DNA from: Mobula hypostoma
Taxonomy: Eukaryota
Assembly: GCF_963921235.1 (NCBI RefSeq)
Contig: NC_086097.1
Coordinates: 115,322,001-115,386,000, forward strand
Direction: 5' to 3'
DNA length: 64,000 bases
The position numbers and the translations under genes were made by a program. The notes beneath the pieces are model-generated. The model did not search any database. It worked only from the letters and a program-made list of their open reading frames with translations, and was not told the origin of the DNA. Positions within the stretch are counted from its first letter, which is position 1, and each line of letters opens with the position of its first letter. Shown here piece by piece: positions 1 through 64,000 of the stretch.

Positions 1-1272
1 ATGTCCCCTTGGATCCCATGCCTCCTTACTTTCTCAATAACCCTTGCATCAAGTACCTTGTCAAATGCCTTTCTGAAATCCATATACACTACGTCTACTG
101 CTCTACCTTCATCAAAGTGTTAAGCCACATCCTCAAAAAATTCAATTAGGCTCGTAAGGCACAACTTGCCTTTCACAAAGCCATGCTGACTATTCCTAAT
201 CATATTATGCCTCTCCAAATGTTCATAAATCCTGCCTCTCAGGATCTTCTCCATCAACTTACCAACCACGGAAGTAAGACTCACTGGTCTATAATTTCCA
301 GGGCTATCTTTACTCCCTTTCTTGAATAATAGAACAACATCCGCAACCCTCCAATCCTCGGGAACCTCTCCCGTCCCTATTGATGATGCAAAGATCATCG
401 CCTGAGGCTCAGCAATCTCCTCCCTCGCCTCCTACAGTAGCCTGGGGTACATCTCTAATGGTCCTGATGATTTCAAAAAGCTCCAGCACATCCTCTTTGT
501 TAATGTCTACATGCTCAAGCTTTTCAGTCTGCTGGAAGTCATCCCTACAGTTGCCAAGATCCTTTTCCGTAGTGAATACTGAAGCAAAGTACTCATTAAG
601 TACCTCTGCTATCTCCTCCAGTTCCGTACACACGTTTCAACTGTCACACTTGATTGGTTATATTCTCTTACGTCTTATCCTCTTGCTCTTCACATACTTG
701 TAGAATGCCTTGGGGTTTTCCTTAATCCTGTCCACTAAGGCCATCTCATGGCCCCTACTGGCTCTCCTAATTTCTTTCTTAAACTCCTTCCTGCTAGCCT
801 TATAATCCTCTAGATCTCTATCATTACCTAATTTTTTGAACCTTTCGTAAGCTCTTCTTTTCTGCTTGACAAGATTTACAACAGCCTTTGTACACCGTGG
901 TTCCTGTACCCTACCATCCTTTCCCTGTCGCATTGGAACATACCTATGCAGAACTCCATGCAAGTATCCACTGAACATTTGCCACATTTCTTCCGTACAT
1001 TTCCCTGAGAACATCTGTTCCCAATTTATGCTTCCAAGTTACTGCTTGATAGCCTCGTATTTCCCCTTACTCCAATTAAATGCTTTCCTAACTTGTCTGT
1101 TCCTATCCTTCTCCAATGCTATGGTAAAGGAGATAGAATTGTGATCACTATTTCCAAAATGCTCTCCCACTGAGAGATCTGACACCTGACCAGGTTCATT
1201 TCCCAATACCAGATCAAGTACAGCCTCTCCTCTTGTAGGCTTATCTACATATTGTGTCAAGAAACCTTCCTG
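1..1272 (-). mobile_element. CR1 LINE ORF2 (endonuclease end, linker, RT start), degenerate; left part
   Basis: Minus ORFs with CR1 motifs PEDWRVADV..LFKKG..NYRPVSLTSVVGKLME, SQHGFVKGK.CLT.LIEFFE, ENPKAFYKYVKSKR, LDLVLGNEPGQV..SDHNSISF. Confidence 0.93.
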
Positions 1273-2105
1273 TTTAATTGTCTGTTCTTGAATCAAATTA
1301 TACATACAAGAAACACATATGTTAATTTTTCCTTTTTGAATTAAAATTTCAATTTCATTAGCTTTTGGCAAAAACATTGTTTGACCCAGCTTACCTATTA
1401 AGTAAGCCCTTAACTGAAAGTAACAAAAGAAAGTATTATTAGATATTTTATATTTATCCTTTAATTGTTCAAATGACATCAATATACCTCGCTCAAAACA
1501 ATCTCCTATAAATTTAATCCCTTTTTGGTACCAATTATATAAAACTTGATTGTCCATTGTAAAAGGAATAAGTCTGTTTTGAAACAAAGGTCTCCTTGCT
1601 AATAGAGATTTCTGTATTTCCTTATCAACATTTATCTTATTCCATAGATCAATCAAGTGTGTTAATATAGGAGATTCTTTCTTTTCCCGTATCCATTTAG
1701 ATTCCCATTTATATATAAAATCTTCAGGTTTATTTTCTCCTATCTTGTCTAGTTCTATTTTAATCCATGCTGGTTTTTGATCATCAAAAAAAGATGCAAT
1801 AAATCTAAGTTAATCATTCTTGAATATTTGACGCCCTTATTTACAAAAGAGAGGATGTCATATTTAAATGCTCCGACAAAGAATTTGGTTACTTGGGGAA
1901 AGTAACGAATAATTATACCAAATTTATTTTGAATCCCATGGAGCATGTGGAAACCTTCCAATACCCAGGTGGCTCTTTTTTTTTCTTTCTTTCTTTTAGG
2001 TAGGATTATATATGGGGGAGGGAGGGTTAAGGGGAGGGGGGGGTGGGTAGATTTTATCTTTTCATGTATTCTTTTTGAAAATTTAATAAAAATTATATAA
2101 AAAAA
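1273..2105 (+). mobile_element. 5'-truncated, 5'-inverted L1/Tx1-type LINE inserted in CR1
   Basis: 14-bp TSD AAGAAACCTTCCTG at 1259-1272 and 2106-2119; + strand G-rich 3'UTR, AATAAA and poly(A) at right end; 1273-~1812 encodes L1 ORF2 C-terminal region on the minus strand (WYQKGIKFIGDCF..SFEQLKDKY..FFCYFQLR). Confidence 0.85.
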
Positions 2106-2780
2106 AAGAAACCTTCCTGAACACACCTAACAAACTCCACCCCATCTAAATCTCTCACTCTAGGGACATGCCAATCGTTATTTGGGAAATTAAAATCTCC
2201 CACAACCACAACCCTGTTTTTATTATACCTTTCCAGAATCTGTCTCCCTAACTGCTCCTCGATATCCCTGTTACTATGGGGCAGCCAGTAGAGTTATTGA
2301 CGCCTTCCTGTTCCTAACTTCCACCCACAGAGACTCCACAGACAATCGCTCCTTGTCTTCCTCCTTTTCTGCAGCTGTGACACTATCTCTGATCAACAGT
2401 GCCACACCCCCCACCTCTTTTGCCTCCCTCCCTGCCCTTTCTGAAACATCTAAAGCCTGGCACTTGAAGTAACCGTCCCTGCCCCTGAGCTATCCAAGTC
2501 TCTGTAATGGCCACAACATCATAAAATTAAGTACTGATCCACGCTTTGTTCATAATACTCTTTGCATTAAGATAGACACCTCTCAAACCATCATTCTGAG
2601 AGCTTCCCTTCTCTATCACCTGCTTATCCACCCTCTCGCACTGTCTCCAAGCTTTTTCTATTTGTGATCCAACTGCTCCTTCCTCTGTCTCTTCAGTTCG
2701 GTTCCCACCCCCCAGCATTCCTGGTTTAAACTCTCCCCAAAAGCCTTAGCAAACATCTCCACCAGGATGTTGGTAGCCTG
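2106..2780 (-). mobile_element. CR1 LINE, continuation (endonuclease N-terminus and ORF1 end)
   Basis: Resumes CR1 sequence after the TSD; LRGVYLNAKSIMNK APE-endonuclease start motif in ORF 2527-2718. Confidence 0.85.
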
Positions 2781-2874
2781 AACGGTGTCTACATTTCTGC
2801 AACTCCTTGTGTTTTTGGACAGAGCAGTAGCCAGACCAAGACAGGAGTTTAAGAAGTTTAGTATAAGCCATTAT

Positions 2875-3170
2875 GTGGGAACCTCGAGAGGATTGGAGTT
2901 ATGTGTGCCTCAATAACCTGGCGAGCTGCGTTAGTTGGAGTGAGGTCCTTGGGCTTTGGTTCTTGGTAGCATCACCCATGCTAAACAGGTCAAAGAGTAA
3001 AGGCCAAGGTAGGAGTGATCCACTGGTCCTCCACTTTGGAGGTTCAGCTCAGGGCTAGCAACTCTGACTGGCTAAGAAAAATTGTAACTGAAACAGCAAT
3101 GAAGAATCCTTAAAAGACCTTCATTGCTGCCCAAAACTCTGGCGGCATAACGGGCAGCAAGTGGTATGTG
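2875..3170 (+). mobile_element. Degenerate RTE-like 5' region
   Basis: Nucleotide resemblance to RTE-type 5' ends (ggtcctccac..gggctagcaactctgactgg..aaaattgt..gaaacagc); recalled similarity only. Confidence 0.3.
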
Positions 3171-3584
3171 GAAAGTAATGTTCTTGAAGGTTGTAGACAG
3201 GTTGGCCTGTCTGGAGGTAAAGGCCTGAAGTTTGAAATCTCTGGGACGGCTTGTCCAAAATCAGATGAACGACCTGCGAGTCTGTAAATCTGTACCAGTG
3301 ACTGGAGGTTGGAGGCTGATGTGAGTCTGAGAGTTCAGAACCAATAACATATGCCAAAGCGACTGTTTCTGTGTTGTATTTTTTTATAATTCTATGACTG
3401 GAGGCAGTCTGTCCTGAGATTGGAGGCCTGTCTGTCTGTGAGAGTGGGTGGGTGGGTGGGACAGTAAGAAATTGGCTGTTTTGTTTTGTTGTTGCTTCTC
3501 TTGTGTTGTTCTGCCCCAGCATATCCTCAGGTGTATTGGCTGTTAATGCAAATTACACATTTCTCCAACCAATCTCCCCCCACC

Positions 3585-3868
3585 CAGAGATAACTCCTAA
3601 CCTACTGAATTCTTCAAACATTTCTGTTTCCAGGATTTCCAGGAGCTTCAGCTATTTTGCTTCAGCATCATTTAAGGTGACGAGTTTATCAACAGCCCAT
3701 TCTATTCCTTATTCCTCAGACTCAGAAGGTCAAGATGGTGCTAGTAATATATGCCGATGTTTTGCAGGCAGCTGGAAAAACTACTAGATTTATTTCTTCT
3801 GAAGTACTATGGTTGGAATGCGCAACCTATAATTTCCCATTAAGAGATGCACTCTTGAATCATCTAAA
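3585..3868 (+). repeat. Local direct duplication, copy 1
   Basis: Colinear match to 4761-5012 with substitutions and two small indels. Confidence 0.9.
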
Positions 3869-4114
3869 GCCCTCTTGTCTTCAGATCAAGGAAAAAAATT
3901 CCCCTAATTCTCATCTTCCTTCCCAGCGGCCTCCACATACAACAGATCATCTTCAGTTATTTCTTTTTTCCATCTTCTCTCCCTCTTTTCCTTTCAAAAT
4001 TCTGTATAAAATTTTCTCAAGCTCCACACTTCATCTCCATCAACGACTTCCCTTTTTTAGTATTTTCCAGGCAAACATAGGTATATTGAAACTGCCGTTT
4101 TACCTCTTTTCTTC

Positions 4115-4245
4115 TTACGATCCAGGGACCCGGAAAGTCCTTCTGGATGAAGTGGCAACTTCCTTACACACTTTCCAATTTAGCATATTGTACTTGGTTG
4201 TCATGATGGGGTTTCGTCTACATTGAAAAATGGGTAAGCAGATCT
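4115..4245 (+). mobile_element. Highly degenerate Penelope GIY-YIG remnant
   Basis: Resembles the reverse complement of the GIY-YIG region at 10480-10590 (atccagggacc..tccttc..gtctacattg). Confidence 0.45.
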
Positions 4246-4760
4246 CTCTCTCTCTCCACTCCCTCTCCCCCCCTTTTTCCTCCCCCCTTCTCCATTGATA
4301 TACATCAAACATGTAATGGTGGAGCTCATGGTATTGTGCCAACCTTTTAACCTACTCTAATATCAATCTAAAACTTCCCTTCTACATAGCTCTATATTTT
4401 CTATCAATCGTGTGCCTATCTGAAAGACTCTTAATTGTCCCTAATGTATCCGCTTCTGTTTCAACCCCTGACAGGGTATTCCATGCATCTGTCATTCTCT
4501 GACATCCGACCTATCCATGATAATGACGCTGTATCTTTTTGTCTCAATTTGTTTTTATTCTATTAATGCTATTTTTTTACCATAATTATTAGCTTATCAA
4601 CTTTGGTTTTCATTCTGTACAGATGGACTTTCTATCTTCTGCACCATCCCATTCTTTGCTGATTAAAGCAAGTTTAACTTCACAATTTTCCAGTTCATCT
4701 GTATTCTTCTCAACCTGAAATATTAAATATGAATTCCAACTGACATCCCCCACCCCCACT

Positions 4761-5012
4761 CAGAGATGCCTCCTAACCTGCTGAATACTTTAAACATTTC
4801 TGTTTCCAGCAGCTTCAGCTATTTTGCTGCAGCATCATTTCAGGTGATGAGTTCATCAACAGCACATTCTATTCCTTAGATGGTGCTCGTAATATATGCT
4901 GATGCTTTGCAGGCAGCTGTAAAAACTATTAGATTTATTTCTTCTGAAGTACTATGGTCGGAATGCGCAACCTGTAATTTCCCATTGAGAGATGTATTTT
5001 GAATCATCTAAA
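4761..5012 (+). repeat. Local direct duplication, copy 2
   Basis: Matches 3585-3868. Confidence 0.9.
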
Positions 5013-6112
5013 TGCACTGGCAGTTTTACAATCTCCTGAAAGATTCGGCAAACATAACTCTCAGGAATCATTGAAGAGGACGAAGGAAGAAAGGGCACCA
5101 GAGCGGACTTCAGTCTAGACTAAAGCACTGGAGAGAGTGTCTACCTCTGTCTACCATATTGTTGCCTAATGTACAGTCAGTGGAGAACAAAGTAGAGAAC
5201 CTAAGTGCAAGAATGCTGCATCAGAGAGAGATGAGGGATTGCTAAGTCTGTGTTTCACTAAGACACGGCTCACCCCAACACGCTGTACATGCCGCTCCTG
5301 CCCAAGGGATTCCTACCCTAACATCTTTCACATCCTTGCTGGGAACTTAAAACAAGTTAGCTGAAGGAATGACTGCCCAATTACCACTAGCACATCATCT
5401 GCAGCACCAGAGGGCTCAATATATTCATGCACTACCACACTACCAACAAGAATGCCAACTGTTCCATTTGGAAAATCAGATCATCTGGCTGTCTCCCCCA
5501 AACTGTATACAGGCAGAAGCTAAAGATCAAGGCACAAGAGCTAATGACCACAAAGAGATAGTTACAGGAGACAGATGAGTGGCTAGGGGATTACTTTCAG
5601 TCAGTGGACTGGGCCGTGTTCAAGAGCTCATCAGAGGACCTGAATAAATACGGCACTGTTAGCACAAACTTTATAGAAACACCTTTGGATGAGCGTATCT
5701 CCACAAAATCATACAGTGTTTTCGCTAACCAAAAGCACTGGATGAACTGAGATCTGCAATCTCCCAAAGGGTAAATCAATAGCATTCAGGATTGGTGACT
5801 CAGGAAAGTGAAAAACCTTTGGAAAACCATCTCATATGCAAGTTGCAATTCTGTACCAAACTTGAATCACAGAAGGGTACTCCGCAGTTATGGCAGGGAT
5901 TGAATGACATCACCTCCTGCAAAGTCGTTGCTTGCATATGAGCTCAATTAATTTTATGCTCACTTTGACTGACATAACATGGAGACAATTTCACAAACTT
6001 ACACAGCCCCTGAAGACAGTGTGATCTCGGTATTTGAGACCAACATGAGAGCATATTTCAGGAGGGTGGACCCTCTGAAACCATCAGGCCCCGGTGGTAC
6101 AACTGGCTGAGT

Positions 6113-6842
6113 AACACACACAAAATGCTGGTGAACTCAGCAGGCCAGGCAGCATCTACAGAAAGAGGTATGGGTGACATTTCGGGCCGAGACCCTTCGT
6201 CAGAACCAACTGAAAGAAGAGATAGTAAGAGATTTGAAAGTGGGAGGGGGAGGGGGAGATCCAAAATGATAGGGGAAGACAGTAGGGCGGGGGAGGGATG
6301 GAGCTAAGAGCTGGCAAGTTGATTGGCAAAAGGGATGCAAGGCTAGAGAAGGGGGAAGGTCATGGGACGGGAGGCCTAGGGAGAAAGAAAGAGGGAGGGG
6401 AGCACCAGAGGAAGATATAGTGAGAGGGACAGAGGGAGAAAAAAGAGAGAGAAAGAAAGGGGGGGGGTGGAGGAAGAGAATAAATAAATAAATAAATAAG
6501 GGATGGGGTACGAAGGGGAGGTGGGGCATTAACGGAAGTTAGAGAAGGCAATATTCATGCCATCAGGTTGGAGGCTAACCAGTCGGAATCTAAGGTGTCA
6601 TTCCTGCATCCTGAGTATAGCTTCATCTTTACAGTAGAGGAGGCTGTGGATAGACATATCAGAGTGGGAATGGGACGTGGAATTAAAATGTGTGGCCACT
6701 GGGAGATCCTGCTTTCTCTGGTGGACAGAGCATAGGTGTTCAGCAAAACGGTCTCCCAGTCTGCGTCGGGTTCTCGCCAATATATAGAAGACCGCATCGG
6801 GAGCACCGGACACAGTATATCACCCCAGCCGACTCACAGGTG
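6113..6842 (-). mobile_element. Penelope-like element, 5'-truncated (GIY-YIG end plus pLTR)
   Basis: TRRRLGDRFAEHLCSVHQRKQDLPVATHFNS..HSHSDMS in ORF 6598-6813; pyrimidine-rich 3' region and hammerhead motif. Confidence 0.88.
6174..6206 (-). ncRNA. Minimal hammerhead ribozyme motif in Penelope pLTR
   Basis: Minus strand CTGACGA-agggtctcggccc-GAAAT-GTC: CUGANGA and GAAA boxes, short helix II, GUC cleavage triplet. Confidence 0.65.
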
Positions 6843-7796
6843 CTCATCAACTGGTTGGAGGTTTTACTGATATTTTTAACATCTCGCTTTGGCTCTCTGA
6901 TGAACCCACCTGCTTCAAGCAGGTTTCAATTATACTAGTGTCCAAGTGCTAACCTGCCCCAGTGATTATCGTTCAACAGCATTTATATCTACTCTAGTGA
7001 AGTACTTTTAGAGGTTGGTCATGAAACTTTTCAACTCCTGAGGAGTGACTTGGATCTGCTCCAATTTGCCAACCACCACAGCGGGTCAACAGAAGATGCC
7101 ATTTCTTTGGCTCGTCACTCAGCTCTGAGACATCTGGCAAGTGAAGATGGATACATCAGGATGTTCTTCATTAACTACAGTTCAGCATTCCACAAAATCC
7201 TTGTGCAATTGGATCCTAGGTTTACTCATTTGCAGAACTCCAATCAGTCTGTATTGGCAACAACATCTCCTCCAGAATCTCCATCAGCACAGTTGCATCT
7301 TAAGGCTGTGAGCCTGGCTCTCTGCTCTACTTGCTTTATACTCATGACTGTCAGGCTAAGCACAGCTCCAATGTCATACTTAAGTTTGCTGATGACACCA
7401 CTGTCCTTCGCCAAATGAAAGTTGATGATGGGTGAAATTCTGGTTGATTGGTGACAACCCAACAACTACTCACTCAGCTTCAGCAAAACCAAAGAGTTAA
7501 TTACTGTCGGCATGAGGAAGAAATCAAAGGTCCATCAGCCAGACCTTATTGAGGGATCAGAGGTGGAAATAGTCCATAACTTTTAATTCCTAGGCATTAT
7601 CACATCAAAGGACCTGTCCTGGGACAAGCACATAAGTATCATTACAAAAGAGGCATGACAGCACCTCTACTTTGTTAGGCATTTGCACAGACATGATATG
7701 TCATCTAAACTTTTAAAAACTTCTATGGATGCACAATGGAGAGTATTCTGACTGGTTGCATCACATCTTCGTATGGAAACACTAATACGCAAGAAT

Positions 7797-8104
7797 ATTA
7801 TATATAGGCATCCATTAGTCTCGTGAGACCATGGATTTGTGCCTTGGAAGGTTTCCAGGGCGCAGGCCTGGGCAAGGTTACATGGAAGACCAGCAGTTGC
7901 CCATGCAGAAAGTCTCCCCTCTCCACGCCACTGATCTTGTCCAAGGAAAGGGCACTAGGGCCTATACAGCTTGGCACCGGTGTCGTTGCAGAGCAATGTG
8001 TGGTTAAAGTGCCTTGCTCAAGGACACAACACGCTGCCTCAGCTGAGGCTTGAACTAACGACCTTCAGATCACTAGACCGACGCCTTAACCACTTGGCCA
8101 CGTG
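7797..8104 (-). mobile_element. tRNA-derived SINE with CORE-like central domain and RTE-like tail
   Basis: Minus: tggccaagtggttaagg (A box), gttcaagcc (B box), gtgtccttgagcaaggcactt (CORE-like); flanking duplication GCAAGAAT at 7789-7796 and 8104-8111. Confidence 0.8.
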
Positions 8105-9029
8105 CAAGAATGGAAAACCCTATAAAATGTGGTGGATCCAGCCCAGCCTGTCATATTGAGTACCAGTCTCCTCACTATTGAGTAAATCTATAAGGAGCCA
8201 AGAACAAGAAGGGAGCATCTAACATCAAGGACTCTCCACCATCCAGGCCATGCTCTCTTCTTGCTGCTGCCCTCAAGAAGGAGGAACACCTCTTTCCACA
8301 CCACCAGTTTCAGGAACAGTTACCACCATTCAACCATCTTCACTCACCTGAACTATGAACTCATTCTACAGCCCAGAGACTCACTTTCAAAGACTTGACA
8401 GCTCATGTTCTCAGTATTACTGATTTACTTATTTATTATTACTATTATTACTGTTTGTTTTATTTTGCTTTTGCACATATTGTCTCCTTTTGCACATTGG
8501 TTGTTCGTCAGTCTTTCTTTGTGTGTGGTTTTTCATTGATGATATTGTATTTCTCTGTTCCTCTGTAAATGCCTGCAAGAAAATGAATGTCAGTGTAGTG
8601 TACGGTGACGTACATGTACTTTGATAATAAATTTTTAACTTTGATAATAGAGGTCATTTAGTTAAGTGTTGATTTCTTTGATTACTAATTCATTTGTTCC
8701 CAAAAATTCAAACCAATTCTATCTCATCTAAGCTTCTAGCACCAAGGGAATACCGGTCATTATTGCAAAAATGAATGTCACTCATTACAACTATCTTGTT
8801 GCCTTTACACCTTTTCCTTATTTGCTGACATATGTGCTCTTCTTTTCCTGCTGGCTGTTTGGCCTGTGCTATAACTCCTTCAACATGATAGTATTTTTGT
8901 TATTCCTGAGCTCTACCAACATTACCTCAATCAAAAAGCCCTGCAGATGTCCTCACCAAATGCCACTGTGATATTCTCCCTGATCTGCAATGCAAATCCA
9001 CCTTTCTTGACCTTATCTGAGATCCCACC

Positions 9030-9170
9030 AGAAGGATCAGGGTTTGATGCTCACCACTCACTGTCGGTAGGAGTTTCTATGTTCTCCCAGTGACCATGGG
9101 GGTTTCTTCCAGGTGTTCCAGCTTCCTCCCTCAAATTCCAAAGACATATGGTTAGGTTGGTAAGCTGTGG
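9030..9170 (+). mobile_element. V-SINE (HE1-like) fragment
   Basis: ggagtttctatgttctcccagtg..gggtttcttccaggtgttccagcttcctccc..ccaaagacat V-domain. Confidence 0.65.
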
Positions 9171-9887
9171 AACTGCTATCAATTTCAAGTTTATAGTCAT
9201 TTCAACAACATACATGTACACCGCGAAACAAAACAACGTTCCTCCAGACCAAAGAGCACAACACAGTATACTTAACTCACACACGGCACATAAAGTAAAA
9301 TTACCACAAATAAATTAACAAATAATGTGTGTTTATGATACGCTAAAAAAGTAAATAGTATAATGCTACTGGCGTTTCATACGTGGTGAGACCTGGCGGG
9401 TGGTAGGGAGTTTAGTAGTCTCATGGCCTCGGGGAAAAAGCCTTTTCCCATCCTAATAGTCCTTGTCCTAATAATAGACCGTGAGACCATAAGATATAGG
9501 AGCAGAATTAGGCCATTTGGCCCATTGAGTCTGCTCTGCCATTTCATCACAGCCGATCCAATTTTCCTCTTGGCCTCAATCTCCTGTCTTCTCTCCATGT
9601 CTCTTCATGCCCTGATGAGTTAAAGACTTGGCATCCACAGCTGCCCGTGGCAAAGAATTCCACAGTCAACACTCTCTCGCTAAAGAAATTACTCCTGATG
9701 TCCATTCTAAAAGGAGGCCCCTCTATTCTGAGGCTTTATTCTTTGGTCTTAGACTCTCCCACCATAGGAAACATCCTTTCCACATCCACTCTATCAAGGT
9801 CTTTTACCATTCAATAGGTTTCAATAAGGCCAACCCTCATTCTACTGAATTCCAGTGAATACAGGCCCAGAGCCATCAATTGTTCTT

Positions 9888-11124
9888 CTCACAACACGCT
9901 GGAGGAACTCAGCAGGTCAGGCAGCATCTGTGGAAACGATGAGTCGATGTTTCAGGCCGGAACCCTTCATCAGGACTGTAGAGGGAAGGGGCAGAGGCCC
10001 TATAAAGAAGGTGGGGGGAGGGTGGGAAGGAGAAGGCTGGTAGGTTCCAGGTGAAAAACCAGTAAGGGGAAAGATAAAGGGGTAGGGGAGGGGAAGCAGG
10101 GAGGTGATAGGCAGGAAAGATGAAGAAGGAATAGGGGAAAACACAATGGGTAGTAGAAGGAGGCGGAACCATGAGGGAGGTGATGGGCAGCTGGGGGAGG
10201 GGGCAGAGTGAAATAGGGATAGAGGAAGAGAGGAGAAGGGAATTACTGGAAGTTGGAGAATTCTTTGTTCATATCAAGGGGCTGGAGACTACGGTATATG
10301 AGGTGTTGCTCCTCCAACCTGAGTTTGGCCTCATCATGGCAGTAGAGGAGGCCATGTATGGACATATCTGAATAGGAATGGGAAGTAGAGTTGAAATGGG
10401 TGGCTATTGGGAGATCCTGTCTGTTGTGGCAGACGGAGTGGAGGTACTCGACGAAGCGGTCCCCCAATCTGCGTCTGGTTTCACCGATGTAGAGGAGGCC
10501 ACACCGGGAGCACCGGATGCAATAGATGACCCCAACAGACTCACAAGTGAAGTGTTCCCTCACCTGGAAGGACTGTTTGGGGCCCTGAATTGTGGCAAGA
10601 GAGGAGGTGTAGGGACAGGTGTAGCACTTACGCTGACAGGGATAAGTACCGGGTGGGAGATCTGTGGGGAGGGACGTGTGGATCAGGGAGGCACAGAGGG
10701 ACCGATCCCTGCGAAAAGCAGAGAGGGGTGGAGAGGGAAAGATGTGCTTAGTAGTGGGGTCCTGTTGAAGGTGGCGGAAGTTGCGGAGGATAATGTGCTG
10801 GATCCGGAGGCTGGTGGGGTGGTAGGTGAGGACAAGGGGAACTCTGTCCCTGTTGTGCTGGCGGGAGGATGGGGTGAGGGCCGAAGTGCAGGAAATGGAG
10901 GAGATGCGGGTGAAGGCATCACTGATGACGGCAGAAGGGAAACCACAATCCTTAAAGAAAGAGGGCATTTGAGACGTCCTGGAATGGAAAGCCTCATCCT
11001 GGGAGCAGACGCGGCAGAGACGGAGGAACTGGGAATAGGGAATGGCATTTTTGCATGTGGCGGGGTGGGAAGAGGTGTAGTCGAGGTAGTTATGAGAATC
11101 AGTGGGCTTGTAGAAGATGTCAGT
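9888..11124 (-). mobile_element. Penelope-like element: RT thumb, linker, GIY-YIG endonuclease and pLTR
   Basis: TDIFYKPTDSHNYLDYTSSHP..IPYSQFLRLCRVCS, PLVLTYHP, GVIYCIRCSRCGLLYIGETRRRLGDRF in ORF 10243-11208. Confidence 0.93.
9941..9978 (-). ncRNA. Minimal hammerhead ribozyme motif in Penelope pLTR
   Basis: Minus strand cagtc-CTGATGA-agggttccggcct-GAAAC-atc-gactc; helix I gtc/gac, helix II agg/cct. Confidence 0.65.
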
Positions 11125-13709
11125 GCCATTCAATCCTGGAATCATTTTCGTGAACCTCCTTTGAACCCTCTCCAGTTTCAGCAGATCCTTTTTAAGATAC
11201 CTGCTCACAATACTTCAAATGAGATCTCACCAGTGCTTTATAAAGTCTCAACATTACGTCCTTGCTTTTACATTCTAGTCCTCTTGAAATGAATGCTAAC
11301 ATTGTATTTGCTTTCCTCACCATAGACTCAACCTGCATATTAAACTTTAACGAATCCAGCACAAGGACTCCCAAGTCCCTTTGTGCCTCAGATTTTAATA
11401 TTCTCTCTCATTTAGAAAATAGTCAACCCTTTTATTTCTTCTACTAAAATGCATGATCATACATTTCCCGACACTGTATTTCATTTGTTATTTCCTTGCC
11501 CACTCTCCTAATCTGTAGAGTGGAGTGACATTTGCAATTTTCCAGTTTTTCAGAGCCATTCCAGAGTCTAGTGATTTTTGGAAGATCATTACTAAAGCCT
11601 CCACGATCCCTTCAGCCACCTCTTTCAGAACTCTGGGCCATGCACCATTTGGTCCAGGTGACCTATCAGTTTCTCTAGACCTCCTCTCTACTTATGGTAA
11701 CTTCACACACTTCATGCTCTCTGACACCTTGAACTTCCACCATACTGCTAATGTTTTTCCCAGTGAAGACTGACGCCAAATACTTATTCAGTTCATCTAC
11801 TGTTTCATTGTCCCCCATTAGTACCTCTCCAGCATTATTTTCCAGTGGTCCATATTCACTCTCACCTCTCTTTTACACTTTATCTATCTGAAGAAACTTT
11901 TGGTATCCTCTTTAAAAATATGGGCTAGTTTACTTGTGTGTTCTATCTTTACCTTACTGATGACTTTTTTAGTTGCCTTCTGTTAGTTTTTAAAAGCTTC
12001 CCAATCCTTTAACTTCCCACTAATTCTTTCTCTATTATATGCCCTCTCTTTGGCTTTTATGCTTGCTTTGCGTTCTCTTGTAAACCACAGTTATGTAATA
12101 TTTTTCTTTAGAATATTTCTTCCTCTTTGGGACATGTATATCCTGTGCCTTTTGTATTGCTTTCAGAAATTACAGCCATTGCTGCTCTGCTGCCATCCCT
12201 GCCAGTTCTCTTTCCCAATAAATACTGGCCAACTCTTCTCTCATGCCCCCATAAATCCGTTTACTCCACTGTAATACTGATACATCTGATTTCAGCTTCT
12301 CCTTCTCAAATTTCAGGGTGAATTTGATGATATTATAATCACTTACCTTAGGTGGTTCCTTTACCTTAATTTCTCTAATCAATTCTGGTTCATTGCATAA
12401 CACCCAGTCCAGAATAGCAGATCCTCCATTGGGCTCAACCATGAGCTGCTCTAAAACACCATCCATCTGGCACTGTAGGAATTCCCCCTCCTGTAATCCA
12501 GCACCAACCTGATCTTCTCTATCTACCCACGTATTGAAGTCCCCCATGACAATTGTAACATTGCCCTTTTGGCATGCATTTTCTATCTCCCATTGTCAAT
12601 TGTAGGGCACACATTTGGGGGTCCGTATACAACTGCATCACATTCTTTTAATCTTTTCAGTTCCTTAACTCTATCCACAATGATTCAACACCTTCCGACC
12701 CTATGTCCTCTCTTTCTAACGGTTTGATTTCATTTTTTACTCACAGGGCAGTGCCTTCTTCTCTATCTTTTCAATATGATGTGTATCCTTGGATATTAAG
12801 CTCCCAGTTATAATCTTTCAGGCATGATTTAGTGATGCCCACACCATCATACCTGCCAATCTGCAACGGTGCTGCAAGTTGATCTACCTTATTCCATATA
12901 CTACACACATTCAGATACAACGTCTTCAGTCCTATATTCACCCTTTTGAATTTTGTCAGCCTTTTACATTGCAATTCATCCTGCTGACTGCAATTTTGCC
13001 CTATCACCAATCTCTCCTCACTACACATCGCCACTGTTTATAAACCACATACCTCATCTTCAGCACTATTACCAGCCTTTCCTACAATATTTCTTGCATT
13101 TAAATTTAGGCAGCTCAGTTGCACTATGATCAACCTTTTGATTTCAAACTTTGTCTCAAGTATTACCTATACCTGCCTCCACAACCTCTGCACTAACTGT
13201 TCTGGAATTCTGTTTCCCATCCCGCTGCATCCCTAGTTTAAACCCCACCCTGCAGCATTAACAAATCTTCCCACTAGGATATTAGTCTCCCTCCTGTTCC
13301 AATGCAAACTGTTCCTCCTGTTCAGGTCTCACCTTCCCTGGAAGAGATCCCAGTGATCCAAAACTCTTATGCCCTCCTTTCTACACCAACTCCTTAGCCA
13401 CGCATTAAACTGTATATTCTTTCTAGTTCTGGCCTCACTAGCTTATGGCACAGGTAGCAATCCTGAGATCACAACTCTGGTGCTCCTGCCCTTTAACTTA
13501 GCACCTAACTCCCTGAACTCCCAATGCAGAACCTCATCACTCATCCTACCCATGTCATTTGTACCTACATGGACCATGACTTCTGGCTGTTCTCCCTCCT
13601 ACTTGAGAATGCTGAGGACTCAAATCGATATATCCCAGACCCTGGCACCCAGGAGGCAACAAACCATCCAGGATTCCTGTTGTTCGCCCACAGAACCTCC
13701 TGTTCATTC

Positions 13710-14020
13710 CCCGAAAACTTCGAGCCTCCGGCACCGAATACTGAGCACCATCTCTATCCAAATGATTCGACCTCAATCTCGGTCACCAGCAGCAGGCAAA
13801 GCCGGGGATTTTGGGACCTTCCCTTCGGAAGATTCTCGATCGCCCAGTAACAGCGGCAGCGAACTTGCGTTTCTGAAATTTCTCCAGATGTTCCTCTGTA
13901 CTTTCATGTCTGTCTCCATCAAATCAGAATTGTCCACGGCCCCTATTTAACGAATATGATATCATTTTCACCGGAGGGCTGCGCGCGCGCGCGCGGTGTG
14001 CTGCTATCTCCTCCTCCCGG
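13710..14020. repeat. Unclassified CpG-rich insert with (GC)n run
   Basis: Abrupt CpG-rich segment at the CR1 5' end, with gcgcgcgcgcgcgcg at ~13981; probably the 5' part of another repeat. Confidence 0.35.
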
Positions 14021-14138
14021 ATTTCACAATCCTGCCTGTCATCCTTCTGTCCTAGCTGAACAGATATAAAGAAGAGAAGGGAAAAACTTGAGGAGCTTTT
14101 CTTTCCTTTGCTTTCATTGAGTGAAGCTTCGAAGAGCT

Positions 14139-15700
14139 CAGAACCAGAATCAGAATCAGTTTTATTATCACCAGCATGTGACGTGAAATTTGTTAACTCA
14201 GCAACAGCAGTTCAATGCAATATATAGTCTAGCAGAGAGAGAGAAAATAAAAATAAAATAAAATGTAACAATAAATAAACAAGTAAATCAATTACATATA
14301 TTGAATAGATTATTAAAAATGTGCAAAAACAGAAACACTGTCTATTAAAAAAAAGTGAGGTAATGTTCAAAGCTTCAATGTCCATTTAGGAATCGTATGG
14401 CAGAAGGAAGAAGCTGTTCCTGAATCGCTGAGTGTGTGCCTTCAGGCTTCTGTATCTCCTACCTGATGGAGACAGTGAGAAAAAGGCATGCCCTGGGTGC
14501 TGGAAGTCATTAATAATGGACGCTGCCTTTCTGAGACACCGCTCCCTAAAGATGTCCTAGGTACTTTGTAGGCTAGTGCCCAAGATGGAGCTGACTAGAT
14601 TTACAACCTTTCTTTTGGTCCTGTGCAGTAGTCCCTCCATACCAGACAGTGATGCAGCCTGTCAGAATGCTCTCCGTGGTACAAATGCAGAAGCTTTTGA
14701 GTGTATTTGTTGACATGCCAAATCTCTTCAAACTCCTAATAAAGTATAGCTGCTATCTTTCCTGCTTTATGACTACATCAATGTGTTGGGACCAGGTTAG
14801 ATCCTCAGAGACCTTGACACCCGGGAATTTGAAGCTGCTCACTCTCTCCACTTCTGATCCCTCTATGAGGATTGGTATGTGTTCCTTCATCTTACCCTTC
14901 CTGAAGTCCACAATCAACTCTTTCATCTTACTGATGTTGAGTGCCAGGTTGTTGTTGCAGCACCATAGCACAAGTTGGCATATCTCACTCCTGTACGCTG
15001 TCTCGTCACCACCTGAGATTCTACCAACAATGGTTGTATCATCAGCAAATTTGTAGATGGTATTGGAGCTATGCCTAGCCACACAGTCATGTGTATACAG
15101 AGAGTAAAGCAATGGGCTAAGCACACACCCGAGGTGTGCCTGTGTTGATCGTCAACGAGGAAGATATGTTATCACCAATCCACACAGACTGTGGTCTTCC
15201 AGTTAGGAAGTCGAGGATCCAATTGCAGAGGGAGGTACAGAGGCCCAGGTTCTGCACCTTCTCAATCAGGATTAAGGGAATAATGGTATTAAATGCTGAG
15301 CTATAGTCGATGAACAGCATCCTGATGTAGGCGTTTGTGTTGTCTAGGTGGTCTAAAGCTATGTGAAGAGCCATGGAGATTGCATCTGCTGTTGACCTAT
15401 TGTGAAGATAGGCAAATTGCAATGGGTCCAGGTCCTTGCTGAGGCAGGAGTTCAGTCTGGTCATAACCAACTTCTCAAAGCATTTCATCACTGTCGATAT
15501 GAGTGCTACCAGGTGATAATCGTTAAGGCAGCCCATGTTATTCTTCTTTGGCACTGGTATAATTGTTGTCTTTTTGAAGCAAGTGGGAACTTCTGCCTGT
15601 AGCAGTGAGAGGTTGAAAATGTCCTTGAATATTCCCGCTAGTTGGTTGGCACAGGTTTTCAGCGCCTTACCAGGTACTCCATCGGGACCTTCTGCCCTAA
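14139..15700 (-). mobile_element. Rex1/Babar LINE, 5'-truncated (RT and 3'UTR)
   Basis: [67 protein letters not shown]; (attctg)n tail. Confidence 0.93.
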
Positions 15701-15899
15701 GGCCTTTAGGTCACCACTCAGACAATGGCCACTGTCCTTGCCCTTGACTTCCTTTAGTTTGCTGTTACTAATCAATCCCAAATTTCAATTGGTCACTGGT
15801 CAAAGATCTATTATGCTGCTGTGATCCGCTCCTGCCTTCGATCCTTGTGCAGTGGACCTGATTGAAGTCCCTTCCTCTCCAAACTTGTAATGCTATGGT

Positions 15900-16480
15900 A
15901 GGGTCTCAGAAAGGTTGTTGATGGATGGGGAGGTTCATTGAAAATGCTAAGGCTCCTGCATATGCAGCACTACCTTGGATGAGTGGAAGTGAGACCCTGA
16001 TGATCCTCTTTGCAGTCCTTACAACCCTTTGTAGGGTCTTGCAGTGTCTTGCAAATCCCATAGCAGACAGAAATGCAGCTACTCAGGACACTCTCACTGG
16101 TGCTCCTGTAAATATTGGTTAGAATGGGGTGGAGGTAAGCCTCACTCACCTCAATCTCCTCAGGAGGTGGAGATCACGCTGTGCTTTCTTGACCAAAGAG
16201 GTGATACTGAGGAACCAAATCAGGTACTCTGCTACGTGCACTCCCAGAGAGTCAATTCTGCTAACTCTTTCCATGGAAGAGCAGTCTATGTGCAATGAGG
16301 AATGGTCAGCCTGCACCTTTCTAAAGTCCCCGATCATCTCTTCAGTCTTGTCCATATTAAGACTCAACTTGTGGTGCTCACTCCATTTTACCAGCTGCTC
16401 TGCCTCCTCTCTGTGCATTGTCTTGTCGTTGATGTTGATGCGGCCAACCACTGTTGTGTCATAGTGGAACTTGATGATTC
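15900..16480 (-). mobile_element. Rex1/Babar RT C-terminal fragment, degenerate
   Basis: LVKWSEHHKLSLNMDKTEEMIGDFRK..KKAQRDLHLLRRLR. Confidence 0.8.
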
Positions 16481-17009
16481 CATTTGCAGTGTATCTAACA
16501 GTACAGTTGTGTTATGTTAGTGCCAAAAGTGTGGCAATACTTGTGGTTTGCTCAGCACAATCCTGGGTCCGTTGTTGTTTGACGCAAATGATGCATTTCA
16601 TTGTATATTTTGATGTACATATGACAAATAAAGTTAATACTTACCTTTATACCTGAATCCTTCAATGTGAACTGGCAGACGTTCCCTTCTTTTAACCATG
16701 TCTATTTTAATGGCTACAAAAGCATAGTTTCATGTACTAATCTAGGCCCTGAATTTACCTGCAGTCATAAAAGAATGCAGATCTTTGGAATCTGGAGGAT
16801 AAAAAAACAAACTGTTAGAGGAACTTAGCCAGTTAGCCAGCATCTGTGGAAGGAAATGGACAGTTGATGTTTCCGGTCAAGACCCTTCATCTAAACTTTC
16901 AGTTTGATTTGGTCTAGAAGAAGTGACTATCTTGACCCAAAATCTTGACTGTCCAGTTCATTCCACTGCCTGGTCCATTGACTTGCTACAGCAATTTGTT
17001 TTATTTTTC

Positions 17010-17340
17010 TAAATTCAAAGTTCAAAATACTTCGAAGTTCAAAGTAGATTTATTATCAAAATAGTACAGTATATGGCATAATAGACTACCCTTAGACTCA
17101 TTTTCTTGCAGGCATTCACAGAAGAACAATGAAATACGATGGAATCAATGGAAAACTACACACAGAGACTGACAAACAACCAACGTGTAAAAGAAGACAA
17201 GTTGCAAATACAAAGAAAATAAGTAATAATAAACAAATAATTGTTGTACATACACACATATATACTATCGAGAACAATAGTTGTAGAATCCATAGGGTGG
17301 GGAATTCGTTCAGTGTTGAGGTGAGTAAAGTTATCCATCT
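17010..17340 (-). mobile_element. Rex/Babar-type 3'UTR fragment
   Basis: Same tail family as 8340-8645 (ttcaaagtagatttattatcaaa on +). Confidence 0.6.
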
Positions 17341-17407
17341 ACATTAAATTCAGTTTTTGAGAGTAATACTTAATACTTTAAGTTAATATTTTTAAATACT
17401 TTTCAGG

Positions 17408-18806
17408 TTCTAAGAGTAAACCTGGCAATTATCGGCCTGTGAGTTTGGCGTCAGTGGTGGGTAAATTGATGGAAAGTATTCTTAGAGATGGTATATATAA
17501 TTTTCTGGATAGACAGGGTCTGATTAGGAGCAGTCAACATGGATCTGTGTGTGGAAAGTCATGTTTGACAAATCTTATTGAATTTTTTGGTGAGAGTTAC
17601 TAAGAAAGTAGACGAGGGTAAAATGGTGGATGTTGTCTATATGGAGTTCAGTAAGGCCTTTGACAAGGTTTCACACGGAAGGTTAGTTAGGAAGGTTCAA
17701 TCGTTAGGCATTAATATGGAAGTAGTAAAATGGATTCAGCAGTGGCTAGATGGGAGACACCAGAGAGTAGTGGTGGATAACTGTGTGTCAGATTGGAGGA
17801 CGGTGTGTAGTGGTGTGCCTCAAGGATCTGTACTGGGTCCAATGTTGTTTGTAATATATATTAATGATCTAGATGATGGGGTGGTAAATTGGATCAGTAA
17901 GTATGCAGATAATACTAAGATAGGTGGTGTTGTGGATGCTGAGACAGGTTTTCAAACCTTGCAGAGAGATTTAGGACAGTTAGAAGAGTGGGCTGAAAGA
18001 TGGCAGATGGAGTTTAATGCTGAAAAATGTGAGGTGCTACCTTTTGGTAGAACTAATCAAAATAGGACATACATGGTAAATGGTAGGGCATTGAAAAATG
18101 CTTTAGAACAGAGGGATCTAGGAATAATGGTGCATAGTTCCCTGAAGATGGAATCTCATGTGGATAGGGTGGTGAAGAAAGCTTTTGGTTTGCTGGTCTT
18201 TATTAATCAGAGCATTGAGTATAGGAGTTGGGATGTAATGTTGAATTTGTATAAGGCATTGGTAAGGCCAAATCTGGAGTATTGTATACAGTTCTGGTCA
18301 CCGAATTATAGGAAGGATGTCAATAAAATTGAGAGAGTACAGATGAGGTTTACTAAAATGTTGCCTGGGTTACAGAGAAAGGTTGAACAAGTGAGGTCTT
18401 TATTCTTTGGAGCATAGAAGGATGAGGGGAGACTTGACAGAGGTGTTTAAAATTACGAGGGTGATTGATAGAGTTGACGTGTTTAGACTTTTTCCATTGA
18501 GAGTGGGGAAGATTCAAACAAGAGGGCATGGGTTGAGAATTAGAGGACAAAAGTTTAGGGGTAACATGAGGGAGAACTTCTTTACTCAGAGAGTGGTAGC
18601 TGTGTGGAATGAGCTTCCAGCAGAAGTGGTTGAGGCATGTTCTATGTTGTCGTTTAAAGTTAAATTGGACAGATATATGGACAGGAAAGGAATGGAAGGT
18701 TATGGGCTGAGTGCAGGTCGGAGGGAATAGGATAGGTTAAGAGTTCGGCATGGACTAGAAGGGCCGAGATGGCCTGTTTCCATGCTGTAATTGTTATATG
18801 GTTATA
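17408..18806 (+). mobile_element. CR1 LINE, 5'-truncated RT and 3' end
   Basis: FSKAFDKVSH, SGVPQGSVLGP.LFVIYINDL, SKYADNTK, LYKALVRPNLEYC.QFWSP, TRGH, FFTQRVV..WNELP; (gttatatg) tail. Confidence 0.95.
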
Positions 18807-20044
18807 TTAGTAACATTAATGAAGCTATTGACGTTCGCTGCTTTTGCTCGGTGAAACTGACAGCTACCTCAGGAATTTTGAGAACCCCAGTATTGGTGAG
18901 AGCGATCCATCTTGCCTCCTTACACTGCCCTACTTATAGCCTTCGCATCACAGTCAGCTGAAATTGAATAAAATGATGTAAGAGTACCCCTATAAAATAT
19001 AATGAATATTTAATTTTTACTATATCAAATTATTTGAATTTTCATAGACATGCTTAACCATTAAGACCACCTAGGAAGCAATCAGAAAAAAACTTATGTC
19101 ATGTAAACATTGGAATTTTCCAGGAAATTTCAAAACATAAGGAATTTAAAACTGAATAAGGCTATCAGGAAAAGTTAATGATATTTCCATTTTCAAAGGA
19201 ATATGGTAAAATTAAATATTACCTGTTTGTGAGAATTCTTTAATATGAATAACATACACAAAGTGTTGGAGGAATTCATCTATGGAGAGGAATAAACAGT
19301 CGATGTTTCAGGCTGAGACCTTCATCAGGTTGTGTATGTGTGTTAATCAGCATTTCCAGCAACTGCAGAATCCCTTGTGTCTTCCGATATTAATATCTGT
19401 TTTTGCAACTTGACTTGATGATATCCTAAATGCAGAGTGTTATCCCATGTCAACACACCAAAGAACTTCTTAGTGCTAAAAGTTGCTAACTTCTCACCAC
19501 ATATCCTCTGGTCCTTTAAAAGGGAACATGTGTCAAAGTCAGCAAGCTTGTCATTCCAAGTTTGCCTACACTGGGAAGAGAAAGTTAAATTAACAAGCTA
19601 AATGAAATCTTATCCTGGGTTGGTGCTCTTCAATAAATATTGCCAAAAACTATTATTTATATCTCTTGAACTTGTAGATTCTCAGAATGCAGGAGATTAG
19701 AATTTATGGACAGTATGAATCATAAGATATCCTGAGAATGGTTTCTGTTAAAGTCGATGCCAGGTTACCAGGCAACAGAGCTGATTCAGGGTAATTCATC
19801 ATCAAATTCAAATACCAGAGCATGTGAAAGGCATTATTATAATTCCAAAAATATTTACCTTCCACTGAATGTTCTTACTGATGATTACCATTTGTGTATA
19901 CTCCTTATTAGAGTCACAGAAGAAGACCTGATACCTGATAATTTAATCAGTTTGAGTATAATTATACCCATTTTTTGCTGTTTTGTGGAAGGATCTGATA
20001 GATTTGATTAAAAAATAAAGCTATCGTAATTAATTTTAAGAAAA

Positions 20045-20960
20045 CAGACATATGTTGTGTTTAGCAAGACCTTTGCCGAAGTTCTGCATGGGAAGCTGAT
20101 TAAGAAGTTCAGTTACTTGGAACTCAGGCTGAGGTAGTAAATTGGATTCAACATTGGCTTTGTGGGAGAAGCCAACTCTGGGTGATAGTAAATGGTTCTC
20201 TGACTGGAGGCCTGTGACTAGTGGTGTGCTACAGCGATCAGTGCTGGGTCCATTGCTGTTTGTCAGCTATATCAATGATCTGGATGATAACTTGGTAAAT
20301 TGGATCAGAGAATTTGTGGACGATACCAAGATTAGGGGTATAATGGAGAGCGAGGAAGTCCATCAAAGCTTGCAGCAGGATCTGGGCCAGCTAGAAAAAT
20401 GGGCTGAAAAATTGGCGGATGGAATTGAATGCAAACAAGTAGGAGGTATTGCAATTTGGGAGGACAAACCAGGGTAGGACTCAGTGGATGGTAGGTCACT
20501 GAGGAGTGCAGTTGAACCAAGAGATTTGGGAATACAGGTCTGTATTTCCTTGACAGTGGTATCGAAGGTAAATAGGGTCATAAAGACAGCTTTTGGCATA
20601 TTAGAGCTCAGAATAATAAGAGGAGATTTGATAGATGTATACAAAACCATAAGGGGTAAAGGTAGGGTAAATACAAGCAGTCTTTTTCCTCTGAGGTCAT
20701 AGGTTAAGGGTGAAACGTGAAATATTTAAGGGGAACCTGAGGGATAAGTTTTTCTCTCAGAGGGTGGTGAGAGCATGGAACGAGCTGCCAGCAGCAGTGG
20801 TGGATGTGGGTTCTATTACAACATTCAAGAGAAATTTGGGAAGGGAGGGGTATGGATCCTCCAGGTGCCAGTCGATGGGACTAGGTAGAATAACAGTTGG
20901 GCATAGACTAGACAGGCTGAGGGGCTTGTTTCTGTGCTACAATGCTTTATGACTCTATTA
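20045..20960 (+). mobile_element. CR1 LINE fragment, degenerate with internal deletion
   Basis: WRPVTSGVLQRSVLGPLLFVSYINDLD..FVDDTK; FFSQRVVRAWNELP. Confidence 0.88.
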
Positions 20961-21269
20961 TTCAATGACTTTACATTAATTCAGTACAGCATAGGTATTT
21001 GTGCCAAACTGTGTTCATTACATTAAAACAAGTGAAAGCATTTAAGAAGCATATTGTTTAAGAATTTTATCTTTTATGTTTAAAGATATATATTGATTTT
21101 TTTTTCTTCACCCACCTGGATTGATGAATAAAACAGTGCATTATCACGAACATATTTAATGCCGCTATTTACTGTGGGCAATGATCGGTTTTCATCTGTG
21201 ATTTGTTTGGAGTACGGCAGTTCACAGATAAAAGAATTGGCTAAGTCCTTTGGGGGAAAAAATCCAGAA

Positions 21270-21500
21270 AACAGAGGTGCAAAGGGACCTGGGATTCCCA
21301 AAAGGTTAACTTGCAGGTTGGGTCGACAGTAAGGAAGTCAAATGCAGTGTGAACATTAATTTCAAGGGGACTAAAATGAAAAGCAGGGATGTAATGCTGA
21401 GGCTTTGTAAGGCATTAGTCAAACCACACTCAAAGTATTGTGAACAGGTTTATACCCCATATCTAAGAAAGGGTATGCTGGCTTTGGAGATGGTTCAGGG
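21270..21500 (+). mobile_element. CR1 RT fragment
   Basis: KSRDVMLRLCKALVKPHSKYCEQ. Confidence 0.75.
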
Positions 21501-21592
21501 GAACTATGTATATAACCTAATGTCTATGTACATAATCTAATGTCTATGTATATGAACTAATCTAGGTATTTATATTTAATGTGTTTTTTTTA

Positions 21593-22300
21593 TGTAAGGG
21601 GGTTTCGATTTTTATGTTACTGCGGAAGCTAATTAAAATGGCGTCTTTGTTATGTTAATCTGGGGAATACGGCTTTGTTGTCTTAAACGCTGAGAAAGTT
21701 TGCGCTAGCAGCTTGTTGTGGTTTAGAGGGTGATAAGAAATACGTTATTAACCAATTGGGATACTTGTTATGGTTTTGGGGTATTTGAAGATACTGTTTG
21801 CGAGGGGGTTTTGGGGGCAGAAGGCGGGAGAGCGAGACAGAGGATGGACGAGGTGCTGTGAGCCCGCTAACGGGGTCGGACCCCTAGCGGGACGTTCGGC
21901 AAGGAGATGGAGACGGATTTGTGTGGAGCGTCTGGTCGACCACCGTTGTTGGTCCCAGGCGGTCGGTTGAGGTGGTCCGAGGGGGTCGCAGGGTGAAGAA
22001 GAAGGACGTTGAGCTCCAACGGTTTTGTGCATGAAGAGATTGAACTTTGATAAGTGTGGCGCCTTTTATTTTCCTTTTATATTTTATTCTCTTTTAATTA
22101 TATAGTTTAATTATATATTCCAGTAATATCTATAAACTGTAAATCATTTAATTGCATCTGGTGTATTGTCTGTTATTTGGGCGGGGTGGGGTACATCACA
22201 CAGCATCCACACAAACAAGTTATCCAGTTTGGCGGGGCCGAGGCTATTTCCCTAGACGACAGCGAGCCGAGCGACCCTGAGGGTGGCCAGGGGGTCTACA
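21593..22300 (+). repeat. 5' LTR (708 bp)
   Basis: TGTAAGGGGG..GGTCTACA; highly similar to 25003-25700. Confidence 0.95.
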
Positions 22301-22322
22301 TTGTAGAGGCTTTGTCCGGGAT
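22301..22322 (+). promoter_or_regulatory. Primer binding site, tRNA-Pro-like (degenerate)
   Basis: ttgtagaggctttgtccgggat directly after the LTR versus tRNA-Pro complement TGGGGGCTCGTCCGGGAT. Confidence 0.65.
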
Positions 22323-22499
22323 GCTTGAGTCTGTTGGTATGCTGTGTGGGTGCCCTGTTTAAATCTGTAATGTGTGTCTCTGTGGGTTATTTGCTGGTGA
22401 TTGCTGTATGCGTGGTGGGTGTGGTCTTTGTTCGAGTTCAGGCTAGCATTGATGAGTTGGAGGTGGCACTCGGGACTGTCCATGCAGTTGGGAGAGAGA

Positions 22500-22900
22500 G
22501 GAAAGAGTGGTCTGATTTGGAGGTAGAGTCTGCGAATAAATGTTCTAGCTCTGGCAGGCTCCGCCTGGCACTTGGGATAGTGTCCACCCCAAGAGGGGCG
22601 GAGACTAGCGAGACGTGGGCGGAGCGGATCTCTCAGTTGTTAGATGAGTGGCAGTGCTAGGTTGAGGGAGAGTGACAGGGATTGGTTGAAAGTTTAAGTA
22701 GGCGGGCTGGTGATGGTGTTAGAGCTGTCAGGTTCACTTACACCGTAGTGACAGCTGTCAGTTATTTGAAAGAGGGGGGAAAGTTTTCAGTGTGTCTCCT
22801 TTGGCGAGGAGGGTGGCTAAATTGCTTGCAGTGCCAGGGGGATCATTTCAGGGGATCAGTTGTTCAGCTGATCAGAGAGGTGTCGGGAAACTTAGTGGAG
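22500..22900 (+). pseudogene. Degenerate PNMA-type Gypsy gag
   Basis: [49 protein letters not shown]; eroded zinc knuckle [10 protein letters not shown] followed by SGN. Confidence 0.75.
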
Positions 22901-23754
22901 GCCCAGTGGGGGAACGGCCTGAGGTTTCTGGGGAAGCACGTTCCCAGCAATGTACCAATGAACTTCCGAAAGGAAAAGATCCTATTCCTGAAGGCTTAGA
23001 GGGGCCACGCCCCAGGGTGTTGCTATGGATAGAGGGAAGCGATGCTAAAGCCATCCTCGACCCCGGGGCGCAGGTCAAGTTGTTGTACAGTTCGTTTTAC
23101 AACCGGTGTCTGAAGCATTTATCCTTGACAACCGCAAGGGCACCGGAGACTTTGGGTACTAGTGGCAGTAGTTATCCAGAAGACGATGATTGGTTAATGA
23201 CCCTGGAGTTCATGGAGGCATTTTCTGGGCACCCAGCATGTCGAGTTGCTTCTGAGGACGTGTGTAGCAGCCTTGAACCAGTACCGAATTTAAACAAGAC
23301 CCAGCGGTGGTACGGCCTGGGGAAAGTAGCTGAGGGTGAGACCCTCTTAGTAGATGCTCTGAACTACCACAAGGGAGGGGAGTTGACCACTGAAGACACC
23401 TCAGTGAGAGAGAGGTTGCAGCAACTAGACCCTAGCGGCGTGGAAGATGAAGGCAGCGTGTGTGTGGATTATGCGATGTGGTTTAATGTGCTGCATCTGA
23501 GGGGTGGATGTTGCCAGATCCTGAGGAGTACGGCTGTTGAGCCGAAGATGGCCTTTACTCGTTCCCTAGGATTCTTCCGATCTGAAAAGATGCCCAAGGG
23601 CATATCCGGAGCCCCTGCATCCTTCCCGCGGGGCATGAGGAAGACCATGGGGGAAGTGAAGATGTGTGGAGTTTTGACGTATGTGGATGACCGCCTAGAG
23701 CTTGGATTCGCCTGGGGGGACTATGAGGCGAGGCGAGTGGCTGAGCCCGGGTGA
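22792..23754 (+). pseudogene. Internally deleted Gypsy pol (protease and RT remnants)
   Basis: [16 protein letters not shown] (protease DTG site changed to DPG); [32 protein letters not shown]. Confidence 0.85.
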
Positions 23755-23799
23755 CCGAAGCGAAGTGTCAAATGTGGAGGAGTTTTTGGCCGGAGGATT

Positions 23800-24714
23800 T
23801 TGGTGCAATGTGAGAAAAATGACCCGACATACCAGTTGAACTTCCTGGTGTTGGAACAGACGGTGGTGGACCTGGGGATGGAAACCCAGGTCGTCAATCT
23901 GAATGAGACACAGGGAAGAGAGGGGATTTGCACCGCACTGCGGTCATGTACTGATGAATTAATCCAGCGAGAAGAAACAATGACCCATCTTCGAAGGGAT
24001 CAGCAGAAACTCAAGACGTCCATTCAGAACAGATTGGAAGATTTACAAGTTGGGGAAGATCAAGGAAGTGTTCTGACTAGGGACAACAGAAAACCGAGAG
24101 CCCAAGGAGGCGAGTTTGACTACACTCCCGAGGAGGTGAAGAAATGGAGGACAGATCTCGGAAAAGGGAGACAGATGCTTGAAAGGAACCTGAAGATGAC
24201 TATCGCGAGTTTAAATGAAGTGGAAAAACTGAAAGTTGATCTGGAAGACGTCCTCAGGAAGAAACAACCGGAGGCTGAACATTCTTTAACTGCTGCTTTT
24301 CAGGTCAGGGTGGAAGAAGCTGGTGGGGTAACTGCGTCCCAGACTGAGATGGCCAGGAACCCTGAGTCAGAACTGCTGAGGCTGTGGCGAGAGTTGAAGG
24401 AGTCCCCAAAGAAGCTGACGTCTCGACTGCAGGAGGCTGAAGGGGTAGCCCCGGCTAAATGTTTCAGTTTGGAGAAACTTAACCAGCAGCTATCGATCGA
24501 GGGAATGAGGAAGGATACGGATTTGAAGGATGATGTGCTGCACATGTGGAACATGCTACCTTTCGCTAACTTCCCCGTGATTGAGGAAGAGACCTTTGGC
24601 CCTTCTCCCACTGAGTCAGGTGTAGTGGGGAGGGCTAGCTGTGGGCAGTCTGAGTTGCGGCAGGATTGGGAAGGAGGAGAGGCGGGGCCCTGGACACGGG
24701 ACTGGGGACTCTGA
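23800..24714 (+). CDS. Open 304-codon frame encoding captured sarcomeric myosin heavy chain rod segments (MYH16-like) plus a retroelement-like tail; expression unknown
   Basis: EKND, LEDLQVGEDQ, NLKMTIASLNEVEKLKVDLEDVLRKK, RVEEAGGVTASQTEM..ESELLRLWRELKE, KKLTSRLQEAE..AKCFSLEK match myosin S2/LMM motifs in the native order. Confidence 0.75.
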   Translation: MVQCEKNDPTYQLNFLVLEQTVVDLGMETQVVNLNETQGREGICTALRSCTDELIQREETMTHLRRDQQKLKTSIQNRLEDLQVGEDQGSVLTRDNRKPRAQGGEFDYTPEEVKKWRTDLGKGRQMLERNLKMTIASLNEVEKLKVDLEDVLRKKQPEAEHSLTAAFQVRVEEAGGVTASQTEMARNPESELLRLWRELKESPKKLTSRLQEAEGVAPAKCFSLEKLNQQLSIEGMRKDTDLKDDVLHMWNMLPFANFPVIEEETFGPSPTESGVVGRASCGQSELRQDWEGGEAGPWTRDWGL

Positions 24715-24992
24715 GCTGTAGTGGTGGCCTGAGTGAGAGAGGAGTTGGCAAGCAGGCCTGAGGTATCCCTAGTAGTGTCTGAGCCTTTTGGGTTTAGGTG
24801 AGGGAGTACGGAGATCTCAGAGGGTTAAGAAGCTTCCAGATAGGTTGGCCTATTTAGCGCCCGTGGGACGGGAGTAAGGTCCACTGTTTGGGGAGCACTG
24901 TCACTGTGTGTATCTGTGTATGCGTGTGTTGTGTGTCTGTAGGACTGGGTGGCGAGTTATTTAGAAGTCATGAGGACATGACTTTATTTGCT

Positions 24993-25002
24993 GGGGGGAG
25001 AG
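24993..25002 (+). promoter_or_regulatory. Polypurine tract
   Basis: GGGGGGAGAG immediately before the 3' LTR. Confidence 0.85.
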
Positions 25003-25700
25003 TGTAAGGGGGTTTCGATTTTTATGTTACTGCGGAAGCTAATTAAGATGGCGTCTTTGTTATGTTAATCTGGGGAATGCGGCTTTGTTGTCTTAAACGC
25101 TGAGAAAGTTTGCGCTAGCAGCTTGTTGTGGTTTAGAGGGTGATAAGAAATACGTTATTAACCAATTGGGATAGTTGTTATGGTTTTGGGGTATTTGAAG
25201 ATATTGTTTGCGAGGGGGTTTTGGGGGCAGAAGGTGGGAGAGCGAGACAGAGGATGGACGATGTGCTGTGATGTCCACTAATGGGGTCGAACCCCGAGCG
25301 GGACGTTCTGTGAGGAAAGGGAGACGGATTCGTGTGGAGCGTCTGGTTGACCACCGTTGTTGGTCCCAGGCGGCCGGTCCAGGTGGTCCGAGGGGGTCGC
25401 AGGGTGAAGAAGAAGGTCCTTGAGCTCCAACGGTTGTTGTGCACGAAGAGATTGAACTTTGATAAGTGTGGCGCCTTTTATTTTCCTTTTATATTTTATT
25501 CTCTTTTAATTATATAGTTCCAGTAATATCTATAAACTGTAAATCATTTAATTGCATCTGGTGTATTGTCTGTTATTTGGGCGGGGTGGGGTACCTCACA
25601 CAGCATCCACACAAACAAGTTATCCAGTTTGGCGGGGCCGAGGCTGTTTCCCTAGACAACAGCGAGCCGAGCGACCCTGAGAGTGGCCAGGGGGGCTACA
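25003..25700 (+). repeat. 3' LTR (698 bp)
   Basis: TGTAAGGGGG..GGGCTACA followed by TTTA. Confidence 0.95.
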
Positions 25701-26159
25701 TTTATTATTCTCTTTATGCTTCTTGTGAATTTTTTATGCTGCATTGGATCCAGAGTAGCAATCATTTTATTCTGAAAAATGACGATAAACAACCTTGAAG
25801 GTTGAATCTTGAAGATGGGACTAAATAGAGTACAAAAGAGTGAGATGAATATTGGACAAAGTTTGTGGCAAGAGAATGATGAGGAATGACTGAGACAGGT
25901 GTCATGGCTGCTAGAGGATACAATTTGGAGATGATATCACTGATCCTTCCAATGCACATGGGACGGTTGTATCCTTGGTTTTGGAGCTTCACTCCTCCTC
26001 ACATTGATCTCTGAGACAACTTTATCCCACTGCCTTAGGAGGATAAATCTGGAGTTCTCCCATGACTGTGGAAACATATCACCTTACCAATTCAATTACA
26101 CAAACACAAAAGGGCTCAGAACAAAGCTATATCAATTCTGTGCTATTACGGTGTAGACG

Positions 26160-26420
26160 TGACCTTTAGGGTGCAGTTAGTCCAATGCTTTGCAGTGTCA
26201 GCCATCCAATTCCCCCCAATGTCTGTAAGGAATATGTACGTCCTCCATTTGCCCGCATGGATTTCCTCCCACATTCCATAAAATCCATACAGTCGACGTT
26301 TTAGGCTGAGTCGCATCATCAAGTCTGGCTGAAGGGTCTTGGCCTGAAACGTTGACTGTTTATTCCTTTCCATACATACTGCCTAACCTGCTGAGTTCCC
26401 TGAGTTTTGATGTGTCACTT
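26160..26420. mobile_element. V-SINE fragment followed by inverted pair of Penelope hammerhead-type tails
   Basis: V-domain-like 26220-26285; cagtcgacgtttt..tgaagggtcttggcctgaaacgttgactg inverted pair 26290-26358. Confidence 0.55.
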
Positions 26421-26929
26421 TAAGATGTAATTTTTATTCCATGAGTGCATATTAATCACGAGTAATTCCAAAATTCCTATGCACAGCTGTAATTAACAGG
26501 CAGATAGAAATGTGCACAATAATTAAATTATCAGAGTAGCAATCCAGAGATTTCTCTAGGAAGATGAATTCAAATCCCCTTATAGCAGTTGGTGATCTTA
26601 AAGACATTTAATTAAATAATCATTATTTTTATTAAAGAGTGACTTCAGTAATAGTGTCAATGGTACTAACTGACAGATATCCTCCCCAGATTCACAAAGG
26701 ACGTTCATTTCATTGTGATGTGACAACTCATCAGTGAGCTGGCATTGTTCAATTCCATTTACAGCTTCTCAGAAAAAGAAGCAGCCCCTGCATCAAGGTG
26801 AAGGGGAAATATGAATAAGGACCGATAAATTGCATGCTATTTTTGCACCATATAAGAGAGAGTCCAATAATCTGCTTTTAATATTCAGTAAAATTGCCAT
26901 CATAGTCCCGGAGATCACCTTTGAACAGA

Positions 26930-28260
26930 AACTTAATTGGAGTAACCACTTACCAACACAGCTGGAAGAGTAGCACAGAGGCTGTGTATCTACAAGAGAG
27001 TTTGGAGGCTCAGGGCCTGAGCTCACTGGAGTTCAGAAGAATGAAAGGTAGCCTCTTTGACTTCAGGAAGAGTAAGATGAGGAAACACGAACCAATCCTC
27101 ATAGAGGGATCAGAAGTGGAGAAAGTGAGCAATTTCAAGTTCCTTGGTGTCAAGGTCTCTAAGGATCTAACCTGGTCCCAACATATCGATGCAGCTGTAA
27201 AAAAGGCAAGACTGCGGCTATATTTCATTCGGAGTTTGAAGAGATTTTGCTTGTCACCTAAAGCACTCAATAGTCTATAGATATAATGTGGAAGGCACTC
27301 CAATAGGCTCCATCACTCTCTGGTACTGGGGTGTGGGGCGCTTCTACAAAAGACTGAAAGAAGCTACAACTTGGGTACTAGCCTCTGTAGTATCCAACAC
27401 TTCAAGGAGCGGTACCTCAGAAAGGCCGTTATTAAGGACCCCCATCACCCAGTGCATGCTTTCTTCTCATGTTACCATTAGGAAGGAGGTACAGAAGTCT
27501 GAAGGCACCCACTCAGCAATTCAGGAACAGCTTCGTCCGTTCTGCTATCCAGTTCCTAAATGGACACTGAACCCACGAACACAATCTCACTTTTTAATTA
27601 TATATTATTTCAGTTCTTGTACTATTTTAAATCTAGTTAATATACGTATATATATTTACTGTAATTGATTTGTTTTTTTCTTTCTATATTATCATGTATT
27701 GCATTGTACTGCTGCTGCAGCAAAGTTAACAAATTTCATGACAGCTGCCGATGAAAATAAAACTGATTCTGATCCTGAAACTTACTGAATATTGACTACA
27801 GGAGGAACAAACCTTGGGGGTGGCGTGGGTCCATGAACCAGTCCTCATCAGGGGATCAGAGGTGGAGAGGGTCAGTAGCTTTAAATTTCTTGATGTTATC
27901 ATGTCTGAGGAGCCATCCTGGGGTGATCACGCAAGTGCCATTTCAAAGAAGGTACTTGAAAAAGCTAGTGCAGAATCGCCATGTCATCCAAAACTTTGAC
28001 AAATTTCTGTAGATGCGCAGTGGAGAGAACCCTAACTAGTTGCATCAACATTTTGCATGGAAACACAAAAGTCCAAGAATGGAAATGACCACAAAAAGTG
28101 CTGGACCCAGCCCACCCATCAGAGAAAGAGCACTTCTTACCGTTGAACACATGTACAAGGAGTGTTTCCACAGAAACGCAACATCCATCGTCAGTAACCA
28201 TCCTGGCCATGCTCTCTTCTCACTGCTGCCAGGAATCTTCCAGTCAAGCTGTCACCAACA
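26930..28260 (+). mobile_element. Cluster of Rex1/Babar 3' fragments
   Basis: DFRK..HEPILIEGSEVEKVSNFKFLGV..DLTWSQHID..KKARLRLYFIRSLK; second copy HEPVLIRGSEVERVSSFKFL; tails with aataaaactgattctgat. Confidence 0.85.
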
Positions 28261-29119
28261 AATACCAGTTCCTTGGGTAACATCTTCCAGATAGTCAATT
28301 ATTTCATTTTTTTCTTCGTCTTTTATTTATTCTTTATATCTTAATTGTGTTTTGAAAACTATTATCATCTGTGAGTTATAGCTTGACATTCAATAAATTG
28401 ATCTAACACTCTACTGTCCCCAAGAAAATTCCAGAACAGGACCTCAAGCACCAGTTCTCCCGAACAGGAGACCGGAGACAGAGCCCAGGGCTATGATCGA
28501 GTCTATTTCTTGGAATTGAAATGTTGAGGAAGGTTGAAGCATCTAGGCAAATGTGAAGGAGGCGGGTTCAGAGGGTGCTCTTAATGAGCTAGGGGTGTCT
28601 CCCCATGGGAGGACCCGTTGGGCCAGAGGTCACTCGCTAAAGAATGAAGGCCCCACAGAAGGACAGAGCTCAAGCTGTTGGATCTCCTCGATGCTGACAG
28701 AGGACGTTTTCAAAATTCAGAGGCTTATGTGACTATTATTAGTGTGGACTGTAGTTTATATTGGTCTCCTGGTTTTCTGTGCTTTCTTTCTTGTTGCCGA
28801 TTGGCAGGTGGGTACTTTTTTTAAGTGAGGGAGGTTTGGGTGTGTGATGTTATTGTCACTTTTTTTTGTGTGGGAGGAGCTTGGGGGTTTGATGTTTTAG
28901 CTGTCGTGTCAGGGTGGGAAATTTGTTAGCTTTTGTGCAAGGGAGAGGCTGGGGGTTTTGGGGTTTGTGAGTTCTGTCTCTTTTTCTTCTTCATGGGGGA
29001 GGGGTGCTTCAACAACTTCCATTGTTTATCTGTATTTTATGGCTATCTGGAGAAGATGAATCTCAGAGTTGTATTCTGCATACATACTTTGATAATAAAG
29101 TGAACCTTTGAACCTTTGA

Positions 29120-29545
29120 AGGAGGTACAGGAGCCTCAGGTCCCACACCACCTGGTTTAGGAACAGTTATTTTCCTTCAGCCATCAGGCTCCTGAACCTG
29201 TGTGGATGACTTCATTTACCTCAACTCTGAACTGACTCCACAAACTATGGACTCATTTTCAAAGACTTTACAACACATGTTTTCTCTATTTTTTATCAGT
29301 TCATTTGTTTGCTTGTTTGTGTTTGTTTATTTATGTATGTATGCATTTATTTATTATTTTGGTATATTTGCATTTTGTTGTCTTTTGCATGTTGGTTGTT
29401 TGTCAGTCTTTCTGTGTATCTTTCTTTGTCTTTTTTCATTGATTTGATTCATTTCCTATCTTATTCGACTGAAGGAAAATGAATTTCAGAACAGTATATT
29501 GTAACACATCTGTACTTTAACAATAAGCTTATTTTGAACTTTGAA
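29120..29545 (+). mobile_element. Rex/Babar 3' end
   Basis: ggaggtacaggagcctcagg..ggaacagttatttt..; tail ttgaactttgaa. Confidence 0.7.
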
Positions 29546-29547
29546 TT

Positions 29548-29905
29548 CTGAAAGGCCCAGATAGAATGTACTTGGAGAGGATGTTTCTAATAGTGGGAGA
29601 GTCTAGTACCAGAGAGAACAACTTCAGAATTGAAGGGTGTCCCTTTAGAACAGAGATGAGGAAGAATTTCATTAGCCAGAGGGTAGTGAATCTGTGGAAT
29701 TCATTCTACTGACATTTGCGGAGGCTATATCATTGGGTATATTTAAAGCAGACATTGATAGGTTCTTGATTAGTAACAGTGTCAAATGTTACAAGGGGAA
29801 GGCAGAAAGAGGGGGCTGAAAGGGAAAATAAATGTCACCTTTGAATGGTGGAACAGACCTGATGGGCTGAATGGCCTAATTCTGATCCCCTATGTCTTTT
29901 GATCT
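29548..29905 (+). mobile_element. CR1 3' end
   Basis: gagatgaggaagaatttc..ccagagggtagtgaatctgtggaattc; gatgggctgaatggcctaattctg. Confidence 0.8.
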
Positions 29906-31384
29906 TTACAGCAGAGAGAACTCCACTCAGCCCTTGAGGGTGGTCCCAATGACTTCAGGCCAGTGAGGACATGACTGTCATCCAAGCTCAAGTAGCTGTG
30001 ATACAAGCTTAAGTAGCAATGGACTTCTTTCATTATAAGGGCTTTGTAGTTATAAGGACAATTCAGATTTATTGTCATCTGACTGTACTTAAATACAACC
30101 AAATGAAACAACATTCCTCCAGATAATTCTAGCCATCAGGAAGGAGGCACAGGAACATCAGGGAGAGGTGTGTCAGACTGGGTAACAGCTTCCTCCCTCA
30201 GGCTGGGAGCTTAATGAATACCCTGCTACCACTGAGGTCTTGTCATTTGGACAGTGAGCTGTTTCCTGTTTACTGTATACTGTTCACCTGTCTTGTGCAC
30301 CACATGCACTTTGAATTATATTTTACTAACTTATTTGTGGTAATATTATGTTTTATGTGCTGTATATGATAAATATTTTCGGAGTGCACGACGATCCAGA
30401 GGAATGTTTTTTCATTTGATTGTATCTATGTACAGTCAGATGACAGTAAGCTTGAACTTGAATTTTCAGACATAAAACCCAGAACATAGAACATCATAGG
30501 CACTTTGGCATGATGTTGTATTGACTTTTTAACCTAATCTAAGATCAATCTAACTCTTTCTTCCACATAGTCCTTAATTTTTCTATCATCTATGTGTCTA
30601 AGAGTTTGGTAAATGTCCCTAATATTTCTACCACAACCCCGGCAGGGTGTTCCATGGACCCACCAATCTCTGTGTAAGAAAACGACCCTTTGACAAATCA
30701 TACCTTCTTCCAATCAAATTAAAATTATACCCCCTCATATTAGCCATTTCTGCCCTGGGAGAAAAGTCCCAGGCTCTCCACTCCATCAATGTCTCTTATA
30801 TTATACATACATATCTATTGAGTCATCCCTCATCCTCCCTCAGTCTAAAGAGAAAAATTCAAACACATTTTTAAGATTGTTAATCCAGCCTTTCATGGGG
30901 TGAGCAATCTCTTGCGGGCTCTCAGCATCCTGACTGATCTGGCAGTGTCTTTACTGTTTTCACCAACCTGCAAGCAAATAATACACACCAGGGCTGAGTC
31001 ATCTGGGCCAAGAATTGCTAACGTTTTCTCTCCATTGCACATATGACCTTCTTTACTGCTGAATCTGATACAAAGGCAGTATGCAAGGGTGATTCGTTAG
31101 TGACCTACTGTATAGTTGTGGTCTCGATCTGGATCTACAGGCCTGCTTGGCATGATATATTTGCCTGTTTCAGCATTTGTATTGAACAATGAGATGATCA
31201 GTTACAGAGGAATGGGAATGTAGTGAGTGTCTATGGGGACTTGTTTCCCTTATTTCACTGTTGTCATAAATGATAAGCATCACTGAGAGGTTTATTGCCA
31301 TGAGGGTTGTGAAGAACTTACTGATCCACTACCAACAGTGGAAAAATTGAACTGTTTTGAAATATCTGGTTCCCTAAGTTTATC

Positions 31385-31970
31385 ATGGCTGTGGAGGGTA
31401 GATAGAAGGGACCAGCTCCCACTACCTATTAAATGCTCCCAATGGTGTGCATCTCAAATAGCCCCTGACAACCAAGTCCATCTCCTGGCTTTCATGTGTG
31501 GCTTAGCTACTAAACCCGGTAGAACCTTTTCTATTGACAGGTGAAGGGGCAAAGGTGGGTTACTGGCACCTTAAAACCAGTTGCTTTGGGCAGGTGGAGC
31601 TCGTCAGCTGTGACTGGCAGCTCATTTAGGAAATGGGAAACTCGGATCTCAAGCCTCCGCTGCCTTGTGGCTATACCCACTCGCAGGAGAGGCTTTGGGA
31701 GTAAACCCCGAGGGAAATATCCAGAGCAAGAGTTCTTAAGGCAGTCTTACATTCAGATCAACGTTGACTGGCAACTCCTGTGATGCCAGTGGTGGCATAA
31801 TGCATTGATCTCTGGCGTTCTGTTGGATTCATCAGCTGCATAGAGAAGAGCTGTCTGCTGCATAGGTTTCAGCTTGCTCTCCATATTGTACTACCCTGGC
31901 TTGTGTGTCGACTGATCATAGACAGCTTGTTTGCAACATCTATGGTCAATCCCAACCAACAAAGGCCTCA
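31385..31970 (+). mobile_element. Non-autonomous RTE-like element, older copy
   Basis: Colinear with the reverse complement of 44055-44631 (agctcccactacc..ctcaaatagcc.ctgacaaccaagtcc). Confidence 0.7.
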
Positions 31971-32518
31971 TGAAATATCTCCAATGTGGTAAAAGTACAA
32001 GCACACAGGAGCAGAATGACATGCTTCACTTCAATATTGTCTCCGACTTTGCAATTATTACAGAACATAAGAAACAGCTGTCTTTGTGAAATGTGAACTG
32101 TTTAGTTAGTGCAGAAGCCAGGCTGAAATGCAACTGACAAAGCACTGCCGAAGCCTTTGGTTTCATTCAAGTCAATAAATCGATTGTGGCCACCAATTCC
32201 ATTGCATTGACATAGTACAAATGTCTACCTAACCTGTCCACCGCATCCAGCTACCCATTTGTTTCAAAACTTGCCAAATTAACATTAAACTCTATGTTTC
32301 ATTGCTTTGTGCAGACTTCCATCACCTGCCTGGTGTTCGGTGACTGGCGGGCCTGGACTTGATACCGAGCATTGAGGCCTGGCGATGAGTCAAGTATCTG
32401 GAAGTTGGGACCTCAAGTTGAATTGGAAATCAGGAAGTCTGCGAATCTCTGTGAGTCCCCTGGGGAGGTTGAAGCACAGTTTCTGCGGACCCAGGTCCAT
32501 GTCTGCTGGAGGCTGAAC

Positions 32519-33048
32519 TAGGGTTGCCAACATTCTCACTCCTAAATAAGGGACAAAAGTAGCAGTCAAATACGGGACACTTGTGTTTACCCTGAGAAAG
32601 ACTACCATGACCATGAAGCCTTGCACGGGCACCTGTGTGCGCATGCGTGACGTGCGCATACATCGTGCCGATTTTTTTTCTACAAATCGGTATTGGCGAT
32701 TCTGTTCACTGAAACTAGACTGTACATACATTATTTCTACTTTATATAGGCTGTGTATTTATCATATCATTCCTGCTTTTACTATATGTTAGTGTTATTT
32801 TAGGTTTTTTGTGTTATTTGGTATGATTTGGTAGGTTATTTTTTGGGTCTGGCGATGCTCAAAAATTTTTCCCATATAAATTAATGGTAATTGCTTCTTT
32901 GCTTTACGCCATTTCGGCACGAAACGTTTCATAGGAACGCTCTACTTTAGTGGGGGAAATTCGGGACAAGGGCGGTCCTATATGGGACAAACCAATTTAG
33001 CCCAATATATGGGACATCCCGGCTAGTACGGGACAGCTGGCAACCCTA
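32519..33048. mobile_element. hAT-superfamily MITE
   Basis: TIRs TAGGGTTGCCA / TGGCAACCCTA; perfect 8-bp TSD GGCTGAAC at 32511-32518 and 33049-33056; repeated subterminal GGGACA. Confidence 0.92.
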
Positions 33049-34277
33049 GGCTGAACGTAGATGTCTGTGCTGGGGTTAAAGGACTTTGTATATGTGTGAG
33101 TGGAAAGGAGGAATGGGGTTTGTTTTTGCTGTGGCTGTTTGTTGCCTGTTGTGTTCTGTGTTGCTCTGCCGAGCATGGTGGGAACGTTACGTCAGCACCA
33201 GAGTGTGTGCCGACACTTGCGTGCTGCCCCCAGCACACCTTTGTCTGTGTTGGCTGCTAACACAAATGATGCATTTCACTGTATGTTTTGACCTACAGCG
33301 CACGCAGAAAATAAACCTTGAATCTACAGATAATTTGTTTCATTATCAAAATTGCTCTTGATGGTAAATGACTGATATATGGCAAGACCACATTAAAGAG
33401 GTTTCTGTTAGATATCAATAATTGAAAAATGAGAAGGCCCAGGCTGATTGTGTTTTGCAGTCCACTGAAGACTAGTTGCCTGGCAATGCTTCATAGCTTT
33501 CTGAGAACAGGATGCTGAGCCAGAGGCTTCTCTGTTCCACACAGGTGCACCAGAAGTCAGGCTGGCTTCCCCGCCTCTATTTCACAAACAGATCAATGGA
33601 GCCCTGGGAGAAGCTTATTTCTGAGCAGAGGCTAAGTATGTGGCTTGGGATATGCAAGAATCAATTTATTATTGTCAAATCTACCAGGTGAGGAAAATAT
33701 TTGTTCAAAGATTGTTTTGCAGTCAAAGCAGTTGTTTGTCGCAGAAACCGAAGGTTGTGGAATAAATTCTAGTCCTTTTTTTTTCACCCACCTTCAATAT
33801 TCAAAGTAAGTTCATTATCAGTATACCAACATGTCAACAAATACTACCTTGAGATTCATTTTCTTGCAGACATTTAAAGAAATACAGTAGAACTTATGGA
33901 AAAACTATACATAAAAATGACTGACAAATAAGAAATGTGCAAAAATAGACAAGTTATGTAAGTGAAGAAAAAGTGATAACATGAAAACATCCTTGAAAGT
34001 GAGTTTGAAAGTTATGGAGTCATGTCTGTGTTGAGTGAAGTTATCTGCACCGGTTCAGGAGTCTGATGATTGTAGAGTAATAACTGCTCCTGAACCACGG
34101 TGGTATGGGAACCGAGGCTCCTGTACCTTCCTGTTGATGGTAGTAGCAAGAAAAGACCATGCTGGATGATGGGGTCCTTGGCAATAGACACCCCCCCCAA
34201 CCATGTAGCAATACATGGAAAGCATCTCATGGCCTAGTAAGAGGCAAATATTATTTTTACCACAAAGGGATAATGTA

Positions 34278-34840
34278 ATCAGTCAGTCAGTCAGTGGGTG
34301 CCGTCCCGAATCCGGGGTTGGCGACTATGCACCTCCATCTTCTTCCATCTTGCAACAGCACCAAGTACAGCCACTCCTCCAGTTTGTTCTCGCTGGCCAC
34401 CTTGGCACTGCCCGCCGCTGCCCCGCCGAACTCGAGCCCGAGGCCATGTCGGCCACCAAGCGCGGCCGCTTCTTCAAGCTCGGCCCTTCCTTAGGCAGAG
34501 GACTTGGGCAGGTCCAGGCACACGGTGCAGCGCCCAAGTTCATCATATCTCTTCTAACCAGGTGCATAGCATACGATGGTGAGGCTTTAATCTCTTCCAC
34601 GGAAGATGGCCGTTGGCTCACAAGGAGCTCATCCACCCTTTGTCAGGTCTTGCTTTTTCAGTCCTGCTGGGTGTCCTCACACCCTCCTCATCAGACTAAG
34701 TCTGGTAGTGGAGCCGGCCCAAGTCGCCGACCACTCGACCACGGCCCCTGGCTGAGCGCCGGCCGCCCGCCCCCGCCGAATCTCTCCGAGCGTCCGGTGC
34801 CCATCCGAAAACCATGGTCGAGCGGCCGGCGACCACGTAA
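34278..34840 (-). mobile_element. GC-rich non-autonomous RTE-like element with (ACTG)n tail and long 5' hairpin
   Basis: Minus 3' end RWRCIVANP-like followed by (actg)n; abrupt CpG-rich block; hairpin 34723-34833. Confidence 0.6.
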
Positions 34841-35410
34841 TAATCATCGGTAAAAGGGAAGGTGGGTGTAACGGCCTTGAAATTCAGTGACATTACCATT
34901 GCCAACATATCCATGAGCAAAATTCAGGGGATCACTATTTATAAGAGATTCACATGACTCAGTTACATGAGGAAGTCAAAGGCTGAGTGTTTTGTAAAAA
35001 AAATGCTTTGTCAAAGCCCCTTGCTCACTTATACAGCTTGTCAGGTGTGTGATTGAACAAACCCATAGTTTATAATTGGAACAATTATGGTTGAACCTAT
35101 TAAAGACAAAGCAGCCTGTTCTGTGTCTCATCCACTAACTTTATCTCAGTAACCTTCCTCTTTCATCTTGTGCAGTACTGGAAATGGCTTCTCATCCAAA
35201 CTAATAACAAGGATTCTTCATTAACTAAAGTGGAGGATTAAAATAGTAGGGAATACTCTTCCTTTGCGATTCTTCCACAGATATGGGCAGCTTTTGATAG
35301 GTTTCACAGAAAACAATATATAAAAAATACTCCAACTGGTTACTTGATGCATTGATTAAGGTTGGTTAAACAGTCTGATTGTTCATAACAGCTAATGCAT
35401 TTGACACATA

Positions 35411-35978
35411 CAATTAGTGGCCACTTTATTCGGTATCTTCTAAGTCAAATAAAGTGGCTACTGTGTGTATGCTCCTGGTCTTCTGCTGCTGTAGCCCATC
35501 CATTTCAAGATTCAGCATGTTGTGCGTTCAGAGATGCTCTTCTGCACAACACTGTTGTAATGCCTGTTGTGTTGTTACTTGAGGTACTATCACCTTCCTC
35601 TCAGTTTGAATCAGTCTGTCAAATCACCTCTAACCTCTTTCATTAACAATACATTTTCAGCCACGAAACTGTCGTTCACTGGATTTTGAGTTTGGTTTTC
35701 ATACCATTCTCTGTAAGCTCTAGAGAATATTGTGTGAAAATCTCAGGAGATCAGCAATTTCTGAGATACTCAAACCATCCCACCTGACTCCAACAACCAT
35801 TCCACAGTCAATGTCACTTACATCACATTTTTTCCCCATTATGACGTTTGGTCTGAACAACAACTGAACCTCTTGACCATGTCTGCATGCTCTTATGCAT
35901 TGAGTTGCTGCCACATGATTGGCTGATTAGATATTTGCATTAACGAGCAGGTGTACCTATTAAAGTGGCAACTTAGTG
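35411..35978 (-). mobile_element. Tc1/mariner deletion derivative
   Basis: TIRs caattagtggccactttatt / attaaagtggcaacttagtg with TA on the left; transposase N-terminus MGKKCDVSDIDCGMVVGVRWDGLSISEIADLLRFSH. Confidence 0.88.
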
Positions 35979-36275
35979 TGGAGTACATCATCCATAAAGA
36001 TCATATAGCTCAATACAGTATTGTGCAGGCTCTTCAGCTCACAATGGTGGGCAAACTTTTTTAACTTACTCCAAGATCAATCAAACCCTTCCCTTCCACA
36101 TAGTCTCCATTTTTCATTTGTTCATCTGCTTATCTTAGAGTCTTTTAAATGTCCTTAATGCATCTGCTTCCACCACCAACCCTGGCAGAACATTTCACAC
36201 ACCCACCACACTCCTCTCTAAAGCATCCACATCCTTTCTTTAATGAGACAACCAGACTGAATGCAATATTCCAAG

Positions 36276-38070
36276 TAGACAGAAACAGGTGAATTGATTA
36301 TGGGGAACAAGGACATGGCAGACCAATTGAATAATTACTTTGGTTCTGTCTTCACCAAGGAGGACATAAATAATCTTTCAGAAATAGTAGGGGACAGAGG
36401 GTCCAGTGAGATGGAGGAACTGAGCGAAATGCATGTTAGTAGGGAAGTGGTGTTGGGTAAATTGAAGGGATTGAAGGCAGATAAATCCCCAGGGCCAGAT
36501 GGTCTGCATCCTAGAGTGCTTAAGGAAGTAGCCCAAGAAATAGTGGATGCATCAGTGATAATTTTTCAAATCTCGTTAGATTCTGGACTAGTTCCTGAGG
36601 ATTGGAGGGTGGCTAATGTAACTCCACTTTTTAAAAAAGGAGGGAGAGAGAAACCGGGGAGTTATAGACCGGTTAGCCTAACATCGGTGGTGGGGAAACT
36701 GCTGGAGTCAGTTATCAAGGATGTGATAACAGCACATTTGGAAAGCGGTGAAATGATCGGACAAGGTCAGCATGGATTTGTGAAAGGAAAATCATGTCTG
36801 ACGAATCTCATAGAATTTTTTGAGGATGTAACTAGTAGAGTGGATAGGGGAGAACCAGTGGATGTGGTATATTTGGATTTTCAAAAGGCTTTTGACAAGG
36901 TCCCACACAGGAGATTAGTGTGCAAACTTAAAGCACACGGTATTGGGGGTAAGGTATTGGTGTGGGTGGAGAATTGGTTAGCAGACAGGAAGCAAAGAGT
37001 GGGAATAAACAGGACCTTTTCAGAATGGCAGGCGGTGACTAGTGGGGTACCGCAAGGCTCAGTGCTGGGACCCCAGTTGTTTACAATATATATTAATGAC
37101 TTGGATGAGGGAATTAAATGCAGCATCTCCAAGTTTGCAGATGACACGAAGCTGGGTGGCAGTGTTAGCTGTGAGGAGGACGCTAAGAGGATGCAGGGTG
37201 ACTTGGCTAGGTTGGGTGAGTGGGCAAACTCATGGCAGATGCAATTTAATGTGGATAAATGTGAAGTTATCCACTTTGGTGGCAAAAATAGGAAAACAGA
37301 TTATTATCTGAATGGTGGCCGATTAGGAAAAGGGGAGGTGCAACGAGACCTGGGTGTCATTATACACCAGTCATTGAAAGTGGGCATGCAGGTACAGCAG
37401 GCGGCGAAAGAGGCGAATGGTATGCTGGCATTTATAGCAGAGGATTCGAGTACAGGAGCAGGGAGGTACTACTGCAGTTGTACAAGGCCTTGGTGAGACC
37501 ACACCTGGAGTATTGTGTGCAGTTTTGGTCCCCTAATCTGAGGAAAGACATCCTTGCCATAGAGGGAGTACAAAGAATGTTCACCAGATTGATTCCTGGG
37601 ATGGCAGGACTTTCATATGAAGAAAGACTGGATGAACTGGGCTTGTACTCGTTGGAATTTAGAAGATTGAGGGGGGATCTGATTGAAACGTATAAGATCC
37701 TAAAGGGATTGGACAGGCTAGATGCAGGAAGATTGTTCCCGATGTTGGAGAAGTCCAGAACGAGGGGCCACAGTTTGAGGATAGAGGGGAAGCCTTTTAG
37801 GACCGAGATTAGGAAAAACTTCTTCACACAGAGAGTAGTGAATGTGTGGAATTCTCTGCCACAGGAAACAGTTGAGGTCAGTTCATTGGCTATATTTAAG
37901 AGGGAGTTAGATATGGCCCTTGTGGCTACGGGGGTCAGGGGGTATGGAGGGAAGGCTGGGGCGGGGTTCTGAGTTGGAGGATCAGCCATGATCATAATAA
38001 ATGGTGGTGCAGGCTCGAAGGGCCGAATAGCCTACTCCTGCGCCTATTTTCTATGTTTCTATGTTTCTAT
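36276..38070 (+). mobile_element. Young 5'-truncated CR1 LINE with nearly intact RT
   Basis: 400-aa ORF KSPGPDGLHPRVLKE..YLDFQKAFDKVPH..GVPQGSVLGP..KFADDTK; single frameshift near 37437; (ttctatgt)n tail; nested in an older minus-strand CR1. Confidence 0.96.
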
Positions 38071-38559
38071 GATCTAACTAGAGTGCTATAGAGCTGCAAC
38101 ATTACCTATGTTTTTGTCATTGGAAAAGGTCTGTGTGAGAAAACAAGCACATCTCACTTCCATTTGTTGATGGACTAAATGTTGCTATATTTTTGTCAAT
38201 GTAGTAACCAAATAAATTAGACTTTATTACTAAATCTGTATCCTTTTTCTTGTGATTGTCTACTGTAAGTGAAATAACTTGAGAAACTTCTGTTTAATTC
38301 AAAATATGAAATAATTAATCTAATAGAAATTTGAAATGACTGCCATACCATGAAATGCATTATGGGCTTACAATTAAACACTTAAATTTATATAACTTTT
38401 GCAGTTATTGTTTTAAAAATTTGTAATTATTAATCGCAAGCAACATATTTCACCATCCAAAACTAGCCTGTTTCAAAAAATTATTTTGTTTTTCCTAATT
38501 CATATCACTGGCACAGTCTGATGATGATTTCACTATGGATGGTGAGCATTGCTTGTACT

Positions 38560-38990
38560 ACCTGGAGATTAGAAGAGTGGTGGTGGGGGGTGGGGCGGGG
38601 GTCAGGATCTCTTTGAAACCTATCAATTATTAAGAGATCTAGATAGAGTGGATGTGGAGAGCATGTTTCCTATAGTGTGTGAGTCAAGGATTAGAGGGCA
38701 GAAAGATATCCCTTTAGAACCGAGATGAGGAGGAATTTCTTTCACCAGATGTTGATGAATTTGTGGAATTCATTGCCACAGATGGCTGTGGAGGCCAAGT
38801 TGTTGGGTATGTTTAAAGCGGAGGTTGATGGGTTCTTGATTAGTAACGGTGTGAAAGGTCATGGGGAGAGGGCAAGATACTGGGGTTGAGAGAGATAATG
38901 ATCAGCTGTGATGGAATGGTGGAGCAGATTCGATGGGCTGAATGACCTAATTCTCTTTAGCCTTATGTATAGTCTTATTGTCTTAATATG
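38560..38990 (+). mobile_element. CR1 3' end, degenerate
   Basis: gagatgaggaggaatttctt..gaatttgtggaattcattgcca; gatgggctgaatgacctaattct. Confidence 0.8.
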
Positions 38991-39761
38991 GAGCTATCAA
39001 TTTCAAAGAAGTGTGGCACTGTGTTCTATGGGACAGTCTTCTTTTTCTCAATTATGAAGAGATTTGAATGCTGTTGTCCTAGTCCGTGTTATTCTCCACT
39101 GCCATAAAGGTCGGAGTATACCACCTTGAGAACATTATAACTGCTGATGACTACTCTATTGGGAAAGTATAATGGATGACATAATTAGAGGACACATTCT
39201 AAGTATTTCTGCACCATGATTTAATTTGTCTCACTGGCGTGTGATACCTTTAAAAGTAACTTCTCTCCTGGGAAGAATAACTTCCATTTGCCTTATACAT
39301 GAGTTACATTCAAATATATCAAAGTAAAATGTCCCACAGGAGCAACAGTAAACAGACTTGTGATTTTCTTCATACAAGAATGCTTATACAGAAGGTGATA
39401 GATAAATATTTTTAACAGAAGTATTGACTATTTTAGGTCCTAATAGAACAACAAGCGAAAGATGCCCATGTTACCACCTGTTAATGGATTTTATATTGAT
39501 ATGCAGTAGCTAATCAACTAAATCAATAAGCTCCCTTTACTTCAGCAAAGGTAACAATAAGCTAATGCCAAGAGAAAAATACTTGGACTGAGGAGAATGG
39601 CCGAGGTGGCTGAATATAAAACACGACTGTCAAACATTAAGCAGTTCTACACAGTCACATAAGCAGGAAGGTGATATGCTTGCAGGTAACCATTTTTTCA
39701 CAAAGCTTCAATCAGCACATATGTTGTTATTCTTTTTCATTATTTTCCACCAGGCTGTTGT

Positions 39762-40617
39762 TTGAGTGGGCAAATTCATGGCAGATGCAATTTAATGTGG
39801 ATAAATGTGAAGTTATCCACTTTGGTGGCAAAAATAGGAAAACAGATTATTATCTGAATGGTGGCCGATTAGGAAAAGGGGAGGTGCAACGAGATCTGGG
39901 TGTCATTATACACCAGTCATTGAAAGTGGGCATGCAGGTACAGCAGGCGGTGAAAAAGGCGAATGGTATGCTGGCATTTATAGCGAGAGGATTCGAGTAC
40001 AGGAGCAGGGAGGTACTACTGCAGCTGTACAAGGCCTTGGTGAGACCACACCTGGAGTATTGTGTGCAGTTTTGGTCCCCTAATCTGAGGAAAGACATCC
40101 TTGCCATAGAGGGAGTACAAAGAATGTTCACCAGATTGATTCCTGGGATGGCAGGACTTTCATATGAAGAAAGACTGGATGAACTGGGTTTGTACTCGTT
40201 GGAATTTAGAAGATCGAGAGGGGATCTGATTGAAACGTATAAAATCCTAAAGGGATTGGACAGGCTAGATGCAGGAAGATTGTTCCCGATGTTGGGGAAG
40301 TCCAGAACGAGGGGTCACAGTTTGAGGATAAAGGGGAAGCCTTTTAGGACCGAGATTAGGAAAAACTTCTTCACACAGAGAGTGGTGAATCTGTGGAATT
40401 CTCTGCCACAGGAAACAGTTAAGTCCAGTTCATTGGCTATATTTAAGAGGGAGTTAGATATGGCCCTTGTGGCTACGGGGGTCAGGGGGTATGGAGGGAA
40501 GGCTGGTGCAGGGTTCTGAGTTGAATGATCAGCAATGATCATAATAAATGGCGGTGCAGGCTCGAAGGGCCGAATGGCCTACTCCTGCACCTATTTTCTA
40601 TGTTTCTATGTTTCTAT
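39762..40617 (+). mobile_element. Young CR1 3' copy, same subfamily as 36276-38070
   Basis: Near-identical to 37217-38070, including the tail. Confidence 0.95.
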
Positions 40618-41122
40618 ACTATTTCCTTCCATGTCATTACTATATTCTATTTCTCTTTTTTAAATAGTATTATGACATCAATACTACCTGGTGCATCGTG
40701 AGCAAAGTAGGAATAGTTGTATAAATAGTAGTTTACATTTAAGAATTTGAATAAATACAATCATTTAATCTTCAGTAGTTTAGTACTTATTCCCCCCCCC
40801 CCACCCCAGAAGTATAATAATGCAACCTCTGCAATGTCAGTCTTGCCTTATGTTCGGATTCATGGAAACTTGTTCCCCTGGAGAGTCCATATGCGTGAAA
40901 TGTCAGCAAATCCAACACCTTGGAAACAAGGTGGCCGAACTTGAGGAGGAAGTAGCTGACCTGCGATGTTGTAGAGAATTGACAGAGGTGATCCAGGTGT
41001 CCTTAAGGAAGATAGTGTGTACCCCTAGAGAGCCATAGGTTGAGACAGCAGAGCAGAAAGAAAGAGACAGGTGGGTGACCATGAGAAGAAAGCACAAAGG
41101 TCAGAGGTTCACACTGTTTGGG

Positions 41123-41220
41123 GGGGATCAACTTCACAGTTGGAAACGTCCAACCATTTTGTACATCTAGCGGGGATCAACTTCACAGTTAGAAGCGTCC
41201 AACCATTTTGTACATCTAGC
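41123..41220 (+). repeat. 49-bp tandem duplication within CR1 ORF1
   Basis: ggggatcaacttcacagtt(g/a)gaa(a/g)cgtccaaccattttgtacatctagc twice. Confidence 0.92.
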
Positions 41221-43208
41221 GATGCTCAACAATAACCATGAAACTTCTGCAGTGGTAGACAGGACAGAGGAGTCCCACAGGACCCTCCCTAATCCGAAAC
41301 ATAAACCCCGTAGGAAAGAAGTTGTGATAGAAGGGGACTCAATCATCAGGGGGGTTGAGAATCTGGACTGTCCTGACAAGGAATCTCATATGGTGTGTTG
41401 CCTACCAGGAGGACAAGTAGTAAACCTCTCTGGGAGAGTAGATAAGCTTCTGGCCAGAGCTGGGGTGGATCCAGTAATCATTGTACACATCGTGACAAAT
41501 GACACAGGTAAGGGCAGGCTGTCATTTCTACAAGACAAACTTAAAGAGTTAGATGGGAAGCATGGGGACAGAATTGGCAAGCTGGTCTTCTCGGAAGTTC
41601 TGCCTGTGCCACACAGCAGTCCAGGTAAGATGAAAGAGATTAGAAAATTTAATGTTTGGCTCAAAACATGGTGTAGGTTAGAAGGGCATAGGTGTATGGG
41701 ACATTGGGTGCCTTTCAGGGCAGATGGAACCTCTACTGTCAGGATGGGTTGCATTTGAACCAGAGGGGCACTAATGTACTGGTCAGGCTTATGCTTCTGT
41801 TAGTTGAGGACAGTTAAAACTAAGGAATAGTGGAGGCAGGGAACTTAGAACAGGCCAGGCTCACCTTAGTGGAGAATCACATATTAGGACATAAACCGAT
41901 TATAGGCTTCAAAAATATAAAAATGGGTTGGAATATGATGAAAAACATCAATAATAGACTAAGCATAGCCTGTATAAATGCAAGAAGTATTAAGAATAAA
42001 ATAAATGAGCTGGAATTATATGCAAGTGCGTGTAAGTATGAGAAATAGCAATAACTGAAACCTGGCTGGACGGTGATGAATATAGTGTTAAACGATATAC
42101 TTTACTTAGGAAGGATTGACAAGATCGTAAAGGCAGAGGAGGAGCCATGTATGTAAGAGAGAATTTAAACATAAGGCTGCTTATGATAAGAGATGAATCA
42201 AGATTTAGTGAAGATAGAAAGCTACAAGGATAAAGGAATAACATTGGGTCTATGTTATAGACCACCCCTAATGCTGATAGTGATTTTAATAAACAACTTT
42301 ATCAGAATACAAGTTCTGAGGGTGATTTTATAGTCTTGGGTGACTTTAATTTCCCAAATATTAATTGGGAGAACCCAGTGACCAATGGATTACAGGAAAG
42401 TGAATTCATTGAGTTATTGAATGATTGTTTTTTGGCCTAGTATGGTAATACAGCAAGAAGAGGAAAGGCCTGTCTAGATTTGATATTCTGTAGCAATCAG
42501 GATAGAATTTTAAGCATGGAAGACGTTGAACCTTTAGGAACAAGTAAACATAACATTGCCAGTCTTGAAGTGTTTTGGGAGAGTGTATCAGTAAAAACCA
42601 AAGCAATTAAATTGAATTTCAGAAAGACAACATTTGTGTAGATGTGGCAAAGACTTCAGAAGGTAAACTGGAAGGAACTGCTTGACGTTGAGTCAGCTGA
42701 GAAACAATGGGGTTGATTTAAAGAGGTAATACACGCAGTGCAGGAAATGTTCATACCTAAGATCTGGAGAAGCAATAAAAATAATAGTTCAATTACATGA
42801 ATGAATAAAGATATACATTAAAATTATTGAAGAAAAAACAGCTATATAAGGAATACAGAAAAAATAGTAATGATGTTAACCTTAGGGCATATGAAAATAT
42901 GAGAGCTATAGTCAAGAGTGCGCTTTGCATTTGCCAAAAGGCAGGTTGAAAAGGATATTGCTAATAATGCTAAATTTGTCCTTAAGAGATTTTTTTCAAT
43001 ACTTTAGTAATAAAAGGAAAGTCAAAGAAGAAGTTAAGTGTATCAAGAATAAAAATGGAGTGTTAAAATATGCAGTGAAGGACATAGAACATCATTTAAC
43101 TCATAATTTGCTGAAGTATTCACCTGCAAAGATGCTAGCATTATGCCAATAAGTGTAGAGATAAATAAGGTTTTAAAAAAAGGATCTGATGTTTCCCCAG
43201 TGTATATG

Positions 43209-43388
43209 ACAAATAAATTCTTCTTGAACTTCCAGCTAGGTACAGATATCGATTATAACTGACGTTTCGATGACAAACTCTGCCATCTTCCAGCATCATC
43301 TCTGATGAAGGTGGCGGATTTTGTCATCGAGACATCTGTTATAATAAATACCTGTACCTGGCTGGGAGCCCAAGATGAGTTTATTTGT
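43209..43388. repeat. Foldback element of two inverted hammerhead-like units
   Basis: ~80-bp imperfect inverted arms; CTGATGA-aggtggcggattttgtcatc-GAGAC on +, gatggcagagtttgtcatc-GAAACGTC on -. Confidence 0.75.
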
Positions 43389-43984
43389 AAAAACAAGGTT
43401 GTTTTAAGTGAATGAGAGATCTTAGAAAGTGAGGTCCTGCTTCAGCTGAAAAGGCTGAAAGTTAATAAAGCTCAGTATCAGACAACATACTGTATATCCA
43501 AGGATACTTAAAGAGGTCTGTGATTACATATACAAACCCCTAACATTTATTTTTCAAAAGTCATTGGAGACTGGTGAAATCCCTAAGGACTTGAAATGGG
43601 CCAACATTATCCCAGTATATAAGAGGGGTGACTGCATTGACCCTGGTAACTATAGACCAGTAAGCTTAACATGTATCGCAGGCAAGATAATGGAAACAAT
43701 AATAAGGAATGAGATGGAGAAGCAGCTGACAAGGACAGGCATGTTATCAGAAAGCCAACACGAGTTCAGAAAGGGGAAATCATGTTTTACTAATATATTG
43801 GAGTTCCATGAAGAAGTAACTGAAATTTATGATAACAATAGAGTGGTTGATATCATTTACTTGGACCTTCAGAAAGCTTTTGACAAGGTACCCCACGAGA
43901 GGTTAATAATCAAATTACAGTAGGTAGGGATTCAGGGTAAGGTGTGTGAATGGGTGCAGAATTGGCTCAAAAACAGAAAAAAAA

Positions 43985-46900
43985 ACTGAGGCAGTACCCT
44001 CTAGTCCTAGACTCCCCCATTGAGGGAAGCATCCACTCCACATCCACTCTATCTGGTGGTGGCACCATTAGTCTCGTAAGACCATGGATCTGCGCCTGGA
44101 AAGTTCCATGGCGCAGGCCTGGGCAAGGTTCTGTGGAAGACTGGCAGTTGCCCATGCAGCGAGTCTCTCCTCTCCACGACACCGATGTTGTCCAAGGGAA
44201 GGGCAAGGGCCGATACAGCTTGGCCCCAGTGGCGGCTCAGGGGTTGCCAGAATGAGGTTGAAGGCAATGTCAGACTGCCTTAGGGACTCCAGCTCCGGAT
44301 TTGTCCTCAGGGTTTACTCCTGAAGCCTTTCCCATGAGTGGGTATGGCCGCAAGGTAGCGGAGGTTTGAAATCAGAGTTTTCCCTCTCTTAGACAGACTG
44401 CCTTCCCAGGCTGACAAGCTCTATCTACCCGAAACACTGGTTTTAAGGCGCCAGTAACTGCATTTGCCCCTTCTCCTGTCAGTAGAAACAGTTCCACCAG
44501 GCTTAGAGGCTAATCCACACGAGGAAGCCAGGAGTTGGACTTGGTTGTCAGAGGCTATTTGAGGCGCATGCCAAGCGGAGCACTTTTAGATAGTGGGAGC
44601 TTGTCCCCTCAGCTTAACAACCTTGGAACCACACTCTATCTAGGCCTTTCAATATTCAGTACGTTTCAATGAAATGCTCCCGCTCATTCATCAAAACTCC
44701 AGAGAGTTCAGGTACTGGACCATCAAATTCTCCACATACATTAACCCTTTCATTCCTGGAATCAATCTTGTAAACTTCCTCTGGACCCTCTTCAATGCCA
44801 GTACATCTTTTCTTAGATAGGGGGTCCAAAACTGCTCACAATACTCCAAGTGCGACCTTATAAAGCCTCAGCATCACACCCTTACTCTTATATTCTAATC
44901 CTCTCAGAATCAATGCTAACATTGCATTTGTCTTCCTTACCACTGATGCAACCTGCAAGTTAACATTCAAGGAATCCTGCACGAGGACTCCAAATCTCTT
45001 AGCAATTTTTGATTTTATGCCCAGTTTAAATAATAGTCTACCCCTTTATTTCATCTACCAAAATGCATGACCATACACTTTATTCCATCTGCATTTCTTT
45101 GCCCATTCTCCAAATCTGTCTAATTCCTTCTATAGTCTCCTTCCTTCCTTAGCACTATCTGTCCCAATATCATCTGCAAACTTGGCTAGGAAGCCATCAA
45201 TTCCATCATCCAAATTATTGACATATATCGTGAAAAGTAACAGTCCCAATATTCACCCCTGCGAACCACTGCTAGTCACTGGCAGCCAACCAGAATCATA
45301 CTTCTTCCTATAGATACTGCCTGGCCTGCTGTGTTCCACCAGCATTTTATGTGTGTTGCTAGGCCTTCTTTATTCCTAATCTGCCTCCTGTCAACCAGCC
45401 AATCATCTGTCAATCAAGTAACTTTCTTGTAATACCATAGGCTCTTACCATGTTAAGCAGCCCATGTGTGGCACTTTTCAAAGCCCTTCCAAAAATAAAA
45501 AAAAACAACATCTACCGACTCTCCTTTGTCTATTCTACATGTTATTTCCTTAAAAATTCCAACAGATTTATCAGATAAGATTTCCCTTTAAGGAAATCAT
45601 GCTGACTTTGCAATACTTTATCATGTGCCCCCAAGTACCCTGATACCTCATCCTTCCTAATCTTGAGGTCAGACTAACTGGCCTATAATTTACTTTCTTC
45701 TGCCTCCCTCCCTTCTTAAAGAGTTGAGTGACATTTGCAATTTTCTGTCCCCTGAAAGCATTCCAGAATCTAGTGGTTCTTGAAAGATAATTGCTAGTGC
45801 TTCCACAATCTCTTCCATTACCCCTTTCGGAACCCTGCAATGTAGTCCATCTGATTCAGGTGACTTATCTACCTTCAGACCTTTCAGTTTCCCAAACACC
45901 TTCTCCTTAGTAATAGCAACCACACTCACTTCTGCCCCTGACACTTTTGAATTTCTGTCATATTGCTGGTGTCTTCCACAATGAAGACAGGCCCAAAGTC
46001 CTTATTAAGTTTGTCTGCCATTTCTTTTGTTCCCCCATTACTACCTCTCCAGCATCATTGTCCAGCAGTTCAATATCCACTCTTGCCTCTCTTTTACTTT
46101 TTATATTGTATATCTGAAAAACTTTTGATATCTTCTTTTATATTATAGCTAGCTTATCTTCATATTTCATCTTTTCTCTCCTTACATTTTTAATTGATTT
46201 CTGTTGCTTTTCAAAAGCTTCCCAAGTCCTCTAACTTTCCACTTTTTTCTCTCTGTCATACACCCTCTCATTTGTTTTTATGCTGTCTTTGACTTCCTTT
46301 GTTAGCCACAATTGCTTCATCCTCCCTTTAGAATATTTTGGGATGTATCTATCCTACATCATTCAAATTGTCCCAGAAGCTACTGCTATTGCTGTTCTGG
46401 TGTTTCCTTCCAATGAACTTTGTCCAGCTTCTTTCTCATGAGTCTGTAATTCCCTTTACTTCACTGTAATACAGATACTCCTGACTTTATTTTCTCCATC
46501 TCAAAACTCAGGGTGAATTCTTTCTTATTATGATCACTGCTCCTAAGGGTTCCTTTACCTTAAGCTCCTGAATCAATTTCGGTTCTTTACCCTGCATCAC
46601 TTCCAGAGTTGCCTTTCCCTTAATGAGCTCAACCATAAGCTGCTCTAAATATTCATGTAGTAGGCATTCTACAAATTGTCTCACTTGGGGTCCAGCACCA
46701 ACCAACCTAATTTTCCCAATCTGCCTGCATGTTGAATTCCCCCATGACATTTGTAACAGTGACCTTATTACATGCCTATTCTATCTCCTGTTGTAACTTA
46801 TGTCACACATCCAGACTACTGTTCAGAGGCTTGCATATAACTCCCAGTAGGGTTTTTTTTTAACCCTTGGAGAATATTAACTCTATCCAGAAGGATTTTA

Positions 46901-47490
46901 CATCTTCCAGTCCGGGTCATCTCTTTCTAAGGATTTGATTTCACTTTTATTTTTTTTACCAACAAAGCCACCTGCCTACCTCCCTGTCCTTCCAATATAA
47001 GCTGTATTCTTGGATGTTAAGCTCCACAATATCATCATCTTTCAGCCACAACTCAATGATGCCCACAATATCATACCTGTCAAAATCTAACTGCAGTAAA
47101 AGTTCTTCTGCCTTATTCCATACACTGTGTGCATTCAAATATAACACCTTCAGTCCTGTATTCATCATTTTTTTTTTGCTTTTGGCCCCATGTTACACTT
47201 CAAATCATCCCATTGACTGCAATTTTGCCCTATCATCTGCATCTCCTTCCTCATAGTCTCACTACACAATTCATCGATTTTCATAGCATTCGCCCCATCC
47301 TTAACTCTATTACTTTGTTTCCCATCCCTCTGCCAACTTAGATTAAACCCTTCCCAACAGTTCTAGTAAACATGCCCACAAGGATATTGGTCACTCTCGG
47401 GTTCAGGTGTAACCCAACCTTTTTGTACAGGTTATACCTTCCTCAGAAGAGATCCTAATGATCCAGCCCCTGCACCACTCCCTCTGTCAC
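43985..47490 (-). mobile_element. Degenerate near full-length CR1 LINE
   Basis: LKVLYLNAHSVWNK; LKGLKVDKSPESDGLH; FKKGGRQK.VNYRPVSLTS; SRTRGY. Confidence 0.88.
44055..44631 (-). mobile_element. Non-autonomous RTE-like element nested in CR1
   Basis: 10-bp TSD CACTCTATCT at 44045-44054 and 44632-44641; 3' part shared with the SINE at 7797-8104. Confidence 0.8.
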
Positions 47491-48759
47491 TAAAACATCA
47501 GCTTCCTATTTCCCTCCGCTGATGCTGCCTGACCCACTGAGTTCCTCCAGCAGCTGCTTGTTTCCTTCACATAATAATAAAATTGGACAGCACAGTATCA
47601 AGTGAATATTCAACATAACAGACAACCCAGTACATTATGTTCTATCTGTTTTGAGATGCGCAGAATTATAAATTAGTGGAGCTAAAATTAATCTAATTTA
47701 AAGCATGTTCATTATTGTTGTCAATTTCAAAGAACCTTATCAGTGCTTTGCATTAATAATGTTCTCATAGTTACAGGCAAAGCTCAGCATGGGTTTATTC
47801 ACCCTTCCATCTGCACCTACTGAATGTAATCACAAAACAACCTGCTAATACAAACTATGCAGATGCTGAAGCCTAGGGCTGCAAGTAATCTGTGCGAGGG
47901 TCCCAGCAAGTCAAGCAGCACTTGAAGTTTCCGTTTCAAATCTCTGCTTCAGAACCCACTTGGCGACAATCTTGTAGAATGCTCTAATTGGGTGGAGGGG
48001 AAAGATCATCAACAAAATTTGAGTCTTACCAATGGACAGTTATTAATTTTAAGAGACCAAAAATGTAGTCAAAGAGTTGGATTCCAAGGAGTATCTTAAA
48101 GAAAAACCTGATATACACCTGAAAGTTCAGGGAAAATTCAGTATTTAGGGCTTTGAGAGATGATTACAAAGGTTCATAGGCATGGAAAAGGGCCAAAAGC
48201 TGAAGAAATATAGAAGTCTTGGAGGTTTTTATGGCTAGAAAGGGTTACTGAGGTTAGGGCCAGAGAGGATTTTGAAAACAAAAGTTGAAGTTTTAAAACT
48301 GAACCACTTGCTCCAGCAGGAGCCAGGACAGCAAGCACAATAGTGATGACTGTATTGTATGAATTAAGCAACAGAGAGGACGTTTTCTTCTTGTTAATTT
48401 TCATCCTTTAGCTCATGAGTATCTCCCATTCATTAAATTGGTCAGGTCATCCAGGTTGCCATTAATTGGATTTATGAATTTAATAACCTCGCCCAGAAGA
48501 ACCGGCTAATCACGTCAGAATTTATGCTCGCATCACACTTCTAAACTGAAATGTGATAATGCAGAGATTATAAATTCATCTGTTGAGTGAGCACTCCAGA
48601 ATGCTCAAACAGTATCACAAATCCCAGCTTTCTCACCACCCTATCACTGCATTTGTGAGGGAAATTACTGAGAAGCAAGAGCAAAAAAAAAAGCTCTCTT
48701 TATGATCTTATCTAACTGTGACACCACTATCAGATCCATAATTCCTTGGAAGTGGCATC

Positions 48760-49187
48760 ACACATAAAGAGAGCTTTCGGTACATTATCCTGAAGAGGGG
48801 TCTCATCATGAAACATCTATTTCCATAGATACTTCCTGATCTGCTGAGTTCCACCAGTGTGCGTTGTTTTGGCACAGTCTTCATAAATCAATGTATTGAG
48901 TACAGGAGTTGGAATATTGTGTTGAAGTTATGTTATGTTATAAGACATTGGTGAGGCTTAATTTGAAGTATTGTGCGTAGATCTGGTCACCTGTCTACAG
49001 GAAAGATAACAATAAGAATGAAGAGCACAGAGGAAATTTACAAGGATGTTGCTAGGACTTGAGCAGCTGAGTTACAGGGAAAGGCTGAATAGGTTAGGAC
49101 TTTATTCTCTACAGCACAGGAGAATGAGGGGAGATTTGATAAAGGTACACAAAATTATGGGGGATATAGATAGGATAAATGCAAGTA
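48760..49187 (+). mobile_element. CR1 RT C-terminal fragment with small Penelope-tail insert
   Basis: ataagacattggtgaggcttaatttgaagtattgtg; gagaatgaggggagatttgat; cctgaagaggggtctc..gaaacatc insert. Confidence 0.75.
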
Positions 49188-49204
49188 TCCCAAAGGGTTG
49201 CCAT

Positions 49205-49669
49205 TGTTGGATCTGACAGTTTAATTTTAATTGTCAATTTCTTTGTGTTTAACATCAATAATCTGCTTGTATCTTAAGCAGCCTTTATATGCATAACAAT
49301 TGAATATGCCTCTAGTGGTTATGCAAAGTATAATTCTGGAAGCTTCTAAAGCTTCTTTGTTCTCTGCATTAAGTGGCGAGTATTTTTTCATTGGTTGAGT
49401 TTATTACAATAATTTCTAAGCATTTTCTCATTGGGTTATCCTTTTCTGTGGAATTTTCTTAGCTTTGGATATAAAAGTAGCTGTATTTTGCTAGGCGCCG
49501 TCTTTCTTTGTCTGTAGTTTCCCTCTTTAAGTAGTAGACTTCTCTCCCGGTTTACTTCAACTTCTCTTTGTTCTATCAACTCTTTAATAAATTGAGCATG
49601 AAGCAACAGGTTTTATGCCTCATTCCTGAATTCCAAAGGAACCTTGGATTTAAATACCATAATCCAACA
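49205..49669 (+). mobile_element. Solo LTR (465 bp)
   Basis: Terminal inverted TGTTGGAT..ATCCAACA; 4-bp flanks CCAT/CCGT; internal ATTGG boxes, TATAAAA then AATAAA. Confidence 0.8.
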
Positions 49670-49909
49670 CCGTAGTCCTCGGAGGTAGATTTTGGTTCAG
49701 TAACAAAGTCAATATGATCAGTAACAGTTGATCACAATCTACTGTTGTTTATCTCTCAGAAAGAGCTATCATTTAGAAACACATAGAGAGCCTCAATTAT
49801 ATCAAATTATTATCTTTCCCAGTCTTTAGGTTCCATGGCAGGATGAAAGAGCTCATTACACAACAATTCCTCAAGTAGTACCTGATCCCTAATTCTCTAA
49901 TCTAAAGAG

Positions 49910-50390
49910 ATTTAGAACCATAGAGTCATAGAACACTACATCACAGAAACATGGCCTTCAGCCCAACTAATCTACGCCAACCTATTAATCTTCCTCATCT
50001 CATCAACCTGCACCCAGACCAAAGCCCTCCATACCCCTCACATCCATGTACCTATCCAAATTTTTCTTAAATGTTGAAATCAAACATGCATTCACCATCT
50101 CTGCAGGCAACTCATTCAAGTGCAACCTCACCAATGACTTATAAAACTGAAACATGATGTTGCTACTCCTAAACCTGATACCTTCACTCATGCAGCCCAG
50201 CATATGAAATGTCTTCTTCACCACCCTGTGTATTTGCTACTTTCAGCAAAATGTGCACTTGTACTACCAGGTGCCTCTGTCCCACAATACATCTCAGCGC
50301 TCTATCATTCCACTGTCTAGGTCATACCCTGGTTTAATGTCCATTATGCATCACCTCATATTTAGCCGAGTTCAAATCCATTTGCCATAA
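49910..50390 (-). mobile_element. CR1 3' fragment
   Basis: QFYKSLVRLHL..NELPAEMVNA..FKKNLDRYMD. Confidence 0.75.
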
Positions 50391-52092
50391 GGAGAAGAGT
50401 TCTGTCAATTATTCTGATTAAGACCGCAAATAAAACAGATCAAAAATATCTGGGTATAGAGGGGGAAAACAGGGGTCAGGTTAAGGTGTAGGGACAGGGA
50501 TATGAGAATGTTAGATGTCTAGGTTTTATTGGCAGGGTAATAAAGAAATTAGAGGTCAGACCTCCAGCCAGTGCTCTGTACTCCACGTTTGAGGTCCAGC
50601 AACGTAGACAGACAATGAAGGATGCCTGGAGTCCAGGCCTTCATTTTGTGCTCAAAGTCAAGCATTGTGGACATAGGGCCAAAAGGAAAGCTTGCTTTGC
50701 TGTTGTTGTTTTGTTGCTTGTTGTGTTCTGTGGGCATGCAATGTTGGCGCTGGAATGAGTGGCAACACTTGCAGGCACCTCCCAGTCATTCCTTAGGTGT
50801 GCTGATTGTTAATGCAAATAATGCATTTCACTATGTTTCGTGTGGAGGTGATCGATAAATGAAACTGAGCCTGAATCTGAATAAAGCTTAACTGTTATGT
50901 TCCCACACCTTCAGGCAGTTAGTGCAATTTTAATTGACAAAATAAAAATCTCAAAGCTTTTGCAGGGTGCCACCATGACGTCTAGAACAGTCACATCACA
51001 CAACACAACAGGTCGCATCAGAACTGAGGACACAATTCCTCCTTTTTTTCAATGGAAGATGACACATAACTGGAGGTAGAAGGAAATACCCTGGAGAGGA
51101 AGTGATGATGGTGTCACCTTGGCAGTAAAAGGTAGGGTAGACTTGAAGTTGTTAAGAATAATCATATCTGATAGTTTTACCACATTTCAATTTCTGGTTA
51201 AAATGAACAAAGCTCTTGTAAAGTAACCTCAGCAGGTTTCTGTGAATAATTCCCAAGTAATGATTAGAGGCGTGATCAAAAGCTAATTACATATCTCCTG
51301 ACAATGACAGTGTTAAATGAAAGTGCGCTGGTGCCCGATTTCCACCTCAGCCAAAAAGACTGGGATTGAACCTGATCTATAAAATTGAAAGCTTTTCCCT
51401 GCTCAGGCAATAAGGACACACACTGCAAAGTTATGTTTGGCAATTATTCATATTTGCATTCTCTGTCGCTTTTATCAGTCAGACCTCAACTCTATTTCCA
51501 CATTAATAAGTCTACTCTAAATTTTTGATAAATCCAATTGAGCATGATTGGTGGCAAGAGCTCAGGTGATTAACTATCATTGCGTACATCATAGTTAATC
51601 ATCTAAGCCCTTGCCACCAAATCAAGTGAGCTTTGTGTGAAGGGTGGCTGGGCGTGGGGAATGTTGGTGATGTATTGCAGACTGATATTCTCCAGGTGAC
51701 ACAGAATGCCGATAATGTTAAGGGTGGCTGATGAGTGCCTGTTATTCGCAGCGCATATACTTGGGGGAGTGTAGGTAGAAGGAATGAGGAAAGTAGCGAG
51801 ATCTTGATTTTGAATAGTATTTCTAGTACCGACTGTACTCTTAGTCACATTTTCTATTACAGCCCCTTCATAAGTATTTTATGCTAATTCCTTTCTAAGA
51901 GTCATAGAGCTCCACAGCACAGGAACAGACCCTTCAGCCCATCTTGTCCATGCCAGCCTACTATTCTGCCTCATCTCATCGAGCTGCACCTGGGCCATAG
52001 CCCTCCATGCGCCTGTCATCCCTGCACTTAATTGAGTTACAGAACACTATAGCACTGAAACGGGCCCTATGGTCCATGCAGAATTGGAATAA

Positions 52093-52780
52093 AGTCTGTG
52101 TCCATCTGGGCAGAGTAGGTTGCACTGCAGCGTCCATTCACAGGCACGACCTCATCACAGATTAGCAACGGGGCTTTGACCTGCTCTGTTTCTGACCTGG
52201 GCTGGCTCACACCTCTTTATTGCACCTCGTGGTTCCAAGTTCCCAGGAAAGCACCACAAGGATACTAAACCTAATTAGGATGCTGTTACACAGAAGCAGA
52301 TTCACAGAATCGGTAAGCCACTGATTGCAAGTAAGCACGTTAAGTACTTGTTTACAAACAAACAGTGAAAAACTTAACCAAACAACTAAGTCAATAAAAA
52401 AACGCATCTAAGCCTATTCCTCCTATGTTACAAATATACAACACTAAACAATCAGTAACACTTCTAACTCAAACAGGTACGTGATTAAGTCTGCTCAACT
52501 TACACAACTACAACACTAAACATTCAACAAACAGATACTTAACGAAGTGTGCATGTGGGCCCTTTTTATAGCACACTTTCCCAGCAATCCTTTAGGCCTG
52601 GTTGTGATGCAGTCTGAAAAGAGAGCGAGGCTCTTGCCAGTGCTTTTCCTATACAGCTGGGGAGCCTTGAATCAGAAGCCGGTGTTGTGACATGAAAGCC
52701 AGCTAATGGGAGAGAGCTGCCACACCCTTCAAACAGGCTAATCGGCAACCTGCACGGTGGAAGCGGCTTTCAACCGGCAG
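52093..52780 (-). repeat. Unclassified LTR-like or terminal-repeat-like segment
   Basis: Minus strand CTATAAAAAGGG followed about 350 bp later by AATAAA; no TG..CA ends or TSD found. Confidence 0.3.
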
Positions 52781-52782
52781 GA

Positions 52783-53080
52783 AAGTTAAAGTTCAAAGTA
52801 AATTTTATTATCAAAGTACATATGTCACCATATCCAATCCTGAGATTCATTTTCTTGTGGACATATTCAACAAATCTATTGAATAATAACTATAACAAAA
52901 TCAGTGAAAGATCACCAAACTCGGGCTTTCAGCCAGAGTGCAGAAGACAACAAATTGTGCAAAGAAGAAACAATAATATATAAAAAAAACAATGAATATC
53001 AAGAATATGAGATGAAGAGTCCTGGAGGGTGAGTCCATTAGTCAATGATGGGGCAATTAAAGCTGAGTGAAGTAACTCAT
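52783..53080 (-). mobile_element. Rex/Babar-type 3'UTR and tail
   Basis: Minus: tacttcactca..atggactcac..aagaaaatgaatctcagg..gtactttgataataaaatttactttgaacttt, as in other copies in this window. Confidence 0.75.
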
Positions 53081-53085
53081 CATGT

Positions 53086-53198
53086 TACAGATACCCAATT
53101 GGCATGGCACGCAGCTGCCAAGAATTCCTGATCTTAAGCAATCCTGCAGCCTCAGCTTCTGAGCAGTCAAGTAACAGACATGCACTACTGCATCAGGC
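53086..53198 (-). pseudogene. RN7SL: 7SL (SRP) RNA 5' fragment, degenerate
   Basis: Minus gcctgatgcagtagtgcatgtctgt..ctcagaagctgaggctgcaggattgcttaagatcaggaattcttggc..tgccatgccaattgggtatctg is colinear with roughly the first 115 nt of vertebrate 7SL, many differences being CpG decay. Confidence 0.8.
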
Positions 53199-53499
53199 TT
53201 TCTAGTTACAGTTTTTGAAGGGGACAAGAGAATTAGTGAAGGCATTGTAGATGTTCTGGTGTAAGCTTTGCAATCCACAATTGCTTTAGTTTCCACTCAT
53301 TGTTCAGTACACTTGGACTTGTTCACAATGTGCTACAAGGGTAGTTGCATTGTGAATTGTGTAGGTCAGGAGCCAAAGTAGCTCTGCCTTCTCTGGGACT
53401 CTGGAACCCGTACGAGCAGGTTGACCAAATGTCTTCAACCAATCAAACTGAGATCTGAAGAATCAAAATCAGAATATTTCATTTAATGTTAAACTACAT

Positions 53500-54200
53500 T
53501 GTTTACTTACACAACTGTGTTTGAGCAGAAGTTAATAGGTTATCGATTAGCGACAGTGTCAGTGGTTATGGGGAGTAGGCAGGAGAATGGGGTTGAGAGG
53601 GGCAATAATTCAGGCAGAACGGAATGGTGGTGCCATCTCAAGGACTGAATGGGGCCTAATTCTGCTCCTATGTCTTATGGTCTTATGATCTTACTAACCT
53701 TTTGTTGGATCTGTTGATATTAATATGAAGTGCTTCAGAAGTCAAGAATGAGGTATAAAACTTGGTGGTCATAGCCATTTTATTAAGTGTTACAAGAACA
53801 AAGAAAAAACTAAGAAAAGACAAAGAAAATGAAGTTGTGGTCATCTCAGGGTAGTAATAGGGTAAGTGCAAGTGAGCTTTTTCCATTGAGGTCGAATGAG
53901 ACTAGAACTAGAGATTATAGGTTAAGGGTGAAAGGTGGAATGTACATGGTGAACATGAGGGGGAGCTTCTTCACTCAGAGGGTGATAAGAGTGTGGAATT
54001 AGCTGCCAGCAGAAGTGGTGCACGTGAGCTTCATTTCGATATTTAAGAGATGTATGAATAGATACAAGGATGGGAGGGATGTAGGGGCTATTGACCAGAT
54101 GCAGGTCGATGAAATTAGGCAGAATAATAGTTTGGCATGGACTAGATTGGCAGAAGGGCCTGTCTTCGTGCTGCAGTGCTCTGTAACTATGATTCTATAC
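53500..54200 (+). mobile_element. Two CR1 3'-end fragments
   Basis: ggcctaattctgctcctatgtcttatggtc; cttcttcactcagagggtgataagagtgtggaattagctgcc. Confidence 0.7.
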
Positions 54201-54359
54201 ATTGAAAGTTAGATTACAAGGAAAATACTAGAAAAATAATGAATCTGCACTGTAATCCAACGTTTCTTTGGAAAACACAATCCACTGCTCTGTATGTGAC
54301 TGTGGACCCTTAACAATGTGATTGATTCAGAATAACTCCAGCAAATAGTACCATCAGGC

Positions 54360-54630
54360 ACCCAGGGTAACGTTTGGTGCTATTACAATTCGTGACGTTG
54401 GACAACAAGAGTTCAATTCTGACGTCACCTGTAATTCCTTTTCTATATCCTTTTTGTGGAATACATGGGTTTTCTCTGGTTTTCTCCTGCAGCCCAAAGA
54501 CGTGTCGTTCAGTAGGATTATTGGTCATTGTAAATGGCCGTGATCAGACTAGGGTTAAATCAGCGGAATGCCTGTTAGTGCGGCTCAGAGGGCTAGAAGG
54601 GCCTTATCTGTATCTTTAAATCGATAAATA
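54360..54630 (+). mobile_element. V-SINE (HE1-like), degenerate
   Basis: gagttcaattc B box; catgggttttctctggtttctcc..cccaaagacgtg..attggtcattgtaaat; related minus copy near 56850-57130. Confidence 0.6.
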
Positions 54631-54802
54631 ATAAAAAAAAACTAGCAAGTCACTGGTCTGTAACAAACTGCTACACATACAGAGTTACACTGTAACAGTA
54701 ATTGGTCAGTCATCGAAAATGGCCCTTCTCATAAGGCCTCCTCATGAAGATCTTGGCATTACTGTCTAAATTGAGTGTGCTGGACAGGTCACGGACACGA
54801 AG

Positions 54803-55880
54803 ACACAGAGTGATCAGCAGCACTGGGGCTTCACAGGGGTCTGTCTTGTCTCCCTTTCTCTTCACCATTTACACCTCAGACTTCAACTACTGCACAGAGT
54901 CTTGTCATCTTCAGAAGTTTTCGGATGACTCTGCCATAGTTGGACGCATCAGCAAGGGAGATGAGGCTGAGTACAGGGCTACAGTAGGAAACTTTGTCAC
55001 ACGGTGTGAGCAGAATTATCTGCAGCTTAATGTGAAAAAGACTAAGGAGCTGGTGGTAGACCTGAGGAGAGCTAAGGTACCGGTGACCCCTGTTTCCATC
55101 AAGGGGGTCAGTGTGGACATGGTGGAGGATTACAAATACCTGGGGATACGAATTGACAAAAAACTGGACTGGTCTAAGAACACTGAGGCTGTCTACAAGA
55201 AGGGTCAGAGCCGTCTCTATTTCCTGAGGAGACTGAGGTCCTTTAACATCTGCTGGACGATGCTGAGGATGTCCTACGAGTCTGTGGTGGCCAGTGCTAT
55301 CATGTTTGCTGTTGTGTGCTGGGGCAGCAGACACCAGCAGAATCAACAAACTCATTCGTAAGGCCAGTGATGTTGTGGAGATGGAACTGGACTCTCTGAC
55401 AGTGGTATCTGAAAAGAGGATGCTGACCAAGTTGCATGTCATCTTGGACAATGACTCCCATCCATTGCATAATGTACTAGTTGGGCACAGGAGTACATTC
55501 AGCCAGAGACTCATTCCACCGAGATGCAGCACAGAGCGTCATCGGAAATCATTCCTGCCTGTGGTCATCAAACTTTACAACTCCTCCCTTGGAGGGTCAG
55601 ACACCCTGAGCCAATAGGCTGGTCCTGGACTTATTTCATAATTTACTGGCATAATTTACATATTACTATTTAACTATTTATTACTATTTTCTATTACTAT
55701 TCTACTACTATTTATTATTTCTATGACTATTACTATTTACTATTTACTAATAGTAATATTACTATTACTATTTCTATTTCTATTACTATTTATTATTTAT
55801 GGTGCAGCTGTAGCGAAAACCAATTTCCCCTGGGATCAATAAAGTATGACTATGGCTATGAATATGACTATGACGATGAC
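54803..55880 (+). mobile_element. Rex1/Babar LINE, relatively young, 5'-truncated
   Basis: STGASQGSVLSPFLFTIYTSDF..LQKFSDDSAIVG..LNVKKTKELVVDLRR..KYLG..SRLYFLRRLRSF; AT-rich (tattac)-like tract; (tatgac)n tail. Confidence 0.93.
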
Positions 55881-57969
55881 GAATTATCTCCCCCCTTCTT
55901 TCTCACTCCTGAAGAAGAGTCTTGGTCCCAAATGTCAGCTATCGATTCCCCTCCATAGATGCTGCCTGACCGGCTGAGTTCCTCCGGTATTTTATATGTG
56001 TTGATCTGGATTTCCAGCACCTGCAGACTTTCTCATGTTTAACAGATGCCTGTTTCATTAGTGGGTGGGACCCAATAGAGGCAAATATACTGTGTTAATT
56101 GTAGGGAAATGATATTGACTTTGGATCCTTGGGCAAAATCAAGGATCCAATTATGGGCAAATAATTAACCTGATTTGATTGATCATGATTTACCACCTTT
56201 TCTTACAACACTCTTCCATTTACACAATGTTGGGAAACCGTCATGGCAACATCAAGGGCCTACAATATACTCACAGATGTCAACATGTGCAGAAGCACTA
56301 CCATAGATGAAAGTGACTAACTTCTGAAAAAGTTACCTGACATAATTGGATGGTAATGAAACTAGGAGCAGCATAGATGAAACTTACTTACCATTTACCC
56401 TCAAAAAATTTACTTGGCCTCGTGGCATCTTCTCATAGCATTACTTCTGTGCACAGATGTTGTGGAGACAGAGCCATATTATCCCATTGAGGAAATACAC
56501 GTCTACCATTGGCCAGAATTAGGTTAGTTTAGAAGTTGTGTTGTGGATTAGAACTGTGCCTCCATGAAGCACCAAAGGTAAATCTTTGGAATACTCTGCC
56601 CAAAAGAGCTGTGGGGTTTCTATTACGGGGAAAGATTGAGGTGAAGTTTCGGATACTAGAAGTATCAGGGAATATGATTATCAAGGGCTTAAAATACACT
56701 CACAGATGTCAGCATTTTCTTATCAGGGAATATAAAGGAAATTAGCACTGAGGTAAAAGATTATCCATGAGGTTACTGAATCGCAGAACTTGCAAAGTGG
56801 CCGGTTGGCTTTTTCCTGCTGTTTCTTATTTATTTTATTTTTATTTTTGTTTAGAGATACAGTGCTGAATAGGCCCTTCTAGCCCAACAAGTTGCATTGC
56901 CTAGCAACCCACCTGCTTAACCCCAGTCCAATCACTGCACCATTTACAATGACCAATTAGCCTAGTAACCAGTACGTCTTTGCAATGTGGGAGCAAAATG
57001 AAGCACCCAGAGGAAACCATGCGTTCATGGGAAGAATGTACAAACTTTCTTACAGACGGCACCAGAATTGAACTCCAAACTCCGACACCCTGAGTTCTGA
57101 AACCTTCACACTAACTGATAGGCCACTACAGCTCTACTGTATATTCCTTTTAAAGATACCTGATTCAGCCATGATGAAATGATGGAGCAGACTCGATGAG
57201 CCAAGTGGCCTAATTCTGCTCCTATATCTTATGGTCTAATTCCTCAATGACCACAACACTTCTCTTTACATCATAACTCCTGTACATAATGTCACAGCCC
57301 CTTTCCCAGTGACCAATATCCTCTGCTCCTCTTAGCACCATCACTTCCCCACCAAGCACAACTTTTTACTCATTTAACACAACCTTCACAAGGTATCAAG
57401 GGGAATCCTTTTGCATTCCCCTTTTCCACAAAGCATGATTATTTCTTTGTTAAATACAACACATTCCCCATGAAACAAATTCCCTTGTCAACTAACTACA
57501 ATGTTAAAGGCCAATCACAAATCATCTATTTCCCAATCACCACAACTACGACTCCAGGAAATACTCATTTCAAGATTCTTTAATGTAATTTCCAATACAC
57601 AAATATAAAGGAAAACAAAATAATTTTTACTCCAGATTCAATGCAGTACAAATAAAAAAAGGTATAGAATACAGTAATTTAAAAAACTCAAATTAATATA
57701 AATACATAAGATAGTTTATATACTGTACATAGCTTGATTATATATCCATAAAGTGATACTGGGCACAGGAGCGTCTGTACATAAGGTGACTCTGTTAGGA
57801 ACTGAGAACGTAGTGGTGGTGAGGCACGTGGATGGGTGGGTTAGTGGCTGGGGGTATTGATCAGCCTTCCTGCTTGGGAAGCAAACTGTTTTTGAATCCG
57901 GTGGTCTGGGCCTGGATGTTACGTAGCCTCCTCCCTGATTGGAGTGACATAAAGTACACAGGGAAAATT

Positions 57970-58260
57970 ATCAACACACACAAAATGCCAAAGGAACTCA
58001 GTAGCCAGATAACATCTATGGGAAAAGTAAACAGTTGATGTTTTGGGCCGAGACCCTTCACCAGGACTGGAGGAAAAAAAGATGAGGAGTCAGAGTAAGA
58101 AGGTGGGGGCAGGACAGGAAGAAACACAAGGTGAAACTGGGAGGGGGAGGGGTGAAGTAAAGAGCTGGGAAGTTGATTGGTGAAAGAGATACAGGGCTGG
58201 GGAAGACGGAATCTGATAGGAGAGGAGAGAAGGCTACAGGGCTGGAGAAGGGGGAATCTG
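57970..58260 (-). mobile_element. Penelope pLTR fragment
   Basis: Similar to 6113-6400 and 9888-10100, including a degenerate hammerhead motif. Confidence 0.75.
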
Positions 58261-59705
58261 CAGCTCATAAACATTCAGCTTAGTCATAAGTTTGAAGAAA
58301 AAAATATAAGATTGCAAAAGATGGATACAATTGAGTTAGAGAATTTAAGAAATCAAATCTGAATAGAAAACTGATTAGGAGGCAAAATAGAATATGAAGC
58401 TGGTTGCAAGAAGTTTTGAATTATGCAAAAATAAAGTGTAATAAAAATGAATATGTGACTTTGTTGTTTTGGCCTGATTCAATATCTGCAAACTTGCAAT
58501 ATGCACGGACATTCAAAGGCTCTTAGAAAATTGGATAACAGCAAAGGCAACAATACCAGTAAAGGAATTTGGAAAAGACAAACAAAATGTGTGTAATATT
58601 TATTCATCAGCAATATTCTGGCTACATTATTAAGGAAGTGCTAACAGGGCACTGAGAAAATTGTAACATAATTAGGGAGAGTCAATATTGTTTTATGATA
58701 GGATAATGATGTTGAATAAATTAATTTATTCTTTGAGGATGTACCAAGCCAGTGCAAGCAATAATTTAAATTTTTAGAAGTCAATCAATGAGGTTTCTCA
58801 GCAACATATGGGCTTATGGAGTTGAAGGTAATTACATGGGTGGAGGATAGGCCAGCACACAGAATGAGAATAGAGATAAATGAGTCATCATGAGGGTAGG
58901 CTGCCCCTCAAGATCAAAGATGACCTGCTTCCTTTCTGTTTTCATGTGTTCTGAAGTCACCGATGAGGTCACAAGTTCATCTACAGATGAAACAAAAAGT
59001 GCTTAACAGGGAGGCCAGTTGGAGACTTTGTGAAATGCCTTCCACCATTTATCAAGGACTTCTGTGTTTCCCTGAGGATGTTCTGAGAATTCCCTCTTCG
59101 CTTATTCTCCCACAAAGCTATTAGAAAAAGAGTTCCAGTATTTTCACCAAGAAATGATATATTTTCAAGTGCAGATGGTGTGTGACTTGCCGAGGAACCT
59201 GCAGCTGGTGGGTCTCCCGTGCACCTTTGGTCCTTGTCATAAATGGTGTCAAGGATATGAGTTTGAGAGGTGCTATCAGAGTGTCTGGAGTGAGTAACTA
59301 CCTTTTTCAAAGGATACACAATGCAGCCATTTTGAACCACTGGCAAAGGAGATAAATGTATCAATCAAGCTGTTTGCTTTGTCCTGGACAGGGTCATAGT
59401 TCTCTGTGTTGTTGGAACTCAATTCGCTCAGGAAGGAGGTAAGTATTCTGTTAAATTCCTGACATGTCTTGTGGATAGTTGAAAGTATTTGGAATGTCCG
59501 GATGTGAGTAAGTTCATCATTAGATATCTAATAGGAGGAAAACCCTGGAACATTGCGTCCTCCACAATGACAGGATCTCACTTCTGACTTGCAAAATCAA
59601 GGCAGTAGCATTCACCACTATGCACTTCTCGGAGTACCCAAGTGGATGATCTATCTTGACATTCCCATCACCATAGAAGCCAGATATCAGCAGCTGCATA
59701 CACTC

Positions 59706-60134
59706 TGTCACAACCACGGATTCGGTAGCGCAGTAGATATGGTAATTGTGCTTGTGAATTTACACGTGTCAGCTAATTATTATTTAATCGTGATAGTATT
59801 TAACTCCATACTTGTCGTCATAGTGCTTATCGAGACTTGGACAGAGCAAAACAACGCTTCGCTCTTGTTTTGCATCGGCCTTGCCTGAGAAATTGGACTG
59901 CAGAGTCAACCGACTCTGAAGACTCGCGGTATTCCTTTAATAATTAGATTTTCTTCTCAGCCAAAGTGTAGGCTTCGTTTCCCATTTGAGAGTCTTAGTT
60001 AATGACCCTATTTGGCTGAGCATTTATTGTTTTATTTTCCCTTGAACACTGTTCGCCATTACAGTCCTGTGAACTATTAACCCGCTTCAGTGTCTCTCAC
60101 TCCGCACTTGGGCCATGTCCGAACAGCGATGACA
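59706..60134 (+). mobile_element. Solo LTR (429 bp), Gypsy-like
   Basis: TGTCA..TGACA termini; 5-bp flanks CACTC/TACTC; CpG richer than flanks; strand tentative. Confidence 0.75.
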
Positions 60135-60471
60135 TACTCAATGTGATATAATATGTAGATAAGAATATTGGAAATGGCTCGGGCTTGGATGCCACAAGGG
60201 GAAAGGAATTGCCCTTGACATCAACCAGCATTCCTCCATGAGAGTCAGAAAATTGCAGGCCAGGAGAATAAATGAGAAACCATGCTAATGGTTAGAGTAT
60301 GCCTCACACAGGGTTGTGGGGGTGGCTGTTGATGTTCAAGGGTGAAGTGTCACCCACTCAAAACCACTAACTGGCTGATCTGTTGACATTTTGTTCATGT
60401 GTATGCAGCCAAAATCACCTGTTCTGAGTTGAAATTTGATTTTGCTTGAACATTCGGCACAGTTTGCACTT

Positions 60472-61838
60472 TGGAACATAGAACATAGAATAGTACAGCA
60501 CAGTACAGGCCCTTCGGCCCACAATGTTGTGCCAACACTCAAACCCTGCTTCCCATATAACCCCCCACCTTAATATCCTCCATATATCTGTCTAGCAGTC
60601 TCTTAAACTTCACTAGTGTACCTGCCTCCACCACTGACTCAGGCAGTGCACTCTATGCACCAACCACTCTCTGAGTAAAAAAACCTTCATCTGTGTACAT
60701 ACATCTATTGATGCTTCTAGACACATCTTCAGTGATGTTCCTGGAACCATCGGGTGTTTCGGGTCTTTCAACATCATACACCCTCCTCCAGGTGACCCAG
60801 CCGGGGCTGATCAGACCCCAGCTTGTGTCCAGATGGCTAGCTACTTATGACTCTATGGCTCCCCTCTTTTGAGCCACAGCCATCTTGAGGCACTCTCTGC
60901 TGCATCGGTGGTACTGCGGATGGCTCTCCTCTTCCTCTCTCCCTCGATGCCCAAAATGCTGAAGGCTCTAACTAAAGAACGGGCTATGAATCCCCTACAA
61001 CCAACCTCCACTGGGAGACACCTCGCTCTCCATCCAGCCTGCTGACAGTTGCTGACCAGTCCTGCGTACTTGGAGAGCTTCCTTTCAAAGGCCTCCTCCA
61101 AGCATATCCCCTTGAAATTCCCACCCCTTACCTTAAAGCCTGTCCTCTTGTATTGAGCAGTGGTGCCCTGTGGAAGAGGCGCTGGATGTCCACTCTATCT
61201 ATTCCTCTTAATATCTTGTACACCTCTATCATGTCTCCTCTCATCGTCCTTCTCTCCAAAGAGTAAAGTCCTAGCTCCCTTAAGCTCTGATCATAATCCA
61301 TACTCTCTAAACCAGGCAGCATCCTGATAAACCTCCTCTGTACCCTTTACAATGCTTCCACATCCTTCCTATAGTGAGGTGACCAGAACTGGACACAGTA
61401 CTCCAAGTGTGGCCTAACCAGAGTTTTATAGAGCTGCAACATTATCTCACGACTCTTAAACTCCATCCCTCGACTTATGAAAGCTGACACCCCATAAGCT
61501 TTCTTAACTACCCTATCTACCTGTGAGGCAACTTTCAGGGATCTGTGGACATGTACCCCCAGATCTCTCTGCTCCTCCACACTACCAAGTATCCTGCCAT
61601 TTACTTTATACTCTGCCTTGGAGTTTGTCCTTCCGAAGTGTACCATCTCACACTTCTCCGGGTTGAATTCCATCTGCCACTTCTCAGCCCACTTCTGCAT
61701 CCTATCAATGTCTCTCTGCAATCTTTGACAATCCTCTACACTATCTACAACACCACCAACTTTGTGTCGTCTGCAAACTTGCCAACCCACCCTTCTACCC
61801 CCACATCCAGGTCATTAATAAAAATCACAAAAAGTAGA
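60472..61838 (-). mobile_element. CR1 LINE 3' part interrupted by a HERO-type fragment
   Basis: WAEKWQMEFNPEKC..LYKTLVRPHLEYCVQFWSP; LYSLERR.MRGDMIEVYKI; (ttctatg)n tail. Confidence 0.93.
60692..61104 (-). mobile_element. HERO/R2-superfamily non-LTR retrotransposon 3' fragment (restriction-like endonuclease C-terminus)
   Basis: EEAFERKLSKYAGLVSNCQQAGWRARCLPVEVGCRGF..AAESASRWLWLKR plus 3'UTR. Confidence 0.8.
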
Positions 61839-62004
61839 CGTCCCTTGGAAGAACCTTTATTTAATAAAATATACGTATGTTTATGTAAAACTAAAACCAA
61901 ATGTACCAAACAATCCAGTTGCTCCTTTACTTCCTTTTACTTTCTCCCATCCCAAGTAAAATTCCCAACTTTTGTCGCCTTGTTCTCTTGCACTATCTAA
62001 ATAT

Positions 62005-62105
62005 TTTCCTGATGAAGGATCTTTGCCCAAAACATTGACAGTTAATTCTTTCCATAGATTCTGCCTGACCTGCTGAGTTCCTCCAGCATTTTGTGTGTGT
62101 TACTC
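62005..62105 (+). mobile_element. Penelope tail with degenerate hammerhead motif
   Basis: cCTGATGAaggatctttgcccaaaacattgacag..gcctgacctgctgagttcctccagcattttgtgtg. Confidence 0.7.
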
Positions 62106-62419
62106 TAAATATTTCATACTGACTGTTTGGATGACTATAGTACACATCTAGCAATCAGTTCATTTGATTTATTCCTTCCATTTCAACTGTGTGACTTTTG
62201 TTTATCTTTGTGGTATTATTTTCCTTGTCCAACTTTAAACCTTAATGGTTTCGGCACTACTGTTCTTTACCGAACTAATAATGGCTGCTGCCATCCTTTA
62301 AGTGCTGCAGACTAACTTTCAGTGAATCTCTCCACACACCAAGTGTGGTCACCAGAGTCTCCTGACTGGCTGTATCACATCCTTTTTTCAGAAACACCAA
62401 CTGGTGTTTCCATACCAGA

Positions 62420-62915
62420 GCCTGCAGGAAGTGTTGGATACAGACCTGTCCATCAGAGGCAAAGCCTTCCCACCATTGAGCATACTTACGTGGAGCATCT
62501 CCACAAGAAAGCAACACCCATCAACAAGGACCACCACCATTCTGGCCATGCCCTGTTCTCGCTGCTGCCATCATGAAGGAGGTACAGGAACCTTGTCTCC
62601 CACAGCAGCAGGTTTAGAAACAATTACTACCCTACAACCATCAGGCTCCTGAAGTGACAAGGACTTCACTCACCCCAACTTGATCTACAACCTTCAGGTC
62701 AACTTTCAAGGACCTTTCAACGCATGTTCTCAGAATTAATATATTTCTATATTTGTACATTGCCTGCTTGTCAGACTTTGTTTATCTATTGTTTTTCATA
62801 AATGTTATTGTTTCTCTTTATTTTTCTGTAAATGGCTGCAAGATAATGAAGCTCAAGGTGGTAGTATATGATAATGTACTGTATATGTACTTTGATAATA
62901 AGTTTTACTTTGATT
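62420..62915 (+). mobile_element. Rex/Babar 3' end
   Basis: INKDHHHSGHALFSLLPS; tail gtactttgataataag. Confidence 0.75.
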
Positions 62916-64000
62916 TTGTCTGCTCTCTGCTAGTGAAATAAGCTAACATGTGACAATTGCTGACCACTTCTTTCACATGACTGTGGTGATGGTGGTTGAT
63001 AGGAGTGGTACTAAAATGGAAGAATATCTAGTGTGGTATGTCTTCACTCAATTTATTGTACCAGTGTACAAACCTCCTACAAAGTGATTCACCAAATTCT
63101 GTTGAAGAAATTTTAAGCAACTGTGTCAATCTTACATTAAAACACAAAAGATCATATAGTCAGAAAGGGCAACAATCCCATCTTGTTCAAAATGATCTGA
63201 AATTCTGTTCAGAGGAAGTTATTTTAGAATAATAAAGTTATTAATACGAAAGAATGCTCAAATGGGATATCTCTGAGGATTTGCAAAAGACTGCGGAATC
63301 TAAACATCTGTGGATGGTTAAATGAAGAGTAGATAGGTCAGGAAAGAATGATCTGAGTCAAGCTGATGTTGGCAGAGTTTATACACAGCAGAGATGTCAC
63401 CATGGAGATCTTAACCGTCTCTTCGGTATTTCTCTCAAACCATCTCTTTGACCTCTGTTTGTTATTGAATTCCTTCTCCATAGTATGCTTCCAATTTGCA
63501 TTGTGCTCGGAGGTAATTGGCTCACAAGATGAATTAAATTCTGATAGTGCATGCCTCCTCTTTCATTCACTTATGAAAGACACATTTCCAAAAGATAGCA
63601 AGGTAGGAATATTCTCATAAACCTGAATACTGCAGGATACTTACAAATCATGCTTATTCAGAGACAGAAAGCTGCGTGAACTGAAATGACCTGCTCGGAT
63701 GTTTAAATTTGAGCATTCTACATGAGGCTCACAAATTAATGCAATTAGTAAATTTACTAGGAACTGAACTAAACAGCCCCAAAATGAAGTACTCTGATTA
63801 TGATCCAACGAACCTGCATTCTTTCAACTGAATGCAGGGAGCAAACCAATCTGTAGAGCAGAGGCTGAACTAATAATTCTGTTTATAGGCTTATCTATTC
63901 AGCAGACATCCTGGCAATAGCATTTCATGAAAGATTCACTGACAGTTAGTTTGCTTCTCTTCAAGGATGGCAGATTTTGTGATCAACAAAATGCTGAAAC

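What the first reader, a model, noticed from the sequence alone, without database searches (positions are those of the whole stretch)
23800..24714. Captured myosin segments are joined in frame across several internal deletions
Relative to myosin, at least four stretches are skipped (near ICTAL/RSC, KKQP/EAEHSL, AAFQ/VRVEE, LKES/PKKL), yet one stop-free 304-codon frame keeps the myosin reading frame throughout. The pol remnant likewise stays open for 320 codons despite large deletions. Frame retention in so divergent a sequence could reflect selection for a coiled-coil accessory protein or for translatability (NMD avoidance). This is inference; the ORF begins at TTG, with ATGs further in.
Basis: inference. 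Interest (0 to 1): 0.7.

Follow-up and report, generated by a model that had tools for sequence, protein, structure and literature searches.

The report
Ray retrotransposon keeps scrambled myosin readable
A crippled jumping gene of rays carries intron-free pieces of a host myosin gene joined in one reading frame across five deletions, and because its long-lived lineages keep that frame open while the protein sequence drifts, being translated, rather than the protein made, likely helps these elements spread.

Summary
Confirmed and extended. Window 21593-25700 is one decayed copy of an abundant non-autonomous Ty3/Gypsy LTR element (1527 candidates). It carries spliced pieces of a host MYH16-like gene at G000:C68:14.5-14.7 Mb. 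Against that donor, five deletions (120, 27, 126, 624, 9 nt) all keep frame. The TTG-started 304-codon ORF is not a gene of its own: it is the rear of a 668-codon pol-remnant/myosin frame cut by stops nearly private to this copy. Across 119 loci, 13 of 13 lineage-level myosin deletions keep frame (P about 8e-6 allowing for microhomology), against 10 of 75 small residual indels. Amino acids are unconstrained: dN/dS is at neutral level, heptad a/d sites are not spared, prolines accumulate. So a coiled-coil accessory protein is unlikely; selection for an open frame is supported on long branches. It is leaky: an early pol-frame stop is shared by 9 of 26 young copies, and some independent insertions share lesions. 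Best guess: translation through the frame, entered by a retained -1 slippery site, protects the RNA from decay (untested). Works like mouse IAP 1delta1 and LTR-mediated retrocopies. The scan noted this family at other loci before.

The parts
21589..21592 (.). target-site duplication TTTA (5' copy)
   Evidence: same 4 bases at 25701-25704
21593..22300 (+). 5' LTR, TG...CA, 708 nt
   Evidence: 29 mismatches in 696 aligned bases to the 3' LTR
22301..22325 (+). degenerate primer-binding site (tRNA-Pro-like; label recalled, not tested)
   Evidence: sequence
22307..22999 (+). deleted PNMA-like gag remnant frame; two stops (22658, 22673) nearly private to this copy; family stop at 22997
   Evidence: PNMA E 6e-4 below cut-off in copy L029
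22885..22945 (+). candidate -1 ribosomal frameshift signal: G GGA AAC heptamer in the gag frame, downstream hairpin, and 22910-22916 complementary to 22939-22945 (possible pseudoknot)
   Evidence: heptamer intact in 19 of 26 sister copies; function untested
22885..23871 (+). pol remnant (protease, RT and RNase H pieces, each read in its natural frame, all in one window frame); stop at 23752 nearly private
23865..23936 (+). myosin block 1 (donor CDS nt 51-122, exon-23 equivalent), followed by a 120-nt deletion
   Evidence: 78% identity
23937..24264 (+). myosin block 2 (donor nt 243-570), crosses two donor exon junctions without a gap; followed by a 27-nt deletion
   Evidence: 81% identity
24265..24303 (+). 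myosin block 3 (donor nt 598-636), followed by a 126-nt deletion
   Evidence: 82% identity
24304..24396 (+). myosin block 4 (donor nt 763-855), crosses one exon junction; followed by the 624-nt deletion at a GAGGAG microhomology
   Evidence: 86% identity
24397..24444 (+). myosin block 5 (donor nt 1480-1527), followed by a 9-nt deletion
   Evidence: 85% identity
24445..24502 (+). myosin block 6 (donor nt 1537-1594)
   Evidence: 72% identity
24511..24732 (+). integrase C-terminal tail, in frame to 24690, then a shared frameshift; family stop at 24730 (this copy stops at 24712)
24993..25002 (+). polypurine tract
25003..25700 (+). 3' LTR, TG...CA, 698 nt

Best explanation
This is a decayed copy of a helper-dependent Ty3/Gypsy element that carries spliced host myosin pieces fused in frame to its pol remnant, and its long-lived lineages likely keep that frame open because ribosomes running through it, whatever they make, would protect the element's RNA from decay. 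Shown: the element anatomy, the donor gene, the intron-free capture, in-frame joints at both capture ends, 13 of 13 lineage-level deletions in frame, no fixed stop in the frame, amino-acid drift at neutral rate, loss of frame only in the last about 300 nt before the 3' LTR. Inferred: capture and deletions arose by reverse-transcriptase template switching; an integrase-bearing relative supplied the enzymes in trans; ribosomes enter the frame by -1 slippage at 22885-22891; a stop far from the 3' end exposes a 2-kb untranslated tail to UPF1-dependent decay, so frame-broken RNAs are packaged less and such lineages leave fewer descendants. The myosin is filler: an already stop-free, same-sense stretch. 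Selection is quantitative, not absolute.
For: Window deletions 5 of 5 in frame. 13 of 13 deletions shared by 2 or more of 119 distinct loci in frame, P 8.3e-6 conditional on exact microhomology, 6 of them with 0-1 nt of it; 12 of 13 have 2 or more carriers found by DNA searches, not the protein search. Small residual indels 10 of 75 in frame; indels separating this copy from most of 20 copies of another subfamily in 3' UTR and LTR 6 of 21 in frame. No majority stop in 668 codons versus 40 and 49 in the off frames, 26 copies; the same over about 638 codons in the 429-deletion subfamily, 27 copies, whose shared coding indels are -3, -159, -153, -12. Neutral simulation: 3.2-5.1 stops expected in 183 myosin codons (P0 0.03-0.003), 5.2-6.3 in 242 pol codons (P0 about 0.001). 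dN/dS on the branch to this subfamily: myosin 0.59 (NG86), inside the simulated neutral range (medians 0.46-0.72); gag and pol remnants 1.03 each versus 0.26 and 0.57 between integrase-bearing copies. Shared frameshifts begin only after 24690. Slippery heptamer intact in 19 of 26 and 16 of 21 copies of two subfamilies. Family sequence in 4 of 4 laid runs from 3 studies, which a control shows to be RNA. Low-level readthrough inhibits NMD of long 3' UTRs (PMC5360307, passages); a frameshift element stabilised an NMD reporter in plants (PMC6277124, abstract).
Against: A non-CpG stop at 23026, 46 codons into the pol frame, is shared by 9 of 26 young copies, a gag stop at 22829 by 7 of 26, and 7 of 26 have a changed heptamer. 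Three pairs of insertions with different flanks share stops or a frameshift (L011/L014, L007/L025, L005/L008), so broken templates were copied at least once (or converted). Within the youngest subfamily stop depletion among shared variants is weak (2 of 119 versus 21 of 416 singletons). For the three other subfamilies the stop simulation alone is not significant (P0 0.12-0.29), nor for gag (0.11-0.18). The pol branch includes some time as an autonomous element. The frameshift region is more conserved than the median window (0.83 versus 0.75) but not the most conserved. All 6 large single-locus deletions are also in frame: probably unsampled lineages, but a mechanistic bias is not excluded. Cattle D-type ERVK elements spread well with no intact ORF (PMC10924933, passages). 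No strand, ribosome or decay data.
Confidence: 0.55

Rival explanations
1. The frameshifted Gag-Pol-myosin product itself acts in cis, as reported for mouse IAP 1delta1: the nascent fusion tethers its own RNA to the helper's particle, and needs only a few residues plus an unbroken spacer.
For: Precedent: the 1delta1 gag-pol fusion facilitates retrotransposition in cis (PMC6466679 and PMC7411935, passages citing Saito et al. 2008). Gag frame has no majority stop from 22330 to 22997 and the heptamer is mostly kept. Two long helices are still predicted.
Against: dN/dS 1.03 in both gag and pol remnants; gag has lost several blocks and scores below the PNMA cut-off; a cis-acting N-terminus would not need the frame open to within 270 nt of the LTR; gag stop in 7 of 26 copies.
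Confidence: 0.2
2. No selection: the frame is inherited from two coding parents, and template-switch deletions fall in frame because repeated coiled-coil words give in-frame microhomology.
For: 7 of 13 deletions have 2-11 nt microhomology and in-frame share rises to about 0.6 at 7 nt or more; frame-broken templates did propagate; all 6 large single-locus deletions in frame; elements without ORFs can spread.
Against: Conditional P 8e-6; the 120, 27 and 126 deletions of this lineage have no exact microhomology; no fixed stop after about 0.19 and 0.24 substitutions per site where 3-5 and 5-6 are expected; shared shifts in non-coding parts are mostly out of frame.
Confidence: 0.12
3. The myosin pieces are selected as a coiled-coil accessory protein (oligomer or scaffold for the element, or a host factor).
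For: 66% identity to the donor rod remains (122 of 184); AlphaFold2 on the single sequence predicts two long helices with pLDDT 70-83.
Against: a/d identity equals other positions (0.66 versus 0.66) and is not higher in any of four subfamilies; 6 prolines in 212 residues versus 0 in 534; crude coiled-coil score at shuffled level; only 2 of 13 deletions are whole heptads and different subfamilies delete different parts, one keeping only about 120 codons; dN/dS neutral; model overall pLDDT 48.9, pTM 0.25.
Confidence: 0.05

Closest known systems
LTR-mediated retrocopies of animals (Tan et al. 2016, PMC5131818; abstract and section 8 read)
   Same: Spliced host mRNA piece inside a discontinuous LTR element, sense strand, microsimilarity at the switch points, in frame with the parent protein.
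   Different: Those cases are mostly single young loci that gather loss-of-function changes with age; here the chimera became a family of over 1500 candidates with many subfamilies, found in two ray genera, and kept the frame on long branches without amino-acid constraint.
Mouse IAP 1delta1 (PMC6466679, PMC7411935; passages; the primary paper by Saito et al. 2008 could not be read)
   Same: Non-autonomous LTR element with an in-frame deletion making a gag-pol fusion; helper in trans; translation reported to aid mobility.
   Different: IAP is an ERV with one deletion and a product said to act in cis; this is Ty3/Gypsy with at least 13 successive in-frame deletions in foreign cargo and neutral amino-acid drift.
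Non-autonomous Athila families (PMC2410132; passages) and maize Bs1 (named; otherwise recalled)
   Same: Helper-dependent LTR elements that keep open ORFs; Bs1 carries transduced host gene pieces.
   Different: Athila ORFs are under purifying selection on amino acids; here they are not.

Membership tests
Ty3/Gypsy LTR retrotransposon (non-autonomous derivative) | Two LTRs with TG...CA ends, short TSD, PBS and PPT | tested here: met
   tRNA identity of the PBS is recalled only
Ty3/Gypsy LTR retrotransposon (non-autonomous derivative) | Domain order protease-RT-RNase H-integrase in full relatives | tested here: met
   Pfam RVT_1, RT_RNaseH, Integrase_H2C2, rve above cut-off in that order in L273/L267; window remnants collinear
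Ty3/Gypsy LTR retrotransposon (non-autonomous derivative) | No env; Gypsy-type (PNMA-like) gag | tested here: met
   about 500 nt between integrase tail and 3' LTR in L268; PNMA hit weak, E 6e-4; no RT tree was built
Ty3/Gypsy LTR retrotransposon (non-autonomous derivative) | Lacks own enzymes yet amplified | tested here: met
   RT core, most RNase H and integrase deleted; 1527 candidates; independent flanks
LTR-mediated retrocopy (Tan et al. 2016) | Intron-free parental sequence | tested here: met
   nine donor exons spread over 180 kb joined in copy L091; three junctions crossed without gap in the window
LTR-mediated retrocopy (Tan et al. 2016) | Flanked by discontinuous LTR-element sequence with microsimilarity at switch points | tested here: met
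   5' and 3' junction alignments; no significance test
IAP 1delta1-like cis-acting gag-pol fusion | In-frame fusion across the deletion | tested here: met
IAP 1delta1-like cis-acting gag-pol fusion | Translation or product raises mobility in cis | not testable with these tools
   indirect only; counter-examples
Functional myosin-rod coiled coil | Conserved heptad a/d core, no prolines, purifying selection | tested here: not met
MYH16 (donor gene) | Orthology by tree and synteny; motor domain | tested here: inconclusive
   best named hit myosin-16-like, 65% over 82 aa; 61% to another gene at C36; no motor match near the donor, but the search used a strict first look; no tree built

The most novel reading that the evidence does not exclude
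A vertebrate non-autonomous LTR family has been selected over many successive lineages for a stop-free frame with no regard to what it encodes, using stolen myosin as translatable filler behind a retained -1 frameshift signal: a natural record that ribosome passage itself, as a shield against nonsense-mediated decay, is a fitness trait of parasitic retroelement RNAs, with dozens of natural open and broken variants to test it.
Probability: 0.4. Interest if true: 0.72.

Novelty: new variant of a known kind. Interest (0 to 1): 0.48.

Why it matters
An open frame in a transposon is usually read as a sign of a useful protein. Here frame and protein are uncoupled: deletions and substitutions are filtered for frame and stops, not for amino acids. 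If translation itself is the selected trait, it explains why some defective LTR elements keep long nonsense ORFs, offers a natural test of how decay surveillance restricts retroelements in vertebrates, and warns annotators: copies are already called as genes or spliced into gene models in two ray genomes.

Tried and rejected
Fast-muscle myosin paralogs at C68:15.3-15.9 Mb as donor: only about 55-70% DNA identity; rejected once the C68:14.5-14.7 Mb gene matched at 72-96%. Exon skipping as the cause of the deletions: no deletion of this copy has both ends at donor exon boundaries. TTG-started stand-alone ORF: rejected. Pfam on the window ORF: nothing above cut-off. Non-muscle myosin retrocopies L031-L056 tested (8 loci): no match to this element. 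Stop shared by 8 of 44 copies of the 429 subfamily: at a CGA codon with CAA changes too, carriers not one supported clade, read as recurrent CpG decay; the -2 shift at an AG run recurs in three subfamilies, though L100 and L244 share nearby changes. Loop-to-3' pair counts were mis-registered by one base and are not used. Sequencing-run search: no RNA holder listed on record; RNA status rests on the intron-skipping control, in which intronic repeats were also covered, so presence in RNA does not show the element's own transcription. AlphaFold model too weak for a fold search. Three copies (L004, L018, L020) were left out as rearranged. Paper searches (listings only) listed no description of this family; the library lacks most subscription journals and repeat databases were not searchable, so absence from print is not shown. 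Saito et al. 2008 was not held; no supplements were read, and those of Tan et al. could list such a case.

Full report
What is there. Window 21593-25700 is an LTR element: LTRs 21593-22300 and 25003-25700 with TG...CA ends, 29 mismatches in 696 bases, a TTTA target-site duplication, a degenerate primer site and a polypurine tract. A DNA search with the 915-base ORF gave 1527 candidates in the 3.48-Gb genome, the 39 best others at 95-96% identity. Relatives with full RT, RNase H and integrase, in Ty3/Gypsy order and without room for env, are in the same genome, as are relatives that lack integrase but carry no myosin. Protein hits from Mobula birostris and Hypanus sabinus (the sources' labels) put the family in myliobatiform rays.

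The donor. Fast-muscle paralogs matched poorly. A search with a host exon led to a gene at G000:C68:14.52-14.72 Mb, MYH16-like by best named hit only. Copy L091 joins nine of its exons, spread over 180 kb, at 80-96% identity: the cargo came from spliced mRNA. Both capture joints lie at short in-frame similarities between element and donor, as described for LTR-mediated retrocopies (PMC5131818, abstract and section 8). The 3' joint resembles that of the integrase-less relatives, so capture probably happened into an already defective element (inferred).

The observation. Against the donor coding sequence the window copy has six blocks and five deletions of 120, 27, 126, 624 and 9 nt. The ORF's limits are private: 25 of 26 sister copies have no stop at 23752 and 24 of 26 none at 24712; the family frame runs 22723-24732 with no majority stop, against 40 and 49 majority stops in the other frames (three rearranged copies left out). 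Protease, RT, RNase H and integrase-tail pieces all read in their natural frame within it. Single copies decay: 21 of 29 have a stop or frameshift in 23755-24714, 22 of 26 have a stop somewhere in the 668 codons.

Is frame retention more than chance? In 119 distinct myosin-bearing loci, 13 deletions are shared by two or more loci: 9, 27, 57, 60, 72, 105, 120, 126, 219, 243, 429, 624, 837 nt. All are multiples of 3. Repeated coiled-coil words do favour in-frame microhomology (in-frame share 0.32 at 0 nt, about 0.6 at 7 nt or more), but the product conditional on each junction is 8.3e-6, and six junctions have 0-1 nt. Some may be nested in others. Twelve have two or more carriers found by DNA searches. 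Controls: 10 of 75 small residual indels and 6 of 21 indels in 3' UTR and LTR are in frame (the latter include changes private to the window copy). A second subfamily shows the same: no majority stop over about 638 codons in 27 copies and shared coding indels of -3, -159, -153, -12, with one -1 in 3 copies near the end. Neutral simulation expects 3.2-5.1 stops for the 0.19 substitutions per site on the myosin stem (P of none 0.03-0.003) and 5.2-6.3 for the pol remnant (about 0.001); for three shorter stems and for gag it is not significant.

Is the protein selected? No sign of it. dN/dS on the branch to this subfamily is 0.59 by NG86 (0.92 with a transition bias of 4), within the simulated neutral range; 1.03 for gag and pol remnants. 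Identity by codon position is 0.83, 0.81, 0.78. Heptad a/d positions are not spared, 6 prolines stand in 212 residues against none in 534 of the donor, and a home-made coiled-coil score is at shuffled level. Only 2 of 13 deletions are whole heptads. AlphaFold2 gives two long helices and otherwise low confidence.

How it likely works. Gag and pol overlap in the -1 sense, and a G GGA AAC heptamer with a downstream hairpin sits at 22885; it is intact in 19 of 26 and 16 of 21 copies of two subfamilies. Shared frameshifts appear only after 24690, within about 300 nt of the 3' LTR. That pattern, open to near the 3' end and indifferent to amino acids, is what selection against a long untranslated tail would leave. 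Readthrough of a few percent inhibits NMD of long 3' UTRs in human cells (PMC5360307, passages), and a frameshift element did so in plants (PMC6277124, abstract). These steps are inferred. Family sequence covers all 30 bins in four laid runs from three studies, which are RNA because their contigs skip two introns of a host gene; strand, origin and translation are unknown, and intronic repeats were covered too.

What speaks against. In the youngest subfamily a stop at 23026 is shared by 9 of 26 copies, a gag stop at 22829 by 7 of 26, and 7 of 26 have a changed heptamer. Three pairs with different flanks share lesions. Stop depletion among shared variants there is weak, 2 of 119 against 21 of 416 singletons. 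So broken templates can be copied; the claim is only that they do not found long lineages. All 6 large single-locus deletions are in frame too, and cattle D-type ERVK elements spread without ORFs (PMC10924933, passages). I sampled about 120 of well over 1500 copies, chosen by similarity.

Known kinds. It is a member of the LTR-mediated retrocopies and of non-autonomous Ty3/Gypsy elements. It works like mouse IAP 1delta1, whose in-frame gag-pol fusion aids mobility in cis (PMC6466679, PMC7411935, passages), but whether product or passage matters is open. My reading was written down before the scan's notes were opened; eight earlier notes describe the same family at other loci, several with the same open-frame idea. 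They are not independent support. This report adds the deletion census with a microhomology null, the non-coding control, the frameshift signal and the counter-examples.

Verdict. Observation confirmed; coiled-coil protein unlikely; selection for an open frame likely; decay avoidance the best guess (0.55). New variant of a known kind; interest 0.48.

Noticed in passing
G000:C68:14,524,969-14,720,000 (L107-L146): The donor is a divergent MYH16-like gene with very long introns and extra introns splitting the exon-24, -27 and -31 equivalents; no upstream exon-22 or motor match was found within 105 kb (strict search), in line with earlier notes calling it motor-less.
   Followed up: partly
window 22907-22909 and L268-L278: All 6 integrase-bearing copies end gag at a stop 15 nt after the slippery heptamer; 25 of 26 and 19 of 21 myosin-bearing copies examined have a sense codon there and gag runs about 30 codons further.
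   Followed up: partly
L153, L154, L156 (L274-L276): A second non-autonomous form lacks integrase and myosin, with RNase H joined in frame to the integrase tail: in-frame deletion predates or parallels the capture.
   Followed up: partly
P0003, P0001, P0002, P0004: Copies are annotated as proteins in two ray genomes; one 729-aa element product is named 'transmembrane protein 192 isoform X1' in Hypanus sabinus, probably a mis-joined gene model.
   Followed up: no
L031, L032, L033/L034, L035, L038, L042/L043, L056: Several intron-free, broken copies of a non-muscle myosin rod are scattered in the genome and do not match this element; their vehicle is unknown.
   Followed up: no
window 37211-37738 and 39757-40285: A 97-98% identical direct duplication with a 2547-base period inside a LINE-like stretch.
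   Followed up: no
G000:C68:16,025,073-16,025,348 (L088): A broken sarcomeric myosin exon-27-like piece with two stops beside the myosin cluster.
   Followed up: no
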